DNA of 64,000 nucleotides from a virus: positions 21,458 through 85,457 of IMG/VR virus record IMGVR_UViG_3300045988_107835. The stretch is one strand, 5' to 3'. Position 1 is the first letter of the stretch; every line of letters begins with the position of its first letter. Both the position numbers and the translations under genes were made by a program. Shown one piece after another: positions 1 through 64,000 of this stretch. Under the pieces are notes generated by a model. That model had not been told where the DNA came from, searched no databases, and saw nothing but the letters and a program-made list of their open reading frames with translations.

Positions 1-11
1 GCGGTGATACG

Positions 12-1976
12 GTGATAACCAGATTTTCGTTAAAGAGAAAATTTCCTGTTTTTTATAATAGTGCTTTTGGTATTGGAGATATGATACCTTTCCCTTACAT
101 GGATTATAGAAATGTAGGATATCCAAGATATTTTGTTAATTATGATACAGGGGAAGATGCGCTTGAAACCACGGATAACGAACGTTTCAATAGTTGGGCA
201 TCGTCTAATAAAGGAAAATATGCTTTTTACCCAAATAGGAAGAGCTTGTATGAATTGAATGGTGACACCTCCGGTAAGTATGTAGATGGCAAATTTTATA
301 CATGGTTCTATGGTATTCCTCAGTTCCTTGTAGAGTCTGAAATAAATTGTAATTTCAGATTGGAGGGCCCTCAGCCTCATGAATTATTCTATCCAAAAGT
401 AGGAGATTTTGTTTGGTGGACACAAGAAAAGAACGTATCTATCCATAGGGACAATGATTACAAGATAAGTCCTATCTACTCATCAAGAATGACATTGACA
501 CCTAATGTATTGCCGGCAACATACGAACGTCGTTTTTATGATTGTGCTTACCAGCGACCTAATGGTGTTATATGGAGTAGGGCTGACGTATCTGAAAACA
601 GTCAAACAGATCCGTGGCTAACGTACAAGCCTATGGACTATCATGAGTTCCCAACCAGCAACGGGAAGCTTATTCACATGAAGCGTATTGAATCCGATCA
701 GATTCTTGTCAGGTTCGAGGATCAGGTTTCACTCCATAACGCCATAGACGTAATCAAGGAGCGCACCTCCCCTGGGCAGGCTGAGATGGGCACCGGCGGT
801 CTGTTCGCGTCCCGGCCTCTGGAGTACAACACGACCGACCTCGGTTATTCTGGAACCCAGAGTACTGAAATAATTAGTTCAGAATTTGGTCACTTCTGGG
901 TAGATACTAAAAGAGCACAGGTGTTTATGACCGATCCGAACGGACGTAATCTCAAGGAACTTAGTGTAGGTATCAGACATTGGCTCAAGCGTCATCTTCC
1001 GTTTAAGATTCTTAGATACGGAATAACTAATATCTTAACCGGTACAGAGATGACAGAAGAAGATACAGACAATAAATTTATCGGTCTTGGTCTGTCTCTT
1101 GGATGGGATAACAGGTATAAGAGGGTACTTATCACGAAAAAAGATTATATACCTGTTAAGAACCCGGCATATTACAAATATGATGGTGGAAGGTTCTTGT
1201 ACAATGAAACAGAGGTGCTGTCAAACGATAAGGAAATATCTTTAAAAGACGAACAGTATTTTAAAGACGTGTCGTTTACTATCGGATATTCGTGTCTGAA
1301 GCAAGAATGGATTTCTTATTATTCGTTCTGTCCTGACTATTATATAGAACAGCAACAATATTTCCAGACAGGTATAAACTTCCCGGCATCAGACGAAGAA
1401 GGTGGCTTATGGAGTCATTTGCTGACGAATAAGAGCTTCCAGACATTTTACGGAACAACATATCCATTTATATTAGAAGTGCCGATAAAAGAGAAATATA
1501 ATGGCTCTACGCTGGCTTCTGTAGAATACGAGCTTGATGCAAGGAAATACGTAGATGATGTGAATTACACTCTTGACAGGAAAGTAGGTTTAGATACGAT
1601 AACTATCTACAACGACACAAACAACTCAGGCGAAATTCATCTTGTTCCAGAAGAAAAGAATGATTTAGCACAACGTATATCATATCCGAAGATCGTAGGT
1701 GACCATACTGAGGTCCTGGATACTGAGGTATATAGAAGACATAAGTTAAATGACTTCTTCAACAGGGTTGACGATGACCGATCTGAAACACCTATCTGGA
1801 TCAAGGACGATAACGATATAAATAAGTCGGTTAATTCTGATGCTCTTAATTTCAGACGGTCATGGCTGGATAGGTTGCGTGGAAGTTGGATGCTGATGAG
1901 GATAAAGAAAGTAATTAGCAACCGGAAAATTATATTCCAGTGGTTGATTTCTGAAGATAAGATTAAGAATAGATAA
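12..1976 (+). CDS. virion structural protein, C-terminal 654 aa (gene start lies upstream of window)
   Basis: Long ORF open to the window edge, heading the same-strand late block; no catalytic motif recognised; beta-rich, Tyr/Asn-rich composition typical of capsid/tail proteins. Confidence 0.5.
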   Translation: MITRFSLKRKFPVFYNSAFGIGDMIPFPYMDYRNVGYPRYFVNYDTGEDALETTDNERFNSWASSNKGKYAFYPNRKSLYELNGDTSGKYVDGKFYTWFYGIPQFLVESEINCNFRLEGPQPHELFYPKVGDFVWWTQEKNVSIHRDNDYKISPIYSSRMTLTPNVLPATYERRFYDCAYQRPNGVIWSRADVSENSQTDPWLTYKPMDYHEFPTSNGKLIHMKRIESDQILVRFEDQVSLHNAIDVIKERTSPGQAEMGTGGLFASRPLEYNTTDLGYSGTQSTEIISSEFGHFWVDTKRAQVFMTDPNGRNLKELSVGIRHWLKRHLPFKILRYGITNILTGTEMTEEDTDNKFIGLGLSLGWDNRYKRVLITKKDYIPVKNPAYYKYDGGRFLYNETEVLSNDKEISLKDEQYFKDVSFTIGYSCLKQEWISYYSFCPDYYIEQQQYFQTGINFPASDEEGGLWSHLLTNKSFQTFYGTTYPFILEVPIKEKYNGSTLASVEYELDARKYVDDVNYTLDRKVGLDTITIYNDTNNSGEIHLVPEEKNDLAQRISYPKIVGDHTEVLDTEVYRRHKLNDFFNRVDDDRSETPIWIKDDNDINKSVNSDALNFRRSWLDRLRGSWMLMRIKKVISNRKIIFQWLISEDKIKNR

Positions 1977-2019
1977 TATCGTATTACCCTCTACTTTTCA
2001 ATAAGTAGAGGGTAATTTT

Positions 2020-2631
2020 TTATTCTACACATATAAATCCGTATTTTTTTATTATATGACAAATATCATTATTATCCATTCTGAACCATTCTCCACCTAC
2101 TCTTACCGAATCATATTCTTTATGTATTAATAATTCTACATTTTTATTGCATACTCCTATTATAGATAAATTAGGATTCCCGATAGATAGCGTTTTAAGT
2201 CTTTCAATAGGGTTACGGCTTTTCCCTATTTTAAATAAACCACTCGAACTATCTTTAATTATATAGGTATTAATATCACCACTGGAATTTTTATCATGCG
2301 TGACTGGGGCTGGTTTGTTACATACTGTAAGGAGTGATGCGTTTTTACCGAACAATATGGATATTACATCTATAGCATCTTCGTATATAACGGATAAAGA
2401 TTGCAGCATGATATACAAATCAACTTGTCTCATCATGTTATCATTTATAAACGTTAATACTCCAAATCCACTATCAATGAAAATAATACTTACATTTTCT
2501 CCGTACACTTTATTGAATAGGTTATATACTTTTTCATTGTCATTTTCTTCAAATTCTATTATTTTAAAATTTTTACTATTAAACGGAGAGTCGTCTTCAT
2601 TTAATAGTAAATCAACAATATATCTATCCAT
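2020..2631 (-). CDS. T5orf172 (GIY-YIG-like) domain protein, AT-rich, probable selfish/homing-type insertion
   Basis: C-terminal motif LFKIGKSRNPIERLKTLS ... GGEWF matches the T5orf172/MUG113 signature; opposite strand to its neighbours; markedly more AT-rich than flanking genes. Confidence 0.6.
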   Translation of the reverse strand: MDRYIVDLLLNEDDSPFNSKNFKIIEFEENDNEKVYNLFNKVYGENVSIIFIDSGFGVLTFINDNMMRQVDLYIMLQSLSVIYEDAIDVISILFGKNASLLTVCNKPAPVTHDKNSSGDINTYIIKDSSSGLFKIGKSRNPIERLKTLSIGNPNLSIIGVCNKNVELLIHKEYDSVRVGGEWFRMDNNDICHIIKKYGFICVE

Positions 2632-2798
2632 GTATTTATTTTTTTTATGTTATACGCAAATATACAATACAATACTTCCTATTATATTGTCTGTGTGTTA
2701 ATTTATTCAAATTAATCTATTTTAAATCATTTTAATTTGTAAATCATATTTGAATGTCTGTATTTGCATCGTAATCAAGAGAGATTATAATACAAAAA

Positions 2799-2930
2799 CA
2801 GTGGTGATGGAAGGTGATACTTCGGTTTGTGTCACAGGTTCGAGTCCTGTATTTTTCATGTAAGAAAAATTAGATCAGTTGGTAGATCAAAACCTCCTTT
2901 CATATCAAAACACCTTCCAGGTTCTCCCTG
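2799..2930 (+). ncRNA. YrlA-like (Y RNA-like) ncRNA: circularly permuted tRNA-like domain plus long 5'/3' stem
   Basis: T-arm ACAGG-TTCGAGT-CCTGT (2834-2850). Next is a perfect 7-bp acceptor-like stem ATTTTTC/GAAAAAT closed by hexaloop ATGTAA (2851-2870). Then TA and a canonical D-arm GATC-AGTTGGTA-GATC (2871-2888), with anticodon-stem pair AAACC (2890-2894)/GGTTT (2824-2828). The open anticodon-side strands continue as a long stem GGAAGGTG (2809-2816)/CACCTTCC (2911-2918) with a GATA/TATC segment and an AAAA bulge. Sits 380 nt upstream of the Ro60 gene. Confidence 0.7.
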
Positions 2931-2970
2931 TTTTAATAAAATATACAGATGGTGAGGAGTTCGGTTACTT

Positions 2971-3044
2971 CGAAAATTAGCGTAGTGGTTTAACGCAGCA
3001 TCAGGTACATTTGCTTTTCATCGGTTCGAATCCGATATTTTCAT
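2971..3044 (+). ncRNA. tRNA-like element 2 (normal order, degenerate anticodon arm), preceded by conserved 5' module 2946-2970
   Basis: Acceptor CGAAAAT/ATTTTCA (6 of 7 pairs), D-arm GCGT-AGTGGTTTA-ACGC, T-arm ATCGG-TTCGAAT-CCGAT, 73-nt canonical spacing. Anticodon stem has only 3 pairs closing an 11-nt loop TCAGGTACATT, so it is probably not a decoding tRNA. Confidence 0.5.
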
Positions 3045-3117
3045 TTTAGATCCGGCTCCGCTTTTCCTCTGTTTGGAAGACATAAGAAACTAATGAGTGG
3101 TGATGGGGTTAGTTACT

Positions 3118-3191
3118 TCGAATTTAGCTCAGATGGATAGAGCGATACTCTTTTAAAGTATAGGTCGATGGTTCAAATCCATTATTTCATT
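3118..3191 (+). tRNA. tRNA-like element 3: perfect D-, anticodon- and T-arms with UUU (Lys) anticodon loop CTTTTAA, but poorly paired acceptor stem; possible pseudo-tRNA or Y-RNA module
   Basis: D-arm GCTC-AGATGGATA-GAGC, anticodon arm ATACT-CTTTTAA-AGTAT, variable AGGTC, T-arm GATGG-TTCAAAT-CCATT. Acceptor strands TCGAATT/ATTTCAT pair at only 4 of 7 positions. Preceded by conserved module 3094-3117. Confidence 0.45.
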
Positions 3192-3250
3192 GTTTACACT
3201 AACTTCAGCTTTTCCCTCATTGAGTATTCATTTTGATATATTTTTTTTCA

Positions 3251-3281
3251 AGCAGTGGTAGTAATATCACTGCTTTTTTTG
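3251..3281 (+). terminator. rho-independent terminator after tRNA-like cluster
   Basis: Stem AGCAGTG/CACTGCT with 10-nt loop followed by TTTTTTT. Confidence 0.55.
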
Positions 3282-3306
3282 TATAACACTTTAAAGAAAA
3301 CAACAA

Positions 3307-4941
3307 ATGGGAAAGTTTAACAAAAAGGATGAAGGTGTTAAACCTACGATCGTGAATCAAATGGGCGAGAAGGCGTATAAGCCTAACGCAGAAGAAGAGT
3401 TGGTATCTACGGTAATGACTACCATGTTATCTGATTCTTATTATGAGAAAGAAAAAGATAAAGTAGAAAGAATTAAGAACCTTATGGATCAGGTGGATCC
3501 GTATTTTGCAGCACAAACAGCATTGTATGTTAGGAAAGAAGGAAAGCTTAGGTCAGTAACGCATCTTATGGCTTCTGTCATTGCCAGCAAAGCATCGGGT
3601 AAGGAATGGGCTTCAAGGTTCTATAACAAGATCATTATGCGTCCTGATGATATGAGTGAAATTCTTGGCTGCTATGCGGCTCTTAACGACAAAAATCCAA
3701 AGAAGTTAAGAGGTATATCCAGTGCTATTAAGAAAGGATTCAAGACGGCTTTGGAAGGTCTTGATCCGTACCGGATTGATAAGTATAAGATGGACAGTAG
3801 GGTCATTACTATGGTTGACTTAGTAAACTTATTTCACCCTAAAGGCAATCAGGCTAATAAAATGGCTTTCCAGTACCTTATAGAAGGTCGGTCTTTGTCT
3901 GGATTATACGAAAGCAAGATTCTTGAAAAAGAGATGTCTAAAGCCGGACAGGATAAGAAAGACAATAAGGAAAAGGAAGAAGCTTTAGGTGACGCTATTC
4001 GGGACGTGGTTTCTAATGTAAAAGGCATGCCTATTTTTAATATGGTTCGTAACCTTGTAAACATAATCAAATACGCGCCTGATCAAATAGATGAAGTTTG
4101 TAGGCAGCTTACAATAGAAGAGAAGGTACTTAATTCGAAGATGCTTCCTTTCCGTTTTGCTTCAGCTTTCAAAGAGGTTGAAAATATGGGCACTGATGGT
4201 TCCGATAATGATATTGTATTTGAGTCGGATAAAAAACGAGCTAAATTAACAGCGCGTAATAAATATAAGATTTTAGATGCGTTGGAGAAAGCCATAACCA
4301 TCTCCTGCAAGAACCTGCCGGTATTGGAGGGGCGGTCGGCTATCCTGATTGACCACTCTGGCTCTGTACGTGGAGATATGGGAGGATCTTCTGAGGTGTC
4401 TGCCTTTAGCAAAACAAGTACGGCTGTCATTGGCAACTTGTTTGGCTGTATGATTGCTTCTGTGCTTCCTGACGTATTTATTGGTATGTTTGGTGACAAA
4501 CTTATCAATTACGAATATGATAGAAGTAAAGGTGTTTTATGGAATAACAAAAAATCTTTTACTGCCGGAGGAGAATGCGGTGGTGCCACTGAAAACGGTC
4601 TTTTTGCATTCTTGGATAAGTGCGTTAAAGATAAGATCAAAGTAGATAACTTGTACGTTATTTCAGATATGCAGATAGGAGACGGTGAATCTGTTGTATG
4701 GGAGAAAAGTTCCAGTTATGGATATGGCAAATTCGCCGAACTTTTGAAAGGGTTCAAGAAAGTGAATCCAAATTGCAAAATCGTTTCTATTTCTATTCAA
4801 GGATATGGAAGTGAGATGTTTTACAGAGGATCTAATATCTTGAACATAGCTGGCTGGTCAGAATCTATCTTCGATGTTATTAACAGCAAGTTCTGCGGAT
4901 ATAAGAATATGATTGATGAAATTAAGAAGATTAAGATTTAA
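3307..4941 (+). CDS. rsr: Ro60/Rsr orthologue: TROVE domain plus C-terminal von Willebrand A (MIDAS) domain
   Basis: 544 aa. N-terminal VNQM...DSYYEKEKDK parallels human Ro60 VNQM...GTYYIKEQK; LPFRFASAF matches the Ro60 HPFHILIAL segment. vWA MIDAS: ILIDHSGSV (DxSxS), AGGECGGATENG, LYVISDMQIGDG, GWSESIFDVINSKF, collinear with Ro60 LLAVDVSASM / AGGTDCS / VFTDNE / GFDTGALDVIRNF. Confidence 0.85.
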   Translation: MGKFNKKDEGVKPTIVNQMGEKAYKPNAEEELVSTVMTTMLSDSYYEKEKDKVERIKNLMDQVDPYFAAQTALYVRKEGKLRSVTHLMASVIASKASGKEWASRFYNKIIMRPDDMSEILGCYAALNDKNPKKLRGISSAIKKGFKTALEGLDPYRIDKYKMDSRVITMVDLVNLFHPKGNQANKMAFQYLIEGRSLSGLYESKILEKEMSKAGQDKKDNKEKEEALGDAIRDVVSNVKGMPIFNMVRNLVNIIKYAPDQIDEVCRQLTIEEKVLNSKMLPFRFASAFKEVENMGTDGSDNDIVFESDKKRAKLTARNKYKILDALEKAITISCKNLPVLEGRSAILIDHSGSVRGDMGGSSEVSAFSKTSTAVIGNLFGCMIASVLPDVFIGMFGDKLINYEYDRSKGVLWNNKKSFTAGGECGGATENGLFAFLDKCVKDKIKVDNLYVISDMQIGDGESVVWEKSSSYGYGKFAELLKGFKKVNPNCKIVSISIQGYGSEMFYRGSNILNIAGWSESIFDVINSKFCGYKNMIDEIKKIKI

Positions 4942-4986
4942 ATCTTACATTCGTACTGTTTTCATAAGAAGAGATTTATCATAACA

Positions 4987-5027
4987 AGCCGGAGAATGAA
5001 TGGTGGCATTCTTCGGCTATTTTGTTT
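4987..5027 (+). terminator. candidate terminator after Ro60 gene
   Basis: Nested hairpin AGCCG...(GAATG gtggc CATTC)...CGGCT followed by ATTTTGTTT. Confidence 0.4.
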
Positions 5028-5034
5028 ACATTTG
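5027..5034 (+). promoter_or_regulatory. candidate -7 box TACATTTG (Bacteroidota-type TAnnTTTG) 13 nt upstream of ATG 5047
   Basis: Exact TAnnTTTG match; no clear -33 TTTG. Confidence 0.3.
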
Positions 5035-5046
5035 TTGAAAAAAAGA

Positions 5047-5466
5047 ATGAAAGAAAAAGAATTTGATTTTGTGATATATCCACTAAAGTTGATTATCACC
5101 ATAGGGTTAGATTACAAAACATTGTGTGATCGTTTTGAGAATGCAGAATTGGATCATGAAGGAGAATGGGGAGATGAAGGCGATTTAGATTCAGAAGTCT
5201 CTTTTATGAATCTTGTTCGTGATAAGGGGGATGATAGAGCTTTTAAGTTATTATGGAATTTTCAAAGTGAGAATGATATGACTATACAAAACATATGTCA
5301 TGAATCATTTCATGCAGCTATGTCGGTATGCCAACATTGTAATATGTCTCTTGGCTTTAAGGTGGGAGAAGATGAACACGCAGCTTACATAGCCGGATTT
5401 GTTGGTAATTGCGCAGATGAAATGTTTGGATTCTTAGAGGAAGAAAAAGATGGCAAAGAAGAGTAA
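5047..5466 (+). CDS. small acidic protein with HExxH motif (possible mini zinc metallopeptidase-like)
   Basis: Internal ATG of ORF 4996-5466 placed after the -7 box; motif CHESFHAAM plus downstream EDEHAAY; acidic tail. Confidence 0.4.
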   Translation: MKEKEFDFVIYPLKLIITIGLDYKTLCDRFENAELDHEGEWGDEGDLDSEVSFMNLVRDKGDDRAFKLLWNFQSENDMTIQNICHESFHAAMSVCQHCNMSLGFKVGEDEHAAYIAGFVGNCADEMFGFLEEEKDGKEE

Positions 5467-7705
5467 GTCAGATTGGAAACCTTCAGAAAATATTCTTAAA
5501 TATTTGAAGTCGTGGGAAAAATTTAGGTCAAAACCGTATGACGATGGTGAAGGAAATATTACTGTCGGATACGGATTTAACTTGCCTCACCTTCTTAAAA
5601 AATACAAGAAGGGCATAACGGAAGAGCAAGCAGACAAAGAATTTGCAGGCGTAGTAAATACGTTCGTTCCTGAGTTTAGGAAACTTACTCCAAACTTTGA
5701 TAATCTAAACAATAATCAGCGTGATGCTCTTTTTAGCTTGTATTACAATGCCGGTGCTGATACTTATATGAAAAGTCCTATGCTATTCAAATATCTTAAA
5801 GAAGGAGATTTTGATAAGGCGGTTGAGGAAATAAATCATGACGAATGGAAAGACGACATGGATGGCCAGAAGAAGCGCCGGGCCTTCGAGCGCCGGGTGT
5901 TCTCTACGCCGACATACCAGCCTTGGACGGTGGATGACGACAGTAACTACGTCCTGGTTGAAAACGAGCCCGTAGAGGACAAATCTGTAGGAGAAGGTAC
6001 TGATGGTCCAAAATACGAAGACGCTCGCCATGTGGAAGCTAAATATGATTATACAGGTTATGTGGGTAGAGGATATGACGGAAATAAGGTCAGGGTATCT
6101 GATTCGAATATGAAATCAGTTGGTATATCCAATAACGCTGATCCTGATAAGTGGTATGAATCCGTTAATCCAATATTAGACACTGATCCTATTAGTTTAA
6201 TTGCCGATTTTATTCCTACTATGAAACGTATGTTGGATCCTAATAGAGAGCGATCGGGGGAAGATACAGCCACGGATTTTGAAGAAAAAATGTGGAAAGC
6301 TTACACGGATGGAGATATAAGTAGATTGCCGGCAAGCAAGTATCGTTTTGATGACGATGATGATGGCGCTCAGTATGTAGGATTGCCTCAAGAACAAGCT
6401 ATTTTGATACAATCTTTATTAGATAAAGAGTATATGAACAACATGCTTGACGAGGCATATAAGGATGCTGATAAAAAAAGTAAACGAAAAATAATAGATT
6501 ATAAGAAGGTCCTTGATAAACTAAATAAAAATATATTTGAAAATCCAGGAAAATGGATTTTAGTAAATGAAGGTGTAAGTCCATTTAGAGAAGAAGTATA
6601 TGGTGACAATTTTGAAAAAGTAAACGAAGCTTCCGGATTAGGTGCGTTGAAGAATTTCAGTGTAAGATGGGATCCTGATGCTGGTATGTTGGATGTTAAG
6701 GATGATTATGATTTTAGTCGAAAGAAAATAGCGGAAGACATCGTACCTGAAAGGGATGTCCCTCTTAGAATAAGGGAACGTATCAAATACGATCCTAAGA
6801 AAGGTAGTGTGCTTCGAAATAATGACAAGGCTTTACCTAAAAGGTTTGTAAGGAAATACGAAGAAGGTGGTGTTGTAAATAAACAACGTGAAGCATACGA
6901 ATACTTTACTAATAAGAGAGGCATGTCTAAGATACAAGCGCTCGCCATCATAGGTAATCTTATGGCTGAATCCGGTCTTAAAGATGACATATACGGAGAC
7001 AACAGAACATCATACGGCATACAACAATGGCATAATGAGCGCATGGATAAGTTATTCAAGCACGCCAGAAAAAAAGGTCATTCTACACCCACATTCAAAG
7101 ACCAACTTGAGTTCTTGGCTGACGAATACGAAGGAAAGACCGGATATTCTAATTTCTTATACACAAGAAAAGGAAAAGAAGGACCAGGGTATTACAACTA
7201 CAGCCGGCAGGATTTTATGAACGCCGATAACCTTAAGGATGCTGTAGTAGCTTGGAACCAAGGAGCAGGACGTCCTCATAAGAGTGTTATAAGAAATGAT
7301 GACCGTTATAATTATGCTATGGAGGTTGCTAAAAATCTTGGTTTGGAAATTGAAGAAAATTCCGTATCCTCGTATGGTCAAATGGGATTCGGAGATGATG
7401 CTGAAATAGCAGCATCGGTAACACTTCCAGAGGTAGAAGTGGTAGCCGCCCTTCCTAACCCGGAAGTCCCGTCCCAGGAGAGACAGTCCGAGGAAGAGAG
7501 ATTCCGTACATGGACTGAAACGTGTGGTAAGGACATCATAAATCATTTACTGACGTTAGACGGGAAAAAGGATGGTGATGACAGTGATTACAGCATGATG
7601 TATAAACAGCATGAAAAAGAAAGCGAAGAGGATAAGAAAATGGCTTTGATTAATGCCGTGCTTCCCAATATTCAGCTTCGCATTAAAGGCGTCACTGATA
7701 ATTAG
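5450..7705 (+). CDS. multidomain peptidoglycan hydrolase: N-terminal GH24 (T4-type) lysozyme plus C-terminal second lytic-like domain; probable virion-associated lysin
   Basis: SWEKFRSKPYDDGEGNITVGYGFN matches the GH24 lysozyme catalytic motif (E...D...T-x-GYG); C-terminal region IIGNLMAESGL...YGIQQWH resembles transglycosylase/glucosaminidase motifs; 751 aa. Confidence 0.75.
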   Translation: MAKKSKSDWKPSENILKYLKSWEKFRSKPYDDGEGNITVGYGFNLPHLLKKYKKGITEEQADKEFAGVVNTFVPEFRKLTPNFDNLNNNQRDALFSLYYNAGADTYMKSPMLFKYLKEGDFDKAVEEINHDEWKDDMDGQKKRRAFERRVFSTPTYQPWTVDDDSNYVLVENEPVEDKSVGEGTDGPKYEDARHVEAKYDYTGYVGRGYDGNKVRVSDSNMKSVGISNNADPDKWYESVNPILDTDPISLIADFIPTMKRMLDPNRERSGEDTATDFEEKMWKAYTDGDISRLPASKYRFDDDDDGAQYVGLPQEQAILIQSLLDKEYMNNMLDEAYKDADKKSKRKIIDYKKVLDKLNKNIFENPGKWILVNEGVSPFREEVYGDNFEKVNEASGLGALKNFSVRWDPDAGMLDVKDDYDFSRKKIAEDIVPERDVPLRIRERIKYDPKKGSVLRNNDKALPKRFVRKYEEGGVVNKQREAYEYFTNKRGMSKIQALAIIGNLMAESGLKDDIYGDNRTSYGIQQWHNERMDKLFKHARKKGHSTPTFKDQLEFLADEYEGKTGYSNFLYTRKGKEGPGYYNYSRQDFMNADNLKDAVVAWNQGAGRPHKSVIRNDDRYNYAMEVAKNLGLEIEENSVSSYGQMGFGDDAEIAASVTLPEVEVVAALPNPEVPSQERQSEEERFRTWTETCGKDIINHLLTLDGKKDGDDSDYSMMYKQHEKESEEDKKMALINAVLPNIQLRIKGVTDN

Positions 7706-7738
7706 AACAATTGTTTTATTTCTCATATTAATAAAGCG

Positions 7739-7809
7739 AAGCCGGATTTGAGACTTGTTATGCGGATACCGAAGGTTGAAGAACGATATCAAGATAATCC
7801 GGCTTTTTT
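7739..7809 (+). terminator. long-loop intrinsic terminator after lysin gene
   Basis: AAGCCGGATT (7739-7748) pairs with AATCCGGCTT (7796-7805), enclosing a 47-nt loop, then TTTTTT. Confidence 0.5.
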
Positions 7810-7972
7810 GTGCGATTTCGTGAAGGATGGAACTATCATCGCCTTGGTTTAACAGAACAGACCTACGTACCTCCACTGTCCTGACGGGCATGGACGCCCG
7901 TCTCGCCTACCAGTCTGCCTAATTCTCCACTGGCTACCTAATATAACTATTAACGTCACTCCATCACCTATC

Positions 7973-8133
7973 TCCCTTCAGTCGATAGGTTCAGTCGTTT
8001 TTAAATATTATAAGTTCTTTCGCATCGTTCCCTTCGGTCACGATACTCAATCTTTTAACACAATTAGGCGAACAATACAATGACGGAAAAAGTAATTTGT
8101 CAATCCGTTCACTCACTTAACTCCCTTCGGTCG
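7973..8133 (+). repeat. three direct copies of 12-mer TCCCTTC(A/G)GTC(G/A) in an ORF-free region
   Basis: Copies at 7973-7984, 8029-8040 and 8122-8133. Copy A is followed by duplicated TCAGTCG and TTTTT; copy C is embedded in the hairpin CTTAAC...GTTAAG. Confidence 0.5.
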
Positions 8134-8362
8134 TTAAGTTCATTCACTGTAAACAATTATATGAATAAATGGTAAAGTATATAAAATAATATAAATAATA
8201 TAATGAGTAAGATCATTGAAAATGGTCTTAATATTAAGGAAAACGGAGACTATTCATAGGCGTAGTTTTAATTCAAGATTTGTTGTCCCACCCCTGACGG
8301 TCAGACGGTTACGTTCAGGGTCATTTTCCCGTCTCTTATCCAAACCGTCATAAAATAAAAAA

Positions 8363-8412
8363 CCTTGTATCCTATTTCTCTCAAACCGGATACAAGGCAG
8401 TGCATTTTTTTC
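8363..8412 (+). terminator. rho-independent terminator closing the ORF-free 7.7-8.4 kb region
   Basis: CCTTGTATCC/GGATACAAGG 10-bp stem, 15-nt loop, then CAGTGCATTTTTTT. Confidence 0.6.
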
Positions 8413-8428
8413 TTTTTATGTAAAATCA

Positions 8429-8436
8429 TATATTTG
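8429..8436 (+). promoter_or_regulatory. candidate -7 box TATATTTG upstream of gene 8457
   Basis: TAnnTTTG match 21 nt before ATG. Confidence 0.3.
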
Positions 8437-8456
8437 CACTAAACAACAAAAACAAT

Positions 8457-9476
8457 ATGGAGACAAAAATAACTGAAATAATGAATCCTCACAAGTTACA
8501 CGACAAGCTCTTCAAGAAAGAGCAGGTCTCTCCGATAGAAGTTATATACAATAGCTTCAGCAACTTAGGGTACAATGTAGTACGCCGTCCAGCCGGTCAG
8601 TGCTTAGGCAATTTGAGATATTTTAATCTATTTTATGACAAACATACTCATCATTTCTATCAGAAAGACAGGAAGTTGAGATATTGTAGCAACTTTCTCA
8701 TATCTGATTACTGGAAAGATAGAGTGCGATGTTTCATAGTTTGGAACTTTGGTTTTGGAAGATTCTTTCCGTACAATGACTTTATTGAGGCTATGGTTTA
8801 TGATTATCTCCGATATGGGAGAAAGTCAGTTCCTTATCTTAAAAGCGTGCAAGAGGCTGAAGAAAAGTGTGTAAGGTTCTATATCCGGTCTCAGATAGAC
8901 ATGCTTCGTAAGGAAGGATATGCTGCATACCGGGCTAAGTTTAAGGAAGAACGTCCTCAGTATTTCATCGGAGACGATAGGACGGTGTTTAGGTGCCTTG
9001 ACAGCTCTTTGAAAAGAGAAGAGAAGATTGCTGCATGCGTAGCCCACAAAAGGGCTTTAAAAGAAGGTATAATAACCTCTTTCATCAACCATCTCAAGAA
9101 ACATCCTACCACCTTGTATTCTTGGTTTTCATCAGAGGTAGACAGCGAAGGAAAGAATAGGATATGTTTATCTGACAAGGCTGTTTCGTATTTGAATAAG
9201 AGACTGGTTCGCAATGGATTAAAGGCTCTTTCTGCATCATATCTTTTTAGAACGTTTAGAAAAATGGTGAAGACTTTGTTCGGTTTCAATGTCAGGTCGT
9301 TCTTGAATAGCTGTCTGATGTCTGTTTCAACAGAAGAGGTTTTAACCAAATCTATGAAGAAAATAGTTTCCAAGACGGTGCTGTTTTTGTACAAGAGAGC
9401 GCTTAAGAACTATCGCCGGGCATGCGGTCTTAAGTACGACCCTGATTCGGGCGGTTTGTCTGTCATACGTCCCTGA
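8457..9476 (+). CDS. hypothetical basic, aromatic-rich protein
   Basis: 339-aa ORF with its own promoter-like and terminator context; K/R/F/Y-rich; no motif recognised. Confidence 0.55.
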   Translation: METKITEIMNPHKLHDKLFKKEQVSPIEVIYNSFSNLGYNVVRRPAGQCLGNLRYFNLFYDKHTHHFYQKDRKLRYCSNFLISDYWKDRVRCFIVWNFGFGRFFPYNDFIEAMVYDYLRYGRKSVPYLKSVQEAEEKCVRFYIRSQIDMLRKEGYAAYRAKFKEERPQYFIGDDRTVFRCLDSSLKREEKIAACVAHKRALKEGIITSFINHLKKHPTTLYSWFSSEVDSEGKNRICLSDKAVSYLNKRLVRNGLKALSASYLFRTFRKMVKTLFGFNVRSFLNSCLMSVSTEEVLTKSMKKIVSKTVLFLYKRALKNYRRACGLKYDPDSGGLSVIRP

Positions 9477-9497
9477 TTTTTAAACGTATCCCATAAC

Positions 9498-9530
9498 GTT
9501 GGATTTTCTCGTTCGTTTCTCTTATCTTTG
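9498..9530 (+). promoter_or_regulatory. candidate promoter (TTGG-N19-TATCTTTG)
   Basis: TATCTTTG at 9523-9530 matches TAnnTTTG; ATG at 9545. Confidence 0.3.
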
Positions 9531-9544
9531 TGAAAAAAGATAGT

Positions 9545-12385
9545 ATGAAATTACGAATCATAAAAAATCGTCCGATATTCGCTCCTGGCGGTAGTGTTCA
9601 GGATAAGAAACAGGATATTAATGTATCCTCTACTCAGCCTATTCTTGATTATGGAACGCCTGTTAATAAATGGGGTGAATCTGATATTCAGAATATATAT
9701 ATGCCTTCTGATGTGACTTTAGAAACAGAGGAGGGGGAGATAAATCCATTTAGTAGTATGCCTACATCCGATCCGTTTTTTGAAAATCATGATGCAGGAT
9801 ATGCAGGATATCTCGCTGATAATAGGGGCATGGTTAAAAACGTAGAGAAATCAGTCGTTGATAATGCAATGAATTTAGGTGGTGTTGATTCTGATTCCTC
9901 TAAAGAAAAACGTTCCCAAGATGGTAATCCTCTGGATCCTATGACTACCCCATATTATTCACCCGATCTAACCGGCAGAGCTCAAATGTTCGGTACAAGT
10001 CTTGGTCGGATAAGAGCCGGTAATAAGGTCGGTGCTAATGTGGCTCAAGCTGCCTTGTCTGGTGTTAGTTTAGGATTAGGTCTTACCCGTAATATCATGG
10101 GAGCTTCATCTGCTGCGTATGCAGCCAGCAGAGACGAGCAGGCAGCGAGGGAGAAACTTGCCAAGGAGCGTCGTCAGCAATTCATCAAGTGGGAACGTGA
10201 AGGTGGTGGCGTGAATTTAGGTAACGGTCAGAAGATGGATGCGTCTGATATGACCGGAGAATATATTTATCCTCTTCCCAAGTCTATGGAAGATGCTGCG
10301 AATGTAGAGATAGAGAAAGGCGAGTACGTGCTGGCTCCTGACTCCGTAGGGCCTATGGAAGCCAAAGGGGACAGACATGAAAATGGTGGTACTCCGGTTG
10401 ATTTGCCAGAGGCTTATATTGTTTCCGATTATCGTAAGATAGATGATGAGTTTGCCTCTTACGTTAGAGAAAATTATGGTATTAAGGCAACGTCAAAAGA
10501 TACGTATGCTACACTCCTTGATCGATATAAGAAAAAGATAGGTTTGTCTGATAAGTACGAAGATCAGGAGCGTGTATATAAGAGATTAGAGAAAAATGAA
10601 GAAGTAAAAGACAAAAACACATCTAATCTTAACGCTTCTATTCTTTCCAAGTACGTCAATGAAAACCAGAAAGAGATAGACGAGCTTGAAGCACAATTTC
10701 GTTCTTTCGCTGAAATCGTTTATGGCAAACAGGAAGAATCTAAGCGTAACGAGAAGATGGGTGCTTTTTTCAGGGATGGCGGGGTTGTTGATCTGAATCA
10801 GGTAAAGAAACAAGCTAAGGCTTTTAATATTGCAGAATCGGATGCTAAGAACTGGATATATGACGAGTATGTTAAGCAAACCAGAAAAATGGCTGAAGGT
10901 GGACCTACTCAGAAGGAGCTGGAGGAACTTAGAAAGAATGCTATCGGCTACAATAAGCTTATCAATCAGTTATTTGGACGAACTCTTAATATGACTGTAT
11001 CTGATGTTAGTGGTCGTGAGCAGATTCTTAATCCTGATTCCAGTGTCAATGCCAATCAGAATCTCCAACATAGAAGCAATTTAGGATACGGCAGGGTAAA
11101 TGATAAGGCGGTATCTAATTTGCTCGACGTAAACCGATGGGCTAACAAGTACAATACGGATGGTGATTTTGATACAGAAGGTTTCCAGAAAGGATACAAC
11201 AGGCAATTAAATGCATTGTGGGCGTTAGCTGATGTAGGCGCTATTACGAATGCTGATGCAGCCAAGAAATTCAGAGATGAATACGGATTCTGGGGCCAGG
11301 ACGCCGGAAGCTACGGAGGGAATCAGGCTTATAATTCATTTGCCGTAGATGATAAGTTTGGTCAGACAACAGCTACTCGTTCTTATTATGGGTTGGACGT
11401 TGTTTCGGCAGAGCAAAAAAGATTGTTAAACGAAAAAGGAATAAAGAATTATGTTGACTTATTTGGTGATAAATCTGATGCCGCTAAGAAGATTCTGGGC
11501 TCCGATTATAATAAGTTTGTTGCTTTAAGAGATAGTGGGTTAATGCCGGAAATAGACTTCGTTCTTGAGTCTGTTAAACCAGAAATGAAGCCTATTGAGG
11601 CCGGTCCCATAGCACCAGGCCTTACACCGCCTAAGATTGGATCTCCTGGAAGGGTAGAGGTAAAACCGAAAGCGAGTACGCCTACGACTGCAACCGACAC
11701 CGATACAGAGGAGGTGGTTGAAGACAACGGACCTAAAGGACAGGGCAGACCGGCGGCGTTCGGTCCTATCTTCCCGGAGATGCTGAGAACGCTCGATACA
11801 GGCTTGGAGATAGAAGGTCTGGAAAGACATCAGGCTCCGAGAATAGACCCAGTTCTTCAATCTGCTGATCAGTATATCAACGAGCTCAACCGCGCGACAT
11901 CGGCTCAGTTGGACGCAGTAGGTGGCGTGCCCGACTCCCAGCGCTCCGCTATTCTGGCTAATATGAACGCCATAGCCGGAAGCAATATAGCCAAGTACAT
12001 TAACGAAGTAAATTTCAATAACGCAAGGCAAATAAACGAAGCTGATAGATTCAATGAAATGGCTTATGTTCAGACAGACGATAAGAACATAGCGGAAAGG
12101 CAACGTTATGAATCCGGGTTATTGAAGGCTATGGCTATAAGGGATGAAAATCTTGCTCGTTATTATGATAGCATAAACAGCGAAATACAGAATAAGTTCA
12201 ATGTTCGTACATCATTGAATACCATAGCTTCCATAGCTCCGAATATGAGAATGCTTCCAAGTGGCCAAATTATTTACGTTCAAGGTAATCAGGATGTGAT
12301 GAATATGGGTGATTATTCTACACCTTACTTGAGAAGTTTAAATGAAGAAGATGATGAAACTAAAAGAAGAAGGAGGACCAAATAG
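9545..12385 (+). CDS. large virion protein (about 946 aa)
   Basis: ORF 9530-12385 (GTG) trimmed to the first ATG after the promoter box; Gly/Ala-rich N-terminal region, TDTDTEE linker; first of five consecutive large late ORFs. Confidence 0.6.
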   Translation: MKLRIIKNRPIFAPGGSVQDKKQDINVSSTQPILDYGTPVNKWGESDIQNIYMPSDVTLETEEGEINPFSSMPTSDPFFENHDAGYAGYLADNRGMVKNVEKSVVDNAMNLGGVDSDSSKEKRSQDGNPLDPMTTPYYSPDLTGRAQMFGTSLGRIRAGNKVGANVAQAALSGVSLGLGLTRNIMGASSAAYAASRDEQAAREKLAKERRQQFIKWEREGGGVNLGNGQKMDASDMTGEYIYPLPKSMEDAANVEIEKGEYVLAPDSVGPMEAKGDRHENGGTPVDLPEAYIVSDYRKIDDEFASYVRENYGIKATSKDTYATLLDRYKKKIGLSDKYEDQERVYKRLEKNEEVKDKNTSNLNASILSKYVNENQKEIDELEAQFRSFAEIVYGKQEESKRNEKMGAFFRDGGVVDLNQVKKQAKAFNIAESDAKNWIYDEYVKQTRKMAEGGPTQKELEELRKNAIGYNKLINQLFGRTLNMTVSDVSGREQILNPDSSVNANQNLQHRSNLGYGRVNDKAVSNLLDVNRWANKYNTDGDFDTEGFQKGYNRQLNALWALADVGAITNADAAKKFRDEYGFWGQDAGSYGGNQAYNSFAVDDKFGQTTATRSYYGLDVVSAEQKRLLNEKGIKNYVDLFGDKSDAAKKILGSDYNKFVALRDSGLMPEIDFVLESVKPEMKPIEAGPIAPGLTPPKIGSPGRVEVKPKASTPTTATDTDTEEVVEDNGPKGQGRPAAFGPIFPEMLRTLDTGLEIEGLERHQAPRIDPVLQSADQYINELNRATSAQLDAVGGVPDSQRSAILANMNAIAGSNIAKYINEVNFNNARQINEADRFNEMAYVQTDDKNIAERQRYESGLLKAMAIRDENLARYYDSINSEIQNKFNVRTSLNTIASIAPNMRMLPSGQIIYVQGNQDVMNMGDYSTPYLRSLNEEDDETKRRRRTK

Positions 12386-15300
12386 TGGCTTCACAGTATA
12401 GTATTTTAAGGCAATATGCCCCGTATGTTAGTCCTTACAACATAGATCTTGTTAAGGACGTCATGATGTACAAACAGCAGAAGGTTGATGCTGCTCGTGA
12501 AAAGATCTATACCCAGGTAGATTATCTTATGGGTCAAGAGATAGATAAGCCTGAAGCCCGCGCTTATATGGAAGATAAGATGTCAGGTGTGATTGCTAAC
12601 ATCAATCAAAAATTCAAAGGCGTGGATCTTTCTTCTGATGGTGTTACGAGAGCCATACAAGGAGAGATCAGTTCAGTGTTGGATGATACGGTCATTAACG
12701 CGATTGCCGGCACAAAAGAAGGCAAGAGGGTTATGAAGGAAATAGAATCTATAAAACAGAATCATCCTGAACTTTATTCTCCTATTAATGAATGGCATGC
12801 TTTGGACCCTTATTACAAATGGAGGTCAGATGGTAAAGCAGGATCAAGGTTGGGAGGTCTTCATTATTCTCCTTATGTCGATTATACTAAGGAGATAAAT
12901 AAGCTGGTCAGTGATTTTAGGAAAAACAACGAAGGCAAGAAGATTCAGACAACAGAATATGATGTTAAAGGTAATCCTACTGGTGGAATCATAGAAGTCA
13001 ACGTAGATGAGCTTACTGATTCCCAGATAAGGAATTTTGTGTCTGCTAACTTATCTGAAAACATGAGGAATCAGATGAGAATAGAAGCATCATACATGGC
13101 AGCTACCAATCCGGTGTTCAGTAATCCAGATTTGGTTAGTCAATACATTGGGTCTTATGTCGAAAGATACGATAGGCACATAGGAGCATTGGAAGCAAAA
13201 AAGAAATCAGTAGGGGATAATAAGGATATTATTGATCGTATTGACAGTCAGATACAGGAAGCTAAAAATCAGAAAGCAGAAGCCAAGAGGGAGGCAGATA
13301 TGATAATAGCTTCATCAGATCCGGTAGCGGCTGCTAATTTTGTTGTTACCAATAATCTTTTCGATAAGATGACTGATGCATGGAGATACGACAATACAAG
13401 TTTTGAAAGGAAGAAAGATGATCTTTATTTTGCAAGGTTGGCAGAGGATAGGGCTCAGCAAAAGTTTTTGACTGATAATGCTAAGTCTATGGTTGAAATA
13501 TCGTTGGCAAAAGAGCAACTTGCACAGGCTAAGATTGAAACCGAATACATGCGTACTTACGGTTCCAAGATGGGCACTGAAAGCTCATCCGGAGGCACAA
13601 GAGGAGCAGGCGGTGTAGGAGTGCCGATGGCTCCTATGGACGGGCCTACGGCTATCAATTCTGGAACGGGTAAGATAGGATCTGTTAATTTGGCTAATAT
13701 CCCTTATGAACAACTCACATCTTCTTCCACAGAGCGTAGAGCAAATTTATTGAAATTATATAATTCATTATCTCCTACAGACAGAAGTAATATCGTTGCA
13801 GCATCATACGAAGAAGAAAAAACTGACCCAGGATTGTATGCTAATATGACTCCTGAAGAACGGATATATTCTTATTTAAAAAATAATGGAGGTCAGAAAA
13901 ACGGATATTTTGGACAAGGAAATAACAGATTGTCTGAAGCTTATGATGCTTTACTTCTTTCTGATTCTAAGGCAAATGGAGCTACAAAGGCTATAAATAA
14001 CATAACTGATTATCAAATAGATAATATAGTTACTAAAAAAAATAAGGATATTATCAGTAAAGTTCGTAATGCTAAGTTTATGAAAGGAAGTTCTTTTATA
14101 AATCTTACCGATACAGATGATAAGGCTGGAGCCTTCCTGCTCGCCACAGCCATAACAACTGGTGTATCTGATGCCGTAGGGTTCAGAGAATACATGATGG
14201 ACCCTTCAAGAGGAATAGATATTCTTAGTGCTATATCTCCGTCATTAGGGGCTAAGGTGAGTGCCGGCAAGTTGGGGAAAAACATATCTGATGCTATTAC
14301 AAGCGAGAATAATGGTTCCTCTACTGGTACATTAGCTCTTATTAATGGAATGAAGAAACTCAACGGCGATCCTGATTTTAATATATCTGATTATATGACC
14401 ATAGATAAGGATGGTGATATAGATTTAAAAGATTATCAGGAAGGTGAACCATTAACTATTACCCAGCTAAGATATGCTGAGAAAAACAGTAGAGTGTCTG
14501 ATATGATAGCAGGTCAGATGCAGGATGAGATAAAAATGTCTGTATCTCCTGATCAGATTTCTGATAAGTTATCTCAGTATCATTACCTTGATTCTTACAA
14601 AAGATACAATTGGAATGCCGATTCACCGGAAAAGTCTTTGCAGAAGGCTCAGTTTAGAAGATTGTCTGGTTACATGGCAGGAAAGGTAAATAATCTGGAT
14701 CCTACTGCTATTAATGCCATTAATATGGATGCCGAGATAGATAATGGCACTGTTAGAAGATTCTTGACTGCTCAAGTAGGTTCCGGTAAAAATTCTTATG
14801 TTACAGAAAGGGTTGAGATTACGAATGACGAGCTTCTTAAGGCGGGTATAGATCCTTCGGTCGAGGAGCGTAATTATCCGGTGGATGGTTACAAATCAAG
14901 TTTTGGAACCTGTGATTTTGTAGATACCGGAAAGAAGGAAGGTTATTCTTATGATAAGTATCTTATACGTAATGGTCTTCCCCGTTTGGCTTCTAAGGCT
15001 GATGTTAAGAATGATCTTTATGATATAGTAAAGGTTCATGGTTCTTACCTTAAGCCAGAAGAAATGAATGTTGTTAAAACCCTTGTTGATAATTTTATTG
15101 ACATGTCTGATAATATATCAGTTCAGTTGGAGGGAATGGACGATAGGGGTTCAAGAGAGGTAGCGGTCAATTTCTATGACAAAAGGACTAAAAATTCTAA
15201 AAATCCTGCATTGTTGTTCTCGGATTTTGTTCCTTTGGATCCAGGTAATGATGAGTATGCGGATTACTGGAATAGCATTCACCAGAAGTGTCCTCAGTAC

Positions 15301-15444
15301 TTCTTTATAAAATATGTGAAGGAGGCTGTTCAAGAACGTCTTGATCAGATGAGGGATCCGTATATGAGAGGAATAAATATCACGCCCAATATGAATGACA
15401 AGTTTAGTAAGTTGAACGATTTTTTGCAGAAAATTTATGGCTGA
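12385..15444 (+). CDS. large virion protein (1019 aa)
   Basis: GTG start overlapping the upstream stop (TAGTG), suggesting translational coupling; Gly-rich segment GGTRGAGGVGVP; no defined catalytic motif. Confidence 0.6.
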   Translation: MASQYSILRQYAPYVSPYNIDLVKDVMMYKQQKVDAAREKIYTQVDYLMGQEIDKPEARAYMEDKMSGVIANINQKFKGVDLSSDGVTRAIQGEISSVLDDTVINAIAGTKEGKRVMKEIESIKQNHPELYSPINEWHALDPYYKWRSDGKAGSRLGGLHYSPYVDYTKEINKLVSDFRKNNEGKKIQTTEYDVKGNPTGGIIEVNVDELTDSQIRNFVSANLSENMRNQMRIEASYMAATNPVFSNPDLVSQYIGSYVERYDRHIGALEAKKKSVGDNKDIIDRIDSQIQEAKNQKAEAKREADMIIASSDPVAAANFVVTNNLFDKMTDAWRYDNTSFERKKDDLYFARLAEDRAQQKFLTDNAKSMVEISLAKEQLAQAKIETEYMRTYGSKMGTESSSGGTRGAGGVGVPMAPMDGPTAINSGTGKIGSVNLANIPYEQLTSSSTERRANLLKLYNSLSPTDRSNIVAASYEEEKTDPGLYANMTPEERIYSYLKNNGGQKNGYFGQGNNRLSEAYDALLLSDSKANGATKAINNITDYQIDNIVTKKNKDIISKVRNAKFMKGSSFINLTDTDDKAGAFLLATAITTGVSDAVGFREYMMDPSRGIDILSAISPSLGAKVSAGKLGKNISDAITSENNGSSTGTLALINGMKKLNGDPDFNISDYMTIDKDGDIDLKDYQEGEPLTITQLRYAEKNSRVSDMIAGQMQDEIKMSVSPDQISDKLSQYHYLDSYKRYNWNADSPEKSLQKAQFRRLSGYMAGKVNNLDPTAINAINMDAEIDNGTVRRFLTAQVGSGKNSYVTERVEITNDELLKAGIDPSVEERNYPVDGYKSSFGTCDFVDTGKKEGYSYDKYLIRNGLPRLASKADVKNDLYDIVKVHGSYLKPEEMNVVKTLVDNFIDMSDNISVQLEGMDDRGSREVAVNFYDKRTKNSKNPALLFSDFVPLDPGNDEYADYWNSIHQKCPQYFFIKYVKEAVQERLDQMRDPYMRGINITPNMNDKFSKLNDFLQKIYG

Positions 15445-18400
15445 CAATAATATAGATAGATATAATCCTGCTGCTAAAACCACTTACGAAGATGTGGCAA
15501 GGCAAAGGAAATTAGCCGAAGAAGAGAATTACACTCCGGCTACATTACCAGAGACGACAACACCTCTGGTTCCTAATTATATGCCTGGTGAAGGTGTGTA
15601 TGCCCAACCTAAATTTCCGGATTACGCATCAAGGATAGCTGCTGCCGAATACGAAGAACCGTATATAGCCAAGGAGATAAGCAACAGCTACTCGGAGGCA
15701 CTGGCTCGTAACAGCTACAGGGAGGCTACACCTGCCCCGCCGCCTCTTAATCCCTATGGACCAAAGGTAAGTATCCGTGAAAGTCATCAGATGGGTAATG
15801 ATGGGGTATGGCGTACAAAATATCCCAACTATATTCCGGGTATAAATAATGAAGATTATTATGCCAGAAGACAGAGCGGATGGAGTAAGTTTTGGAATGG
15901 TGTAGGCAAATTCGCTTTAAAGTCCGCATTGTACGGTGCGCAAGGAGTTGTGTCACTGCCTGACAAACTTATCAATATGGCATCTGAGGGAAGTTACAAA
16001 GCTGCGTTAAACACCAACATGGATAAGTTTGTAGGTGATCTTGACCAGCAAATAGACATGCTTCTTCCCCATTATTACAAGAAAGAGGTAGAAGATTATA
16101 ATTTTGGTCAGAAGCTTTTTAAGGATACCGGTAATTTCTTATGGAATGATGTCCTTGGTAATGGTATGTCTTTTACCGTAGGAGCCATGATATCAGCGTA
16201 CATGACCGGAGGACTTGGAGTTGGATCATTGGGCAATATAGGTGCTAAATTAGGTGGAAGAATCGGAGCTAAGTTAGCAGCAAGGCAAGCTGCCAATAGG
16301 GGCATAGGAAGCCTTAAAGGTGTGTTTAACGACTATGTAAGAAAAGGAGTTGCTACCGGAAGAAATGTAGGGGAGGCGGCTAAGACCATGACGTTGTTGG
16401 CTACCAGTGCCGGATTCGAGTCATCGGTTGAAGCAAATTCTTTTATGAAGCAATCTGAGTCTGATTTCAAGGATTATTATCGTAAGATTTATGGTCGTGA
16501 TCCCAATGCAGAGGAAATGGCTGTTTTTCGTAATTCTAATGCTGATGTAGGCAGTGCTATATTTGCCGCCAATATGGGTATCGTAGGATTATCTAACTGG
16601 CTTCTTTTCGGTAAGTATATAGGGTTAGGAGGCAAGGCTATACCTGGGTTGGAAAAGAAGCTCAACAAGCATTTATTTGGATTAGGGACGGAAGTTGCGA
16701 AGCCGGGAGAGATGGCTATTAAAATAACCAATCCCAATATAGGACAGAAGATAGCAGGCAATGTTTTCAATATCATGAAAAGACCGGTATCTGAAGGATT
16801 ATGGGAAGAAGGATCTCAAGGTGCTGTTCAGAATACGGCTGAGGAATATGTTAAGTCAAGATATGATAATGTCGCCATGAACGGAGCCGTTGATGTTCTT
16901 GATGCTATTTCTGAAGGATTTAAAAAGCAATATACGTCTAAAGAAGGATGGACTGAAATAGGAATCGGTGCTATTATCGGTTCTTTGTTCGGTATGAGGG
17001 AAGGCTTCTTTGGGGTTAAAGAGTATAGCAATAGTCAGATCTTGCTGGAAAGGCAAGTGAATGAATATAACAAAGCATCTTCTAATCTTAACACGGCGGC
17101 TTTGAATACGTTGAAAAAATCAATGAGTTTAGGGCCTCAAGTTCGTTCCGATGCCCAGTCTATGACTGGTAAGGAGCTTGATGATGCTATGTTTGAAAAG
17201 ATGTCTATTGACAACCAAATGGGAACCTTAGAGGATTCGGCTGAAAATTTCCGGCAGATGATTGATATGGTGCCTATTTCGGAAATAGCCGAAGCTAATG
17301 GAATGTCTTTGGAAGAGGCAAAGAAATACAAGGATTCTATTATTGATAATTATAACAATCGTCTTTCGGATTTCAGATCTGCCCAGAGTTTTGCCGAAGA
17401 TCTTATAGGTGATGATTCTAAGATTGAGTTTAGGAAATACGTGGCTCGTAATGCCTTCCTTGGTCTTCAATCAGAATCAAGAATGAAAGACATAGCTTCT
17501 GTCATAGAAACGCTTTCGGGGCAGCCTCGCGTGGCAGATGCACTAAGTACGTTCTCCCGGCTGTCGGACAGGGCAAGGGAGCGGGCGATGGCTATCCGTG
17601 GCATACGGTCAAGAATAGAAGAACTTGAATCCGAAATAGAAGATCTTGCTACCCGCCCTCGCAACGTAGAAGGGAAAGATCCACAAGCTGAATCCATACA
17701 ACGAAAAACCAAAGAATTGGAAAGCCTTAGAACCAATTACAATAATTCGTTGTCTGAGTTATCAACGTTAATAGGAAAAGAGTTTTCGATAGAAGAGCTG
17801 GTAAGTAAAACCGAATCTGTTTTATCATCTCCTCTTTCTCCCATAAGTTCACAAGATGTGATAGAAGCCTATGATACGCTTGTGGCTTTTGATGATTATT
17901 TTAATGTAAAATCAAGACAGGAAAAGAAGTTTACAGCCAAAGACAAAGCCATGAGATCCTTGGTAAATGAATACCGAAGAAGTTTGATGGACTATAGGAA
18001 TATGAATAACTTCTTGTCTAAGATGCTTGATAAAAGATTCTTAGCTGAGGAAAACAGGGGGTTTTCAAAAGCGCTGTCTTCTCTATGGTCTACTCCTTAT
18101 AAAGGGGATGACAAGGTTCCTGATTTTGCAGAGTCTAATAAAGTTGGTGAATATGACACTGATGAGGTAGTAGATCAAGCTGTGTCAGAAGGTAAGATTT
18201 CGGAAGACGAAGCTTGGACTATCAAGGCTTTTATGCATGCTCTTGATAAAGCAAGGGAAGATAGGATGAAGGAAGCAGAAGATGATATAAAAGAGTCACC
18301 GCTTACGGAGTCTGTATCGGATGAAGATTATGAGGCTGCGATGGACAATCCTATTATGGTTCCGGCCGTAAGGCAGTCTATAATTGATAAACTATATACA

Positions 18401-21400
18401 GGTAATGCCGATCTTCTTACTGCGAGAGAAAAAGATGTGTATGATAAATACAAACAAGATTTTGATGATTATGTATCGTCTTTGGGTGACAGTCCTGTTA
18501 ATCTCATAAAATCATTATCTGAGAAGGCTGATAGGCTTACAAGTCCGAGATCTGTGTATGAGGATAATAAAGCTATTATTGATATGGCTAAATCCAATTT
18601 AGAACCAGATCAAAGGAAGGAACTTGATGATGCTATTTCTTCGTATGTTGATATAATGAACAGACGGGATAAAGGGGAGAAGGTTGACGAAGATAAGCTT
18701 GCTGATTCGGTATTTACCATAGAAGATCTTGGTCAGGTTGGAAACATCACAGATCTCCTTCCTTATATTGAACAAAACAGGATTATTGACAAAGGTCGTA
18801 TTTCCGAATCTACGTTAAGTAATTTTGGAGAGGATGATATCAATATAGATTCTCTTGTAAATGAATTAGACGAATCTGACAATACACCGGGAGCTAACAT
18901 AGATAGCGCCCAGAATCCAGAGACGTTGATGGTTAGAAGAATATCCAATGACGGCAATGAAAGGTATGAAATTGCGGGTCTTAGAGCCGATAAATTTATA
19001 TCTTCTATAAAATCATTGGTTCCTATTCAAATAAGCTCTGAAACGAACGCTAATGGCACTAAAAGGTATTCTCTTAACATAGGTGGGGAAACGGCTACTA
19101 TAATTGAACTGCCTTATCATGCGAGATGGTCTATAGACAAAGAGTCGGCTCGTGTTCTTAACCGTTACACAGATGTGTCTATTCAGGACGTGGGTAATTC
19201 CTATTCTTTGGTTTATAAGCGTCTTGATTCAGATGAGTTGGTTCCGTACAGAACGGGTGTCGGATTCGGAGAGAATGAGGTAGATAAAATAGATCAGGAA
19301 GCATTATCTTCTTTGAAAAAAGGAGATAAGGTTAATCTCGAAATAGATGTAAATGATACTTATAATCAGTCTCTTTTTACCGAATACAATGACGCTGTTC
19401 AGTCTGGCGATAAAAAAAGAATAGAATCTGCTGAAAATAAACTGGTGTCCAATATGGTTATCAAGGTCATGAGTGGGAACAGATTCGTTTCTGTTGTAAA
19501 AGCTGATACAGGAGGCATAGATGGTATAAGTAAGATAAGAAGAACGGCTTTTAACAAGTGGAAGAAGGACGCCGGCCGGTCGGCTACCATCGGCGTCGGC
19601 ACGCATGTTGTTGCCCAGACCCTTCCCGGAAGACCGGTGTTTAACATGAAGGTGAACGGTCAAGGATATGGCCAGGTAGAAAATCTCCCTATTACCGAAA
19701 AAGGTGCTGAAAAAGTATCTGATGTCGGATATGTATTAAATGGCAAAGTCGTGCTTAAGAACGGATCTAAATACACAGGCTTCCCATTTGCTTATTCTAT
19801 ATTAAATGACAAGGGGAATAATTACAAAAATGTAAGAGTTCCGGTAGTTGTCATCAAAGGTAAAAACGGTCTTAATTATCTTTTCCCGGTTAGCCTACGT
19901 TCTGTGGAATCAGAGGAAGGGCGGAAATGGATGTCTTTTATAGATATGCTGCTTGAATCCGGTGATTCTGAATTGCTACAGATGGGTCAAGATGATATAC
20001 AAGATCTTAATGCGTATCTAACCAAGTTAGGTCTTGATCCGGCTTCGTATCAAGTATCGTATTTGAATCCTATTTCAGATCTTAGAAAAGCTCGTGAGGC
20101 TATAGAAGAATTATCTACAGTTCCTGATGTTGTTAAGTGGGTAGAAGATGGAAGTAGGAGTGTGAAAGACATTGTGACGTCTGAAGTAGAATCTGGAATA
20201 GATTTCGAAGGTGAGATGTTTGTTGCTCCTAAGATCAGGATTCAGTTTGGTAAATCATCTTCCAGACCTAAATCACTTATAGAGGATGATCTTCCTTTCT
20301 CTGATGAGGGTAAGACCGTTACTTCTAAAGAAGACGTGGATGTTTATGAAGAGGAAATGCCAGAGGAAGGGGCTGTCCGGGAGACTCAGCCGGCGCCATT
20401 AGCTCAGCCGACTCCTGCGGCACAAGCTGCGCAGTCTTTACCTGGCAAGAAGCGTACCTCCAGGAAAAACTTCTCTCTTATGTTAAACGAAATAGAATCT
20501 CATATAGAAAAAGAAGGATTGCCGTCTTATGCTAATATTTTTGATTTTATAGCAAGGAAGATTGTAGGAGGTGATTTGAGGTTTCTTCGTGAGAGAGGTA
20601 ATCCTAAAAGCCTTAAGGAAGAAATGGGATTAGAACCTAAAGGAACAGTAGGTGATAAAATATCCACTCCTTCCAGCAAAGGTGGTAAGACCTTAGAAGA
20701 ATACGTTTCTTGGCTTCGTTCTCAAACAGATCAGGTGGTGGTTGATTATGTTGGGCCAAGATCTGACGAACAAATTATATCAGAGTTGAAAAACTTTTTG
20801 AAATATATTAATTTTGTTCCAAGCAAGGCTTTGAATTATTCTCTTAGAGTCAATGGCATGGATACCCTAAAAGAATATGGCACAAAAGAGGAAGTAGAAA
20901 AAATGGAATCTGATATCAATAGTTTGGTTTCTAAAGTTTTGCCTACGGTGGATAATAAAACTGTAGAAGATGTTTCTACTGCAATAAAATCAAACAACTT
21001 GCCTGCCATATGGGAGCCCGTGGAAAGCCTTGATATGACAAACGAGGAAAAAATAGAGTTTTTGAATAACGTAGCAGATTTCCTTAGCGGCATACCAGAG
21101 TATGATGCTGTCGTGGAGTCTATAGAGTCAGAATCAGATAATATTTTAAATGATGGAAAAGAAGGAAGTGCAGAAGGCGGTGCAGTACGCACTGAGGAGG
21201 ATGGCGATAAAAAGGGAGGTGGAGAAGGCAAAGGACAATCCAGAACAAATGTCGAAGTTAAAGGAAATATCGAATTACCTGGATATGAAGAAGGAAGAGT
21301 AGATAACTATAGGAAGAACGGAGATAAGTTCTCTGACATTGCTGAAGTCACTTTATGGCTACTTAGAAGGGCTGCCGGCATAACCTCTATCCCGGAAGGA

Positions 21401-22078
21401 GAAGAGGTTTATGTAGAGGGAGATGAGGTTAATAGTATTATGACCGATATGGAATCAAGGTATGGTATAGACACCATCAATCACTCGCATACGACTAAGG
21501 CTATAAGGGATCTTAACGGCGTATCAGGTTATAAAGTAGAATACGGCTTAACCTTTTTGACATACGATCCTTTTATTAGGATATCCAATCCAAGGGAAGA
21601 ATATAAGGCTGCGAAAGACGAGCCTCGTATATCCGAAGAACCGCTTACTCACATATCAAGGGTGACAACCCCTTATTTCCTGTACGGCGGTGATGAAGCA
21701 TATACATCTGTTCCGGCTAAGGTAGAACCCATACCGGAGAAGATAATGGGTCGTAATGGCATTAAATTTGGTATGAGTGTAGTCGAGTTAACCAAATTAG
21801 GGTACAAAAAAGCTGGTGGAAACTGGATATATAAATTCTATATGAACTCAGGTGTGTATGATTTGTATAATATCAGTACCGGTGAAGCGTTTAGGGCAAA
21901 ACCGGATCTTGGAGTTAAGATAAGTTCCAGTGCATTCATCCGCTCTTTATCTCAATCTGGTAGAAAAATACAAAATATGATGAGTAATATGAGCCAGGAA
22001 GAGATAGATAGGAATAAGAATCTCGTAGAAGGTTCTGATAATTCGGATTCGATAAATGAGTTAAATAAGGAGTGTTGA
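15437..22078 (+). CDS. giant virion protein (2213 aa); candidate ejected/cargo protein or virion RNA polymerase subunit
   Basis: Uninterrupted 6.6-kb ORF whose start overlaps the previous stop by 8 nt; giant ORFs of this kind are characteristic of crAss-like phages, but no DxDGD motif was found. Confidence 0.65.
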   Translation: MADNNIDRYNPAAKTTYEDVARQRKLAEEENYTPATLPETTTPLVPNYMPGEGVYAQPKFPDYASRIAAAEYEEPYIAKEISNSYSEALARNSYREATPAPPPLNPYGPKVSIRESHQMGNDGVWRTKYPNYIPGINNEDYYARRQSGWSKFWNGVGKFALKSALYGAQGVVSLPDKLINMASEGSYKAALNTNMDKFVGDLDQQIDMLLPHYYKKEVEDYNFGQKLFKDTGNFLWNDVLGNGMSFTVGAMISAYMTGGLGVGSLGNIGAKLGGRIGAKLAARQAANRGIGSLKGVFNDYVRKGVATGRNVGEAAKTMTLLATSAGFESSVEANSFMKQSESDFKDYYRKIYGRDPNAEEMAVFRNSNADVGSAIFAANMGIVGLSNWLLFGKYIGLGGKAIPGLEKKLNKHLFGLGTEVAKPGEMAIKITNPNIGQKIAGNVFNIMKRPVSEGLWEEGSQGAVQNTAEEYVKSRYDNVAMNGAVDVLDAISEGFKKQYTSKEGWTEIGIGAIIGSLFGMREGFFGVKEYSNSQILLERQVNEYNKASSNLNTAALNTLKKSMSLGPQVRSDAQSMTGKELDDAMFEKMSIDNQMGTLEDSAENFRQMIDMVPISEIAEANGMSLEEAKKYKDSIIDNYNNRLSDFRSAQSFAEDLIGDDSKIEFRKYVARNAFLGLQSESRMKDIASVIETLSGQPRVADALSTFSRLSDRARERAMAIRGIRSRIEELESEIEDLATRPRNVEGKDPQAESIQRKTKELESLRTNYNNSLSELSTLIGKEFSIEELVSKTESVLSSPLSPISSQDVIEAYDTLVAFDDYFNVKSRQEKKFTAKDKAMRSLVNEYRRSLMDYRNMNNFLSKMLDKRFLAEENRGFSKALSSLWSTPYKGDDKVPDFAESNKVGEYDTDEVVDQAVSEGKISEDEAWTIKAFMHALDKAREDRMKEAEDDIKESPLTESVSDEDYEAAMDNPIMVPAVRQSIIDKLYTGNADLLTAREKDVYDKYKQDFDDYVSSLGDSPVNLIKSLSEKADRLTSPRSVYEDNKAIIDMAKSNLEPDQRKELDDAISSYVDIMNRRDKGEKVDEDKLADSVFTIEDLGQVGNITDLLPYIEQNRIIDKGRISESTLSNFGEDDINIDSLVNELDESDNTPGANIDSAQNPETLMVRRISNDGNERYEIAGLRADKFISSIKSLVPIQISSETNANGTKRYSLNIGGETATIIELPYHARWSIDKESARVLNRYTDVSIQDVGNSYSLVYKRLDSDELVPYRTGVGFGENEVDKIDQEALSSLKKGDKVNLEIDVNDTYNQSLFTEYNDAVQSGDKKRIESAENKLVSNMVIKVMSGNRFVSVVKADTGGIDGISKIRRTAFNKWKKDAGRSATIGVGTHVVAQTLPGRPVFNMKVNGQGYGQVENLPITEKGAEKVSDVGYVLNGKVVLKNGSKYTGFPFAYSILNDKGNNYKNVRVPVVVIKGKNGLNYLFPVSLRSVESEEGRKWMSFIDMLLESGDSELLQMGQDDIQDLNAYLTKLGLDPASYQVSYLNPISDLRKAREAIEELSTVPDVVKWVEDGSRSVKDIVTSEVESGIDFEGEMFVAPKIRIQFGKSSSRPKSLIEDDLPFSDEGKTVTSKEDVDVYEEEMPEEGAVRETQPAPLAQPTPAAQAAQSLPGKKRTSRKNFSLMLNEIESHIEKEGLPSYANIFDFIARKIVGGDLRFLRERGNPKSLKEEMGLEPKGTVGDKISTPSSKGGKTLEEYVSWLRSQTDQVVVDYVGPRSDEQIISELKNFLKYINFVPSKALNYSLRVNGMDTLKEYGTKEEVEKMESDINSLVSKVLPTVDNKTVEDVSTAIKSNNLPAIWEPVESLDMTNEEKIEFLNNVADFLSGIPEYDAVVESIESESDNILNDGKEGSAEGGAVRTEEDGDKKGGGEGKGQSRTNVEVKGNIELPGYEEGRVDNYRKNGDKFSDIAEVTLWLLRRAAGITSIPEGEEVYVEGDEVNSIMTDMESRYGIDTINHSHTTKAIRDLNGVSGYKVEYGLTFLTYDPFIRISNPREEYKAAKDEPRISEEPLTHISRVTTPYFLYGGDEAYTSVPAKVEPIPEKIMGRNGIKFGMSVVELTKLGYKKAGGNWIYKFYMNSGVYDLYNISTGEAFRAKPDLGVKISSSAFIRSLSQSGRKIQNMMSNMSQEEIDRNKNLVEGSDNSDSINELNKEC

Positions 22079-22080
22079 GT

Positions 22081-22584
22081 ATGAGAAGGAGATACGAAGA
22101 TATTTCAGGTCTTGTTCAGTACCAGTTGAAGACCAATCAGCAGGGGAATATAGAGGTTTATGTTGATGACAGGTTTGTTGGAAACGTAAGTGAAGGAGTC
22201 TGTAATTGGAAGGATATTGAATACAAGAGTAAGGTTACTATATCTTTGAAAGGAGTCGAGAATAAGGCTAAAACTTCAAGTAAACGAGTCGGTCCCTATT
22301 GTCACATTAGTAGCATATTTGGAGGAAATGAATCTTATCATGCAGGTCCGGATAGTAATATAAAAAAGAGTCCGGTTACTACCTTTATAATGTATTGCTA
22401 TAAAAATGGGGATATTACAACTACCACCACTTATACTAAAAATTTATCTGGGATTCTTCAGATAGGTAAAACACAATTGACTATCAATTACAAACAAAGT
22501 AAAAGTCAGTCTTTTTCCGGTGGTTCTGGAGATTATGCAACATCCGTATCTGATTTCCCTTTTTGTTACTGGTCCAGGAAATGA
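22081..22584 (+). CDS. small fibre-like protein, MRRRY N-terminus
   Basis: ATG 3 nt after the giant gene stop; Thr/Ser/Gly-rich, beta-rich; shares its N-terminal MRRR(Y/F) with genes at 35313 and 35935. Confidence 0.55.
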   Translation: MRRRYEDISGLVQYQLKTNQQGNIEVYVDDRFVGNVSEGVCNWKDIEYKSKVTISLKGVENKAKTSSKRVGPYCHISSIFGGNESYHAGPDSNIKKSPVTTFIMYCYKNGDITTTTTYTKNLSGILQIGKTQLTINYKQSKSQSFSGGSGDYATSVSDFPFCYWSRK

Positions 22585-22643
22585 TAGCGTTGAGTTCGAA
22601 GGAGAGGGAAGATTAATAGTTGAGACAGAGGCTTCACATTATG

Positions 22644-22675
22644 AAATAGAAGTTTCATAATTTCTATTTTTATAA
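22644..22675 (+). terminator. candidate terminator hairpin
   Basis: AAATAGAA/TTCTATTT stem, 9-nt loop, T/A-rich tail. Confidence 0.35.
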
Positions 22676-22701
22676 TATCTTTGTCTAAAATATTTATCGT
22701 T

Positions 22702-24957
22702 ATGGGATTAAAATGTCAGATAGAAAAGAAGGAAAATAAAATAGAACGGGTTGAGGCTCCTAACGGTGAGCCTTCCGTTCTTTACGAAAGTGCCTTAAAA
22801 TTATTAGGAAACAGCGAGCGAGCTCTTCAAGTATGGGCTAAGGCTTACACCTCTGATTTTTTGTCGTATTATGGTCATTGGAATAACCCGGCTCCAGGGG
22901 AGATGTTTAATACCGATCCTAATGGCGAACCTCTTTTAGAAGATGTGCTGTCGTATATGAAGCGTCAGGCTTATTTTTCCGATCCCTTAACGGCTCAGGA
23001 TGTTAAGGATGTAAGAGATGCTATGATATCCGATTCCATATATAGCATACGATCTCTTATTAATAGAGTTAGAAGCTCTTTTTATGTGGATGGCAATCTT
23101 ATCCTAAATGAAGAAAATCTAAGGAGATCCGGCTTGTATAATGAGACGGAAATAAGTAGGATATTAGATAATCCTTCTGTACTCAATGAGGTCAGCTCTT
23201 TTATGAGGCTATTATTAGACTATTCCAATAACGAACACGATCTTGGGAAAGAGTCTTACTTCACGACCGTAGAAAAACCATACGGTCCTGTTGTGTATAA
23301 AAATGGCGTCTTCAATAAATTAGGAAAGAGAGCATCATACAATCCGGCTGAAGTTTATGAGGCTATAAAAAATACAGTAGGAGGTATTAGTGTTGCTTCA
23401 GAGTTTGATTCTGCTTTCGGATCTTTATCTGATTCATATCCGGAGTTAGTTGAAAGATATCAGTCGGATAAGAGTTTTGCCTTGTCGCTGTTCAACGAAT
23501 TTTCGAATATGAACATCGTTCCGGTTGTAACTTTAGAAGATAATAATATCGTAGAAGGGAAAAGGCGGTCATTGTCAAAGTTGCAAGATTATGCTTATTA
23601 CAGCCCTATTGGATCTGAGTCATTACGAGCTCGTATATCAGCCTTTCTAAACAGGGTTAATGCTGATACAGAAGAAGACCTTAGAAGTATGATATGGGAC
23701 GTAGAAGAGGCTTGTGTAGGTCTTGGTATAGATATCGTAGGCGTGTCTAAGGCGTATGACGGAACAGAAGAATCGCTGAATAAAATTGATAGCTTGATGT
23801 TGGATCTTGATATTTATGTAGCAAGGCACAACGATGACACTTATGCTCCTACCTTAGCTTCTGCTATTGATGACGTTCTTGGAGATAGCAGGGATCGCCG
23901 TGTTATGTTTTTGCCAGAGTATATGGATAATATGAATATCGTTTATATGGAATCTGACATAGATCCGGTATCGGCATTTGAAAATCATTCTCTGCTTTAT
24001 CTTGGTGGAAACCTATATCATAAGGTAGAAAGAGATAATTTAGGTGATTTGTACGATATGGCTGCCGAGCTTGCCAAGCAGAGCCTAACTTATTTCCCAC
24101 CTGGTATCTATCCTGAATATTGTTTTAAAGATGGTGTTTTAGATAAGCTCCGCGTGAAAAACGTAGATAGTAAGGCCCTTGCTGATTCTATTAAAAAATA
24201 CGTCCTGTCTTATACCGATTCTCAGAATACGGAAGAGATGAATGCTACCAGATTGGCGTTTGGTCATCTTGTTATTCCTGAAAGTCCGTATGTTAATGAA
24301 GAACGGGAGTTTAGCCGATACATAAACAGAAAGCAGGACAAAGAGAATCCTTTACTCTTATTCGATTTATACCAATCTTATCTTGAAAATAAGCTTCATA
24401 ATACGGAAGTGTATGAAGGGGCATACAAGTATCTTGACTTTAAACCAGATTATTTGCTGGGTCTTACCGTTTCAGATCCGGATACGTTAAAACAAATTGA
24501 ACTATCTTTGGCAGGTAATGATCGTGAACAGCTATTTGAGTATAGCATGAGCAGTACCGATCCTTCTTTTACAGATCTGTTCTATTTGGATTATTATGAT
24601 ATGTTATATGCCGGTTCTGATTTCTATCACGATCTTTTCACAAAGCATCCTAATCTCTTAAATGAGGTTCGGGATCATAACATAACTAAGCAGGATGGTA
24701 ATGTTATCGTAGAAGGGTTGTATAATAATTTTATCAGAATAGGGAACACAGTGTTCACTAAAGTCGGCGAAAGTAGTTCCGGCTCTATCTACCAAAATCT
24801 AACAGGAACCGAATCGGAGGTGAAATACGATTCTACCCAAAAGGTAAAGGCAGTAGAAACCGATTATGCTCCATACCAAAACAGATCTGGCCTGACGCAA
24901 GATATGATCGTAAGCAAGTCTGAATTGGATGATCTTAACAAATTAGAATGCAGGTAA
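22702..24957 (+). CDS. large hypothetical virion protein (752 aa)
   Basis: First ATG of ORF 22681-24957; acidic, Tyr-rich; no motif recognised. Confidence 0.6.
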   Translation: MGLKCQIEKKENKIERVEAPNGEPSVLYESALKLLGNSERALQVWAKAYTSDFLSYYGHWNNPAPGEMFNTDPNGEPLLEDVLSYMKRQAYFSDPLTAQDVKDVRDAMISDSIYSIRSLINRVRSSFYVDGNLILNEENLRRSGLYNETEISRILDNPSVLNEVSSFMRLLLDYSNNEHDLGKESYFTTVEKPYGPVVYKNGVFNKLGKRASYNPAEVYEAIKNTVGGISVASEFDSAFGSLSDSYPELVERYQSDKSFALSLFNEFSNMNIVPVVTLEDNNIVEGKRRSLSKLQDYAYYSPIGSESLRARISAFLNRVNADTEEDLRSMIWDVEEACVGLGIDIVGVSKAYDGTEESLNKIDSLMLDLDIYVARHNDDTYAPTLASAIDDVLGDSRDRRVMFLPEYMDNMNIVYMESDIDPVSAFENHSLLYLGGNLYHKVERDNLGDLYDMAAELAKQSLTYFPPGIYPEYCFKDGVLDKLRVKNVDSKALADSIKKYVLSYTDSQNTEEMNATRLAFGHLVIPESPYVNEEREFSRYINRKQDKENPLLLFDLYQSYLENKLHNTEVYEGAYKYLDFKPDYLLGLTVSDPDTLKQIELSLAGNDREQLFEYSMSSTDPSFTDLFYLDYYDMLYAGSDFYHDLFTKHPNLLNEVRDHNITKQDGNVIVEGLYNNFIRIGNTVFTKVGESSSGSIYQNLTGTESEVKYDSTQKVKAVETDYAPYQNRSGLTQDMIVSKSELDDLNKLECR

Positions 24958-24999
24958 TTTTTGTACATATATATAGTTTTTTCATAGTTGTAATTTGGG

Positions 25000-25030
25000 A
25001 AGTGAGGCTTGTGAAAGTCTCACTTTTCTC
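25000..25030 (+). terminator. candidate terminator
   Basis: AAGTGAG/CTCACTT stem, 12-nt loop, TTCTC tail. Confidence 0.35.
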
Positions 25031-25179
25031 ATATATGTACGTATATCAATAACATACAAGAAAAGTTAGATTTTCATTGTTTATGAATTATTTTTATTAA
25101 GTTTGCAATATTAGTTTCAGGAAGGGATTATGGAAATAAGGAAAAAGTAAGAACCGAACGTAACTAATAACAGTAGGAA

Positions 25180-25377
25180 ATGAGAATCAGTACCATCAAA
25201 CGTAACAACAGCATTCATCTTATGTATAAAAACATTATGAATGATTTAGGTCAATTAAGAACTGTAGCTTCAAAATCCTATATTTATAATCTGATACAAA
25301 ATCAAACCGGATTAAGTATCAGAACTATATCCCATGTCTTGAATCACACAAAAGAACAGGATACAGATTCTTTGTGA
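25180..25377 (+). CDS. small protein with C-terminal LacI-type HTH-like segment
   Basis: 65 aa; TGLSIRTISHVLNHT resembles the VSxxTVSRVLN recognition helix of LacI-family HTH. Confidence 0.3.
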   Translation: MRISTIKRNNSIHLMYKNIMNDLGQLRTVASKSYIYNLIQNQTGLSIRTISHVLNHTKEQDTDSL

Positions 25378-25401
25378 AAGGCATACATTTTCCTACATTT
25401 G
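25371..25401 (+). promoter_or_regulatory. well-formed Bacteroidota-type promoter TTTG-N19-TACATTTG
   Basis: TTTG 25371-25374, then a 19-nt spacer, then TACATTTG 25394-25401. Confidence 0.4.
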
Positions 25402-25407
25402 TGTGTT

Positions 25408-25495
25408 CTTTAGTTTTTAGATTTAAGTTTTTCATGGTATTAGTTTAGATTAGTGTAGATCAGGGTTCGCAGTGATGCGGGCCCTGGTTTGTTTT
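25408..25495 (+). ncRNA. candidate short non-coding transcript (promoter to hairpin plus U-run), TAG-repeat rich
   Basis: No ORF; lies between promoter 25371-25401 and hairpin CAGGG...CCCTG (25461-25486) followed by GTTTGTTTT. Confidence 0.25.
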
Positions 25496-25665
25496 AAAAA
25501 GTATTAAAATATTTGTTATTTAAAATCCTGTTCCTATCTTTGTTCCAGAAACAATGAACAACGAGATCCCACCTCTGGTTGTTTGATGTTGAAAGATATT
25601 TTTGGCTCATTAGGGTTTGTCATAGTGGGATCTGACATTCTCTTTTGGGCCTATTTTTTTTTATT

Positions 25666-26319
25666 ATGGATAATACTTGTATTCCTTTTGTGTTAATAAA
25701 CGACAGAAAAATGATTGACGCAAAACATGTTCATAAATTGTTAGAATGTAAGTATGATTTTAAATATTGGATTAAGGATGTAATATCATCTTTTAATTTT
25801 AAGGATGGAATAGATTATATATCATATAGATATGATAATAATGGAGAACAAATAATAGATAATAATAGTCATGTATTTAGGCATGACTATTATTTATTCC
25901 CCAAATCGATTCTGTGTATCATCTATATGAAGTGTGATAGATCTTTATTTAAAGATTTTATTTATGATATATTTGATTGTTGTAATATTAAAAATGACGA
26001 TCGGGTATTAGATATAATACATAGATCTATCGATAGGTATAATAAAAAATGTATAAAATATTTTACATATATAATAAGAAATAATAATAATGGTTTTTAT
26101 AAAATAGGTAAAAGCTCTGATGTAAAAAGAAGGCTATCTGGGTTGTCTATTGTAGAAGATAACTTAACATTAATAGCTTATGTGAATAAAGATATAGAGA
26201 GCGAGCTTCATGCAAGATTTGATATCAAAGGGATATACAGAGAATGGTTCAACTTATCAGATTGCGATTTGAATGATATAATTGATAAATATAAATTCAA
26301 GTTGTGTGACATGGCTTGA
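25666..26319 (+). CDS. T5orf172 (GIY-YIG-like) domain protein, very AT-rich; second copy of the family in this window
   Basis: GFYKIGKSSDVKRRLSGLS ... YREWF motif; N-terminal half may be a DNA-binding (Bro-N/KilA-N-like) module; Asn/Ile/Tyr-rich composition unlike neighbours. Confidence 0.6.
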   Translation: MDNTCIPFVLINDRKMIDAKHVHKLLECKYDFKYWIKDVISSFNFKDGIDYISYRYDNNGEQIIDNNSHVFRHDYYLFPKSILCIIYMKCDRSLFKDFIYDIFDCCNIKNDDRVLDIIHRSIDRYNKKCIKYFTYIIRNNNNGFYKIGKSSDVKRRLSGLSIVEDNLTLIAYVNKDIESELHARFDIKGIYREWFNLSDCDLNDIIDKYKFKLCDMA

Positions 26320-26501
26320 ATTTTATTACAATAAAAAGTGATTAAGAGATGAGTCTATGGTGATATTTACTCATCTCTTCTTATTTTTCTGAAAATACTT
26401 CTCTTCTATAGGAAATAAACACACCCATATTCCACCCTGCAATCATGATCTTTGTTACGTGCTTCATGCACATATGTTTAACAATTAAATACTATAAAAT
26501 T

Positions 26502-27509
26502 ATGGGTGGTGATAAAATCGTCCTTTTAGATGGAGCCGGGGCTAACGGTGGTGGTGCAGCCACTAACGGTCTTCTTTCAATGATTCCCGGCATGTTTGCT
26601 AATTTGATAGGTGGTAATAAAATGGATCCGAATCTGGTGGCGGCTTTGATGAACGGTCGTAACAACCAGGACGGTTTCGGTGGGGCTAACGGTTGGTGGC
26701 TCTGGATAATTGTTTTGTTCTGGCTGTGGGGTGGACGCGGCTTCGGTAACGGTTTTGGAAATGGCGGTGATTGTTGCGCCAATGGTTTGCCGGCTCAGTT
26801 GAATAACGATTACGGTCGTGAACTTTTGATGCAGGCAATTCAAGGTAATCGTAGCGCCATAGATCAGATTGCTTCTGCTTTGAACTGTTCTACTACTCAA
26901 CTTCAGAACGCTATCTGCAACGTACAGGGTGCCATTGATAAAGTAGCTGGTCAGGTAGGTATGACTTCTCAGGCTGTTATCAACGCAGTTCAACAACAAG
27001 GTTGTGAAATAGGAAATCAAATCAGCTCTTGCTGCTGCAATCTGAGTTCGTTGATCAATCAAAGCACTTGCCAGACTCAGGGAATGATTACTCAGCAAGG
27101 TTTTGATAACCAGCTTCGCACGTTGGAACAAACCAATATCTTGCAGAACGGTCTCAACCAAGGTCTGGCTAACAATCGTGAGCAAGCTACAAGCCAATTC
27201 AATATCTTGTCTGTGAAACTTGACGCCCAAACCGTTATGATCAACGACAAATTCTGTCAGTTGGAAATGAGGGAGATGCAGAACACTATTGCTCAACTTC
27301 GTGAAGAAAAAGCGGCTTTGACAGCTTCGGCATTATCTCAGCAACAAACCCAGAATATCGTTGGTCAATTACGCCCGACGGCCGTCCCGGCCTACCCCTC
27401 TTGTTCTCCTTACCAGGCTTATACTTGGGGACAGGTATTCGGAGGAGGTTGCTGCAATAACGGATGTGGATGTAACAACGGATGTTGCAATAGCAACGCT
27501 GCTGTCTGA
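26502..27509 (+). CDS. Gly/Cys/Gln-rich membrane protein of unknown function
   Basis: Gly-rich N-terminus, one Trp-rich TM helix (WWLWIIVLFWLWGG), GFGNGFGNGGDCC, Q/N-rich predicted coiled coil, C-terminal GGGCCNNGCGCNNGCCNSN; GC-rich relative to neighbours. Confidence 0.55.
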   Translation: MGGDKIVLLDGAGANGGGAATNGLLSMIPGMFANLIGGNKMDPNLVAALMNGRNNQDGFGGANGWWLWIIVLFWLWGGRGFGNGFGNGGDCCANGLPAQLNNDYGRELLMQAIQGNRSAIDQIASALNCSTTQLQNAICNVQGAIDKVAGQVGMTSQAVINAVQQQGCEIGNQISSCCCNLSSLINQSTCQTQGMITQQGFDNQLRTLEQTNILQNGLNQGLANNREQATSQFNILSVKLDAQTVMINDKFCQLEMREMQNTIAQLREEKAALTASALSQQQTQNIVGQLRPTAVPAYPSCSPYQAYTWGQVFGGGCCNNGCGCNNGCCNSNAAV

Positions 27510-27532
27510 TTTTATTAAGAGAGGAGGCTAAT

Positions 27533-27916
27533 ATGGCTTGTGTTTCTAAAATAGGATCGTTGTATGAGATGGTTACGAAGAATGTTATTGTCAGTACGAC
27601 AAATACAGTCTTCGGTATTAACCCACGGGCTTGGATCGCCCTTCCGTGTGAGGGTCTTATCCTTCTTAAAATAAGGCAAGTAGTCCCCACAGCCGGAAGT
27701 GCTCTACCGGTACAGATTGCGGTCCCGGCAAACAGCACAGTTTCAACAGTAGGATCCGACACCTGTTGCCCGGTTACGGGAGTGAATGTCGTGAACCCTA
27801 TTAACGTAGCTGTCACGGGTGCTGCTATGGTAAATGGCACAGAACGCCTTCTGTACTTCAATAAAGTTCGTGGCGTGTTAAGATTAAATGTATATTACTT
27901 TACGCTTTTAGTGTAA
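27533..27916 (+). CDS. hypothetical protein
   Basis: 127 aa; strong GAGGAGG RBS 6 nt upstream. Confidence 0.5.
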   Translation: MACVSKIGSLYEMVTKNVIVSTTNTVFGINPRAWIALPCEGLILLKIRQVVPTAGSALPVQIAVPANSTVSTVGSDTCCPVTGVNVVNPINVAVTGAAMVNGTERLLYFNKVRGVLRLNVYYFTLLV

Positions 27917-27998
27917 AGTGGTATATAATCACCTAATGGTCGTATGCAAAGCGGTCATATTATAATAGATGGAATTGGTCTGTTTAAACAAATAATTC

Positions 27999-28169
27999 AT
28001 GAAAGGTAAAAAAGTTGATATTCGTTTAGGCAGAGGTCTGGCGAATCAGATTAAGATAAACAAAACCATCCCAGTGTCTCATAAACCAAAAGAAGAACGT
28101 CGAATGATGTTTGTTTGTGGTGATGATATTGCTTCTCTTATAAAGCGGTTTGAAAATGAATCAAAGTAA
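27999..28169 (+). CDS. small basic protein (56 aa)
   Basis: ORF MKGKKVDIRLGRG... ending 5 nt before a perfect terminator; below the ORF-track cutoff. Confidence 0.35.
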   Translation: MKGKKVDIRLGRGLANQIKINKTIPVSHKPKEERRMMFVCGDDIASLIKRFENESK

Positions 28170-28173
28170 TATA

Positions 28174-28206
28174 AAGTCGGACATGTGTCTTGTCCGACTT
28201 TTTTTA
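28174..28206 (+). terminator. strong rho-independent terminator
   Basis: AAGTCGGACA/TGTCCGACTT perfect 10-bp stem, 7-nt loop, TTTTTT. Confidence 0.7.
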
Positions 28207-28218
28207 TATATTTGTGGC

Positions 28219-28542
28219 ATGGCAAGAGGTTATTATTGGATACCACAAACAGATGAAACGTTAAATGGCAGAAGCTATTACGTGGCTAAGATAGTAGGAG
28301 ATATCACGTTTGATACTAAACGAAAAAGAATCGTATTTCAAGCTGATAGGTATTTCCCTGTAGGATCTGTTTTCCATTTTACGCACAATTGCTTCAATTA
28401 TATTATAACTTGCCGACTTCGTAAGCCGGGGCTTTGGTTTGAAGCCAGGAGAGGGGATTCGGGCCCTATTTGCCCTGAAGATATTGAGCGCTTTGAATCG
28501 GGAAGGTTTATACACCGAGATGGGTACATGCATTACATATAA
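28219..28542 (+). CDS. hypothetical protein (107 aa)
   Basis: ORF 28150-28542 trimmed to ATG 28219 because the upstream part is occupied by the terminator hairpin. Confidence 0.5.
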   Translation: MARGYYWIPQTDETLNGRSYYVAKIVGDITFDTKRKRIVFQADRYFPVGSVFHFTHNCFNYIITCRLRKPGLWFEARRGDSGPICPEDIERFESGRFIHRDGYMHYI

Positions 28543-28684
28543 GCTGAACTTGACGATTTTTCGTCAGATTATAATTTTTTTTCATATTATTTTTAAGCAA
28601 TCGGACTGAGAAGTTAGATTGCTTTATTTTTTATGATATGCTTGATTTTTAACTACCTTTGTCTCATAACAAAAATGTTTTACT

Positions 28685-31600
28685 ATGACATCAACGTGTA
28701 TTATTAAAAGAGATAATAAAAAGAAAGTTGTTTCTGTCTCTACCAGATCAGGGGGCAGGTCTATGTTGTTTGATAAAATAGCATCTATTCCTCTTATGGA
28801 GAACAGAGAACGGGCTACTACTGTTTTTAAAACCGTATTTTCTAATAAGTTCTTAAAGGCTTTTGGCGACTGGAGAAAGAGAGTGCCTATCAACAAACCG
28901 GCTTATAATAAGGTAAAATCCAACATCGATCTTATTCCGGAAGCCTATAGAGAAAGGGTGCTGGATAAGGCTTCTAAGATGAGTAACCCTGTTCTTGTGT
29001 CAAAATCAGATGCACCTTATGAAATCCAAGAATCGGGCTTTGGATTCTACAGCCAAAATCTGGGTGATAATATTATGTTGGTGGATGCTATGGTTCCTTC
29101 AAGTATTTCCGTGCCGGAAGGACCTGGAATAGACGCCGGGCAGTATCTACAAGATGCTATATCTTCGGACTTCACTCCCGTATCTATGGTACAGGATAAG
29201 GGTGTTAATTATATGGTTATAAAAGACGGTCTTAAGATATTTAGCCCAGAAGAGCTACCAGAAACAGATTCTAATCCTGTGGGTGTAACGTATCATACTG
29301 GAGAGCCTCGTTTGTTTTTCATGAACGATCGTAGTCAATTATTTGAAGATTACGGAGAAGCTCTTCGCTCTGGCGGGAATGATATTAGAATAGGATTCTT
29401 ATCAGGAACCGTTCAAGAATCTACCGTGGATGGCGTGGCAGACATTACTTACAAAGCTGGAAAGTATGTTCTTAATAATCCCAAGTCTTTTATACCGGTC
29501 ATGACCGCTTCTGCTTCTACTTCTTTATCAACGAAAGGCGGGATAATTAACTACCTTATAAAGAAAGGTCTTTTGTCAGGATCTAAGATATTCGATTCTG
29601 AAACAAGAAGCTATTATCTTACAGGAGAAGGTTATACAGGACAAATTAGACTTTTCAATTCAGCCTTATCCTACACTGAGCTCCGTAATCATTTTGGTTC
29701 CGATGTTTCCATGAACGACCAAGGTATGATAACCATAAGCTCGTTGGATAACAGTAAGGTAACGATGAGACTCGCCACCGGAGGAACGGAAAGGGTTAGC
29801 AAAGAGCAGATAAAGAACGATCTTAAGTCGGGAAGATACAATGAATTGGACGCCAAGTACGATCATTTTGATGCGCTTGTAGTTTCATTCATATTAGAAG
29901 ACAACGATCTTTACGCTGATACTAAAGCTAAGATCGTATCAGATTATAGCAGGCAGGAACGTGATCAACGAAATTCTATTGTCGAGATACTGAAAACGCT
30001 TGGCGTTAGTGTCATAGGTATGACCGACTATATAGAGAAGTACCAAACCAAATACGGGCACGAACCTTCTGCTAAGGCATTGGCGGATATTGCTAATAAC
30101 GTAATAGCAGTTGGTGAAGATGCTACTTTATCTGATTTAGTAGAAGAAACAGCCCACTTCCTTGTAGAGGCATACAGAGATCAGAATGCTGTTGAGGCTG
30201 TTCTGCAAGATGTGGAAGGTACGGAAGAGTGGAACCAGTATGCAGGTCAGTATTATAATACATACGGTAAAGCGTATGAAGGAGCTGAGCTTGATAATGC
30301 TGTTAGGAGAGAAATTCTTGGAAAGATCCTCGCCAGGGAGATGCAGACCGGCACAGCACAGGCGCCGGTAGAGCCCACCTCCTTCCTGGGGCGCGTCCGG
30401 CGGCTTTTCTCTGGAATAGTAAGCTGGCTTAAATCAGCTTTATCAACCCAAAGACAAGATTTGAATAACGTTATTAAAAACATTCGTGATCTTGCCATTA
30501 CTGACATAGATAAAGGATTTGACACCTCTCTGTTAAAGGATAATGACTTTACATTATACTCCCTTTCTTCTATGAACAAGAACAAGTTTCTTGAGTCTAA
30601 GATCCTGGCATTAAGGAAAACATTAAGAGACTTACGTCAGATAAGCTCTGATAGGGCTGTAACTACGTCTATGACCCTTGCGCAGCTTAAGACCATAGAA
30701 GATAAGATAAATAAAGTAGAGACCGAAATAGACAAGAATGAGATGGCGGCTGCCATGAACAGCATGATCTCTACAGCCGAAGCTCAGGTCAGATACTTAA
30801 GCAATGTGGTGAACACCATCCTTCATGGTGATACCAAAGACGGCAAGCTTCACTTCAATACCAATGATCGAAAGAACGTAGATATTATCAACAATCAGGT
30901 TCTTCCGATCATGAACGATCTTCGAGGATATATCCGTAACAGAAGTACCGAATTTGATGAACGTGAAAAGCAGGATTATACAAATAGGATCAATACCGTC
31001 ATTGCCGACATCAATGGTATTCAGTCTGATATTAAATCAGTACAAGACCTTGATGAAAGTACGTTGCTTGATAAGTTAATGAACGAACTTCATGTGCCGG
31101 CAGATAAGGTAAAGAGAGTAAAAGAATTTTTCGACAAGGTTCAACACGATGTTTCTTGGATAAGTAGGTGGTTTGGTATATTAGAGCATTCTTCCAGTCC
31201 GTTCAATAACGCTCTTGGAGCTATGATTGCCAAAGACAATTACAATGCGATGGTGAATGCCCAGCCCGCCATATCCGACTTCCTGGCATATGCTAAAAAG
31301 CATGGTTTTAACAAATCTGAATTTGAAAAACTGCTTCAGAAAGTAGACGGCAAAACTTCTAATTACCTTCGTAGTGCTCTTGATATGGCTAAATACGATC
31401 GTAATAAGAAGCTGGCGCAGATGCGAGCGTTTGCGACTGCCATGAACATAGAGGTATCAGAAGAAGAAATTGGTGATGTGGTTGACAATAACCGTAATTA
31501 CGTATTTAAAAGAGAAGTAGTTGACAAGGATGGAAATACGGTTACTGAAAACGCTAAATTCAAACCATCGTCTGATAGAGTTAATACCGATATTTTTACC

Positions 31601-34600
31601 ATCGAGCAGGAAAAGATTTATACAGAACAGATGGAAAAGTGGGATGCTGAAAATTCGGAACTGGAATTTAGCGAAAGTTATGCCACAAGAATGGAATCCA
31701 TATACAAAAAGGCTGAAGAAGAATTAGGGTATCCGGTTTCTCAAACAACCAAAGAATACCTTAATGCCTTATCCCGGCAAAAACGGATATTGAGGCAGCC
31801 TTTTATTGATAGCGGTGGTAATTTTGATGAGGTTGCCTACTATAAGAGTAGTAACTACGAAGAAGAAGGGCTGCTTCGTAAACAACGTAAGGAGGCAGCT
31901 TCGGAATACATATATGTAGGAACCAGGAGAGTGGAAAAAACCGGCGACCAACTTAAGATGGCCAAAGAAATACAAGCCATAAATGAAGTTTGGAGAAAAG
32001 AATCAAATAATGCCACTAATGCCGTATCAGAATCGTTTTTGCAAAAATTAAGAACGATTCAGAGCGAGTCTGGAGGAGAAGCTGCGCTGAAGACGCTTAT
32101 GTTGGGGGGTCACCTGTCATTCAACGATCGGTTTTGGAATGACGTAGAATCGGAACAGTCGGCGCGTACCGAATCAAATAACAAGGCTTCGTATCTTAAA
32201 ATGGCGCATGATATCATTAGTTCTACGACAAGTGATAGAGATGCGACTGACGTGGACTCGATTGTAAAAGATATAGAAAAAAATAAGGCCATTATCAAGG
32301 AAATAATCGGAAACAATCGCGATGTGGCTGATATCGGAGAAATCAATGAAGCGACATTTACCTCATCTGAAAGAGATGCTTTTAGGGCCGCATCTGAAGC
32401 TATTGAAGCCGATTACGCTATTTTGATAGATTATGCTAAGATGGTGGGTCTTGAAGATATTGATAAGTACCTTACTAAAAGCAGTAAGGCTGAAAACGAA
32501 GTAAATCAGTCTTATTTAAATGCTCTTGCTGACTCTAAGGAAATTGAATGGCAGTTTGCACAGCGTCATACTACTGCCAAAAAAGCCAAAAGGATTCAGG
32601 CTCTTAGAGATAAGTTATTCATGGCTCAAGATAACAGGTATATGTTTACCGTCTCTGAAACCAACTACTTGTCAGAAAAATTGGGAATAGATAAAAAGCT
32701 AGATCGTAGAGATTTTAAGAATGCGGTTAGAGCCAAGATGTCTGACATATTTGGACACGATAACGGAGTAGCTGAAGTGAACGATATCGTTAATGAATTT
32801 GCCAGGAGCCAGGTCTTTTCGTACTATAAACGCATGGCGCCTACCGGATATGCGGCTATGATCGACAAAATCGGTCGAGGTGAGATAGATGTGGCGCAGA
32901 TGGTTAAGGACGTACAAAACGGTACATCCACCCAAGATTATGGCATGGACATATCGTACCTGTCTTTCGATCCTGCAAGGGCATGGGTGGCTGAATCTGA
33001 AGCCGAAAATAGCGGCCGTAATCCTGATTATGTAAAAGATCATGGGTATGGTCATCGCATGCCTAAGAAAAGCCTGTATCGTGATGAATCGTATTTCAAT
33101 GACTTTGGTATCAAGTATGATGCTGACGGTAATGAGGTTGCTACTAAAAACGTAGAGCAGTGGAATATGATTCAAAAACTCAAGGAAATAAAAAGACAAT
33201 CCCTTGATCTATACAAAGAGCAGAGTCCCAATTTGTATGCTATTCCACAGATATCAAAACAAGACATAGAACGTATGGAAGGATTGGGTATTAACTTCAA
33301 AAATACGGTTCGTAATTTCGTATCAGATCTGTGCCTGGACAGAGTAGACGATTCTCTATATGGTAAGACCAGGCAAGGGGAAGTATATGATCCGGAAGAC
33401 AGACTTAGGTCTATACCTAAATACTACATATATGAGTTGGAGAACCAAGATGATGTATCTCACGATTTTGGCTACTCTTATTCGATGCTTATGATGCAGT
33501 CATCGTTATACAACGAAAAGCAGAAATCTATAGAGCTTGCCCAAGGACTGGAGCAGATGTTGCTGAATAAGCAATTTGAAGGCGGTAAGAAAGCTGAAGC
33601 GACTCAAGCATATCAGATGTTTAGAGACTTCTTCAACGATCATTATTATGGCATTAGGATGAACACCAAAAAACTTACGGTGAACATCGGAGGATATACG
33701 GTAGACCTTACAAGAATTATGATGGCTGTTGAAAGGTTTATGTCGGTCATGAACTTGGCACTGTCTCCGTTTGTGGCAGCTACCGGCGCCCTTACCGGCC
33801 ATATCAACCTCATCATGGAATCAGCCGTAGGACAGTATATAAGCAAAGACTCCCTTAAATACGCATCGGCTGAGTTTTCACGCCTTGCGCCATCTTGTAT
33901 AGCAGAAACCGGAGACATAGATAGGAAAAGCAAATTATATGTCATAGGTGAGAGAATGGGTATTTTCAACATACGAAACAGAATGTATGGTGCCGGATAC
34001 AATAGAGTGGCCAGGACCTTAATGCGTTCGCCTATGTATGCTTTTATGGAAATCCTGAACTACCCTCTTGATCCGCAGGTTATGATTGCTACTATGGACA
34101 ATGTTCGTTATTACAAAGGCCGGTTCTACACGTTCCAAGATTTCAAGATGGAAAAAGAACGCAATAAAGAACAGAGTACCATAAAAAGAGAATGGAACGC
34201 ATTAAAAGATCGTACTTTATGGAGTATGGTAGACGTCGTGGATGGGAAGGTGGTTGTAAAGCCAGGATCGGGTGTTACTGTTGAGGAAGTAGAAACCCAG
34301 ATGGCTATAACCAGAAATCAAGTTCGTAGCTTGTCGCAGATATGCAACGGATCTTTGAATGAAGAAAACCGAACTGCCGCATCGCGCAACTGGATAGCCA
34401 GGTTCATGACCGCCCACCGAGGATGGTTGGTGCTGTCGGCTCAACGTCTGTGGAAAAGACGTGGCTTCAATTTCCAGACAATGCAAGAAGAGGAAGGGTT
34501 GTCAATTACGTTAAAGAATATGATAGCCAAAACATTTAGCCTGGCTTCCGAGTCTGGTATGAAAAACATCATAGATGCCTGGAATGAAAATAAAGACAAT

Positions 34601-35098
34601 ATGAATGAGGTAGAAAAAACCAATCTCAAACGTCTCAGTGTCTATGCCGGCACGTTCCTTATCATGCAGGCCGTATCTATGCTTCTTGCCGGATGGCGTG
34701 ATGATGATGAAAACGAAGAAAGTTGGCTTACTCAATTTGGATCCTATGTCGGATTCAGAACCATAAACGAAATAGCTTCACAGATGCCGTTTATTATGGA
34801 GCTTAACGTGGTAGATATCATTAACGATCCGTTTGTTATGGGGCGAAAACTGAAGGATCTTACCGATCTTAGGAATTATTCACTTGATAAAGTAACATCC
34901 GGTACATACAAGGGAGAGTCTAAGTTATTTAGGCAACTCGCCAAACAGACGTTTATCAAACAATGGTATAATATCAAGACGCCGGAAGACGTAGCGCGCG
35001 CCTATAATTGGTGGCAGCAGACGAACAACAAGTCAATGATGTTCTTCATCGGCGCTACCCCTGATTCGGAAGGGGACGATGATGTTAGCTACAAGTAG
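28685..35098 (+). CDS. giant virion protein (2137 aa); candidate ejected/cargo protein or virion RNA polymerase subunit
   Basis: Uninterrupted 6.4-kb ORF; long alpha-helical/coiled-coil central region; no catalytic motif identified. Confidence 0.65.
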   Translation: MTSTCIIKRDNKKKVVSVSTRSGGRSMLFDKIASIPLMENRERATTVFKTVFSNKFLKAFGDWRKRVPINKPAYNKVKSNIDLIPEAYRERVLDKASKMSNPVLVSKSDAPYEIQESGFGFYSQNLGDNIMLVDAMVPSSISVPEGPGIDAGQYLQDAISSDFTPVSMVQDKGVNYMVIKDGLKIFSPEELPETDSNPVGVTYHTGEPRLFFMNDRSQLFEDYGEALRSGGNDIRIGFLSGTVQESTVDGVADITYKAGKYVLNNPKSFIPVMTASASTSLSTKGGIINYLIKKGLLSGSKIFDSETRSYYLTGEGYTGQIRLFNSALSYTELRNHFGSDVSMNDQGMITISSLDNSKVTMRLATGGTERVSKEQIKNDLKSGRYNELDAKYDHFDALVVSFILEDNDLYADTKAKIVSDYSRQERDQRNSIVEILKTLGVSVIGMTDYIEKYQTKYGHEPSAKALADIANNVIAVGEDATLSDLVEETAHFLVEAYRDQNAVEAVLQDVEGTEEWNQYAGQYYNTYGKAYEGAELDNAVRREILGKILAREMQTGTAQAPVEPTSFLGRVRRLFSGIVSWLKSALSTQRQDLNNVIKNIRDLAITDIDKGFDTSLLKDNDFTLYSLSSMNKNKFLESKILALRKTLRDLRQISSDRAVTTSMTLAQLKTIEDKINKVETEIDKNEMAAAMNSMISTAEAQVRYLSNVVNTILHGDTKDGKLHFNTNDRKNVDIINNQVLPIMNDLRGYIRNRSTEFDEREKQDYTNRINTVIADINGIQSDIKSVQDLDESTLLDKLMNELHVPADKVKRVKEFFDKVQHDVSWISRWFGILEHSSSPFNNALGAMIAKDNYNAMVNAQPAISDFLAYAKKHGFNKSEFEKLLQKVDGKTSNYLRSALDMAKYDRNKKLAQMRAFATAMNIEVSEEEIGDVVDNNRNYVFKREVVDKDGNTVTENAKFKPSSDRVNTDIFTIEQEKIYTEQMEKWDAENSELEFSESYATRMESIYKKAEEELGYPVSQTTKEYLNALSRQKRILRQPFIDSGGNFDEVAYYKSSNYEEEGLLRKQRKEAASEYIYVGTRRVEKTGDQLKMAKEIQAINEVWRKESNNATNAVSESFLQKLRTIQSESGGEAALKTLMLGGHLSFNDRFWNDVESEQSARTESNNKASYLKMAHDIISSTTSDRDATDVDSIVKDIEKNKAIIKEIIGNNRDVADIGEINEATFTSSERDAFRAASEAIEADYAILIDYAKMVGLEDIDKYLTKSSKAENEVNQSYLNALADSKEIEWQFAQRHTTAKKAKRIQALRDKLFMAQDNRYMFTVSETNYLSEKLGIDKKLDRRDFKNAVRAKMSDIFGHDNGVAEVNDIVNEFARSQVFSYYKRMAPTGYAAMIDKIGRGEIDVAQMVKDVQNGTSTQDYGMDISYLSFDPARAWVAESEAENSGRNPDYVKDHGYGHRMPKKSLYRDESYFNDFGIKYDADGNEVATKNVEQWNMIQKLKEIKRQSLDLYKEQSPNLYAIPQISKQDIERMEGLGINFKNTVRNFVSDLCLDRVDDSLYGKTRQGEVYDPEDRLRSIPKYYIYELENQDDVSHDFGYSYSMLMMQSSLYNEKQKSIELAQGLEQMLLNKQFEGGKKAEATQAYQMFRDFFNDHYYGIRMNTKKLTVNIGGYTVDLTRIMMAVERFMSVMNLALSPFVAATGALTGHINLIMESAVGQYISKDSLKYASAEFSRLAPSCIAETGDIDRKSKLYVIGERMGIFNIRNRMYGAGYNRVARTLMRSPMYAFMEILNYPLDPQVMIATMDNVRYYKGRFYTFQDFKMEKERNKEQSTIKREWNALKDRTLWSMVDVVDGKVVVKPGSGVTVEEVETQMAITRNQVRSLSQICNGSLNEENRTAASRNWIARFMTAHRGWLVLSAQRLWKRRGFNFQTMQEEEGLSITLKNMIAKTFSLASESGMKNIIDAWNENKDNMNEVEKTNLKRLSVYAGTFLIMQAVSMLLAGWRDDDENEESWLTQFGSYVGFRTINEIASQMPFIMELNVVDIINDPFVMGRKLKDLTDLRNYSLDKVTSGTYKGESKLFRQLAKQTFIKQWYNIKTPEDVARAYNWWQQTNNKSMMFFIGATPDSEGDDDVSYK

Positions 35099-35235
35099 AC
35101 GAAGAATATCGGACTTGCATTGTTTTTGTATGATTCCAATATGTTATATTAGCATCGTCAAGGAGTAGATTGTACGTTTTTTGTTCTTACTTGAAAGATT
35201 ATGTAGGTTTAATTTTTTCTGAAATTGTTTTCTTA

Positions 35236-35278
35236 CCGGTTCTCAGTCAGAGATGATAGGGAACCGGCTTCTTTTATG
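35236..35278 (+). terminator. candidate terminator after giant gene
   Basis: CCGGTTC/GAACCGG stem, 18-nt loop, CTTCTTTTAT tail. Confidence 0.35.
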
Positions 35279-35312
35279 TCGTCAATTATTGCTATCTTGC
35301 AAACAAAAAATC

Positions 35313-35930
35313 ATGAGACGAAGATTTCAAATAGGGATGGGGGTAAATCCCTCGCTTATAATCAATAAAGGCATATACATCCAACATGTAGATGGAGGAT
35401 TATATACAAAAGAAAATTGGTCTAATAAAGGATATTCCAATGATCTATGCAATGGAATAGCTCTTGTAGATAAAGTGTGTTTTGTTATAGCCACCGAATA
35501 TATTGGCACATTTCGTTGGGGTAAGGATGGAGTAATAGACAATGCATTTGCACAAAATAGTTCTTATATGGAAACCGTTAAAAAGGATTATTGGGGGCGT
35601 GAAAATCAGAATGCGTATCTTGAATATGATACCAGTAATGGAAATTACGCTTTTAATAAAGCTAATAGCTATTTATTTAAAAATGGTCAAAATGGATATG
35701 TAGGTGGCGCCGGAGGGTTTTTTTTGATATCATTGTATGCGAATGAAATAAACGAATGCCTTTTAATGGTAGGAGGTACGATAATAAGTAATAAAATGTG
35801 GACATCCACTCAATCTACACAATTTACCTATTCGTGGTATTATGATATAAACATCCAAGGAGATCATTTGAGTACAAGTACAAGGAGTAATCCACGTTAT
35901 GTCCGTCCTTTTACTGAATTAATTTTATGA
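35313..35930 (+). CDS. fibre/receptor-binding-like protein, MRRRF N-terminus
   Basis: ORF 35253-35930 trimmed to ATG 35313; Gly/Asn/Tyr-rich. Confidence 0.5.
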   Translation: MRRRFQIGMGVNPSLIINKGIYIQHVDGGLYTKENWSNKGYSNDLCNGIALVDKVCFVIATEYIGTFRWGKDGVIDNAFAQNSSYMETVKKDYWGRENQNAYLEYDTSNGNYAFNKANSYLFKNGQNGYVGGAGGFFLISLYANEINECLLMVGGTIISNKMWTSTQSTQFTYSWYYDINIQGDHLSTSTRSNPRYVRPFTELIL

Positions 35931-35934
35931 AATT

Positions 35935-36672
35935 ATGAGAAGAAGATATCAAAATAATGCTAAACTATATGAGTATAAGATAGTTAGTAACTGTATAGGG
36001 GGGGGGTGTTATGTAAATAATGAACTTATCGGAACCGTCCCTGATGGTGGTGAGCTTATATACCAATCTTCTAAAAAACGGTTGGATACTGTGTATATTC
36101 GAGGAGGTGTTCCAATGGAAGATAGGCAAGAGATCGATAGTCAGGTTGATACGACAAAGGAATTGCTTGAACGGGATTCGGTGGTTCTTACTATTGCTTT
36201 AACAACCTCTCCTCATTATGGATTTAGAGTAAGTGTAATAGCTCCTGATGAGTTTACGCTAAGAACAACCAATAGGATTAATAGAACCCTTTTAATAACA
36301 AGCTTTACTCCACCTGCTGCTATATACGGTGTAAACTTTGGTGATCCTATTGTCCTTAATTATGATAGTTACCAACATAAGATGCCAGATTTTGTAATTG
36401 ATGGACCTCATGATAGAATAGTTAGGGCAGATCCTAATCTTGCTTGGGCTGTAAGCTGTGCAGATGCCGACTTTACACCTTTGCCATATCCAGAATCATG
36501 GTTTGGCCAAGGTTTAAATTCTGTGTTCTTACCAGAAATGACACATCCTGCTCCTGGTGATCACCATGTATCATATACAGCTTATATTTATTTGGACTTG
36601 ATAGATGATGGCGGAAGTAAAGTTCATACTGAATATCTGATATTAAAAAAAACACTTAATTTTACGATATGA
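35935..36672 (+). CDS. fibre/receptor-binding-like protein, MRRRY N-terminus
   Basis: 245 aa; starts 5 nt after the previous stop; same N-terminal motif as 22081 and 35313. Confidence 0.5.
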   Translation: MRRRYQNNAKLYEYKIVSNCIGGGCYVNNELIGTVPDGGELIYQSSKKRLDTVYIRGGVPMEDRQEIDSQVDTTKELLERDSVVLTIALTTSPHYGFRVSVIAPDEFTLRTTNRINRTLLITSFTPPAAIYGVNFGDPIVLNYDSYQHKMPDFVIDGPHDRIVRADPNLAWAVSCADADFTPLPYPESWFGQGLNSVFLPEMTHPAPGDHHVSYTAYIYLDLIDDGGSKVHTEYLILKKTLNFTI

Positions 36673-36718
36673 CAACAATCCCCAACCGTACGCCTATTGT
36701 ATGGTTGGGGATTGTTGT
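36672..36718. terminator. bidirectional terminator between the convergent late (+) and early (-) modules
   Basis: Perfect 16-bp inverted repeat ACAACAATCCCCAACC / GGTTGGGGATTGTTGT with 15-nt loop between opposing gene ends. Confidence 0.55.
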
Positions 36719-36761
36719 AGTTACCATCTTTTCTTGTATAAGCAGAACATGAAATAAGTTT

Positions 36762-37250
36762 CTAAGCATTAACTTCATGACCTTCCCTATCTGTGAAAAC
36801 CAAACCAACACCTTCTATGATATGTCCTACTACAGGAGCTTTGTCAAATTCCTCCTTCGTAGCCCAAGTAGCATTATCAGGCATCAGATCCTTAAATGCA
36901 TCCGAAACATCACCTTGGCACCAGCAGTTATTTGATGTAACAATACCCTTCCCTTCGATATTGATATACATTTTTCTTCCACCACATCCAAGGCTATTCC
37001 ATCCTCTTGGCACGTTTTCCACCATAGGCTTAAGCACCCAGCTTACACCGTCTATCCTAACCCATCCAGGATCGCCTTTGTGCTTGTCGTACAAGTTTTG
37101 CCAAAAAGAGCATTCGTAGCACCATCCCCTGTCTTCCATGACAGTTCTTATCTCACTCCTTTCAAATCCATCTGCATCCATCGTGTGCGGAGAATGAGGC
37201 TGGTGAGGGGTGCCACATTTTGGACATACGAGTTTTAAATTATTTTCCAT
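36762..37250 (-). CDS. Cys/Trp-rich hypothetical protein
   Basis: 162 aa; CPKCG and several Cys/His, possible Zn binding. Confidence 0.5.
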   Translation of the reverse strand: MENNLKLVCPKCGTPHQPHSPHTMDADGFERSEIRTVMEDRGWCYECSFWQNLYDKHKGDPGWVRIDGVSWVLKPMVENVPRGWNSLGCGGRKMYINIEGKGIVTSNNCWCQGDVSDAFKDLMPDNATWATKEEFDKAPVVGHIIEGVGLVFTDREGHEVNA

Positions 37251-37276
37251 ATTATTTCACTTTTACGATCTTTAAC

Positions 37277-37303
37277 AAAGCCCCTGCTTTTAAGCAGGGG
37301 ATC
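37277..37303 (-). terminator. candidate terminator hairpin
   Basis: CCCCTGC/GCAGGGG stem, 6-nt loop, between genes 37318 and 36762-37250. Confidence 0.35.
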
Positions 37304-37317
37304 AATGATTCTTTTAT

Positions 37318-37515
37318 TCATATATGTATTTTTTTTAATAAATATACTTCGGAAGGGCATTTCCGAATTGGAGAGCAAAAGTAATTCCAGCGATAGTAAT
37401 GTCGGGAATTATCGGATTCTGCACTACACCAATATGGATATTTTATAGGCCATTTGACTGGACGGTAGTCGTTGTCGCAGTCGGATTTTTTAATGTAAAA
37501 TCTTGCTCTAATCAT
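37318..37515 (-). CDS. small hypothetical protein
   Basis: 65-aa ORF in the tightly packed minus-strand operon. Confidence 0.35.
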   Translation of the reverse strand: MIRARFYIKKSDCDNDYRPVKWPIKYPYWCSAESDNSRHYYRWNYFCSPIRKCPSEVYLLKKIHI

Positions 37516-37522
37516 ATCGTTA

Positions 37523-37834
37523 TTAATTTAATAATTTTTCTATTTTAATTGATTTTGATGATAGATACATATTCCATGTTCCTCTGCCTCTATCACCTTT
37601 TTCGTTTTGTTTTTGGATTGTCAAGTACAGATCTCCGTCTTCACATACTTCAACTTTTTTCAAGAAGCCTATCATTTCATCTCCTGCTTCGTGTAAAATA
37701 CGGATCTTATCTCCTTCTTTTAACCCATAATTGGAATCAAAGTATTCTTTTTTGATTCTATCAATATTGTCTTTATGGTTTTTTATAGCATAAAGCTCTT
37801 TTCTTAATAAATAATTTAGTTGTTCTATTGTCAT
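37523..37834 (-). CDS. hypothetical protein
   Basis: 103 aa; AAGGAGG RBS upstream. Confidence 0.5.
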   Translation of the reverse strand: MTIEQLNYLLRKELYAIKNHKDNIDRIKKEYFDSNYGLKEGDKIRILHEAGDEMIGFLKKVEVCEDGDLYLTIQKQNEKGDRGRGTWNMYLSSKSIKIEKLLN

Positions 37835-38388
37835 TTCTTTTCCTCCTTATTTAATGGCATTAACCCTTTTCCGTGCTTGTCATACCACAGCATAGCTATG
37901 CAGTTCCATGCACATTGTGCAAGATGAAAACATCCTGTATCGGAATCCACTCTTTCCCCTTTCATGTATTCCATTAGGTGTCGAAACATCGCAGCACGGT
38001 ACCGTTCAATGCCATTGTCAAGATTCTGCCAAGTATTAGGACCGTACTTTTTGGCTCCGGCATGATAGACTTTTACAATGTCCTCAATTTCTTCCATCGG
38101 AAGCAAATCCCATCGTAGTTTATCGTCAATGATGTCATTTTTCACCGATTTGTTTTCTCTGGATACTTTGACAGGAATAATACCCATAATGTCCGTTCCT
38201 ACGATAAACGTCTCTCCATTGCAACAAACCTCCGCATATTCATCATCTACCTCTATGTCTGATACTGCCTCCACTATAGCTCCTCTGGCTATTTCTAATT
38301 CGGAACTGATTACATCACTTTCCAACATGCGAAAAATAGATCCTTTTGGATAAAGGATGTTTTTAGTATTATTGTCCATCTTTTCCAT
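37831..38388 (-). CDS. conserved phage protein, DUF5664-like (dNTP pyrophosphohydrolase N-terminal-like) domain
   Basis: WDLLP...VKVYHAGAKKYGPNTW...RYRAAMFRHL pattern; naming is from memory of the family signature only. Confidence 0.35.
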   Translation of the reverse strand: MEKMDNNTKNILYPKGSIFRMLESDVISSELEIARGAIVEAVSDIEVDDEYAEVCCNGETFIVGTDIMGIIPVKVSRENKSVKNDIIDDKLRWDLLPMEEIEDIVKVYHAGAKKYGPNTWQNLDNGIERYRAAMFRHLMEYMKGERVDSDTGCFHLAQCAWNCIAMLWYDKHGKGLMPLNKEEKK

Positions 38389-38432
38389 TGTTTTATCGTT
38401 GTTTTAATCGCTTGATATAATAATATAATCCA

Positions 38433-38771
38433 TCATTCTCCTGTAAAGCGGTCAAATTCTTCTCCGCTCATGACAATGCGGTTAATGATAATTATGCCGT
38501 TATCGCTATAATCATCATCTTTAATTCCCATATCATCAAGCTCTTTCTTTAAGTCTTCAAATGTGGGACCTTTCTTGTCTTTAGAAAATAAAGTAGCATG
38601 TGCAACCTTTCCGTTGTTTAGTTTTACTCTCACGGTATAGAGATATCCTTTTTCTTCTTCATCCTTTTTATTGATACCATCAAGGATGCTATTTATCATA
38701 TCCTTGTCCTTACGTGATAGGTTGGATATGGCTATTCTTCCCTTTAATCTAAATATTTCATTTTCGTTCAT
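38433..38771 (-). CDS. hypothetical protein
   Basis: 112-aa ORF. Confidence 0.45.
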   Translation of the reverse strand: MNENEIFRLKGRIAISNLSRKDKDMINSILDGINKKDEEEKGYLYTVRVKLNNGKVAHATLFSKDKKGPTFEDLKKELDDMGIKDDDYSDNGIIIINRIVMSGEEFDRFTGE

Positions 38772-39055
38772 GACTTTCTGTTTTTATTGTTTTCAAAATA
38801 TTGTCTTACGGCTTCTATGGCTTTATCATCATCAAAAGCTTCTTCAAACTCCGTGTAGAACCTATCTCGCTCCATGCAGAAAGTGTTTTTCCCTTCCGGT
38901 ATAGGACGGAACACAACCACCCTCTCTTTGTCGTGATTGGTTCCTATTATGTTATTGTCTAAGATAATAGAATACCTTCTTGAACTTTTGTTGATAACAA
39001 CATCATGTTGAAGACCATACAATTTAAGTATTTTCCTTAATTCATTTGTTTCCAT
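38768..39055 (-). CDS. hypothetical protein
   Basis: 95 aa; start/stop overlap with neighbours. Confidence 0.45.
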   Translation of the reverse strand: METNELRKILKLYGLQHDVVINKSSRRYSIILDNNIIGTNHDKERVVVFRPIPEGKNTFCMERDRFYTEFEEAFDDDKAIEAVRQYFENNKNRKS

Positions 39056-39779
39056 TATTTGAAGATTTTATATTTTTAGAAGATACTGCTCCCGATCCCC
39101 ACTTTTTCTTATATATAGTCCCCATCATGTTTATTAAATCGGAAAAAGAAGATATGGTTCCCATTTCTATGCAAAATGCAAGATTGGATTGAAGCATTTC
39201 AAGTTCTTTTAACTGATCTTGAGTTGCTCTGTTATCTAAAACATATTTATGTTTATTGAATACAATCCAGTTTAATTTATCAGCCATTTCTATGTAATCA
39301 ACATCTTCAAATTTTGATACAGACCTTGAAAGAGTATTGTATTTATCTCCTATCTCTATTCTATCCAAAATAAGTTTATCATTTAACCATCCAGTAACTT
39401 CTGCATACAGCATAGGATTTAATTCTATAGCGACTAATACCCATATGTAGGGATCACACATAACATTCCTGTTTGTTCCTCTTCCTGTAGTCTTATAGGC
39501 ATTATACCACTTCATTACTTTTATCAAAGAGTTGTTTTCCACTATATCCATAAACTCTTTCAAGGTTTCACTTTTTATGTATTTCTGTTTTTTAAGAATA
39601 TAAAATATCCTTTCTGCACTCTCCTTGTTCGAAAGAATATTTTCTATTCTCTTATCATTCCACCCCATCTCTACTCTTTTTCTTGTATATGCCTCTTGTA
39701 ATCCAGTTAATGACATAAAGGAAGTTTTAATGTCTTGTCTGATTACCACTCCATACAATAACCTGTCTTTAGAAATCAT
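39042..39779 (-). CDS. hypothetical protein, possible DNA-binding/antirepressor-like
   Basis: 245 aa; no firm motif. Confidence 0.4.
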   Translation of the reverse strand: MISKDRLLYGVVIRQDIKTSFMSLTGLQEAYTRKRVEMGWNDKRIENILSNKESAERIFYILKKQKYIKSETLKEFMDIVENNSLIKVMKWYNAYKTTGRGTNRNVMCDPYIWVLVAIELNPMLYAEVTGWLNDKLILDRIEIGDKYNTLSRSVSKFEDVDYIEMADKLNWIVFNKHKYVLDNRATQDQLKELEMLQSNLAFCIEMGTISSFSDLINMMGTIYKKKWGSGAVSSKNIKSSNNGNK

Positions 39780-39800
39780 ACCTTTTAAATTATTTAATAA

Positions 39801-39866
39801 AATACGCTTGTATTAAAATTACACGACGTAAAAATATAGATTGTGTAACTTTAATACAAGCGTATT
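39801..39866. repeat. 17-bp perfect inverted repeat with nested 6-bp inverted repeat (cruciform/operator or terminator)
   Basis: AATACGCTTGTATTAAA (39801-39817) / TTTAATACAAGCGTATT (39850-39866); inner TTACAC...GTGTAA. Confidence 0.6.
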
Positions 39867-39899
39867 GTGTTAAATTTTACTTATAGTGTTTTTATGGAC

Positions 39900-40256
39900 T
39901 CACATTATTCCTACCAAATTTACTTTTATAGAACCATTTATGGTTTTAATGCTCCCATCTATGGTCGAAATCACATCATCTATATCATTTATAATACTTT
40001 CCATGTCATCAACCACCTCCTCCATATCAGTTACAGCCTGATCTGATTCCCAATATCTTTCTGAGTCTTGTAACGATTCCGGTATATTATCTCTCGCCTC
40101 AGTCTCTTCGTCTAAAATCATATCAACATCATCTTTGGCTGAATTTATGTTGTGCTTCAACTCCGACAACTTTGATTTGATGTATTCAAAATCTGTTTTA
40201 TACTTATTTACATTGTTAATAACATCCGATATTTTTTTTCTTCTCTTGTTGTTCAT
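39900..40256 (-). CDS. acidic coiled-coil protein
   Basis: 118 aa, D/E/I-rich. Confidence 0.4.
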   Translation of the reverse strand: MNNKRRKKISDVINNVNKYKTDFEYIKSKLSELKHNINSAKDDVDMILDEETEARDNIPESLQDSERYWESDQAVTDMEEVVDDMESIINDIDDVISTIDGSIKTINGSIKVNLVGIM

Positions 40257-41674
40257 GCCTTTATCCTATTATAATATTCGATAATCTTTTCTTTCCTATC
40301 TCCTGGTTTTACTGCCATATTCTCAGCCAAGAACCTAAAATACGACACCGGTATGTCCTTGAATCTAATTCCTTCATATTTTCCAAACCACATTATTATA
40401 CTGTCAAGATCGTCTTCTCTCCTACCATCTCCATTCACAGATTTAAGCGAGGCTGCCCGACGAAGGATCTCGTCTTTGGTAATAATATCACCCATCCTTA
40501 TATTAGACAGAAGTTGATCGCCGGCAAACATACACCAGCCCTTAGAAGGGAATTGCTCAATTGTCAGGTCTTCTATCCGACCGAAACGCCTCATGTTGTC
40601 GCAGCAATCAACTATCAGCGCCTCTTTCTTGTCAGGATGGATGCGGACGGCGCGGCCTAATATTTGGTAATATGTTGAATATGAGAACGTTGGGCGACCA
40701 AACATCACGCAATCAAGTTCAGGAAAATCAAATCCGGTAGCAAGCGTTGAATAATTAAAAACCACCTTCAACTTACCTTCTTTAAAATCTGATATGATTT
40801 GCTCTCTTTTCTTTTTGGTTGTTAGCGATGTTACGACACCGGTTATGGCTCCCATCCTGGCATTCATGAACTCTGATATTCTATTACATGATTCGATAGA
40901 ATCCATGCAAACCAAAATGGCTTTACGCTCGTTCATAAGTTGAAGAAGGCGCTTGTAGATAGAGTTGTTTAAGCCGTTTCGTACAATACTTTCTTTAATA
41001 GATTCGTTGGTGTATTCGGCTCCGGTACTGTTTAACATCAGAGCCGATTCATCAAACGACCATCGTTCGTACTTAAGTGGACACCAAAAACCTTGAGAAG
41101 TTAGCTCTTGTATTTGTATTACATGAACTATTTTCTTGAAGAAGTTATGTTCGTCTTTCGTCAGCATATTAAGTTTGCTGTAGTTTCCTTCCAGCATGGA
41201 GCTGTAGGTCCGGAGGCGGCAGGGCGTGGCGGTGAAGCCCAGCACCTTCGCCTCGGGAAACTCGCTCATAAACTCCATAAATTCAGAACCTTCCTCAGGG
41301 GAATACCCCGAGTGGCATTCGTCCACCAATAAGGTGTCTATCCCTATATCTTTCAACCTTGCTACGTCTTTCTTTATGCTTTTAAGTGTAGCATAAGTCA
41401 TAGCCGATAATTCCTTTACGCCACATGAGGCAGAGTATATGGTAGGTTTAGCTCCAAATGATATGGCTTTCGCATAATTCTGTTCCAGAATCTCTTTTGA
41501 TGGCTGCAATACTAACGTCGGTCTATTTATCTCATGCGCTATCTTGGATATCAGAAGGCTCTTACCTGCTCCGCATGGGGCCACTATTATGCCAGGCTTC
41601 TTAGATTTTCCTGTAAGAAACTTAAGCCCGGCATCTACGGCCTCTTTTTGGTAAGGTCTAAGTTCAAAGCCCAT
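40253..41674 (-). CDS. superfamily 2 DEAH-box DNA/RNA helicase
   Basis: RPYQ (Q motif), APCGAGKS (Walker A), DECH (motif II), GFTATP (III), YQILGRAVR (VI). Confidence 0.85.
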   Translation of the reverse strand: MGFELRPYQKEAVDAGLKFLTGKSKKPGIIVAPCGAGKSLLISKIAHEINRPTLVLQPSKEILEQNYAKAISFGAKPTIYSASCGVKELSAMTYATLKSIKKDVARLKDIGIDTLLVDECHSGYSPEEGSEFMEFMSEFPEAKVLGFTATPCRLRTYSSMLEGNYSKLNMLTKDEHNFFKKIVHVIQIQELTSQGFWCPLKYERWSFDESALMLNSTGAEYTNESIKESIVRNGLNNSIYKRLLQLMNERKAILVCMDSIESCNRISEFMNARMGAITGVVTSLTTKKKREQIISDFKEGKLKVVFNYSTLATGFDFPELDCVMFGRPTFSYSTYYQILGRAVRIHPDKKEALIVDCCDNMRRFGRIEDLTIEQFPSKGWCMFAGDQLLSNIRMGDIITKDEILRRAASLKSVNGDGRREDDLDSIIMWFGKYEGIRFKDIPVSYFRFLAENMAVKPGDRKEKIIEYYNRIKA

Positions 41675-42050
41675 CGCAATCTATTTTACTGTTTTTTGAA
41701 AGTTCTATTATCGCCTCCTTTAGCATTTCTCTCGCTTTATTCTCATTATCTTCAAACAGACATACACTGCATGTAGCACCTTTGGAGGGGTAGTCTCTGT
41801 AGGCTTCTGCTCTTTCTACAACGTATTCACAACAATAGTCGTGACTCATGTCTTTTGCTATACTTATAAAATGATCTTCTCCATCCATCAACACGCAATA
41901 TTCAGCATCGTTTTCACATGCAATAACACCTTTGTTTTTTAAAATGGATAGCACTTTATTTCCAAAAAGTCCAATATAGACCCATATATCTTTCCCTGCA
42001 TTTTTGTAAAAAATATCCATCCCTTCTTTGATTGTGACTTTCTTTTCCAT
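41664..42050 (-). CDS. hypothetical protein
   Basis: 128 aa. Confidence 0.45.
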   Translation of the reverse strand: MEKKVTIKEGMDIFYKNAGKDIWVYIGLFGNKVLSILKNKGVIACENDAEYCVLMDGEDHFISIAKDMSHDYCCEYVVERAEAYRDYPSKGATCSVCLFEDNENKAREMLKEAIIELSKNSKIDCDGL

Positions 42051-42056
42051 AACCCC

Positions 42057-42380
42057 TTATTTTATATCAGTAATTAAAATATATTTTTTAACAATATATT
42101 CAAGACTCTCAGAAGAACGTATATATAGTTTTTCTTCGTACTCATATAGAGCGTACCCTTCTTTTATGTCTAATATCTTAATCACATGCTTGCCTCTTTC
42201 AAATGGATCCTCAAAGTAGTTCTTATGTTCGTATCTTTGACCTACTTTGATTTTGTCAGTTTTCTTCTTCATCTTATAACGATCTACTGCTTCACCTGTT
42301 TTTATGAAAATTGTCGTGAGCAAGTATAATAAAACTAAATACAAAAGGATCGCTACTCCACATATTAGATCTTCTTTCAT
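42057..42380 (-). CDS. small membrane-anchored protein
   Basis: N-terminal hydrophobic helix; 107 aa. Confidence 0.45.
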   Translation of the reverse strand: MKEDLICGVAILLYLVLLYLLTTIFIKTGEAVDRYKMKKKTDKIKVGQRYEHKNYFEDPFERGKHVIKILDIKEGYALYEYEEKLYIRSSESLEYIVKKYILITDIK

Positions 42381-42546
42381 TGCACTCCCTTTAAGTAGTT
42401 AAACCAAATAGCCTCAAGTTTCTCCCGGAACTCAAACGCCTTTTTAAAATTTCCGCACCGTACCGCCACGTTCCTCATCTCTTCAAGATATATGACTTCC
42501 GGATCTTGCCGGTATTTTGTTCTTAATTTTTGAACGCCCTCGTATT

Positions 42547-43566
42547 TCATCGATTTATCTTTTTAGACGGATCCCAATCTGAAGAGAAAGGGCATTCGTT
42601 TTTGTTATGTAATCCAAAGTCACAATAATAACACAGTGCCGACGGGCAGGGTAGCTTGTTTTGCGAAACAGGCTGGCTTAGGGTGGCACGCCGCTTGCTA
42701 TATCTGGCCCCTTCTGCTCCCTGGATGTACGCTTGAAATGATTTTACACTATTATCTTCAAAATCATACATTTTAGATAAAGTGTCATTTAGCATTTCTA
42801 TAGATTTTGTTTTACGCTCTTCATCCACCTTAACCTTTTGGTACTGTCTGGTCCTGGTAAAGAAATAGATGTTCATATCTGGCAGAACTCCACCATATTT
42901 TCTATAGATGTAAAACGAATATATAGGATGCTGTAAATTCGTTTCCAACTTCTTAGAATCAAAAACCTTATTACCTGATTTCCAATCTATGACATAATGG
43001 TGAACTACGTTCTTGCTCTTTATAGCCAGATGAAGATCCACCGATCCTACTATGTACACATGAGTATGAACGGTCCCATTTATATCAACAGGCTTAGGAA
43101 GACGGTACGGCAGCACAAAATCTTCTTCGACTCCAACTATAGCACCGCGTCTAATAAGTTTCTCGCAGGGATTAAGATCACTATCAGCTATCATAAACTT
43201 ATTCCCGTCTTTTTTAAACAGATCCACAATCCAAGCAAGAAGCTCCCCGGATTGCTTCATGGCTATCATCATATTTTCCGGTGATTGCCAAGGTATGTCT
43301 TCTTGATAGGAATAGTAACTTATTGCTTCTCCAAGGTCTTTACCAGAAGGCTGTCTTCCGTTCTTAAAAAAGTATTCCAGTGTCTTATGGATAACCGTAC
43401 CATAAGACGTAGCTTCTTGTTTTTCCGTAGGCCTTTTGCCCTCTACGTAAGTCTTATACCATTTCATTGGACAGGTAAGAAACGTATCTATCTGGGAATA
43501 AGATATGGCAAGACGTTTTACACCATTAAACTCCTTATATAGCAAATGCGTTTCCGGGACCATCAT
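42547..43566 (-). CDS. Cas4/RecB-like PD-(D/E)XK exonuclease with C-terminal FeS Cys cluster
   Basis: N-terminal ISYSQIDTFLTCP, catalytic core GSVDLH ... VIDWKSG (DYKTG-like), C-terminal CPSALCYYCDFGLHNKNEC. Confidence 0.75.
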   Translation of the reverse strand: MMVPETHLLYKEFNGVKRLAISYSQIDTFLTCPMKWYKTYVEGKRPTEKQEATSYGTVIHKTLEYFFKNGRQPSGKDLGEAISYYSYQEDIPWQSPENMMIAMKQSGELLAWIVDLFKKDGNKFMIADSDLNPCEKLIRRGAIVGVEEDFVLPYRLPKPVDINGTVHTHVYIVGSVDLHLAIKSKNVVHHYVIDWKSGNKVFDSKKLETNLQHPIYSFYIYRKYGGVLPDMNIYFFTRTRQYQKVKVDEERKTKSIEMLNDTLSKMYDFEDNSVKSFQAYIQGAEGARYSKRRATLSQPVSQNKLPCPSALCYYCDFGLHNKNECPFSSDWDPSKKINR

Positions 43567-43910
43567 AAGTCATTGTCTTTAAATCCTTCCGGGTAATATA
43601 CGACATACTTCTTACCGTCTTCTGGTGTCATGGCAAACTGCATGTAGTTATTACGATTACGATGCTTGCCATCTAATCCTCGCTTCCAATACAGAATCCC
43701 ATCTATATCCACATAAGACCGTCCGCGTTCGGCTCTAACTACGTCCGTGTGTAGCAGATACCCGTCGGAAGACACAATCCATACTTTATCCCCTTTGTTT
43801 AAATAAGATATTCTTTTTCTTACAACAACCTTTTCCTTATTATCTAATGCAAATTCTTCATCCGTCATATTCTTCATCCTCCTCTTCTTCTGTTTCAAAA
43901 TCAATTCCAT
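43563..43910 (-). CDS. hypothetical protein
   Basis: 115 aa. Confidence 0.45.
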   Translation of the reverse strand: MELILKQKKRRMKNMTDEEFALDNKEKVVVRKRISYLNKGDKVWIVSSDGYLLHTDVVRAERGRSYVDIDGILYWKRGLDGKHRNRNNYMQFAMTPEDGKKYVVYYPEGFKDNDL

Positions 43911-44406
43911 ATCCCATATTCTATTAAATATATTTAAAGCTATTCGTATGTTTTAATACATCCCCTCGGAGACTTTTCGGTCTCCTTGGTAGATGTAAAT
44001 CCCGTTAGGGATAAGTCAGGATTTCTCCTGTAAGTACCCATCGCCAATGTTATTTAAGGTTTTGAATAAGCAACACTGTTCCTCAAATACCAGAACTGTT
44101 CAATCACTTACCTTAGAGCTACAGACTTGGGCAAACATCCGTAGGTAACTATCTATTCTTAAATAACGTAGCCTTTGTTTCAAGGCTTAGGCTAATAACC
44201 CGATCTCTTAAAGAGATGTATTAAACTTTTATAATAGAATTATATTGGTTTAATACTATTTGGGGTTATAACACTGATCATAATGATTGGTCAGTTCTTC
44301 TGGTTCTAAATCTTGTCCAAAATCCATGTTAAAAATATCGTAATTAGTAAAGCACTTAAAAGCACTGTTTCCGCCGGCAGGAAATCTATGAATGCTGCTT
44401 TTATTT

Positions 44407-44454
44407 CTTCAATTAGGCCCAAGTGTAACCTTGGGCCATTGTATTTATTTTTTG
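44407..44454. terminator. hairpin GGCCCAAG/CTTGGGCC immediately 3' of the flotillin gene (bidirectional terminator candidate)
   Basis: 8-bp GC-rich stem, 6-nt loop; U-run on the plus-strand side. Confidence 0.4.
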
Positions 44455-46145
44455 TCATCTCCCTTTAACTTCTTTAAAGTATCTGCAATCGGAAGCTGAT
44501 CGATGACTCCCAATGCCGGAGCGACGGTCTTGACAACATTGTTAAGGAAATTACCGGTACTGTTCTGACCGCCGTCAAATACCGTGATATTTCCGAGGTT
44601 AATGTGCTCAAATGCTTTAACCTGTTCTCCAGCAATTTCTTTCCACTGATTAACCATCTTGTACTGGATGGCGATCTGAGGATTGGATTCTGCTGCTTCC
44701 ACCATAGCCTTAAATCCGTCGGCTTCTGCCATCAACGATTTTTTCTTACCTTCGGCTTCTGCCTCCAGCTTCATCTGAATAGCTTTTGCCTCCGCCTCAG
44801 CTTTTGCCAAATGTGCTGCTGCTTCTGCCTCAGCCCGGCGTTTGATCTTCTCTGCCTCAGCATCAGCTTGCAAGATAGCCTCTTCCTTCTGGGTTTCAGC
44901 CGGCACAATCTTTTCAGCCTTAAGCGCAGCCTGAACTTTCTTAGCCTTAGCTTCTTCCACTTCTTTGTCGGCAAGCTCTTTTGCTGTTTTTACAGCCGCT
45001 TCCGATTTAACTTTTTCTTCTCCGGCCTTCTTCTCTGATTGAGCTTTGATGATCTGTAGTTCTGATACTGATACAGCAACCTCCTTCTGGGCATTGTTGT
45101 ATCCTATAGACGCATTTTTCTCAGCCTCAGCCTTCTTAATCTGAGCTTCAGAGTCTTGTATTGCTATAGCTGCTTCCTTGTCAGCTTCAGCCTTATTCTT
45201 TCCGACTTCTTCCATTCTTTCAGCCTCGGCTTTATTTACTTCAAGTTCTGCCTTAGATCTTACAATCGCCGATTCCTTGTCGGTTAAAGTTTTTGCGATA
45301 ACCGCAGCCCTGTCTCTATCTGCTTGAGCTACGCCGATCTGTCTCTCTTTATCGGTTAAAGCCAAGGCTATTTCTTTTTCTTTCTTCGTTTCAGCTACTA
45401 TCGTTTCCTTTTCTTTTTCAGTACAAGCAATTTGAATCTCTTGTTCTTTTTTGGTATTAGCCACAGCCGTTTCTTTCTCCTTCTGCTGTACAGCAATCTT
45501 AATAGCACCCAGCTTCTCCTGCTCTTCGATATTAGCTTGTGCTTCGTTCAGAGCCCTACTTTCAGCCTCCTTACCAAGGTTCATAATATAACCTGCTTCG
45601 TCTCTGATGTCACTGATGTTGATGTTCAGGAGGTAAAGACCTAACTTGTTAAGCTCGTTATCAATGTTCTTTCTTGCCTTATCCAAAAACTCATCCCTGT
45701 CAGAATTAAGTTTTTCGATTGTCATTTCAGCAATAATCAAACGCATCTGACCGTAAACGATGTCCGTAATAAGATTTTCAGTAGATTCGGTATCCATCCC
45801 CAAAAGTCTTTCTGCCGCATTTTGCATGATTTCGGGATTTGTACTGATAGCTACTGTAATGGTCGTAGGTACATCTACTCTAATATTCTGAGATGACAAA
45901 GCACCGGTAAGCTTGCAATCTATTTGCATAGGCTCCATTGACAAAACATCATAGCTTTGAATAATAGGCAAGACGAATGCCGCTCCACCATGATATAATT
46001 TCGCCGACTTCTTTTCCCCACCTGTCTTACCGTAAACGACCAAGACCTGATTAGGCTTACATCTACGATACCTTGATAAGACTCCGATGATTGTCAAAAT
46101 AATCACTACGGCTAAGATAGCTGACACGTACATGATTGTTGTCAT
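44445..46145 (-). CDS. SPFH/band-7 flotillin-like protein (YqiK/FloA-like)
   Basis: N-terminal TM helix, SPFH core (NQVLVVYGKTGG...), long Ala/Glu/Lys-rich coiled coil typical of the flotillin EA-repeat region. Confidence 0.8.
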   Translation of the reverse strand: MTTIMYVSAILAVVIILTIIGVLSRYRRCKPNQVLVVYGKTGGEKKSAKLYHGGAAFVLPIIQSYDVLSMEPMQIDCKLTGALSSQNIRVDVPTTITVAISTNPEIMQNAAERLLGMDTESTENLITDIVYGQMRLIIAEMTIEKLNSDRDEFLDKARKNIDNELNKLGLYLLNINISDIRDEAGYIMNLGKEAESRALNEAQANIEEQEKLGAIKIAVQQKEKETAVANTKKEQEIQIACTEKEKETIVAETKKEKEIALALTDKERQIGVAQADRDRAAVIAKTLTDKESAIVRSKAELEVNKAEAERMEEVGKNKAEADKEAAIAIQDSEAQIKKAEAEKNASIGYNNAQKEVAVSVSELQIIKAQSEKKAGEEKVKSEAAVKTAKELADKEVEEAKAKKVQAALKAEKIVPAETQKEEAILQADAEAEKIKRRAEAEAAAHLAKAEAEAKAIQMKLEAEAEGKKKSLMAEADGFKAMVEAAESNPQIAIQYKMVNQWKEIAGEQVKAFEHINLGNITVFDGGQNSTGNFLNNVVKTVAPALGVIDQLPIADTLKKLKGDDKK

Positions 46146-46176
46146 AACTTTTAAAATTTAATTGTTGATAAAAAAA

Positions 46177-46671
46177 TTAGATACTTAATTCTCCTTCTTC
46201 ATATTTTATATTCGCCTTGTCGCCGTTTTTGTAGGTTTTCCCAGACAAGCATCTTACTCTCATTTGCTCTTGTCTTCCATTTTTCGAAATATTTACCATA
46301 TAATGATTCTTCCCTGATCTAAATACTATCTCCACTTCTCTTCCGTTTAAATCTTCCGGACATTCGTACACCATTTCTTGCTTTAACTTAAGAAGTAACT
46401 TATATACGTAAAACAAAATGATAAAGAAAAACGACCCTATCACAACCCCTACTAAATGGGAACCCGAAAAGTACGTGGCCCAGCTATATCCAAGAATAAA
46501 ATGCGTTATACCCTTGAATGATATGATGTCCGACAAAGACATGCTTAAATCAGAAGCACTGTCAATGTCAATATCCGTATCCAGATCAGATCCTAATATC
46601 GACAACAAAAACTGTATAACAAAAGCAAATGACGCTATTAAAGCCATGCATAAAATTATATCACTTCCCAT
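46177..46671 (-). CDS. NfeD-like membrane protein (YqiJ-like) with C-terminal OB-fold
   Basis: Two to three N-terminal TM helices then a beta-barrel segment GREVEIVFRSGKNHYMVNI; immediately upstream of the SPFH gene, as in yqiJK. Confidence 0.6.
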   Translation of the reverse strand: MGSDIILCMALIASFAFVIQFLLSILGSDLDTDIDIDSASDLSMSLSDIISFKGITHFILGYSWATYFSGSHLVGVVIGSFFFIILFYVYKLLLKLKQEMVYECPEDLNGREVEIVFRSGKNHYMVNISKNGRQEQMRVRCLSGKTYKNGDKANIKYEEGELSI

Positions 46672-46912
46672 ATCCTTTTGTTATTATTTTGTAAACAAGA
46701 TCAGTCATATCTTTGATGGATTCTGTATCATAATCAATAATAACGATATTGAATTTTTGTTCCACCATCACATCAAGCTCAATTCGATCAATAGAATCTA
46801 ATCCAAGTTCTTCAAACGACACATCTTCTTCATGAACTATATCTATTTCCGAATGAAGAAACTGAGTAATAATTATATCCTCTATTATCTTTCTAATTCT
46901 TACTTTTTCCAT
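46661..46912 (-). CDS. acpP: acyl carrier protein
   Basis: FEELGLDSIDRIELDVMVEQKF matches the ACP phosphopantetheine-attachment motif (DSL/DSI Ser); 83 aa, acidic, four-helix spacing collinear with E. coli ACP. Confidence 0.8.
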   Translation of the reverse strand: MEKVRIRKIIEDIIITQFLHSEIDIVHEEDVSFEELGLDSIDRIELDVMVEQKFNIVIIDYDTESIKDMTDLVYKIITKGYGK

Positions 46913-47613
46913 TGCTTTCTAATTTTGTTAAATAAATACGTTTTTATATTTTTCAATCGCTCTTTGTCTGTTTCTGAGCTTCCGGTAAACAAATAATCCG
47001 GATTTCCTTTAGCCGGCGGCGTGGGCAATTTAGATACAGCAAACAACCAATCCATTTCCTTATTCTTCTTAGGCTCCAAATAAGGCTCGGTAGCGATCTT
47101 AAATTTTTCAGCTATTAAGTCAAAGAGTTTTGAGTTTTTGAGGTTCATATGAACCGAGAAAGCCTGAGAAGGCGGTTTCCATATGAAGTTACATAAACTC
47201 ATTGTGTAATCTCCTGACTCTGCTATATAAGATTCTGTTACTTGAAGTATGACCTCTTTCTTAAATGAAGTATTACCCATAAACCAACACAATCTGGATT
47301 CCGCTTCTTTTCTGCTGACACCTATGTCTTTTGAATATGATTCGTACATTCCTATCATAATCTTCAACGTCTCCAGAACCTCGTCCGTCACTTCCGGTGT
47401 CTCTATATAATTCACAAAAGACGTTCCTTTGTTGGTTAATCTCATCACGCCTGATTTTAATTTCTCAACCAGACCAAGCTCTATATATCTCCCAGCATCT
47501 TCTTCCGGCATGGCTTCGATCATAACCGTGTCCTTCTGTCTTATGGCAAGAAGATTGGCAAGATCATTAGGAGTCATGTCTGATGCTGCAAGTTGTCTGA
47601 AATTGATGTACAT
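46900..47613 (-). CDS. hypothetical protein
   Basis: 237 aa, no motif. Confidence 0.5.
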   Translation of the reverse strand: MYINFRQLAASDMTPNDLANLLAIRQKDTVMIEAMPEEDAGRYIELGLVEKLKSGVMRLTNKGTSFVNYIETPEVTDEVLETLKIMIGMYESYSKDIGVSRKEAESRLCWFMGNTSFKKEVILQVTESYIAESGDYTMSLCNFIWKPPSQAFSVHMNLKNSKLFDLIAEKFKIATEPYLEPKKNKEMDWLFAVSKLPTPPAKGNPDYLFTGSSETDKERLKNIKTYLFNKIRKQWKK

Positions 47614-47615
47614 TC

Positions 47616-47813
47616 TTAATCAGCTTTAATAAAAATAACATTCTTGTTATCTTGTCTATCAACATGTCCACATGGACCAATAATTATGTCTGTACATGAA
47701 CAAGAATCGTAATCTTCGAATATACACCTATCGCATGTATCACCTTCCACACATTTTAATCTTACAAGTCCGGCAGTAAATACTTCTCCTACTTTAAATT
47801 CCTTCTTTTTCAT
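47616..47813 (-). CDS. small Cys-rich protein
   Basis: 65 aa; AAGGAGG RBS. Confidence 0.45.
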   Translation of the reverse strand: MKKKEFKVGEVFTAGLVRLKCVEGDTCDRCIFEDYDSCSCTDIIIGPCGHVDRQDNKNVIFIKAD

Positions 47814-47828
47814 ATTCCCTCCTTGTTT

Positions 47829-48431
47829 TCAACTGTTGTACCCTTCTTTAATAATCGAATTTCTACCGGTAGATACCGACTGTCGAAGATCGTCATGTAC
47901 AGAATCTACCGTAGAATACTTGTTTCTGGTTGTAAAAATCACTTCCAGCATCTCCTTGTAATCACCTAAAGCTACTTCGTATCTCGGATCTACTTTGGCT
48001 TTTCTTTCGGCCTCGGCATTACTTTTAGCCAGTTCTCGGTCGAGGAGGTCTTCTTTGATTCGGTCAGCAATCATATCAAGTTCTTTTTTAATAACTTCTC
48101 CTGCTGCCCGAAGTTGACCTTCTACATCACCAAGCTGGTCTTGGACGGTTCCTATTTCTTTCTTTAAACGATCATATTCGTTAATCATACCCATATCACC
48201 TGCATAGCCGGAAAAGTCCTTGATTATTCTGGTTCCTTCTTTAAGGAGCTCAATGACTCGTCTTTTACGTTCTCTGCTTATTAAAGACGGAAGACGATAA
48301 TTCATATCCGCCACCGCCTTGTCATGTATGGAGTTGATTAAAAACATCTCTCTCTCATCCCCTGCAAACTCCGTAAGAACCAAAAGGAACTTATTTATCA
48401 GGTATTCGTTTTCTTCTACTGTTAGTCTCAT
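47829..48431 (-). CDS. hypothetical coiled-coil protein
   Basis: 200 aa. Confidence 0.5.
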   Translation of the reverse strand: MRLTVEENEYLINKFLLVLTEFAGDEREMFLINSIHDKAVADMNYRLPSLISRERKRRVIELLKEGTRIIKDFSGYAGDMGMINEYDRLKKEIGTVQDQLGDVEGQLRAAGEVIKKELDMIADRIKEDLLDRELAKSNAEAERKAKVDPRYEVALGDYKEMLEVIFTTRNKYSTVDSVHDDLRQSVSTGRNSIIKEGYNS

Positions 48432-48446
48432 GGTTCTTATTTTTTT

Positions 48447-49580
48447 TTAATACAATGACTGTTCTCCCTTTGCCTCTTGTTCTTGATCTTGATTGTTCGT
48501 AACGTCTTCCACAGTATAGAGCTTGGGCGGCGTCGGCGGCTGGTTGGGATTCACGAACTTCGTCCCTCCCTCCCCGTACATCCATCCATGCCCCGGCAGA
48601 ATCTCTGGGTGGATTGTGTTAGTAAGCTCTTCCATGCTAACCTGCCTTACTTTCAGTATATGATGAAACACCAGTCCGGCTGTCCTGAATGATGTTTTGT
48701 TTTCAGTTTTAAACCTATCAAGAGTCTGATACCAATCTTTCCCAAATATCATATACTTATCCAGCCCGTACCGACGAGGATTATGCAAACCTATCATTAA
48801 CGTACATAACTGACCCAGTGTATCAGATTGGTAAAAATCAGAAAGACGAGGAGGCTGCTCTTGTGGACTTTTTATCCTTCCTTCTATCTCTCTGTTGAAT
48901 TGGGATATGATGAGGAAAAATATGTTTTTATATACTAATTTAGCCTCATTCATAACCGCCACCAAATCATCTATAGCCGACTTAGGATCTAATCCCATTC
49001 TTTTTATTAAAGCAATATGATCGACTTTAAATATTATAAGACGTTTGTTTTTGTGCTTGTTAGCTATATGATACACAGCCGCCTCAAACTCTTTTACCGT
49101 ACACGGAGCATCGATGTATATTATATTATTTCTGATTTCACCTTGAAGGATTTCAAACATCCTCATCTCTTCTACTGTATTAGAATCTTGCCTTCTTAAT
49201 ATTTCAGGAGCTCGCTTTTTCATATCTTGGCTCATTCTGCGAAGAAGAAGATCCTGAGGATTCATTTCGAACTCGCAATTGACAAGAAAATAATCTTCTG
49301 CTTGCGGGTTGATCATCGGATTCATCACATTTTCCAATATCTTTTGGGCCACATACGATTTACCTACAGATGGCCGGGCTCCTATAGCAATAGCATGCTG
49401 AGGAAAAATACCTCCAAGCAAAGCCTCATCAATATAATCGTATCCGGTTTTAGCGGGGATAAGCTCTCCCCGCCTGTATTTTAAGATATTCTCATACGCC
49501 TCTTCCATAACCTGTTTAGAGGTCTTGAATATCCTTCTTATATCTATCCTATTTGCTATCTCCTCTTGCATTTTTGTCAC
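48447..49580 (-). CDS. DnaB-like replicative helicase (RecA-fold C-terminal domain)
   Basis: Walker A GARPSVGKS, Walker B-like IIFKVDHIAL; DnaB family layout. Confidence 0.7.
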   Translation of the reverse strand: MTKMQEEIANRIDIRRIFKTSKQVMEEAYENILKYRRGELIPAKTGYDYIDEALLGGIFPQHAIAIGARPSVGKSYVAQKILENVMNPMINPQAEDYFLVNCEFEMNPQDLLLRRMSQDMKKRAPEILRRQDSNTVEEMRMFEILQGEIRNNIIYIDAPCTVKEFEAAVYHIANKHKNKRLIIFKVDHIALIKRMGLDPKSAIDDLVAVMNEAKLVYKNIFFLIISQFNREIEGRIKSPQEQPPRLSDFYQSDTLGQLCTLMIGLHNPRRYGLDKYMIFGKDWYQTLDRFKTENKTSFRTAGLVFHHILKVRQVSMEELTNTIHPEILPGHGWMYGEGGTKFVNPNQPPTPPKLYTVEDVTNNQDQEQEAKGEQSLY

Positions 49581-49827
49581 CTTTTGTATCCGATTTGGAC
49601 CCCCTATTAGCTTTTACTGATTTATACCTAAGACCGTTCTTGGTATGAGAACAATCCTTGCCTTTCCTCCAGCCCTTGCCCTTCTTCTTGTCCGTTTCGT
49701 AGTTTTTACGACCAAGCTCCCGGCGTTTGGCTTTCTGTTCCGGTCTGGCATTTATCTCCTTGTCCTTTTTAGCCTTTTCCTTCCTGGCTTCGGGATGAGT
49801 CCTGTAGTACTCTGTTGATCTGCCCAT
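49549..49827 (-). CDS. highly basic Lys/Arg-rich protein (DNA-binding/histone-like)
   Basis: 92 aa, more than 35% K+R. Confidence 0.4.
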   Translation of the reverse strand: MGRSTEYYRTHPEARKEKAKKDKEINARPEQKAKRRELGRKNYETDKKKGKGWRKGKDCSHTKNGLRYKSVKANRGSKSDTKGDKNARGDSK

Positions 49828-49878
49828 GTGCTTATATTTTTTTGATTAATAATAGCACAAAGATAGGCAATTCGCGCC

Positions 49879-50445
49879 CTATTTCAACCTGCCGTAGCTC
49901 ATATCAGGATCACACCAGACATATCCGTCTTTCTCATCATGAAGATACTCAGGACATCCTCTGCATGCGCTACTTCCTGACACTATTTGATTGTTCTTAT
50001 TAGGGCACTTATCTCCAGGCTTATGCCATTCTATTCTCGAACCTGATCGCTCTTTGTTCACATGACAGAACCGAAAGACTTTTCCCATCGTCTTCTCGCC
50101 GAACATACCTATATGTGTGTACTCTTCCGATATAGCGAGAAATTCAGATAAATCCTTATACATCCTTTCCCGTTCCTCCGGCGTAGACCATAGTCTGTCA
50201 AGTTCGGCATGGACTCTTATCTTAAGAGACCTTAGTGATGGCCCCGCAAGCCGGCCTTTAGCTTTTCCCTTATTCGGCCCTGATTCATGAACACCGACAT
50301 AAGCATTGCATGGTTTACACATCATAACCATCCCTAAGCCTTTTCTGCTATATATTTTATCGGCATTGACCAACTCGGTTTCTCTTCCACAATAAGGACA
50401 AATTTCGCCTCTTAAAACCCGTTGTTGGCGCTCATTAAGTTCCAT
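49879..50445 (-). CDS. Cys-rich zinc-finger protein
   Basis: CPYCG...CKPCNAY...CRGCPEY. Confidence 0.5.
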   Translation of the reverse strand: MELNERQQRVLRGEICPYCGRETELVNADKIYSRKGLGMVMMCKPCNAYVGVHESGPNKGKAKGRLAGPSLRSLKIRVHAELDRLWSTPEERERMYKDLSEFLAISEEYTHIGMFGEKTMGKVFRFCHVNKERSGSRIEWHKPGDKCPNKNNQIVSGSSACRGCPEYLHDEKDGYVWCDPDMSYGRLK

Positions 50446-50687
50446 GCCCTATTCTTTTGTTTTTCTTTAAACTTTTCATACAAACTACTTTCAGTTTCCA
50501 TTTCTGAGATCTCTACCTCTACGTCCTCTCTTTTGAAAATTACTTTCTTGGCTGTCGGATACGCACATTTAGAGATACGAATAGCATTACGAATAGCGTA
50601 AACAAAATACGTTTCTGGTGATGATTCGATCACCACTACCTCATTTAAAGTGTTTTTATAATTTTCCATATTATCTACTTGCTTCAA
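50412..50687 (-). CDS. hypothetical protein
   Basis: 91 aa. Confidence 0.4.
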   Translation of the reverse strand: MKQVDNMENYKNTLNEVVVIESSPETYFVYAIRNAIRISKCAYPTAKKVIFKREDVEVEISEMETESSLYEKFKEKQKNRAWNLMSANNGF

Positions 50688-51021
50688 TTATATAACCCGG
50701 ATGATCTTCACACGCCTCTTTATATTCGATAAGAAACTTAAGAAATGAATCATAAGACCCCCATCCGTTTTCCGGCTCGTATCTCAAAAGACTTTTTCTC
50801 TTGGAGATCATAATACATATACCTTTTGTAAGTACATTCTTCATCTCATTGGTATATATTTCTCTATACAATTCTTCTGGTCTCCAAACATAATCGTACA
50901 GCGTTTCTTTATTTTCTGATACGAATATTCTTTGTGCCATCTTGTTCGTGTTGTGGGTAATGTTTGCAACCCATTCACGATCTTCTTTCTTCTTGTTCTT
51001 AATATAAACGTCCAGGCTCAT
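50671..51021 (-). CDS. hypothetical protein
   Basis: 116 aa. Confidence 0.45.
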   Translation of the reverse strand: MSLDVYIKNKKKEDREWVANITHNTNKMAQRIFVSENKETLYDYVWRPEELYREIYTNEMKNVLTKGICIMISKRKSLLRYEPENGWGSYDSFLKFLIEYKEACEDHPGYIIEASR

Positions 51022-52012
51022 AATATTTTTCTTTTACCTTGTTATTGATTATCAAATCTGCCGCATCATCTCCGTCTCCTATATTTTCAACATTTTGAAG
51101 ATAGTCCGATACTTTTACCCTTGACTTCATCATCATCCCATCTATCTTTTTACTCCATGTCTCAAATGCTTGTCCTTTGTCCGGAAAGGCTACAGTCTTT
51201 CTATCTTTTAAAACATCTATCACTTCCGGCCTTAGATTCTGCAACCCACCGGTAGCCACAAATAACTCATCTGGTTTATTCACAGCGCATATAATAGCCG
51301 TCTTTTCTGATTCCACCAGATTAACCACCTTATCCGGATACTGGCTTAGAAGATGCTCTCCGAACAGGCATTGCCTAAACAAGAAGTCTCTTGCATGTAA
51401 CGAGTGATAAAACATAACATGAGGCCGCTCATTGTCACCGTCTTTTTCCTTCACTCTTTTTACATCAATCTCATTCCCCTGGCTGTCGGTCTTTATATAA
51501 AAGTCCATGATCTTGCCGGTTCTGCATACAAAGTCCTTATCTATCTGCCAGAATATACAACACCCTTTCCATCCCCATAAGTCCATTGTTCCAACATGAT
51601 ACCTTCTAAATACGTCAGATACCCTTTCTTTTCCCCATAGAGACGATAAAAATCTAAATACGGTGTTTCTATCGTCTGGAACTACAGTCCTCTCAAACTC
51701 GCTAAAAGGTATGTAATTTACAACGTCAGGATTTACAGGAGGACGATAAGCTCTTATGCACTTATTTCCCGAAATCCAAAGATCTTTGTCACCTACATCC
51801 TTGCCGGTAGGTCGTTTATCATAACCGCAAGTTCGTTCATGATCGCATCTTCCAAACTCATTGCCAACGACCTGACCGGTCGCCACATCAATATAAGGGG
51901 TAAGGCACCGGCTTTTCCCGCAAGCCGGGCAGGTTAGCTTCAGTCGGCTCCTGCCAGGCCTGCGGTCAAGTTGAAACCGAGGTACGTTTTCGTATTTTCT
52001 AAAATCAAGCAT
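50999..52012 (-). CDS. DnaG-like DNA primase (zinc ribbon plus TOPRIM)
   Basis: CPACG...CDHERTC zinc ribbon; TOPRIM Glu (LVESEKTAII) and DxD (NIGDGDDAADL). Confidence 0.7.
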   Translation of the reverse strand: MLDFRKYENVPRFQLDRRPGRSRLKLTCPACGKSRCLTPYIDVATGQVVGNEFGRCDHERTCGYDKRPTGKDVGDKDLWISGNKCIRAYRPPVNPDVVNYIPFSEFERTVVPDDRNTVFRFLSSLWGKERVSDVFRRYHVGTMDLWGWKGCCIFWQIDKDFVCRTGKIMDFYIKTDSQGNEIDVKRVKEKDGDNERPHVMFYHSLHARDFLFRQCLFGEHLLSQYPDKVVNLVESEKTAIICAVNKPDELFVATGGLQNLRPEVIDVLKDRKTVAFPDKGQAFETWSKKIDGMMMKSRVKVSDYLQNVENIGDGDDAADLIINNKVKEKYYEPGRLY

Positions 52013-52034
52013 CCTTAGCTCCTCTCATTGCTTT

Positions 52035-53351
52035 TTATATCATGAACCTTTTAGATATTTCCTCTGCAATATCATATACAACCGTATGATCCTCTTCATT
52101 GTATGGTTTATTGATATTCAACACCCCTTTTCTCACTTTGAATTTCTTATCTTTTCTAAGGTGATTCAACATACCTTGTTGGAACACACAGTCCGCCTTT
52201 TCAAGCGCTACACTGTCTTCTGTCCATTCTTTCAGCGTATATCCTTTACTGCTCGTGCTTTTTGGAGAAAAGTTCATAATACGTGCATCAATGCCATACC
52301 ATGCTTTAACCATTCTTCTTTCAGCTTCCAATTGGAATGCATATGATTCCCATATTCCTCCCGATTTAAAGTCAAGAATGACCACTTCTTCTTTTTCCAC
52401 TTCTCTTACTTCCTTCTTCGGATCACCTTTTTTGAACTGTCCGGTAGCCCTTTGATACACGGCTCCAAAATAACCTTCTTCTTTGTATTTGAATGTCATT
52501 TTAACCATCGCATCAATAGGTGTTGCTACAAGGTAATCCTCTAAAGAAAGGATTCTTTCTATCATCATCGGTTTCACCTTGTAATCAGAACAGAATTTGG
52601 CAAACTTCATGACCCTGACAATCATATCGTCAAGATCATCTATGCTATTAAAGAACCGATCAAGATTTTTCTTAGATATCTTCAGCTTGCCTTCTTGCAC
52701 TGTCTTAACCACAAAGCTTCGATTTAAGACCATATCTCTACCTGTTAGGTACAATCCGTATAAGTAGTGCATGATCGTTCCCTTATCGGCTTCATACTGC
52801 GCTACCTCTTCTGGATTGCGACCAAGCATCTTTATCTCTTGCTTCCATTCCTGAAGTGCTGTCTTATCATCTACATACCCATCTTTGATTAAAGTTGTTA
52901 CCGAAGCATATATCTTAGCCGTCCCATCATCCATCTTTCTTACATAAAAACGATTATCGTCTAATGTCAATCTTACGAATTTGGGGGTCTCAATCTTCTT
53001 TAACTCATCACAGATATAAAACGGCTCTAATGTTTCCTGATTTTCTGTAAACGGATTCGAATCTTCTTCTCCAGGGTTAGGAGCGGCTTCCCCCGCCTGA
53101 GCTTCCGGTTCCTCCTTCTGGACCGGCTCTGGCTCAGGCGCCGGCTCTTCAACTACTGGAACCTGTCCACCTCTTTCCGCTATGTCTCTGTTCTTTATTA
53201 AAGACATAACCTCCTTCTTCAACTGCTCTGGTGTTTGGTTAGGATCTGACACCGACATCACAACATCGTTCATTCTAAACAACGTATTTCCTTCTCCTTC
53301 TACCATAGGCGCAAACCCTAAATCTGTCAATATTTTTATTTTCTCTTTCAT
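52035..53351 (-). CDS. PD-(D/E)XK family nuclease-like protein with acidic Pro-rich linker (possible recombination exonuclease)
   Basis: VVILDFKSGG (D-x-K) with upstream IDAMVK; N-terminal domain then the EEPAPEPEP linker. Confidence 0.45.
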   Translation of the reverse strand: MKEKIKILTDLGFAPMVEGEGNTLFRMNDVVMSVSDPNQTPEQLKKEVMSLIKNRDIAERGGQVPVVEEPAPEPEPVQKEEPEAQAGEAAPNPGEEDSNPFTENQETLEPFYICDELKKIETPKFVRLTLDDNRFYVRKMDDGTAKIYASVTTLIKDGYVDDKTALQEWKQEIKMLGRNPEEVAQYEADKGTIMHYLYGLYLTGRDMVLNRSFVVKTVQEGKLKISKKNLDRFFNSIDDLDDMIVRVMKFAKFCSDYKVKPMMIERILSLEDYLVATPIDAMVKMTFKYKEEGYFGAVYQRATGQFKKGDPKKEVREVEKEEVVILDFKSGGIWESYAFQLEAERRMVKAWYGIDARIMNFSPKSTSSKGYTLKEWTEDSVALEKADCVFQQGMLNHLRKDKKFKVRKGVLNINKPYNEEDHTVVYDIAEEISKRFMI

Positions 53352-53509
53352 GATCTTCCTCTAATCAATTCTTCTTTAATACAATGTAACACTGTTTCCA
53401 CTTCATCTTTATCTCTATCTTTCACTGCGATAGCTATATCCTTGCCATAACTCTCTCTCTTCGTATGTGAGCATAAAAGATAGTTTCATCGTCAGCTTCT
53501 ATTCTTATT

Positions 53510-54025
53510 TTATAAAGTTTTCTCATATCTGTCAATTATTTCAATAATTAATCTACCTCTTTCTTTAATCATTCCCCTGCTTTCCATATCCAGTACCTTC
53601 TTTACCGCATACTTCCACACAAAAGGAAATTCTGTTTCAAGTTTATCAAATTCCATCCGGTCAAGATACATGTCGAATACCGTATGCTCCGATTCATGAA
53701 GGAAAACTATATTATCCCTGCAAGTAGCAACCGACTTATATATCCTTTTCGGAAGTATGTGACATACGTTACATACCGTAGGAAAATGAATAGCCTTACC
53801 GGTCATAGACATTCGAATAGTACTCAACTCCTCCAACATAAGACGAAAAAACCCGGATAAATCCGGGTTCTCTAACTTTTTCTTCTTGCTGCTGTTTTTA
53901 ATGGATGTAATTCTGTCTTTTTTCTTCGGAGTCAATTCTTTGCTCCTGCAAGCCTGGCATAAGCCATGACTTCTTATCATTACTTTTCGTCCGCATTTTT
54001 CGCAGACGTACAATTTCTTTTCCAC
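53510..54025 (-). CDS. zinc-ribbon protein, possibly HNH-like
   Basis: GTG start; CEKCG...CQACRS and CNVCH clusters. Confidence 0.35.
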   Translation of the reverse strand: MEKKLYVCEKCGRKVMIRSHGLCQACRSKELTPKKKDRITSIKNSSKKKKLENPDLSGFFRLMLEELSTIRMSMTGKAIHFPTVCNVCHILPKRIYKSVATCRDNIVFLHESEHTVFDMYLDRMEFDKLETEFPFVWKYAVKKVLDMESRGMIKERGRLIIEIIDRYEKTL

Positions 54026-54223
54026 TTTTTATATTTCGATACAAGCGATATGTATTTAGATATAAGCGATATACTTGAAAAAGATAACGCCGTTAAAGAC
54101 AGCGTATATGGTAAGTTCATTAACCATCTTGGCACTTCTTCTGTCTTAATCACTATCAGTAAAGTAACACCTGCCACTACCAATAATACAATTGCTGTCG
54201 CAAGTGCTACACGGGAAACAACA

Positions 54224-54694
54224 TCACTCATCAGTTTTCTTTTCTCCCATTTTTTCTACGCCTTTTTGCAGATCGTATTTAAACACTTCAATGATTTTCG
54301 TTTCCACAATAGACTCGCAATTCCAGTCTCCTAACGTACCCTGCATACCTTTAGTCAACACAGCTTCGGCGTCTTTAGGATTGCCGGCCTGGATATACAT
54401 ATAGCATGGCGTTTTCTTTTCTTTACCTTTCTTTTCATCCAGTGTAATGTAATTCACCTTGCACTTATACCAGTACTCAGCTTCTCCGTTGAAAAAGATT
54501 TCTGACACTTTAATAGGGTTAATTTTTACAACCTCGAAAGAATTGTACAAATCCTTAAAGATCTCCAACGATCTTGATTCTGCCTCTGTATAAGACAAGG
54601 CATCCACCAAATACTTTTCAGTTACTTTCTTTTTTTTGCCGTTCTCGATATTATCAATCTCGGCTTTTACCGTAATTTCAAACCAGCGATTCAT
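54224..54694 (-). CDS. hypothetical protein
   Basis: 156 aa. Confidence 0.5.
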   Translation of the reverse strand: MNRWFEITVKAEIDNIENGKKKKVTEKYLVDALSYTEAESRSLEIFKDLYNSFEVVKINPIKVSEIFFNGEAEYWYKCKVNYITLDEKKGKEKKTPCYMYIQAGNPKDAEAVLTKGMQGTLGDWNCESIVETKIIEVFKYDLQKGVEKMGEKKTDE

Positions 54695-54705
54695 TGTATT
54701 AATAT

Positions 54706-54960
54706 TTAATTAGTTGATTTCTTTCCTTTCTCTATACTATTTTTAAATCTTTCAGAACACCACTGCAAAACATCCATCATCATCATCTCATTATTAGATA
54801 AGATGCCTTTTATAATTAACGCCAATTGATGCTGTGACATTCTTAGGCTCATATCAAATCTTCTTTCCTCTTCATTTACTATCGTGGCTACGAAATACTT
54901 ACACCCCTCTAAGTGCGTCAGGGCTTCAATCATAGCTTCTTTTATCTCTTTTTCTTCCAT
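54706..54960 (-). CDS. hypothetical protein
   Basis: 84 aa. Confidence 0.45.
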   Translation of the reverse strand: MEEKEIKEAMIEALTHLEGCKYFVATIVNEEERRFDMSLRMSQHQLALIIKGILSNNEMMMMDVLQWCSERFKNSIEKGKKSTN

Positions 54961-55032
54961 TATGTTTGTTTTTTGGGCAAAGATATGTCTTTTGATAATA
55001 AAAAAGATTCAAAATGATTTAATTTAGCTTAA

Positions 55033-55701
55033 TTACTGCTCTTTTGATTCGTCCGGTATAGGCATGTCAAACTTTTTTCTGATAAACGACTCTGTTTCTT
55101 CATTGAATGGATAGGCTTCCTTAATAAAATTCATAGCTACCTCCATATCACCGTCTGCTATATCTTTATACCTTTCAAAGATACCAACCAGGTCATTGTT
55201 ATATGAACGCTCTTGTTTTATGTTGTACACGTATTTCAACACCCTGTCTTTAATTTCATTGGCTTTTTTCACAGTATCATTGAAGGAATTTATACTTTCC
55301 AATTCTGGATCTTTGCTTTCCTTGTTTACCTTATCAAACTCTTCCTTGCTATACCCCGCTTCCCCTTTAACAGCCGGGCAAACACTTTCCCCTATGATCC
55401 AAAACTGTTCATACGATCCTATCAGAAACTTTGATTCCATTTTAAATGCATTATATTTAACAAGCAAATTAGCCACCTCAGTTGCACCTTCTATGGTTCT
55501 AAAACCGATGCCGACATCTTTTAACATAAATACCGGAACTCCAGTTCTTGGATACACGACTTCTTTTTTGTTCTTTATATTCCAGTTTTTAGCTTCAATT
55601 GGAATACCTTTACCAGCAAGCTCTTTGTCTACATACAGATATATCTCTTTGCATGTCAATGACACAATCTCATCTCTGCTTAAATCAAAAACTGTTTTCA
55701 T
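55033..55701 (-). CDS. hypothetical protein
   Basis: 222 aa. Confidence 0.5.
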   Translation of the reverse strand: MKTVFDLSRDEIVSLTCKEIYLYVDKELAGKGIPIEAKNWNIKNKKEVVYPRTGVPVFMLKDVGIGFRTIEGATEVANLLVKYNAFKMESKFLIGSYEQFWIIGESVCPAVKGEAGYSKEEFDKVNKESKDPELESINSFNDTVKKANEIKDRVLKYVYNIKQERSYNNDLVGIFERYKDIADGDMEVAMNFIKEAYPFNEETESFIRKKFDMPIPDESKEQ

Positions 55702-55901
55702 TTTTTTTTATTCATTAAATTAAACAACTTACTTCTTTGTTTAGGCTCCGTATATTCCACCCATATATCGGCTGCCACATTTCTCAGAAATTCCATAAAG
55801 TCTTGATGATCCCTGTATTCAACAGAATCAACTTTTCTCACAAAACTTAGAATTTCCTTTAGCATTTTATTGTTTTCTTCAAGAAACCCTCTGTCGGTCA
55901 T
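55698..55901 (-). CDS. small hypothetical protein
   Basis: 67 aa; stop/start overlap. Confidence 0.4.
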   Translation of the reverse strand: MTDRGFLEENNKMLKEILSFVRKVDSVEYRDHQDFMEFLRNVAADIWVEYTEPKQRSKLFNLMNKKK

Positions 55902-56050
55902 GATCTCGTGAAAATATATTATTCAACATGTAATAGGCAGTAAATTTTCGATGTAGGCCCATCTTACGATATGGAAAATTCCAACAGCTATTTTCCAATT
56001 AGAGTTATTTGGCCCACAGACAATAGGAGTTCCATCTTGTTTAATAGCAA

Positions 56051-56560
56051 TCAACATTCCACTGTGTTGTGGTGTTTCGCTTGCATCATGCCACGCGCTG
56101 CTGATGCTCCATTCTGCACCTGCCATGAAGTCTTCATAGCAATTGTTACACAATTCAACCAGTGTGTATAAGTTCCTTTTTCTGCATTTTCATCGCCTCC
56201 TGTCCATTCCTTAGAGGGGTTAGGGACAATATTTCCGTTTTTGTCATAGGAAAACACGCAATTCGTTTCCAGTTGATACTTAATAACAGGCACTTCTTCT
56301 ACTATTTTATAACTCAAACATCTCTTCAGAACTTCCCTGATTTGACTTTCCAAATCAGAAAGTGCTATACCATTGAAATATCCTTCGTTGCCTAATCTGT
56401 TTGTAGGTAATTTGATCCCATAAGAATGAATCTTATCCACATCTTCTTTTGACAAGGTAGTGGTAAACACCCCTTCTTTGGTGACATTCACTTTAGCAGT
56501 TACAGACAAACTGTTATTAGCGTTCTTTTCCGTTATATTTAGTGTTGTTAATGCTGCCAT
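56051..56560 (-). CDS. hypothetical protein
   Basis: 169 aa. Confidence 0.5.
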   Translation of the reverse strand: MAALTTLNITEKNANNSLSVTAKVNVTKEGVFTTTLSKEDVDKIHSYGIKLPTNRLGNEGYFNGIALSDLESQIREVLKRCLSYKIVEEVPVIKYQLETNCVFSYDKNGNIVPNPSKEWTGGDENAEKGTYTHWLNCVTIAMKTSWQVQNGASAARGMMQAKHHNTVEC

Positions 56561-56578
56561 AATCAGATCTTTTTAAAA

Positions 56579-56830
56579 TCAATTCGAATAAATATAATAC
56601 ATTCCTGCTTCATATACCTTATGTACATCAGGGTCATTCTTGTCTTCCGGTTCCAATTCACTCTCTTCACAAGTATAATCCCATTCAGAGTTGTAGTACA
56701 TATCCTCGTCTGTTTTCTCCAAGGAACAATCTTTCATTAGATTCATATTTTCTCCCCATACTGCAACTTCTTGTCGTTGCTCTTCTTCCGTCATAAGGGA
56801 TATTTTGTCTTTTAATTCTTTCCAGGTCAT
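56579..56830 (-). CDS. small acidic protein
   Basis: 83 aa. Confidence 0.4.
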   Translation of the reverse strand: MTWKELKDKISLMTEEEQRQEVAVWGENMNLMKDCSLEKTDEDMYYNSEWDYTCEESELEPEDKNDPDVHKVYEAGMYYIYSN

Positions 56831-56854
56831 GATTTTTAAAAGATGATTAATAGT

Positions 56855-57238
56855 TTATTCTACATCAAAAAGCTGATCTAACACCAACAATTCCGCATTC
56901 ATATCTTCATCTTTCGGGAAACGAACTTTTATATTTCCAAACTTAGATGTCTTAAACAAGATGTAGGGGTTCATATCTTCGGCAGTCACCGGCTTATATT
57001 CCTTAGCTTCCGACATCTTGAGATACCAGTCACCTATTTTTACAAACCCAGAAAAGATAGAACACAGATGCGCTTTTACAGACTGTATCTCCTTTTTATC
57101 TTTGAAAGGTATAATTTCGTCCTTTCCCCTTATCCTGATTGGCAAGAAAGGACGAATGTTATCTGTTTCATTTTGAAATTTGAAGCCTGTTATGGCTTGC
57201 TTGGGGATTCCTCTTCCCATTAATATAAAATAGCTCAT
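56855..57238 (-). CDS. hypothetical protein
   Basis: 127 aa. Confidence 0.45.
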   Translation of the reverse strand: MSYFILMGRGIPKQAITGFKFQNETDNIRPFLPIRIRGKDEIIPFKDKKEIQSVKAHLCSIFSGFVKIGDWYLKMSEAKEYKPVTAEDMNPYILFKTSKFGNIKVRFPKDEDMNAELLVLDQLFDVE

Positions 57239-57278
57239 TGTGATAAGTTTATAAAAAAATGGTATATAATTACTTCAA

Positions 57279-58076
57279 TTAATTAGATGCAAATATGCTA
57301 ATTTTGTTTAGATATCCTTCTGTCATCTCTATGAAATTCACACAATCTAATTTGCTTAACTTGTAAATCAATGCCGGATTGTGTACTATGGCTATAATTT
57401 GCGTTTGTGGTTTATGGAATGACAATACATTATAAATTTGCATTATATTGTCGATGTCAAGATTTCTGTCTGGCTCATCCATGAGAACCGTGTATTCAAA
57501 ACTGCTTTCTGTTAATGTTATGCGGTTTCTTCCATAATACTTCAACAGGTTATCAATTCTTTTAATCCAAAACGCATTTGATTTTTTCTTGTATTCTACA
57601 AGATCTTGTATTGGAAATGTATAATCCTTTTGACCGAACATTAAATTGAAAAGTGATTCCAATGATAACACCATTTTCTCTCCATAAGATCTTCGAATAT
57701 TATTCACATACAAATCTAAATTGCTGATGTTTTTCAATACACTATCTCGATTCATCTCCGCCGACGGTAATAAACGGAATACTTTCCCTGCATAATCGGA
57801 TGATATGTCAATCCCATCAAGAACCTTGTCATCATCATCAAATATAGGTGGAAAATCCAGTGCCTCGATCGGCATTTCGGAACACATGGACTTCTCACAT
57901 AACATATACATTGATATGATGTTAAGCAAGGTCGATTTTCCGCTACCGTTTTTCCCTATAATCACATTCACTCCTGGCTTGAAAATAAATTCTCTGCCAT
58001 TTTCAAATGCTTCTATACCCGAAACATATTCAAAAGGAGTTTTTGCATTGTCTTTTATTTTTACCGATGTTATCAT
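57279..58076 (-). CDS. standalone ABC-type (AAA_21-like) ATPase
   Basis: Walker A GKNGSGKST, signature-like SYGEKM, Walker B VLMDEPDRNLD, H-loop IVHN; only 265 aa, with no TM or nuclease domain. Confidence 0.65.
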   Translation of the reverse strand: MITSVKIKDNAKTPFEYVSGIEAFENGREFIFKPGVNVIIGKNGSGKSTLLNIISMYMLCEKSMCSEMPIEALDFPPIFDDDDKVLDGIDISSDYAGKVFRLLPSAEMNRDSVLKNISNLDLYVNNIRRSYGEKMVLSLESLFNLMFGQKDYTFPIQDLVEYKKKSNAFWIKRIDNLLKYYGRNRITLTESSFEYTVLMDEPDRNLDIDNIMQIYNVLSFHKPQTQIIAIVHNPALIYKLSKLDCVNFIEMTEGYLNKISIFASN

Positions 58077-58257
58077 TGTAATTCTTTTTAAAAATCAATT
58101 ACCGTCCGAACCCTGTCACTGTTGTACTTGTTGCCGGTGCCCGTGAGGCCACTGGAGAAGACCACGTACCACGCGACGACCTGCTATTTCCCCTATGTTT
58201 ATTTTTTTCGCCGTTTCTAAATCAAACGGAATTGTTGCTGTTCTCTGTTCCATGATC

Positions 58258-59001
58258 TTATTTGCTTTTATTAGTTCCTAAAAGATGCTCATTTCCTTGG
58301 TATGGAATACACTCTTTGTATCTCAAACCTCCCAAGCATTCATATTTGTATTCTTCTTCTCTTACTCTGGCAAATAAGTGTAGGTTCCAATTTTCCAAAT
58401 TGCTTGCTCTCACCAAGACTTGATCGAATGGCTTAAAATCGCATTTCTTTTCTTTAGTCAGCAAGTATTCGTACTCACTTAGATATTGTTTTATTATTCC
58501 TGCTTTTTTAAGGTTTTCTGTATTAGCAATTCTTTCAGCAAAAGATTTTTTCTCTTCCTCTGTGGCTAATCTAACATACTTGGATTTATCCTCACCACAC
58601 ACACTTGTCCATATTGGAGCTTCTTCAGATGTAATCTCGCCATATGCCGATATACCATATATGCATCCCATATCTCCTTTTCTATTAATAATACCATTAT
58701 ATATAAATGGGTTCCCAAGCGTGCTTATTAATACATCTCCTTTCTTAAAATACGCTCCAGCCTCTACTTCCAATTCCAGAACGTTGTTGAAAAGAGTACG
58801 ACCTTCTGTATCGGCATATATAGCACTTATCCCAGATTCATCTTTTTTTACAAAAAGTAAATTATAACGATCTGCACAGTCTTTTGACTCATATACAAAT
58901 TCTATTTTAATATTACCAATTAATACTGAACCTTCTATTTCTCCGCTTTTAATTTTTCTCGCCGTATTTAAATCAAACGGAACAATAATTGGATTTTCCA
59001 T
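58258..59001 (-). CDS. hypothetical protein
   Basis: 247 aa. Confidence 0.5.
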   Translation of the reverse strand: MENPIIVPFDLNTARKIKSGEIEGSVLIGNIKIEFVYESKDCADRYNLLFVKKDESGISAIYADTEGRTLFNNVLELEVEAGAYFKKGDVLISTLGNPFIYNGIINRKGDMGCIYGISAYGEITSEEAPIWTSVCGEDKSKYVRLATEEEKKSFAERIANTENLKKAGIIKQYLSEYEYLLTKEKKCDFKPFDQVLVRASNLENWNLHLFARVREEEYKYECLGGLRYKECIPYQGNEHLLGTNKSK

Positions 59002-59047
59002 ATCTTTTTATTTTTAATTATGTAATCAATAAAACAAGATGGGTTAC

Positions 59048-59338
59048 TTAAACCCATCCCGGTTGTTTTGCTATTCTCTCCATTTCGTTATATGCTATCC
59101 TATGACATCCAGCGGTTAGCAAATCGTTTTCGTACCGATTTAGACTCCACTGGTGACCGGTGATGTCCTCCACCAGACCGTGCCGAAACTCGGCGCCCCG
59201 GTGCATTGCCGACACAGCCCTCCACAGTTTTCTGGCTTCTGCTATTCCAATCTTTATCTGTTTACTTGTCTCAAGTTGGTATCGCATTACGAACATAGTA
59301 TTGACGTTTGCTCGTGGTAACAGAATAATAATCTTCAT
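59048..59338 (-). CDS. hypothetical protein
   Basis: 96 aa; 5' end overlaps ORF 59271-59501. Confidence 0.35.
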   Translation of the reverse strand: MKIIILLPRANVNTMFVMRYQLETSKQIKIGIAEARKLWRAVSAMHRGAEFRHGLVEDITGHQWSLNRYENDLLTAGCHRIAYNEMERIAKQPGWV

Positions 59339-59501
59339 TTATCAGGTATGCTTTCTTCCCTTGTTTGTTTTTTACTATTCTCCCGACTTCAAAGTGATGC
59401 CCATAAGAATAAATACTTGTACCTTCAAAGAAGAAATTGCTCCCTGATGCTGATTCTTCTTGTTCATGAGCCCACAAGTGAGCGACCATTGAATTGTTCA
59501 T
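59271..59501 (-). CDS. hypothetical protein
   Basis: 76 aa. Confidence 0.35.
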   Translation of the reverse strand: MNNSMVAHLWAHEQEESASGSNFFFEGTSIYSYGHHFEVGRIVKNKQGKKAYLINEDYYSVTTSKRQYYVRNAIPT

Positions 59502-59854
59502 ATAAATATCTTTTTAATTGTTTAACTTACCTTTATCATATGACATTCTCTTTTCGTATTTTTCAATACGTTCTGTTATCATATCGCAGAAGACTTGCCC
59601 ATCTTTTATACATTAACTGCAAAAGGCGAGTAGAAACCATTTTTTGATTCTCCTCCAGTGATGGGATTATTATCCTCATCTAACCCACCCCATACCTCAA
59701 AATGATAAGTCTGCAATGACAATCTTCAAATACCGGAGCCAAACCCTGTCCCCTGAAATAAGCAGTAGCCACCTTAAAAGCATATAGCGGATTCACTTTC
59801 TCAATTTCTTGCTGTGATTTATAGAAAGATGCCGGCTGACATACATAGAAATTT

Positions 59855-60088
59855 TCATTGCCAAGACTCCCAAAAAAGCCAATCCATACTACCCTCATTA
59901 CAATTAGTGCCACCCAGCACAATTAAATCACATCCGGTCTTTCGGGTTCCCAAAATAAATACCTTGTTCTTATTCTCTGGCTGCATGAATATCTCTTTAT
60001 TGATATCAAACCAATCACCCTGGCAGCTCTCTACATCCCGGAGAACAATTCCTTCAATCTCACGGGCATATTCTTCTTGTGTTTTCAT
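59855..60088 (-). CDS. hypothetical protein
   Basis: 77 aa; overlaps ORF 59680-59922 by 68 nt. Confidence 0.35.
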   Translation of the reverse strand: MKTQEEYAREIEGIVLRDVESCQGDWFDINKEIFMQPENKNKVFILGTRKTGCDLIVLGGTNCNEGSMDWLFWESWQ

Positions 60089-60125
60089 AAGATATGTTAT
60101 TAAAAATGATAACTACATATGTTTC

Positions 60126-60539
60126 TTAAAAGAAACTCCAACAAAATGTTACGATAAATTCTCCCATTCCGTATTCAGTAAGTTGCTTAAACGATTCTAT
60201 CCCATTGCAATAATAAAAAACATCATCATTGTCATCATCGTTAATGCCCAATGATAGTTTTATTGTCTTTCTTTGTTCATCTCCTGTCTTTTTCCATACA
60301 ATCTGACATTCTACGTATTCAGGCTCCTTACCTGTTTTTTCTACAAATTCATGAAATCTTAAATTAATTTCATGTTTGACTTCTTCAACGTTAGATATTA
60401 TTACCTCGTTTTCGCAATCCCCGCAAATAGCATGCGCGAAAGATTCATCAAGATAATCTATTATTTCTCTGGTATTCGGATTTACTATGGCTTCACAAGC
60501 AACCTTTGTTCCACCACATCTTGTACATATATATCCCAT
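60126..60539 (-). CDS. zinc-ribbon protein
   Basis: CTRCGG...C...CGDCENE. Confidence 0.5.
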   Translation of the reverse strand: MGYICTRCGGTKVACEAIVNPNTREIIDYLDESFAHAICGDCENEVIISNVEEVKHEINLRFHEFVEKTGKEPEYVECQIVWKKTGDEQRKTIKLSLGINDDDNDDVFYYCNGIESFKQLTEYGMGEFIVTFCWSFF

Positions 60540-60683
60540 AATTATCTGCTTTTAAAATGTTCAATAATTTCATCTACTGTAGCCTTACGCCACACAAGAC
60601 AGGTCCCGTCTCCCCTGAACCGGAGCTCTTCGCACTTTACCCACCTGTCTCCTGTGACGTCCGTCACTATCAGCCATTATAGC

Positions 60684-61493
60684 CTATTCTTCTAAGCCAT
60701 TCTCTATCATAACTTCCTTTATCAATTCATCTGTCTCCTCGTAACATCCCCAGCAAGAATCAACCTCTTCCCATTCTTCACAATCTTCATCCTCTCTTGA
60801 TTCGTCTTTGTATCTCTTGGTAAATGCTACCTTCTTTTCAAGAACGTACCCTTTTACATCTCCCCACATCCACATACCTATGAACTTTACTTCATTATCT
60901 ATAATTTTGGCACAATCTTCTTTCCAGTCTCCTTCTTTATCGCAGACTTCATTATCATATTTTTCTTTTGTAACGTATGCTATCCCTTTTATATAATCAC
61001 CTTGATTATAACCCCTTGTTGACCACTCTATAACCACCACATCTTTTCCATATTTGGATATGATATCTAACAAATCTTCGTCATCCAGATCCTCTATTAA
61101 TTCTCCTCTGCAATCAAAGTCCTTCAAATCACCTGGTGAAAACTCTTGACCTATATATGGACTTGTCTTATGCTTCAACTCCCATACATTGCCACCTCTG
61201 TTGTATGTGAATGAGATCCCATTCGCTTCCCCTTTCTTTAAATATTTTACAATGTCTTTCTGTTCTATATGCTTCATTACAATAGCATCAATAACATCTC
61301 TAAGATTATGCTTGTTATCGTAGAAGAAAGTTTTCCAATTGCATTCATCATGCAATCGATGCATATCAGAGTATTCAAAAAAGAATGACCCAAACAAACC
61401 CCAATTAGTTATAGGGCATTCTGAATCATGGCAATAATACACTTTAATGCGATAATCGCCTACTTCTTTTGTTGTAATAAGATCGTCTTCCAT
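60684..61493 (-). CDS. acidic hypothetical protein
   Basis: 269 aa, D/E/W/Y-rich. Confidence 0.5.
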   Translation of the reverse strand: MEDDLITTKEVGDYRIKVYYCHDSECPITNWGLFGSFFFEYSDMHRLHDECNWKTFFYDNKHNLRDVIDAIVMKHIEQKDIVKYLKKGEANGISFTYNRGGNVWELKHKTSPYIGQEFSPGDLKDFDCRGELIEDLDDEDLLDIISKYGKDVVVIEWSTRGYNQGDYIKGIAYVTKEKYDNEVCDKEGDWKEDCAKIIDNEVKFIGMWMWGDVKGYVLEKKVAFTKRYKDESREDEDCEEWEEVDSCWGCYEETDELIKEVMIENGLEE

Positions 61494-61504
61494 GTCTTTA
61501 TATT

Positions 61505-61711
61505 TTAAATAGTTCTTAATTTTTCTTCGATAAATGCATCTATTTCATCATAGTATGATCCATCAAAATCACAATTCCCATATTTCTCTGTAAACTCTTT
61601 AGCCCACTCTCGAATGATGTTAAATGCCTCTTCCCTGCTACATTCTTTTAGTCCTGGTAGATACTCCACAGCTTCCACCGACATCTCTTGCAGATTTCGT
61701 AAGTAATTCAA
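61505..61711 (-). CDS. small hypothetical protein
   Basis: 68 aa. Confidence 0.4.
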   Translation of the reverse strand: MNYLRNLQEMSVEAVEYLPGLKECSREEAFNIIREWAKEFTEKYGNCDFDGSYYDEIDAFIEEKLRTI

Positions 61712-61740
61712 ACCTATACTATACGGTAGCTTGCCTACTT

Positions 61741-61959
61741 CTATACATAATGACCCTGTTTAAAGGCATCCTGTAAATCTTCAAGACTCTCTATTGATGA
61801 CTCAGACTCATCATCTACCCTCACCTTATATAACTCAAAATCTTCATTTTTTGCTGACACCCATATCTTGTAGGCTTTTTCGTTGGACAATATTTTCCAA
61901 ACAAATCCGTCGCTGAATACAATTAGGCTACCTGTTACTATCGTATTTCCCATAATCAC
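61741..61959 (-). CDS. small hypothetical protein
   Basis: 72 aa. Confidence 0.4.
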   Translation of the reverse strand: MIMGNTIVTGSLIVFSDGFVWKILSNEKAYKIWVSAKNEDFELYKVRVDDESESSIESLEDLQDAFKQGHYV

Positions 61960-61962
61960 TTT

Positions 61963-62277
61963 CTAATCTGTTACTCTGTAATAATAATCAAGCTCTTCTC
62001 CCTTAAAATTGTTCATGGCATACTCGTCGGCTTCTCTCCACAACCGGTCATACAGTGCAGCCAGTTCACGATTGCTTTCATAATGCTGCCGGATTTTATG
62101 ATTCAATACGAGCGTTAATTCCGTGAAGAACTTATAATCGTCCTTCCATTCATTGAACGCACGTCTGTAGGTATCTTTGACACCTACTATACCATACTTG
62201 TCGGCTATACTAAAATCTTCCCAAAAGGTAGTCAGTAGGTTATAGCCCACTTCTTTCATAAATTCTTTGAATGTCAT
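61963..62277 (-). CDS. hypothetical protein
   Basis: 104 aa. Confidence 0.45.
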   Translation of the reverse strand: MTFKEFMKEVGYNLLTTFWEDFSIADKYGIVGVKDTYRRAFNEWKDDYKFFTELTLVLNHKIRQHYESNRELAALYDRLWREADEYAMNNFKGEELDYYYRVTD

Positions 62278-62359
62278 AAACTATTATTTTAGGTATATAA
62301 TTATCTTATCAATGACCTCTCTCTTGAACTCGTAATATTCATATATGCGACCTTTATAA

Positions 62360-62479
62360 TCAGCCGTACCCATATTTATCAAACCAATAGATATAATACA
62401 CTACGTTACCGTATAAATCCACTCTTTTTCTTTCCTGTATGACTACCTCATAAGGTATCTCCTTGTCTCTTTTTCCCAT
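62360..62479 (-). CDS. small protein (39 aa) with strong RBS
   Basis: ORF 62360-62551 trimmed to MGKRDK because the upstream part covers a terminator; AGGAGG is 6 nt before the ATG. Confidence 0.35.
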   Translation of the reverse strand: MGKRDKEIPYEVVIQERKRVDLYGNVVYYIYWFDKYGYG

Positions 62480-62500
62480 CTTTGTCCTCCTTTCTTGAAT

Positions 62501-62536
62501 AAAAAAAACGGCACCTATCTTCACAGACCAGTGCCG
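62501..62536 (-). terminator. rho-independent terminator (minus strand)
   Basis: CGGCAC/GTGCCG stem with 16-nt loop, followed on the minus strand by UUUUUUUU (plus-strand A8 at 62501-62508). Confidence 0.6.
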
Positions 62537-62557
62537 GCAACTAACTCGCATGGAAAA

Positions 62558-62968
62558 CTACTTAACCTCAACTAATTCTACAGAGTTGTAGAATTTAGTG
62601 AAGCTACCAACAAATTCTCTTATATTTTTATATTCTTCTGGCCGTTTTCTGTTACCATCTTTTATATAATTCACCCACAGTCTATCCTCTATGTTCTTAA
62701 TCGCATTCTCTATCGTAAATTCGTCGCTGACGCTCATTAAACACGAAGACCCGGCTTTCTTATGTGGTTTATATATCCTTGAAAAAGACCACATTTTTAT
62801 TCTATCATATATATATCCGTTGTTGGGATAAACGAATCCTATCCGGCTGTCACCTTCTTTAGCGTAAAACACACCTGGCTCCTTCCCGCCCTTTCTATAT
62901 ACTACAAATCCTTTTTCTTTTAGGATATTAACCGCTTTATCTAATTTATTTTCTACGTTCATTTTCAT
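62558..62968 (-). CDS. hypothetical protein
   Basis: 136 aa. Confidence 0.5.
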   Translation of the reverse strand: MKMNVENKLDKAVNILKEKGFVVYRKGGKEPGVFYAKEGDSRIGFVYPNNGYIYDRIKMWSFSRIYKPHKKAGSSCLMSVSDEFTIENAIKNIEDRLWVNYIKDGNRKRPEEYKNIREFVGSFTKFYNSVELVEVK

Positions 62969-63419
62969 GCAAGTATTTAAAAACGACCCTCATTATAGTT
63001 GCGAAGTTCTCTACCTTAACCCACTCATGAGCTGCTGCTCTAAGTACAGACGTTTCATATGTTGGGACATTGTCTTCTTCAACCTCCTTACAAGAAGCCA
63101 GAACTCCTTCAGTCGGCTTTAGTCCACGGTCATGCAGCTCGCAGAGACCGTCTGGCCGGCGGAACACGCACCACCCGTCTTTCTCTGTTGGTTGGATCAT
63201 CGCTATTGGTTTTTCTTTCACTGCAAGATACCCCACCATCCACATTGTCTCTTTTAGCCTGTCAGCATATCCTGCATCTATGATAGCTTCTATGTCCTTT
63301 GGTGTACCAATACAAGGAACCTTACACATGTTCTTGCATTTATCACATGTACAAGGCTGCTCCCATCTATTATGATCTATGCCAACCAACCTCTTTATCC
63401 GTTCTACTTCCTCTTTCAT
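62946..63419 (-). CDS. Cys-rich hypothetical protein
   Basis: CTCDKCKNMCKVPC cluster. Confidence 0.45.
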   Translation of the reverse strand: MKEEVERIKRLVGIDHNRWEQPCTCDKCKNMCKVPCIGTPKDIEAIIDAGYADRLKETMWMVGYLAVKEKPIAMIQPTEKDGWCVFRRPDGLCELHDRGLKPTEGVLASCKEVEEDNVPTYETSVLRAAAHEWVKVENFATIMRVVFKYLHENERRK

Positions 63420-63420
63420 A

Positions 63421-63705
63421 TTATACTGTCTCTGTTAGTTTTTCATAATACAACTTCATTTCCGGTGAAGCGTATTCCATGAACGCTTCGAATAAGCGAG
63501 GTACCTCTATTATCATATTCACATTACAACCTTCTACCTGTGAAAGCGATTCAAGATCATTACTGTATGAACACGTTACATGAGCTCCTACATTAAACAC
63601 ATGCAAATCTAATCTTGCATATTCCATACACAAATCTAACGCCTTAAACAAGTTCTCTACCTCAATCTCCTGAAACAGGTCTATAAACATTCTTAAATCC
63701 ATCAT
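63421..63705 (-). CDS. hypothetical protein
   Basis: 94 aa; ATGA overlap with the upstream gene's stop. Confidence 0.45.
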   Translation of the reverse strand: MMDLRMFIDLFQEIEVENLFKALDLCMEYARLDLHVFNVGAHVTCSYSNDLESLSQVEGCNVNMIIEVPRLFEAFMEYASPEMKLYYEKLTETV

Positions 63706-64000
63706 TTTATCACCCTTTCCACGTGTTTAATTAATACTACTGCTATTCCCTTACCGGTTTTTATCGCACATTCCGACCCTTTTATCCATTCTACACACCC
63801 TACATACTTTTCCGTAGCATGTAATCCGGGATTGTATTTTCCAGATGTACTGAACTCTACCGTATCCCCTACCTTCAAATCATCAAAGGCAATAGACCAT
63901 GTGGTCCAAATTCTATCATGTCTCCCAGGCTGAATGGCTCCAATTACGCCCTTCTTACGACCGTTTTTTATCGCCCTTAGAATTATCTTTCTATCATCTT
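63702..64000 (-). CDS. hypothetical protein, C-terminal part (start lies beyond window end)
   Basis: Open frame on the minus strand from the window edge to TGA at 63702-63704 (...GSECAIKTGKGIAVVLIKHVERVIK*); not in the ORF track because no start codon lies inside the window. Confidence 0.45.
   Translation of the reverse strand, partial: DDRKIILRAIKNGRKKGVIGAIQPGRHDRIWTTWSIAFDDLKVGDTVEFSTSGKYNPGLHATEKYVGCVEWIKGSECAIKTGKGIAVVLIKHVERVIK

What the first reader, a model, noticed from the sequence alone, without database searches (positions are those of the whole stretch)
2799..4941. Phage Ro60 (TROVE+vWA) orthologue with adjacent tRNA-like/Y-RNA-like RNAs: candidate Ro60-Y RNA module
The 544-aa protein at 3307-4941 is collinear with Ro60/Rsr. 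Its N-terminus (VNQM, SYYEKEK) and the PF-helix (LPFRFASAF) match, and the C-terminal vWA MIDAS residues match one by one (DHSGS, AGGxxG, ISDMQ, GWSESIFDVINSKF versus human DVSAS, AGGTD, FTDNE, GFDTGALDVIRNF). Immediately upstream are three tandem tRNA-like RNAs, and the unit is bracketed by terminators at 3251-3281 and 4987-5027. Bacterial Rsr is characteristically encoded next to YrlA Y RNAs that mimic tRNA. A phage carrying its own Ro60 plus cognate RNAs would be an RNA quality-control, decay or anti-defence RNP.
Basis: partly seen in the sequence, partly recalled or inferred. Interest (0 to 1): 0.9.

Follow-up and report, generated by a model that had tools for sequence, protein, structure and literature searches.

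The report
Gut phage Ro60 with three Y RNAs
A large human-gut phage carries its own copy of the RNA-binding ring protein Ro60 and, just upstream, three small tRNA-mimicking "Y RNA" genes that probably partner with it. Phage modules of this kind are already known, but here two of the RNAs have been annotated as ordinary tRNAs.

Summary
ORF 3307-4941 is a full-length Ro60/Rsr orthologue. It scores above the Pfam TROVE cut-off, its predicted fold matches every solved Ro60, and its vWA MIDAS residues are invariant. Upstream lie three tandem RNA units on the same strand: 2794-2935, 2942-3075 and 3090-3223. A promoter-like site precedes them and a terminator-like hairpin follows.

All three units share one scaffold. 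It consists of a closing helix with a single bulged U, an RG:CY step, a YGR motif, a second helix and an invariant UACUUCG. The scaffold carries a tRNA-like head. Unit 1 has the circularly permuted head of YrlA. Units 2 and 3 carry an unpermuted cloverleaf with a degenerate acceptor stem, the orientation described for Deinococcus Yrn1.

The scaffold covaries strongly across crAss-like phages, jumbo phages and Lachnospiraceae loci that encode related TROVE proteins. GenBank's nearest record calls the protein Rsr but lists units 2 and 3 as tRNA-Tyr and tRNA-Lys.

Phage Ro60-Y RNA modules are already described in mycobacteriophages and Thermus phage phiLo, so this is a new member of a known kind. 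Its distinctive features are mixed head orientations on one stem and anticodon switching between close relatives. RNA expression, Ro60 binding and function were not tested.

The parts
2763..2791 (+). Promoter-like site (TTTGCA, 17-nt spacer, TATAAT) immediately upstream of unit 1. It is the candidate start of one transcript covering the three RNAs.
   Evidence: Consensus scan gives 10 of 12 matches. The block TTTGCA(T/G)(C/T)GTAATCAAGAGAGATTATAA is conserved in relatives L001, L084 and L082, and L082 and L083 carry a Bacteroidetes-type TAnnTTTG there. Function is inferred only.
2794..2935 (+). Y RNA unit 1, with a YrlA-type circularly permuted tRNA-like head. Helix 1 is 2795-2801 paired with 2928-2934. 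The bulged U is 2802. GG 2803-2804 pairs with CC 2926-2927. Helix 2 is 2809-2816 paired with 2911-2918. UACUUCG is 2818-2824. The T arm is 2833-2850, the closed acceptor-like hairpin 2851-2870 and the D arm 2871-2888.
   Evidence: Rfam YrlA scores 33 bits (gathering score 69), local E = 2.9e-5, with the T/acceptor/D order aligned. The MFE fold recovers all helices, z = -3.69, 0 of 200 shuffles as good. Model R1, which was not trained on this unit, scores 40.4 bits end to end. In 11 permuted-type units, all 154 cells of helix 1, RG:CY and the T stem are canonical pairs with compensatory changes.
2942..3075 (+). Y RNA unit 2, with an unpermuted cloverleaf head. UACUUCGAA starts at 2966. The D arm is 2980-2996. 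The anticodon-like arm is 2998-3014, with loop AGGUACA around GUA. The T arm is 3020-3036. Helix 2 is 2956-2965 paired with 3050-3059. Helix 1 with its bulged U is 2945-2952 paired with 3066-3072.
   Evidence: The tRNA model scores 40.9 bits, but with a 3-bp anticodon stem and an 11-nt loop. ARAGORN misses it. The acceptor stem is 6 of 7 pairs with C1xA72. The MFE fold recovers helix 1, the bulge, GG:CC and helix 2. Covariation is shown. The homologue in GenBank OR575929.1 is annotated tRNA-Tyr.
3090..3223 (+). Y RNA unit 3, with an unpermuted cloverleaf head. UACUUCGAA starts at 3114. The D arm is 3127-3143. The anticodon-like arm is 3145-3161, with loop CUUUUAA (UUU). The T arm is 3167-3183. 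Helix 2 is 3108-3113 paired with 3198-3203. Helix 1 with its bulged U is 3092-3100 paired with 3214-3221.
   Evidence: The tRNA model scores 53.3 bits and ARAGORN calls tRNA-Lys(UUU). The acceptor stem has only 4 of 7 pairs. The four ordinary tRNAs of the sister phage all have 7 of 7. The Y stem is recovered by the MFE fold and by the unguided RNAalifold consensus.
3250..3282 (+). Terminator-like hairpin (11-bp stem, 4-nt loop) plus a U run, between the RNA cluster and the Ro60 start codon.
   Evidence: Found by the scan. Conserved in L001 and L084; L082 has a different hairpin with a U run at the same place.
3307..4941 (+). Ro60/Rsr orthologue of 544 aa: an N-terminal TROVE HEAT-repeat ring and a C-terminal vWA domain with MIDAS residues D349-x-S351-x-S353, T428 and D454.
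   Evidence: Supported. The AlphaFold2 model has pLDDT 74 and pTM 0.64. The top 13 Foldseek PDB hits are all Ro60/Rsr/TROVE over the full length, with TM-scores normalised by query length of 0.53-0.66, followed by vWA domains. The MIDAS residues are invariant in 27 homologues.
4987..5028 (+). Terminator-like hairpin (12-bp stem) plus a T-rich tail after the Ro60 gene.
   Evidence: Found by the scan.

Best explanation
This is a phage-encoded Ro60-Y RNA ribonucleoprotein module in a roughly 150-kb human-gut phage. The phage is 96% identical at this locus to 'phage csAssE-Sib', which carries crAss-type gene names.

Three Y RNA genes are probably transcribed together from a promoter near 2763-2791 and end at the hairpin at 3250-3282. 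The Ro60 gene follows on the same strand.

Each RNA has the same scaffold, made by pairing its 5' and 3' ends. The scaffold is helix 1 interrupted by one bulged U, then an RG:CY step, a YGR motif, helix 2, and an invariant UACUUCG(A) junction. This scaffold is the likely docking site for the Ro60 ring.

The scaffold presents a tRNA-like head. In unit 1 the head is permuted, as in YrlA. In units 2 and 3 it is an unpermuted D arm, anticodon arm and T arm cloverleaf with a weakened acceptor stem.

By analogy with Deinococcus and Salmonella Rsr-Y RNA-PNPase and with Thermus phage phiLo Ro60-Yrl-PNPase, the heads most likely tether the phage Ro60 to host RNA-handling proteins, with PNPase first among the candidates. 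That would re-tune host RNA decay or quality control during infection.

Shown here: protein identity, RNA architecture, covariation, and linkage of RNA and protein across many loci. Inferred: co-transcription, Ro60 binding to the stem, the partner protein, and the effect on RNA decay. I put the PNPase-tether step at roughly 0.4.
For: Protein. It is Ro60 by sequence profile, by fold and by MIDAS residues.

RNA scaffold.
- The unguided RNAalifold consensus of 13 cloverleaf-type units recovers helix 1, the bulged U, RG:CY, helix 2 and the D, anticodon and T arms. 23 of 26 pairs show compensatory changes.
- 93.8% of cells are paired, against 65.2 +/- 1.9% in shuffles (0 of 500 as high) and 35-50% with slid partners. 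Helix 1 is 97.4% paired.
- Across 93 distinct model-aligned matches, about 57 of which span helix 1, helix 1 is 96.7% paired and all 9 of its pairs change on both sides.
- In 11 permuted-type units, 154 of 154 cells are canonical.
- Single-sequence MFE folds recover helix 1 in all 12 units tested and the bulged U plus RG:CY step in 10 of them.

Linkage to the protein. YrlA-model hits of 30-33 bits recur next to the TROVE gene in relatives at 89%, 72% and 57% protein identity. End-to-end model matches lie beside TROVE genes, on the gene's strand, in crAss-like phages, 280-430-kb jumbo phages, a Prevotella-labelled scaffold and Lachnospiraceae loci. Ordinary tRNAs match only the model core.

The stem is the constant part. 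In three close relatives, unit 2 has lost its tRNA-like head but keeps the stem.

Precedent. Y RNAs lie within 4 kb of Ro60 on the same strand in 254 bacteria and 22 phages (PMC4201824). phiLo Ro60 binds two upstream Y-like RNAs and host PNPase (PMC12135203).
Against: - No expression, processing or binding data exist for this uncultured phage.
- Unit 1 scores only 33 bits on Rfam YrlA, against a gathering score of 69.
- The canonical 5' motif GNCGAAN0-1G is not matched exactly. The units have GGUGAU/GGUGAG, and CGAA only inside UACUUCGAA.
- Units 2 and 3 pass the Rfam tRNA threshold, and some relatives have perfect 7-bp acceptor stems. Release of real tRNAs from these precursors therefore cannot be excluded.
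- MFE z-scores for units 2 and 3 are unremarkable, at -0.38 and -1.22.
- A terminator-like hairpin separates the RNAs from the protein gene, so co-regulation is not assured.
Confidence: 0.8

Rival explanations
1. Units 2 and 3 are ordinary functional phage tRNA genes, tRNA-Tyr and tRNA-Lys as annotated in GenBank OR575929.1. They merely sit next to the Ro60 gene, and only unit 1, if any, is a Y RNA.
For: The Rfam tRNA model scores 40.9 and 53.3 bits, above the gathering score of 29. ARAGORN calls tRNA-Lys(UUU) for unit 3. GenBank annotates both as tRNAs. The D, anticodon and T arms covary like tRNA arms. Homologous units in L082 and L182 have 7 of 7 acceptor pairs.
Against: - Unit 3 has only 4 of 7 acceptor pairs. 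Unit 2 has a C1xA72 mismatch, a 3-bp anticodon stem and an A32-G33...C37 loop. Unit 2 also has a short variable region, whereas bacterial tRNA-Tyr is a long-arm class II tRNA (established knowledge).
- The four ordinary tRNAs of the sister phage have 7 of 7 acceptor stems and none of the flanking motifs.
- Both units carry the same covarying closing stem and the GGUGA/UACUUCG motifs as unit 1, as do head-less units elsewhere.
- Unit 2 loses its cloverleaf in some strains but keeps the stem.
- The 'anticodon' changes between near-identical relatives.
Confidence: 0.08
2. This is a variant of the main reading rather than an exclusive alternative. The cloverleaf heads are baits for host tRNA-targeting defence nucleases or for tRNA-modifying enzymes. 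The Y stem with Ro60 stabilises a nuclease-facing anticodon-arm mimic (GUA 'Tyr' in unit 2, UUU 'Lys' in unit 3). The mimic soaks up or senses anticodon nucleases, and the anticodon switches as the host defence repertoire changes.
For: - Unit 2 keeps GUA in most strains although its stem changes.
- Unit 3 is UUU in the window, GUU in L084 and GUG in L082.
- The L174 and L184 units are 124 of 126 nt identical. Their only two differences are at anticodon positions 34 and 35 (GAU to UCU), while the flanking DNA is 84-91% identical.
- tRNA-Tyr and tRNA-Lys are targets of retron-Eco7 PtuAB and PrrC, and phages counter those systems with their own tRNAs (PMC11555353).
- The sister phage encodes a polynucleotide kinase/3'-phosphatase and a CCA-adding-type nucleotidyltransferase.
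- In bacteria, Rsr and YrlA sit in the RtcB RNA-repair operon, which is induced by damaged tRNA (PMC7790460 abstract).
Against: The evidence is purely circumstantial. No anticodon nuclease is known for the Bacteroidales hosts of this phage. Across lineages the anticodon-like loops are very diverse and some are non-canonical. Anticodon switching would equally fit real decoding tRNAs. No RNA ligase is annotated in the sister genome.
Confidence: 0.2
3. The long 5'/3' stems are simply processing sites (for example for RNase III) of a small tRNA operon and have nothing to do with Ro60.
For: Leader-trailer duplexes flanking stable RNAs are classic RNase III substrates (established knowledge). The units are tandem and probably co-transcribed.
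Against: - The stems carry invariant unpaired motifs (the bulged U, YGR and UACUUCG). These are conserved across phages whose helices have completely different sequences.
- The same scaffold occurs without any tRNA-like insert.
- It is found beside TROVE genes in distantly related loci.
- It is absent from the ordinary tRNA cluster of the sister phage.
- A canonical Paenibacillus rsr locus shows a comparable arrangement...GCG-A-GG-CGA...CCUUCG.
Confidence: 0.04

Closest known systems
Bacterial Rsr with YrlA/YrlB Y RNAs (Salmonella Typhimurium, Mycobacterium smegmatis; Chen et al. 2014, PMC4201824; Rfam RF02553)
   Same: A Ro60 orthologue is encoded with several Y RNAs upstream on the same strand. 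One RNA (unit 1) has the permuted order of T arm, closed acceptor hairpin and D arm on a long 5'/3' stem. Relatives also carry short head-less Y RNAs resembling YrlB.
   Different: Unit 1 reaches only 33 bits against the gathering score of 69. The 5' motif is GGUGAU rather than GNCGAA. There is an extra outer helix with a bulged U. Two of the three RNAs are not permuted. The carrier is a gut phage and no RtcB/RtcA operon accompanies the module.
Thermus phage phiLo Ro60 with Yrl1/Yrl2 (NAR 2025, PMC12135203; PDB 9kop, 9l5y)
   Same: A phage-encoded Ro60 has Y-like RNAs immediately upstream. It is the best sequence and structure match to this protein. The RNAs are stem-internal loop-stem molecules with a CGAA-containing junction. 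The phage lacks its own PNPase and uses the host's.
   Different: The proteins share only about 22% identity. The phiLo paper describes Yrl1/2 as stem-bulge-stem RNAs and hardly mentions tRNA. Here there are three RNAs, all with tRNA-like heads.
Deinococcus radiodurans Rsr-Yrn1-PNPase (RYPER)
   Same: Per Chen 2014, Yrn1 has its T and D arms in the opposite order to YrlA, with an anticodon-like arm between them. That is the orientation of units 2 and 3. This system provides the functional model of a Y RNA tethering Ro60 to PNPase.
   Different: Yrn1 has only partial D-arm features and a 6-nt 'anticodon' loop. Units 2 and 3 are near-complete cloverleaves that pass tRNA models. No sequence homology to Yrn1 was tested.
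[quoted passage not shown]
   Same: These are phage genomes that carry a TROVE protein and a tRNA-like RNA partner.
   Different: They have different hosts and lineages. No paper was found in the searched library that links crAss-like phages to Ro60.
Phage tRNAs that evade tRNA-targeting defences (T5 tRNA-Tyr against retron-Eco7; tRNA-Lys against PrrC; PMC11555353)
   Same: These are phage-encoded molecules bearing Tyr- and Lys-type anticodon arms. The parallel matters only for the bait hypothesis.
   Different: Those are genuine, highly expressed decoding tRNAs. The units here have defective acceptor stems and are embedded in a Y RNA scaffold.

Membership tests
Ro60/Rsr (TROVE + vWA) protein family | TROVE domain detected above the curated threshold | tested here: met
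   Pfam PF05731 scores 52.3 bits against a cut-off of 23. PHROG 850 matches over the full length at 3e-29. phiLo Ro60 matches at E = 1.7e-16.
Ro60/Rsr (TROVE + vWA) protein family | Full-length ring fold like solved Ro60 structures | tested here: met
   The AF2 model has pLDDT 74. The top 13 Foldseek PDB hits are all Ro60/Rsr/TROVE (phiLo, Xenopus, human, D. radiodurans), at E = 3e-15 to 3e-10 and TM-scores of 0.53-0.76 depending on normalisation.
Ro60/Rsr (TROVE + vWA) protein family | C-terminal vWA domain with MIDAS residues (DxSxS, T, D) | tested here: met
   D349-H-S351-G-S353, T428 and D454 are invariant in 27 homologues. vWA domains are the next structural hits after Ro60. The DHSGS segment aligns with phiLo's DVSGS in a low-scoring C-terminal HMMER segment, so this last point is suggestive only. 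Pfam's VWA model itself gave no hit.
Ro60/Rsr (TROVE + vWA) protein family | Binds Y RNA or misfolded RNA | not testable with these tools
   Needs RNA immunoprecipitation or gel-shift assays.
YrlA Y RNA (Rfam RF02553; Chen et al. 2014) | Covariance-model score at or above the gathering score (69 bits) | tested here: not met
   Unit 1 scores 33 bits with local E = 2.9e-5. Homologues in L082, L083 and L084 score 30.6-33.3 bits. A Paenibacillus rsr locus scored only 38 bits with a partial match.
YrlA Y RNA (Rfam RF02553; Chen et al. 2014) | Encoded within 4 kb of the Ro60 gene on the same strand | tested here: met
   The units end 372, 232 and 84 nt upstream of the ATG at 3307, all on the + strand.
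YrlA Y RNA (Rfam RF02553; Chen et al. 2014) | Permuted tRNA-like domain: T arm, closed acceptor-like hairpin, D arm, carried on a 5'/3' stem | tested here: met
   Met for unit 1 only: T arm 2833-2850, hairpin 2851-2870, D arm 2871-2888. Units 2 and 3 have the unpermuted order and do not meet it.
YrlA Y RNA (Rfam RF02553; Chen et al. 2014) | 5' motif GNCGAAN0-1G | tested here: inconclusive
   Unit 1 has GGUGAUAC where the model has GGCGAAUG. All units have (R)GYGR after the bulged U. Units 2 and 3 have CGAA inside UACUUCGAA. Which of these elements is equivalent to the motif cannot be decided from sequence.
Yrn1-type Y RNA orientation (D. radiodurans) | D-like arm, then anticodon-like arm, then T arm, with the Ro-binding stem formed by the 5' and 3' ends | tested here: met
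   The consensus structure of 13 units recovers exactly this arrangement without an acceptor stem. Sequence homology to Yrn1 was not tested.
Functional tRNA (Rfam RF00005) | tRNA covariance-model score at or above 29 bits | tested here: met
   Unit 3 scores 53.3 bits and unit 2 scores 40.9 bits. ARAGORN finds only unit 3.
Functional tRNA (Rfam RF00005) | Intact 7-bp acceptor stem | tested here: not met
   Unit 3 has 4 of 7 pairs and unit 2 has 6 of 7 with C1xA72. The four ordinary tRNAs of the sister phage have 7 of 7. RNAalifold predicts no consensus acceptor stem.
Functional tRNA (Rfam RF00005) | Canonical anticodon arm (5-bp stem, 7-nt loop, U33, purine 37), and a long variable arm for bacterial tRNA-Tyr | tested here: not met
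   Window unit 2 has a 3-bp stem, loop A32-G33-GUA-C37 and a short variable region. Unit 3 does have a canonical arm, AUACU-CUUUUAA-AGUAU.
Functional tRNA (Rfam RF00005) | Processing to a CCA-tailed form and aminoacylation | not testable with these tools
   Needs tRNA sequencing or acid-gel northern blots.

The most novel reading that the evidence does not exclude
In these gut phages, Y RNA scaffolds have been turned into interchangeable display stands for complete tRNA mimics. The same Ro60-binding stem carries permuted heads, unpermuted heads or no head. The unpermuted heads present genuine anticodon arms whose triplet is switched between near-identical phages (GAU/UCU/UUU; UUU/GUU/GUG). These would act as Ro60-protected baits or sensors for host anticodon nucleases or tRNA-modifying enzymes. 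That would be a new anti-defence use of the Ro60-Y RNA system, and direct evidence that YrlA-type and Yrn1-type Y RNAs interconvert rather than arising independently.
Probability: 0.15. Interest if true: 0.8.

Novelty: new member of a known kind. Interest (0 to 1): 0.5.

Why it matters
Ro60-Y RNA particles are conserved from bacteria to humans, and what the tRNA-like part of bacterial Y RNAs does is still unresolved. This locus and its relatives offer a natural experiment on that question. One conserved stem carries three different head designs, heads are lost in some strains, and anticodon triplets are swapped between strains.

The module is common. The protein clusters hold thousands of metagenomic copies, and there are 220 IMG/VR hits. 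It occurs in crAss-like and jumbo phages of the human gut. Commensal Ro60 orthologues have been linked to anti-Ro60 autoimmunity in lupus (reviewed in PMC6801612). Phage-borne Ro60 would therefore be an overlooked source of that antigen.

There is also a practical consequence. Two 'tRNA' annotations in GenBank OR575929.1 are probably Y RNAs, and tRNA finders will repeat that error in related genomes.

Tried and rejected
- A regex plus best-complement scan for the 3' partner of helix 1 was too permissive with G-U pairs in AT-rich sequence. A stricter own-versus-other-partner permutation gave 13.7 against 11.4 +/- 0.8 of 16. I relied instead on unguided RNAalifold and pair counting.
- A global MAFFT alignment of 77 upstream regions was inflated by indels and was not used. 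I tabulated per-unit anticodon arms instead.
- The MAFFT alignment of permuted-type units (A2) is unreliable in its 3' half. Only helix 1, RG:CY and the T stem were counted.
- Literature searches for 'crAss-like' plus Ro60 and for 'csAssE-Sib' found nothing. A 'TROVE' plus 'crAss' search returned only irrelevant word matches. The Annual Review on bacterial Ro60 (PMC10870794) is not held. One search failed on a term that was too short.
- I considered that unit 1 might be the tandem-tRNA artefact that Chen 2014 warn about, in which the T arm of one tRNA and the D arm of the next mimic YrlA. I rejected this because the element between the arms is a closed 7-bp hairpin and the unit has its own covarying closing stem.
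- The genome-contig scan used family-specific peptides. It therefore says little about bacterial Rsr in general or about the host's own Rsr.
- The Pfam VWA model did not hit the C-terminal domain. That domain is supported by fold and motif only.

Full report
**Observation.** ORF 3307-4941 (+) encodes 544 aa, and all the quoted peptide strings (VNQM, SYYEKEK, LPFRFASAF, DHSGS, ISDMQ, GWSESIFDVINSKF) are in the translation. Upstream, the local Rfam scan reports tRNA at 3118-3191 (53.3 bits), tRNA at 2971-3044 (40.9 bits, with an aberrant anticodon arm) and YrlA at 2810-2920 (33 bits against a gathering score of 69, local E = 2.9e-5). ARAGORN reports only the third, as tRNA-Lys(UUU). Terminator-like hairpins lie at 3250-3275 and 4987-5018, and a sigma-70-like promoter match lies at 2763-2791.

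**The protein.**
- Pfam TROVE scores 52.3 bits against a cut-off of 23.
- PHROG 850 'RNA-binding protein' matches over the full length.
- The only PDB sequence hits are the Ro60 of Thermus phage phiLo.
- An AlphaFold2 model built from 27 homologues has pLDDT 74 and pTM 0.64.
- Its 13 best Foldseek PDB matches are exclusively Ro60/Rsr/TROVE structures over the whole length: phiLo, Xenopus, human and Deinococcus. vWA domains come next.
- The MIDAS residues D349-x-S351-x-S353, T428 and D454 are invariant in the family alignment.
- I conclude this is a bona fide Ro60/Rsr orthologue.

**Origin.** The locus is 95.8% identical to GenBank OR575929.1, phage csAssE-Sib (human gut, 151 kb). That record annotates a 'Ro sixty-related protein' preceded by 'tRNA-Tyr' and 'tRNA-Lys'. 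The locus there lies between a crAss-type 'muzzle protein' and a tail lysozyme. IMG/VR holds 220 matching stretches, and the 90%-identity protein clusters hold thousands of member sequences.

More distant homologues fall into three groups. Other 100-150-kb phages share 72-89% protein identity. Contigs of 280-430 kb that look like jumbo phages share about 57% with this protein (and 51-100% with the jumbo-phage query). MAG or genome contigs labelled Prevotella, Lachnospiraceae and others share 45-54%.

**RNA anatomy.** Reading the three units side by side with their homologues in L084, L082 and L083 shows a shared scaffold. From 5' to 3' it runs:
- a 5-8-bp helix 1 formed by the extreme 5' and 3' ends;
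- one bulged U on the 5' strand;
- an RG:CY step (GG:CC here, AG:CU in many relatives);
- a YGR motif (UGA);
- a variable helix 2;
- an invariant (U)UACUUCG, followed by AA in units 2 and 3;
- the tRNA-like head;
- the 3' strand of helix 2;
- a U-rich internal loop;
- the 3' strands of RG:CY and helix 1.

Coordinates are in the parts list. Unit 1 carries a T arm, a closed 7-bp 'acceptor' hairpin and a D arm. This is the circularly permuted tRNA that defines YrlA. Units 2 and 3 carry a D arm, an anticodon arm and a T arm in the normal order, attached to the scaffold through a weakened acceptor stem. Chen et al. 2014 (PMC4201824) describe this opposite orientation for Deinococcus Yrn1. Relatives also have short units with the scaffold but no head, resembling YrlB or Yrn2.

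**Is the scaffold real?**
- An unguided RNAalifold consensus of 13 cloverleaf-type units from diverse loci recovers helix 1, the bulge, RG:CY, part of helix 2 and the three arms, but no acceptor stem. 23 of 26 pairs change on both sides.
- Pair counting gives 93.8% paired cells against 65.2 +/- 1.9% in column shuffles (0 of 500 as high) and 35-50% when partners are slid. The covariation score is 0.855 against 0.284.
- A covariance model built from this alignment was searched over 483 kb. In the window it finds only the three units. It finds further end-to-end matches next to TROVE genes in loci that were not used for training, including Lachnospiraceae loci (52-59 bits) and jumbo phages. Ordinary tRNAs match only the model's core.
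- On the model-fitted alignment, helix 1 is 96.7% paired and all nine pairs show double changes. This alignment leans towards the structure, but slid controls stay at 33-45%.
- For 11 permuted-type units, all 154 cells of helix 1, RG:CY and the T stem are canonical.
- Single-sequence MFE folds recover helix 1 in 12 of 12 units and the bulged U plus RG:CY step in 10 of them. Only unit 1 has a striking z-score, -3.69.

**Are units 2 and 3 just tRNAs?**
- They pass the tRNA model. But unit 3 has 4 of 7 acceptor pairs. Unit 2 has C1xA72, a 3-bp anticodon stem, G33 and C37, and no long variable arm as bacterial tRNA-Tyr would have.
- The four ordinary tRNAs of csAssE-Sib have perfect acceptor stems and no flanking motifs.
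- Among about 80 close relatives, unit 2 alternates between canonical (CUGUAAA) and non-canonical (AGGUACA, AGGUAAA) loops. It occasionally becomes GCA or GUU. In three genomes it has lost the cloverleaf altogether while keeping the scaffold.
- Unit 3 is UUU in the window, GUU in L084 and GUG in L082.
- In another lineage, two units are 124 of 126 nt identical and differ only at anticodon positions 34 and 35, while their flanks are 84-91% identical.
- The constant, selected part is therefore the scaffold, and the head is a modular, fast-changing accessory.
- Some relatives do have 7 of 7 acceptor stems, so processing into tRNA-like products, as seen for M. smegmatis YrlA (PMC4201824), cannot be excluded.

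**Mechanism.** The best-supported reading is a Ro60-Y RNA RNP. Ro60 binds the bulged-helix scaffold. Animal Ro60 recognises a bulged helix, and bacterial and phage Y RNAs use a CGAA-containing internal loop (PMC12135203, PMC4201824). The tRNA-like heads recruit partners. In Deinococcus and Salmonella the Y RNA tethers Rsr to PNPase. In Thermus phage phiLo the phage Ro60, its two upstream Y-like RNAs and host PNPase form a complex that attenuates RNA degradation (PMC12135203). All binding and functional steps here are inferred by analogy.

A more adventurous variant is that the anticodon-bearing heads are baits for tRNA-directed defence nucleases. tRNA-Tyr and tRNA-Lys are known targets that phages counter with their own tRNAs (PMC11555353). 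The sister phage also encodes a polynucleotide kinase/3'-phosphatase and a CCA-adding-type enzyme. This is circumstantial.

**Comparison and novelty.** Phage Ro60 with Y RNAs is established in three sets of reports:
- 22 phages, including mycobacteriophages (PMC4201824); PMC12135203 also cites CcrColossus and Bacillus phage G from that work;
- phiLo, with structures (PMC12135203);
- TROVE proteins noted in jumbo phages (PMC7824862).

The protein is already named Rsr in GenBank. New here is the recognition that the flanking 'tRNAs' are Y RNAs. Also new are that one locus mixes YrlA-type and Yrn1-type heads on a homologous stem, and that the module is widespread in human-gut crAss-like and jumbo phages. 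I file it as a new member of a known kind, of moderate interest.

Noticed in passing
window 44030-44269 (-): A full-length HEARO RNA (the IscB-associated omega-RNA family RF02033) scores 104 bits against a gathering score of 83. It has no IscB-sized ORF next to it. The downstream ORF 43563-43910 is only 115 aa with no Pfam hit. The neighbours are a flotillin/Band_7 gene (44445-46145) and a PD-(D/E)XK nuclease (42547-43566). The sister phage csAssE-Sib has only about 25-160 nt of intergenic space in this region (it also annotates a small hypothetical ORF there), so this may be an orphan insertion.
   Followed up: partly
window 2020-2631 (-): An ORF of 203 aa with a T5orf172/MUG113 (GIY-YIG-related) domain sits between the muzzle-protein gene and the Y RNA cluster. 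In csAssE-Sib the same interval is 184 nt instead of 818 nt, so this looks like a mobile homing-endonuclease-type insertion right beside the RNA genes.
   Followed up: partly
L174 4375-4500, L177 4663-4789, L184 1461-1586: Three near-identical cloverleaf-type Y units differ in their anticodon triplet (GAU, UUU, UCU). The L174 and L184 units differ at only two of 126 nt, both at anticodon positions 34 and 35, while their flanks are 84-91% identical.
   Followed up: yes
L083 11422-11564; L165 12456-12598 and 12680-12826; L166 12183-12336 and 12418-12564: Jumbo-phage-like contigs of 280-360 kb carry a related TROVE gene. Their permuted Y units are embedded in a tRNA array about 4.7 kb downstream. 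These units additionally contain a complete anticodon-like arm (for example AAUUC-CUUUUAA-GAAUU), so the tRNA is permuted at the variable-loop position.
   Followed up: partly
L194-L199 (about 3713-3970 in L194, L196 and L197): Lachnospiraceae-labelled genomes and MAGs, including the 560-kb scaffold of Lachnospiraceae bacterium A4, carry a 45-46% identical TROVE gene. It is preceded by a short unit and a cloverleaf unit with the same UACUUCG junction. The motif after the bulge is different (U-AC-UAAU). In these units CUUCG pairs with CGAAG after the T arm.
   Followed up: partly
window 2755-2792; L082 about 3505-3545; L083 about 4925-4960: A conserved block lies upstream of the RNA cluster. 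L082 and L083 have TATCTTTGCAGTG and the window has TGTATTTGCATCG, followed by TAATCAAGAGAGATTATAA. It resembles the Bacteroidetes -7 promoter element TAnnTTTG, which suggests transcription by host RNA polymerase and a Bacteroidota host.
   Followed up: no
L186 3537-4409 and L188 37063-37725 (OR575929.1, outside the window): The sister phage encodes a polynucleotide kinase/3'-phosphatase, an NrnA-like phosphodiesterase and a poly(A)/CCA-adding-type nucleotidyltransferase. These are parts of an RNA end-healing toolkit, but no RNA ligase is annotated. It also encodes a diversity-generating retroelement and two TnpB genes.
   Followed up: no
window 4996-5466 (+): The mechanical ORF starts inside the terminator-like hairpin at 4987-5018. 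The homologous CDS in csAssE-Sib is 19 codons shorter, so the real start is probably the internal ATG near 5047, downstream of the hairpin.
   Followed up: no

Follow-up and report, generated by a model that had tools for sequence, protein, structure and literature searches.

Flotillin–NfeD operons are, to our knowledge, nearly universal in bacteria, and their role is poorly understood. The described SPFH2–NfeD2 operons, in which NfeD2 is weakly conserved, include Bacillus subtilis yuaF–yuaG (nfeD2–floT) and Escherichia coli yqiJ–yqiK (Hinderhofer et al. 2009, PMC2636767). With these two operons the phage pair analyzed here shares the gene order from nfeD to flotillin with a short gap, a flotillin in which the N-terminal anchor is followed by the SPFH domain, the EA-rich coiled coil, and the C-terminal Flot domain, and a partner of ~165 residues with N-terminal hydrophobic stretches and an all-β OB C-terminus that is weak for standard HMMs; the phage pair differs in being flanked by a phage acyl carrier protein (ACP) gene and a tail-anchored ORF, both absent in the cellular operons. 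In Staphylococcus aureus, FloA–NfeD oligomers stabilize unfolded membrane proteins without ATP, and NfeD stabilizes the flotillin oligomer (Ukleja et al. 2024, PMC11222466). The role proposed below takes its mechanism from this system, which is likewise a flotillin–NfeD operon; its FloA, however, is short, belongs to another flotillin subgroup, and acts in a Gram-positive cell. SPFH membrane proteins are found in lytic phages too, as in the 'flotillin family protein' of Vibrio phage KIT04, PHROG 200, and the SPFH lipoprotein of phage GIB1 (PMC13239085). However, the KIT04 flotillin is just 30% identical to the present one, over half the protein, and its upstream gene encodes an 82-residue membrane protein without an OB domain and with no detectable similarity to the phage NfeD family; in comparison with these other phage SPFH genes, it is a complete partner pair that appears to have been captured in the lineage described here. 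ACP genes are known from Flavobacterium jumbophages (PMC13573597) and have also been reported in several marine phages. The orphan phage ACPs (PHROG 5934) and the present one are alike small acidic PP-binding proteins with a DS(L/I)D site and no accompanying fatty-acid synthase, but the latter is divergent, below every NCBIfam ACP cutoff, fast-evolving, and sometimes pseudogenized.

The window, a stretch of 64,000 nucleotides (positions 21,458 to 85,457 of IMG/VR virus record IMGVR_UViG_3300045988_107835), derives from a lineage of phages with genomes of roughly 150 kb that are common in the human gut and presumably infect Bacteroidales; the lineage is of the csAssE-Sib type, which is crAss-like according to the depositors' naming. 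Positions 43500–48500 are 97% identical to phage csAssE-Sib (OR575929.1), and the lineage is abundant, with 164 contigs in IMG/VR; our literature search found no paper on csAssE-Sib or on flotillin in crAss-like phages. The three minus-strand ORFs of the original prediction were recovered at exactly the predicted coordinates, with 566, 164, and 83 residues (Table 1), and are regarded as real genes, not chance ORFs, because all three are under purifying selection across 77–79 related contigs. Together with a 50-residue ORF, they are situated on the minus strand within the phage replication gene block, where the succession of a 237-residue gene, ACP, NfeD, flotillin, and the 50-residue ORF is spaced by −13, −11, +31, and −14 nt. 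The NfeD–flotillin pair is packed without room for a promoter of its own, and scans for sigma-70 promoters and terminators gave no excess over the shuffled expectation, with models that do not cover Bacteroidetes promoters. The overlap of the ACP gene with the NfeD start, which had been singled out in the prediction, amounts to 11 nt at the ACP stop, and the ACP gene itself overlaps the upstream 237-residue gene by 13 nt; because overlapping genes are the rule in the whole block, the ACP–NfeD overlap is non-specific. A polymorphic orphan HEARO (IscB-type omega-RNA) insertion is located just downstream.

Table 1. Genes of the flotillin locus, with positions in the window and features in residue numbers
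Gene product	Position	Strand	Predicted features	Basis
Flotillin (SPFH2-type), 566 aa	44445..46145	-	Membrane anchor 1-28; SPFH 30-211; E/A/K-rich coiled coil 212-449; flotillin C-terminal domain 450-559	Pfam Band_7 and Flot, hydropathy, host identity
NfeD2-type flotillin partner, 164 aa	46177..46671	-	Hydrophobic segments; conserved acidic D-x-D-x-D loop; C-terminal OB-like beta domain ~105-164	Family profile, predicted fold, synteny
Orphan acyl carrier protein, 83 aa	46661..46912	-	Net charge -10	PP-binding, PHROG 5934
50-aa ORF	44306..44458	-	C-terminal hydrophobic (tail-anchor-like) segment	Hydropathy, phage-only occurrence

In the domain search, the largest product scored above the cutoffs of both Pfam Band_7 (PF01145; 91.7 bits; cutoff, 23.6; E-value, 7.6e-26; residues 30–211 aligned with positions 4–176 of the 176 in the profile) and Flot (PF15975; 39.1 bits; cutoff, 27; E-value, 9.3e-10; residues 450–559). 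Its only hydrophobic segment is N-terminal (residues 1–28; Kyte–Doolittle maximum, 2.83) and is the predicted membrane anchor, and the composition of residues 212–449 is 17% E, 21% A, and 16% K, so that the earlier assignment as an SPFH/flotillin with a transmembrane anchor and an EA-rich coiled coil is upheld. Against the FloT equivalog of NCBIfam (NF058507), the protein scored 144.8 bits, below the cutoff of 700; judged by these profiles, it belongs to the flotillins but is no orthologue of FloT. The C-terminal domain is 80–88% identical between phage and host, comparable to the 86–87% between hosts, whereas the coiled coil has diverged from the hosts (53–56% identity) and is 33 residues longer in the phage. 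Tandem repeats were considered as the source of this length variation and rejected, none being present at the DNA level.

The partner assignment, an NfeD-like protein with an OB fold in the original prediction, has a different standing. The 164-residue protein has no match in Pfam, including NfeD (PF01957), even at E ≤ 10, none in PHROGs or PADLOC, and just two sub-threshold chance matches in NCBIfam; the assignment holds only via remote evidence from a family profile, the predicted fold, and synteny. Within the family of 83 members, PF01957 was matched by three (best E-value, 6e-5), and YqiJ_N and YqiJ_OB of Pfam were matched by none at E ≤ 0.01; the description 'yqiJK-like' therefore applies to the type of operon but not to membership in the Pfam YqiJ families. 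As for the fold, the model contains helices at residues 2–25, 52–69, and 72–101 (hydropathy segments, 1–30 and 67–96) and ends in a five-stranded OB-type β domain resembling solved NfeD domains, and the best sequence match among solved structures is YuaF. The length and the layout of hydrophobic N-terminus and linker also agree with the description of NfeD proteins (~140–170 residues) in PMC2636767. The NfeD alignment contains no conserved stretch of 7–10 residues, and host loci were found with the flotillin alignment. The closest family representatives, P0290 and P0291, were considered as further phage lineages and rejected, one having a bacterial context and the other being an uninformative short contig.

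The direct source family of the pair is the chromosomal nfeD–flotillin operon of Bacteroidales, with which the phage copy shares gene lengths, spacing, and conserved NfeD motifs. The flotillin is 62–67% identical (tblastn; ~69% over aligned columns) to its counterparts on the chromosomes of Bacteroides, Parabacteroides, Prevotella, and Phocaeicola, and the NfeD proteins of phage and host are 29–42% identical. NfeD lies directly upstream of flotillin at all 80 phage loci and at 79 of the 80 Bacteroidales loci, the intervening gap being 31 nt in the phage and 14–133 nt, mostly 20–26 nt, in the hosts (23 of the 24 representatives checked; the B. xylanisolvens representative was left out because its −166-nt overlap is an artefact of ORF extension). 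On a bacterial contig, the pair stands amid housekeeping genes, with an NfeD 39% identical to the phage protein (E-value, 4e-40); in contrast to this setting, the phage copy is placed in the replication block, forms a separate clade, and has the coiled coil extended by 33 residues. The flotillin and NfeD trees agree in grouping the phage copies as one clade outside all sampled host genera, and the distance from the phage copies to every host (identity, ~69% for flotillin and 33–42% for NfeD) exceeds that between any two hosts. On this phylogenetic footing, the phage pair represents a single capture of a nearly universal Bacteroidales chromosomal nfeD–flotillin operon, and we regard the identity and host origin of the pair as very likely. 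Given the divergence from the hosts, the function of the pair may have shifted. No paper on the Bacteroides flotillin–NfeD pair was found in the literature searched.

The selective constraint was compared among 77–79 related contigs. The pN/pS ratio was 0.041 for flotillin and 0.063 for NfeD, and between phage lineages flotillin shows 82% identity, against 75–84% for the replication proteins; an abundant gut phage lineage thus keeps a complete captured pair under selection as strong as that on replication genes. Such retention provides independent evidence that the flotillin–NfeD complex matters during infection stress. The ACP gene, with a pN/pS of 0.365 and nonsense alleles in 5 of 77 copies, all with intact flotillin, is ~6–9 times less constrained than its two neighbors, and it is merely 40% identical between lineages with 82%-identical flotillin. 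Since natural deletion variants without NfeD–flotillin exist, in which the ACP gene is kept intact, and TAG-nonsense flotillin alleles occur (3 of 79), the phage can do without the pair under some conditions at least, an observation as compatible with an accessory or arms-race gene as with one for maintenance. In human gut metagenomes, alleles of full length are found side by side with nonsense and clean-deletion alleles, which constitutes a natural experiment on the purpose of the complex.

The 83-residue protein carries a genuine ACP signature, as had been proposed from its motif LGLDSIDRIEL, with the attachment Ser40 located within LGLDS. It scored above the cutoff of Pfam PP-binding (PF00550; 26.7 bits; cutoff, 20.8), matched PHROG 5934 'acyl carrier protein' (2.6e-8), and gave 116 matches to solved structures at E ≤ 1 in phmmer (best E-value, 2.5e-6), the best 60 of the 116 all being ACPs. 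The original prediction would have been refuted by homologues lacking the serine, but Ser40 is kept without exception among 37 distinct variants, one of them the 40%-identical copy of the diverged phage lineage L087. All 16 NCBIfam ACP models stayed below cutoff (best, 30.9 bits against 71), and the protein thus falls short of the canonical AcpP equivalog. The AF2 model is unreliable (pLDDT, 46; shallow alignment), with helices at residues 2–20, 43–54, and 64–79 that are compatible with a four-helix bundle. Large protein searches for ACP relatives were saturated, among the matches listed, by near-identical sequences; as for flotillin-less relatives with the same ACP, INPHARED holds only csAssE-Sib, and the L087 ACP is without IMG/VR relatives. 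Recoding of TAG to Gln was considered for the in-frame stops of the ACP alleles and rejected, the stops being TAA and TGA and hence plain nonsense mutations. The suggested check for a phosphopantetheinyl transferase (PPTase) or acyl-ACP enzymes yielded no recognizable PPTase, acyltransferase, ketosynthase, or ligase among the annotated genes of the phage and 67 unannotated proteins of ≥100 residues, and an AcpS/Sfp-like ORF was likewise absent from the phage at E ≤ 10 (with approximate query sequences). If active, the ACP would depend on the host AcpS for charging. No ACP gene occurs at a distance of up to 5 kb from the pair at any of the 80 Bacteroidales host loci. Because the host operon is without ACP, no partner enzymes were recognized, the constraint is relaxed, and the gene is retained after deletion of the pair, the functional tie between ACP and flotillin suggested in the original prediction is unsupported; the ACP is probably a separate, fast-evolving phage gene that is linked to the flotillin pair by position and not by mechanism, and it should not count as evidence of phage lipid metabolism.

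On the other side of the pair, the 50-residue ORF, which overlaps the stop codon of flotillin by 14 nt, was found at all 80 phage loci and at none of the 80 bacterial loci, and the L087 lineage has a 52-residue counterpart after flotillin with the same topology and 42% identity. Its pN/pS is 0.39, and it has no family match in Pfam or PHROGs. This ORF may encode an accessory membrane peptide of the module.

For the captured pair we tentatively propose a role in membrane maintenance, by analogy with the S. aureus system and at somewhat less than even probability. The flotillin would insert into the membrane via its N-terminal anchor and, by means of its coiled coil and its C-terminal domain, form oligomers that make up a scaffold or cage attached to the membrane; the OB domain of the NfeD partner would bind and stabilize this scaffold. 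Expressed along with the replication proteins, the pair would supplement or replace the host flotillin–NfeD complex, with which it may co-assemble, and the cytoplasmic membrane and its proteins would thereby stay functional during infection, following the logic of an auxiliary gene. A captured host pair with this role and a separate ACP is the best explanation overall, which we favor slightly, as a compromise between the high confidence in the identity of the pair and the lower confidence in its role.

A coupling of all four genes appears improbable. According to this alternative, ACP, NfeD, flotillin, and the tail-anchored peptide would form one module that brings acyl-ACP to a flotillin patch for lipid alteration or protein lipidation, and it would account for the contiguity and overlap of the trio, whose adjacency is kept in all three phage lineages seen (80/80 loci; the diverged L087 and L171), for the overlapping stop and start codons, which suggest translational coupling, and for the invariant attachment serine. 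The overlaps, however, follow the rule of the block and are non-specific, and the coupling would have to be reconciled with a pN/pS of 0.37 for ACP against 0.04–0.06 for the pair, nonsense alleles in 5 of 77 copies beside an intact flotillin, and an identity between lineages of 40% for ACP against 82% for flotillin, besides the ACP-free host loci (0/80 within 5 kb), the lack of a recognizable PPTase, acyltransferase, ketosynthase, or ligase among the proteins covered, and the retention of ACP where the pair is deleted. About equally doubtful is the idea that the phage builds a flotillin/NfeD cage of its own, with accessory subunits in the form of the tail-anchored peptide and, perhaps, the ACP, as a dedicated platform for a phage process. 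Long, low-lysis infections are reported for crAss-like phages, and such a platform could be the site of membrane-anchored replication of the genome or of assembly, or could protect the energized membrane during such infections; if true, this would be the first SPFH membrane-compartment system encoded by a virus of bacteria.

The defence or anti-defence role raised in the original prediction gained no PADLOC support: flotillin, NfeD, ACP, and the flanking unknown proteins had no match in PADLOC-DB at E ≤ 0.01. A scaffold that alters the inner membrane against DNA injection by other phages, or that sequesters membrane-acting abortive-infection effectors, would nevertheless suit membrane proteins encoded in an early/middle block, and the dispensability of the pair in some variants, with its nonsense alleles, is typical of conflict genes; the phage copies have also diverged from the hosts faster than the hosts among themselves. 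Selection on the pair is, however, strongly purifying and not diversifying, with flotillin conserved like core replication proteins, and the literature searched offers no precedent; we consider superinfection exclusion or anti-defence unlikely. A dominant-negative takeover, in which the phage flotillin co-assembles with the host complex and poisons or redirects it, is less probable still: the host-like oligomerization domain at the C-terminus (80–88% identity, like that between hosts) and the diverged coiled coil (53–56% identity) with 33 extra residues could make such a subunit, but a poison subunit needs no full-length NfeD partner of its own under strong purifying selection, and all flotillin domains are intact. 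That the genes arrived recently by horizontal transfer and are passenger DNA without function would agree with their host derivation and with the deletion variants, yet this reading is effectively refuted by the selection data (pN/pS, 0.04–0.06) and is highly improbable, the pair being kept across lineages that differ by 16–25% in replication proteins, in a monophyletic phage clade deeply diverged from all hosts and in a lineage as abundant as 164 IMG/VR contigs.

The practical gains from these assignments are modest. The GenBank record of csAssE-Sib already annotates flotillin and ACP, and its 164-residue 'transmembrane protein' can now be re-annotated as an NfeD-type flotillin partner.

The genes for the ACP, the 164-aa protein, and the flotillin lie within a long minus-strand block, which begins near 36 kb, where the GC skew switches sign, and also encodes replication proteins (an SNF2-type helicase, a PD-(D/E)XK exonuclease, a DnaB-like helicase, and a primase). 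The coordinates of the three minus-strand ORFs named in the original prediction match exactly, and a small ORF follows them. The successive spacings from an upstream 237-aa gene through the ACP, 164-aa protein, and flotillin genes to the 50-aa ORF are -13, -11, +31, and -14 nt, too tight for each gene to have a promoter or terminator of its own, and the module genes are therefore probably co-transcribed. The region 43500-48500 is 97% identical to the phage csAssE-Sib (OR575929.1; 151 kb, human gut), the annotations of which already include 'flotillin family protein', 'transmembrane protein', and 'acyl carrier protein'. Relatives of the flotillin, the best 80 of which are at least 96% identical, are encoded on 164 IMG/VR contigs, indicating that the phage lineage is common.

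Features of the module and of other elements in the window
Feature	Position	Strand	Description
Flotillin	44445-46145	-	566-aa ORF
Flotillin coiled-coil region	44800-45510		
NfeD2-type partner (middle protein)	46177-46671	-	164-aa ORF; assignment supported
ACP	46661-46912	-	83-aa ORF
Small ORF	44306-44458	-	50 aa; overlaps flotillin stop codon
Hairpin	44416-44437	-	8 bp, G+C-rich; GGCCCAAGGTTACACTTGGGCC
HEARO RNA (Rfam RF02033, IscB-type omega-RNA family)	44030-44269	-	full-length; 104 bits vs gathering score 83; E 2.4e-20
tRNA gene	3118-3191	+	Rfam tRNA, 53.3 bits

The SPFH/flotillin identity of the 566-aa protein is secure. Its matches to Band_7 (7.6e-26) and Flot (9.3e-10) both exceed the Pfam cutoffs, and a single N-terminal hydrophobic anchor and an E/A/K-rich central region agree with the predicted membrane anchor and coiled coil. 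By its NCBIfam score (144.8 bits; cutoff, 700 bits), the protein is not a FloT equivalog. Close relatives (proteins P0249-P0289) differ widely in flotillin length (408 to 595 aa) owing to in-frame insertions and deletions within the coiled coil, of which P0266, for instance, lacks ~90 residues; no DNA tandem repeat in this region accounts for the variation. A bacterial flotillin (P0279, 659 aa; L086 at 6001-7980) carries an internal duplication of ~100 SPFH-domain residues, with the segment '...STDPEVMQNAAERMLG...' present twice; the duplication is real or was introduced during assembly.

Searched singly, the 164-aa protein matched no family, and its close homologues, found in this phage lineage only, contain no recognizable Pfam domain. 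A profile of five clean homologues, run against 1.84 billion representatives, retrieved 420 relatives, mostly of 160-180 aa; NfeD (PF01957) was the sole recurrent Pfam family among 83 aligned members, though in only three of them (best E 6e-5). The top match of the family profile among solved structures, spanning the whole C-terminal domain, was YuaF (2K14; E 0.033), the NfeD2 partner of B. subtilis FloT (PMC2636767). The AlphaFold model (mean pLDDT, 74; 83-90 in the beta domain) has three N-terminal helices followed by a C-terminal beta domain, against which generic OB folds, e.g. ribosomal uS17, score nearly as high, so that the fold by itself is not decisive for NfeD. What carries the case beyond this remote evidence is the gene context: amid housekeeping genes on a bacterial contig, the gene immediately preceding a flotillin gene encodes a 165-aa protein with 39% identity (E 4e-40). 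NfeD2 partners of prokaryotic flotillins have the same architecture and poor sequence conservation (Hinderhofer et al., PMC2636767). Taken together, the profile, the model, and the context support an NfeD2-type partner. The predicted NfeD-like gene upstream of the flotillin is thus retained, whereas membership in the YqiJ family is unsupported, because no YqiJ Pfam model matched in a scan of the 83 family members.

In a scan of one genome per species, the flotillin was found in Bacteroides, Parabacteroides, Prevotella, Phocaeicola, Leyella, and Xylanibacter at 62-67% identity. The NfeD gene is directly upstream of the flotillin gene in 79/80 Bacteroidales chromosomal loci (the sequence of the remaining one ends 50 nt upstream), mostly with a gap of 20-26 nt, and in all 80 IMG/VR phage loci. 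An ACP-like ORF lies within 5 kb in 80/80 of the phage loci and 0/80 of the bacterial loci, the latter counted with tblastn and an ACP profile, the positive control of which recovered 79/80 phage loci. Neighbour-joining trees of flotillin and of NfeD each place the three phage lineages together, in a single clade that falls within no host genus; identity between the phage and any host genus is about 69% for flotillin and about 33-42% for NfeD, as compared with 81-88% and 43-69%, respectively, between host genera. The simplest reading of these sequences is a single capture of the whole operon, predating the separation of the phage lineages and followed by faster divergence than in the hosts; alternatively, the donor may have been an unsampled lineage.

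The pN/pS values calculated from 77-79 contigs are 0.041 (flotillin), 0.063 (NfeD), and 0.049 (the upstream 237-aa gene). Between the window and the diverged phage lineage L087, identity is 82% for flotillin and 62% for NfeD, with 75-84% for the replication proteins. Region by region, identity between phage and host flotillins is 76-81% for the SPFH domain, 80-88% for the C-terminal domain (host-host identity, 86-87%), and 53-56% for the coiled coil, which is longer by 33 residues in the phage. The low pN/pS, the conservation across lineages, and the regional identities indicate that the phage maintains a full, working NfeD-flotillin pair. The pair can also be lost: two natural variants (loci L169 and L170; two samples; at 4001-4591) have a ~1.6 kb deletion with the ACP and every flanking gene intact. 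As products of this kind of deletion, several metagenomic 'homologues' (P0020, P0032, P0028, P0030, P0046, P0047, P0009, and P0013) join the NfeD-like N-terminal 90-120 aa, in-frame or out-of-frame, to about the last 70 aa of flotillin. TAG stops at codon 405 or 490 of flotillin in 3/79 copies (L052, L076, and L077, contigs otherwise intact) may be nonsense, recoding, or sequencing error.

The predicted ACP holds up as, by sequence, a real family member: its PP-binding match exceeds the Pfam cutoff, it matches PHROG 5934 and, across the DS(L/I)D site and helices II-III, >100 solved ACPs, its net charge is -10, and Ser40 is invariant across 37 variants, including the L087 copy (40% identical). 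It is divergent, falling under every NCBIfam ACP cutoff, and its structure model is too poor for use. A functional link to the flotillin pair, as originally proposed, is unlikely, because the ACP is missing from the host operon, no recognizable partner enzymes were found, constraint is relaxed (pN/pS, 0.365), and the ACP survives deletion of the pair. Neither a PPTase nor an acyl-ACP enzyme was recognizable among the annotated csAssE-Sib genes or, by Pfam scan, in 67 proteins that lack annotation and are 100 aa or longer, and no AcpS/Sfp-like ORF was retrieved from the phage. Nonsense codons interrupt the ACP at codon 22, 43, or 52 in 5/77 copies (L005, L016, L019, L042, and L045) on otherwise intact contigs with an intact adjoining flotillin; recoding is rejected as the explanation, since the codons are TAA or TGA and not TAG. 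Orphan ACP genes have been reported in other phages, as here.

The data above establish the identity, origin, selection, and layout of the pair, whereas its mechanism is inferred. SPFH proteins are membrane-attached oligomeric scaffolds. In the FloA-NfeD system, the oligomer that flotillin forms is stabilised by NfeD and keeps hold of unfolded membrane proteins in an ATP-independent manner (PMC11222466). By analogy with this established SPFH/NfeD biology, the phage pair would be made alongside the replication proteins and, while infection proceeds, would keep the host's membrane maintenance going or assume it, a role we propose tentatively and at somewhat less than an even chance. A role in superinfection exclusion or anti-defence is unlikely; PADLOC gave no defence-system match for any gene here, and thus no support for the defence role suggested originally. 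The 50-aa ORF, present in 80/80 phage and no bacterial loci, has a C-terminal hydrophobic segment, a pN/pS of 0.39, and a 52-aa counterpart of the same topology in L087, and its product may belong to the module as a membrane peptide peculiar to the phage.

The host-like C-terminus of the phage flotillin makes co-assembly with host flotillin conceivable; takeover of this kind by poison subunits we regard as improbable. The ACP stays adjacent to the pair in every phage lineage examined, and a search for relatives with the ACP and without flotillin found none; given the evidence against a link, an ACP-coupled module is nonetheless quite doubtful. That a pair so constrained is passenger DNA is scarcely credible. 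Membrane maintenance is the preferred reading.

The operon type is well known from yuaFG and yqiJK (PMC2636767), and SPFH or flotillin genes occur in other phages (Vibrio phage KIT04, PHROG 200, and phage GIB1). Unlike the pair here, the KIT04 flotillin has no detectable NfeD partner. The product of the KIT04 gene directly upstream (L085 at 3680-3928) is a multi-pass membrane protein of 82 aa in which an acidic DLDD stretch follows the first hydrophobic segment and an OB domain is lacking; its similarity to the NfeD family described here is not significant (hhalign probability, 4.8%), and it could serve as a flotillin partner, whether minimal or unrelated. The literature searched yielded no paper on csAssE-Sib or on flotillin in crAss-like phages. 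The flotillin and ACP annotations in OR575929.1 were already public; new here are the assignment of the 'transmembrane protein' to NfeD, the host origin of the pair, the contrast in selection between pair and ACP, and the apparent decoupling of the two.

The window tRNA gene disagrees in position with a simple coordinate offset to the csAssE-Sib tRNAs, which implies that the two genomes differ by indels or rearrangements somewhere upstream of the region analysed here. The hairpin, also kept in csAssE-Sib, lies 8 nt past the flotillin stop codon within the 50-aa ORF and is followed by no T-tract; it may act in RNA stability or attenuation, or may have arisen by chance. The HEARO RNA lies in the 395-nt gap just downstream of the module, inside a ~360 nt insertion (roughly 43911-44275) that csAssE-Sib does not have, and no IscB or HNH ORF adjoins it. 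The element occurs at the same site in 15/80 related phage loci as two sequence types (98-99% and 87-89% identical), with a second copy ~1.5 kb away in one locus (L058). It has the look of a mobile orphan omega-RNA, carried by a gut phage without an accompanying protein gene.
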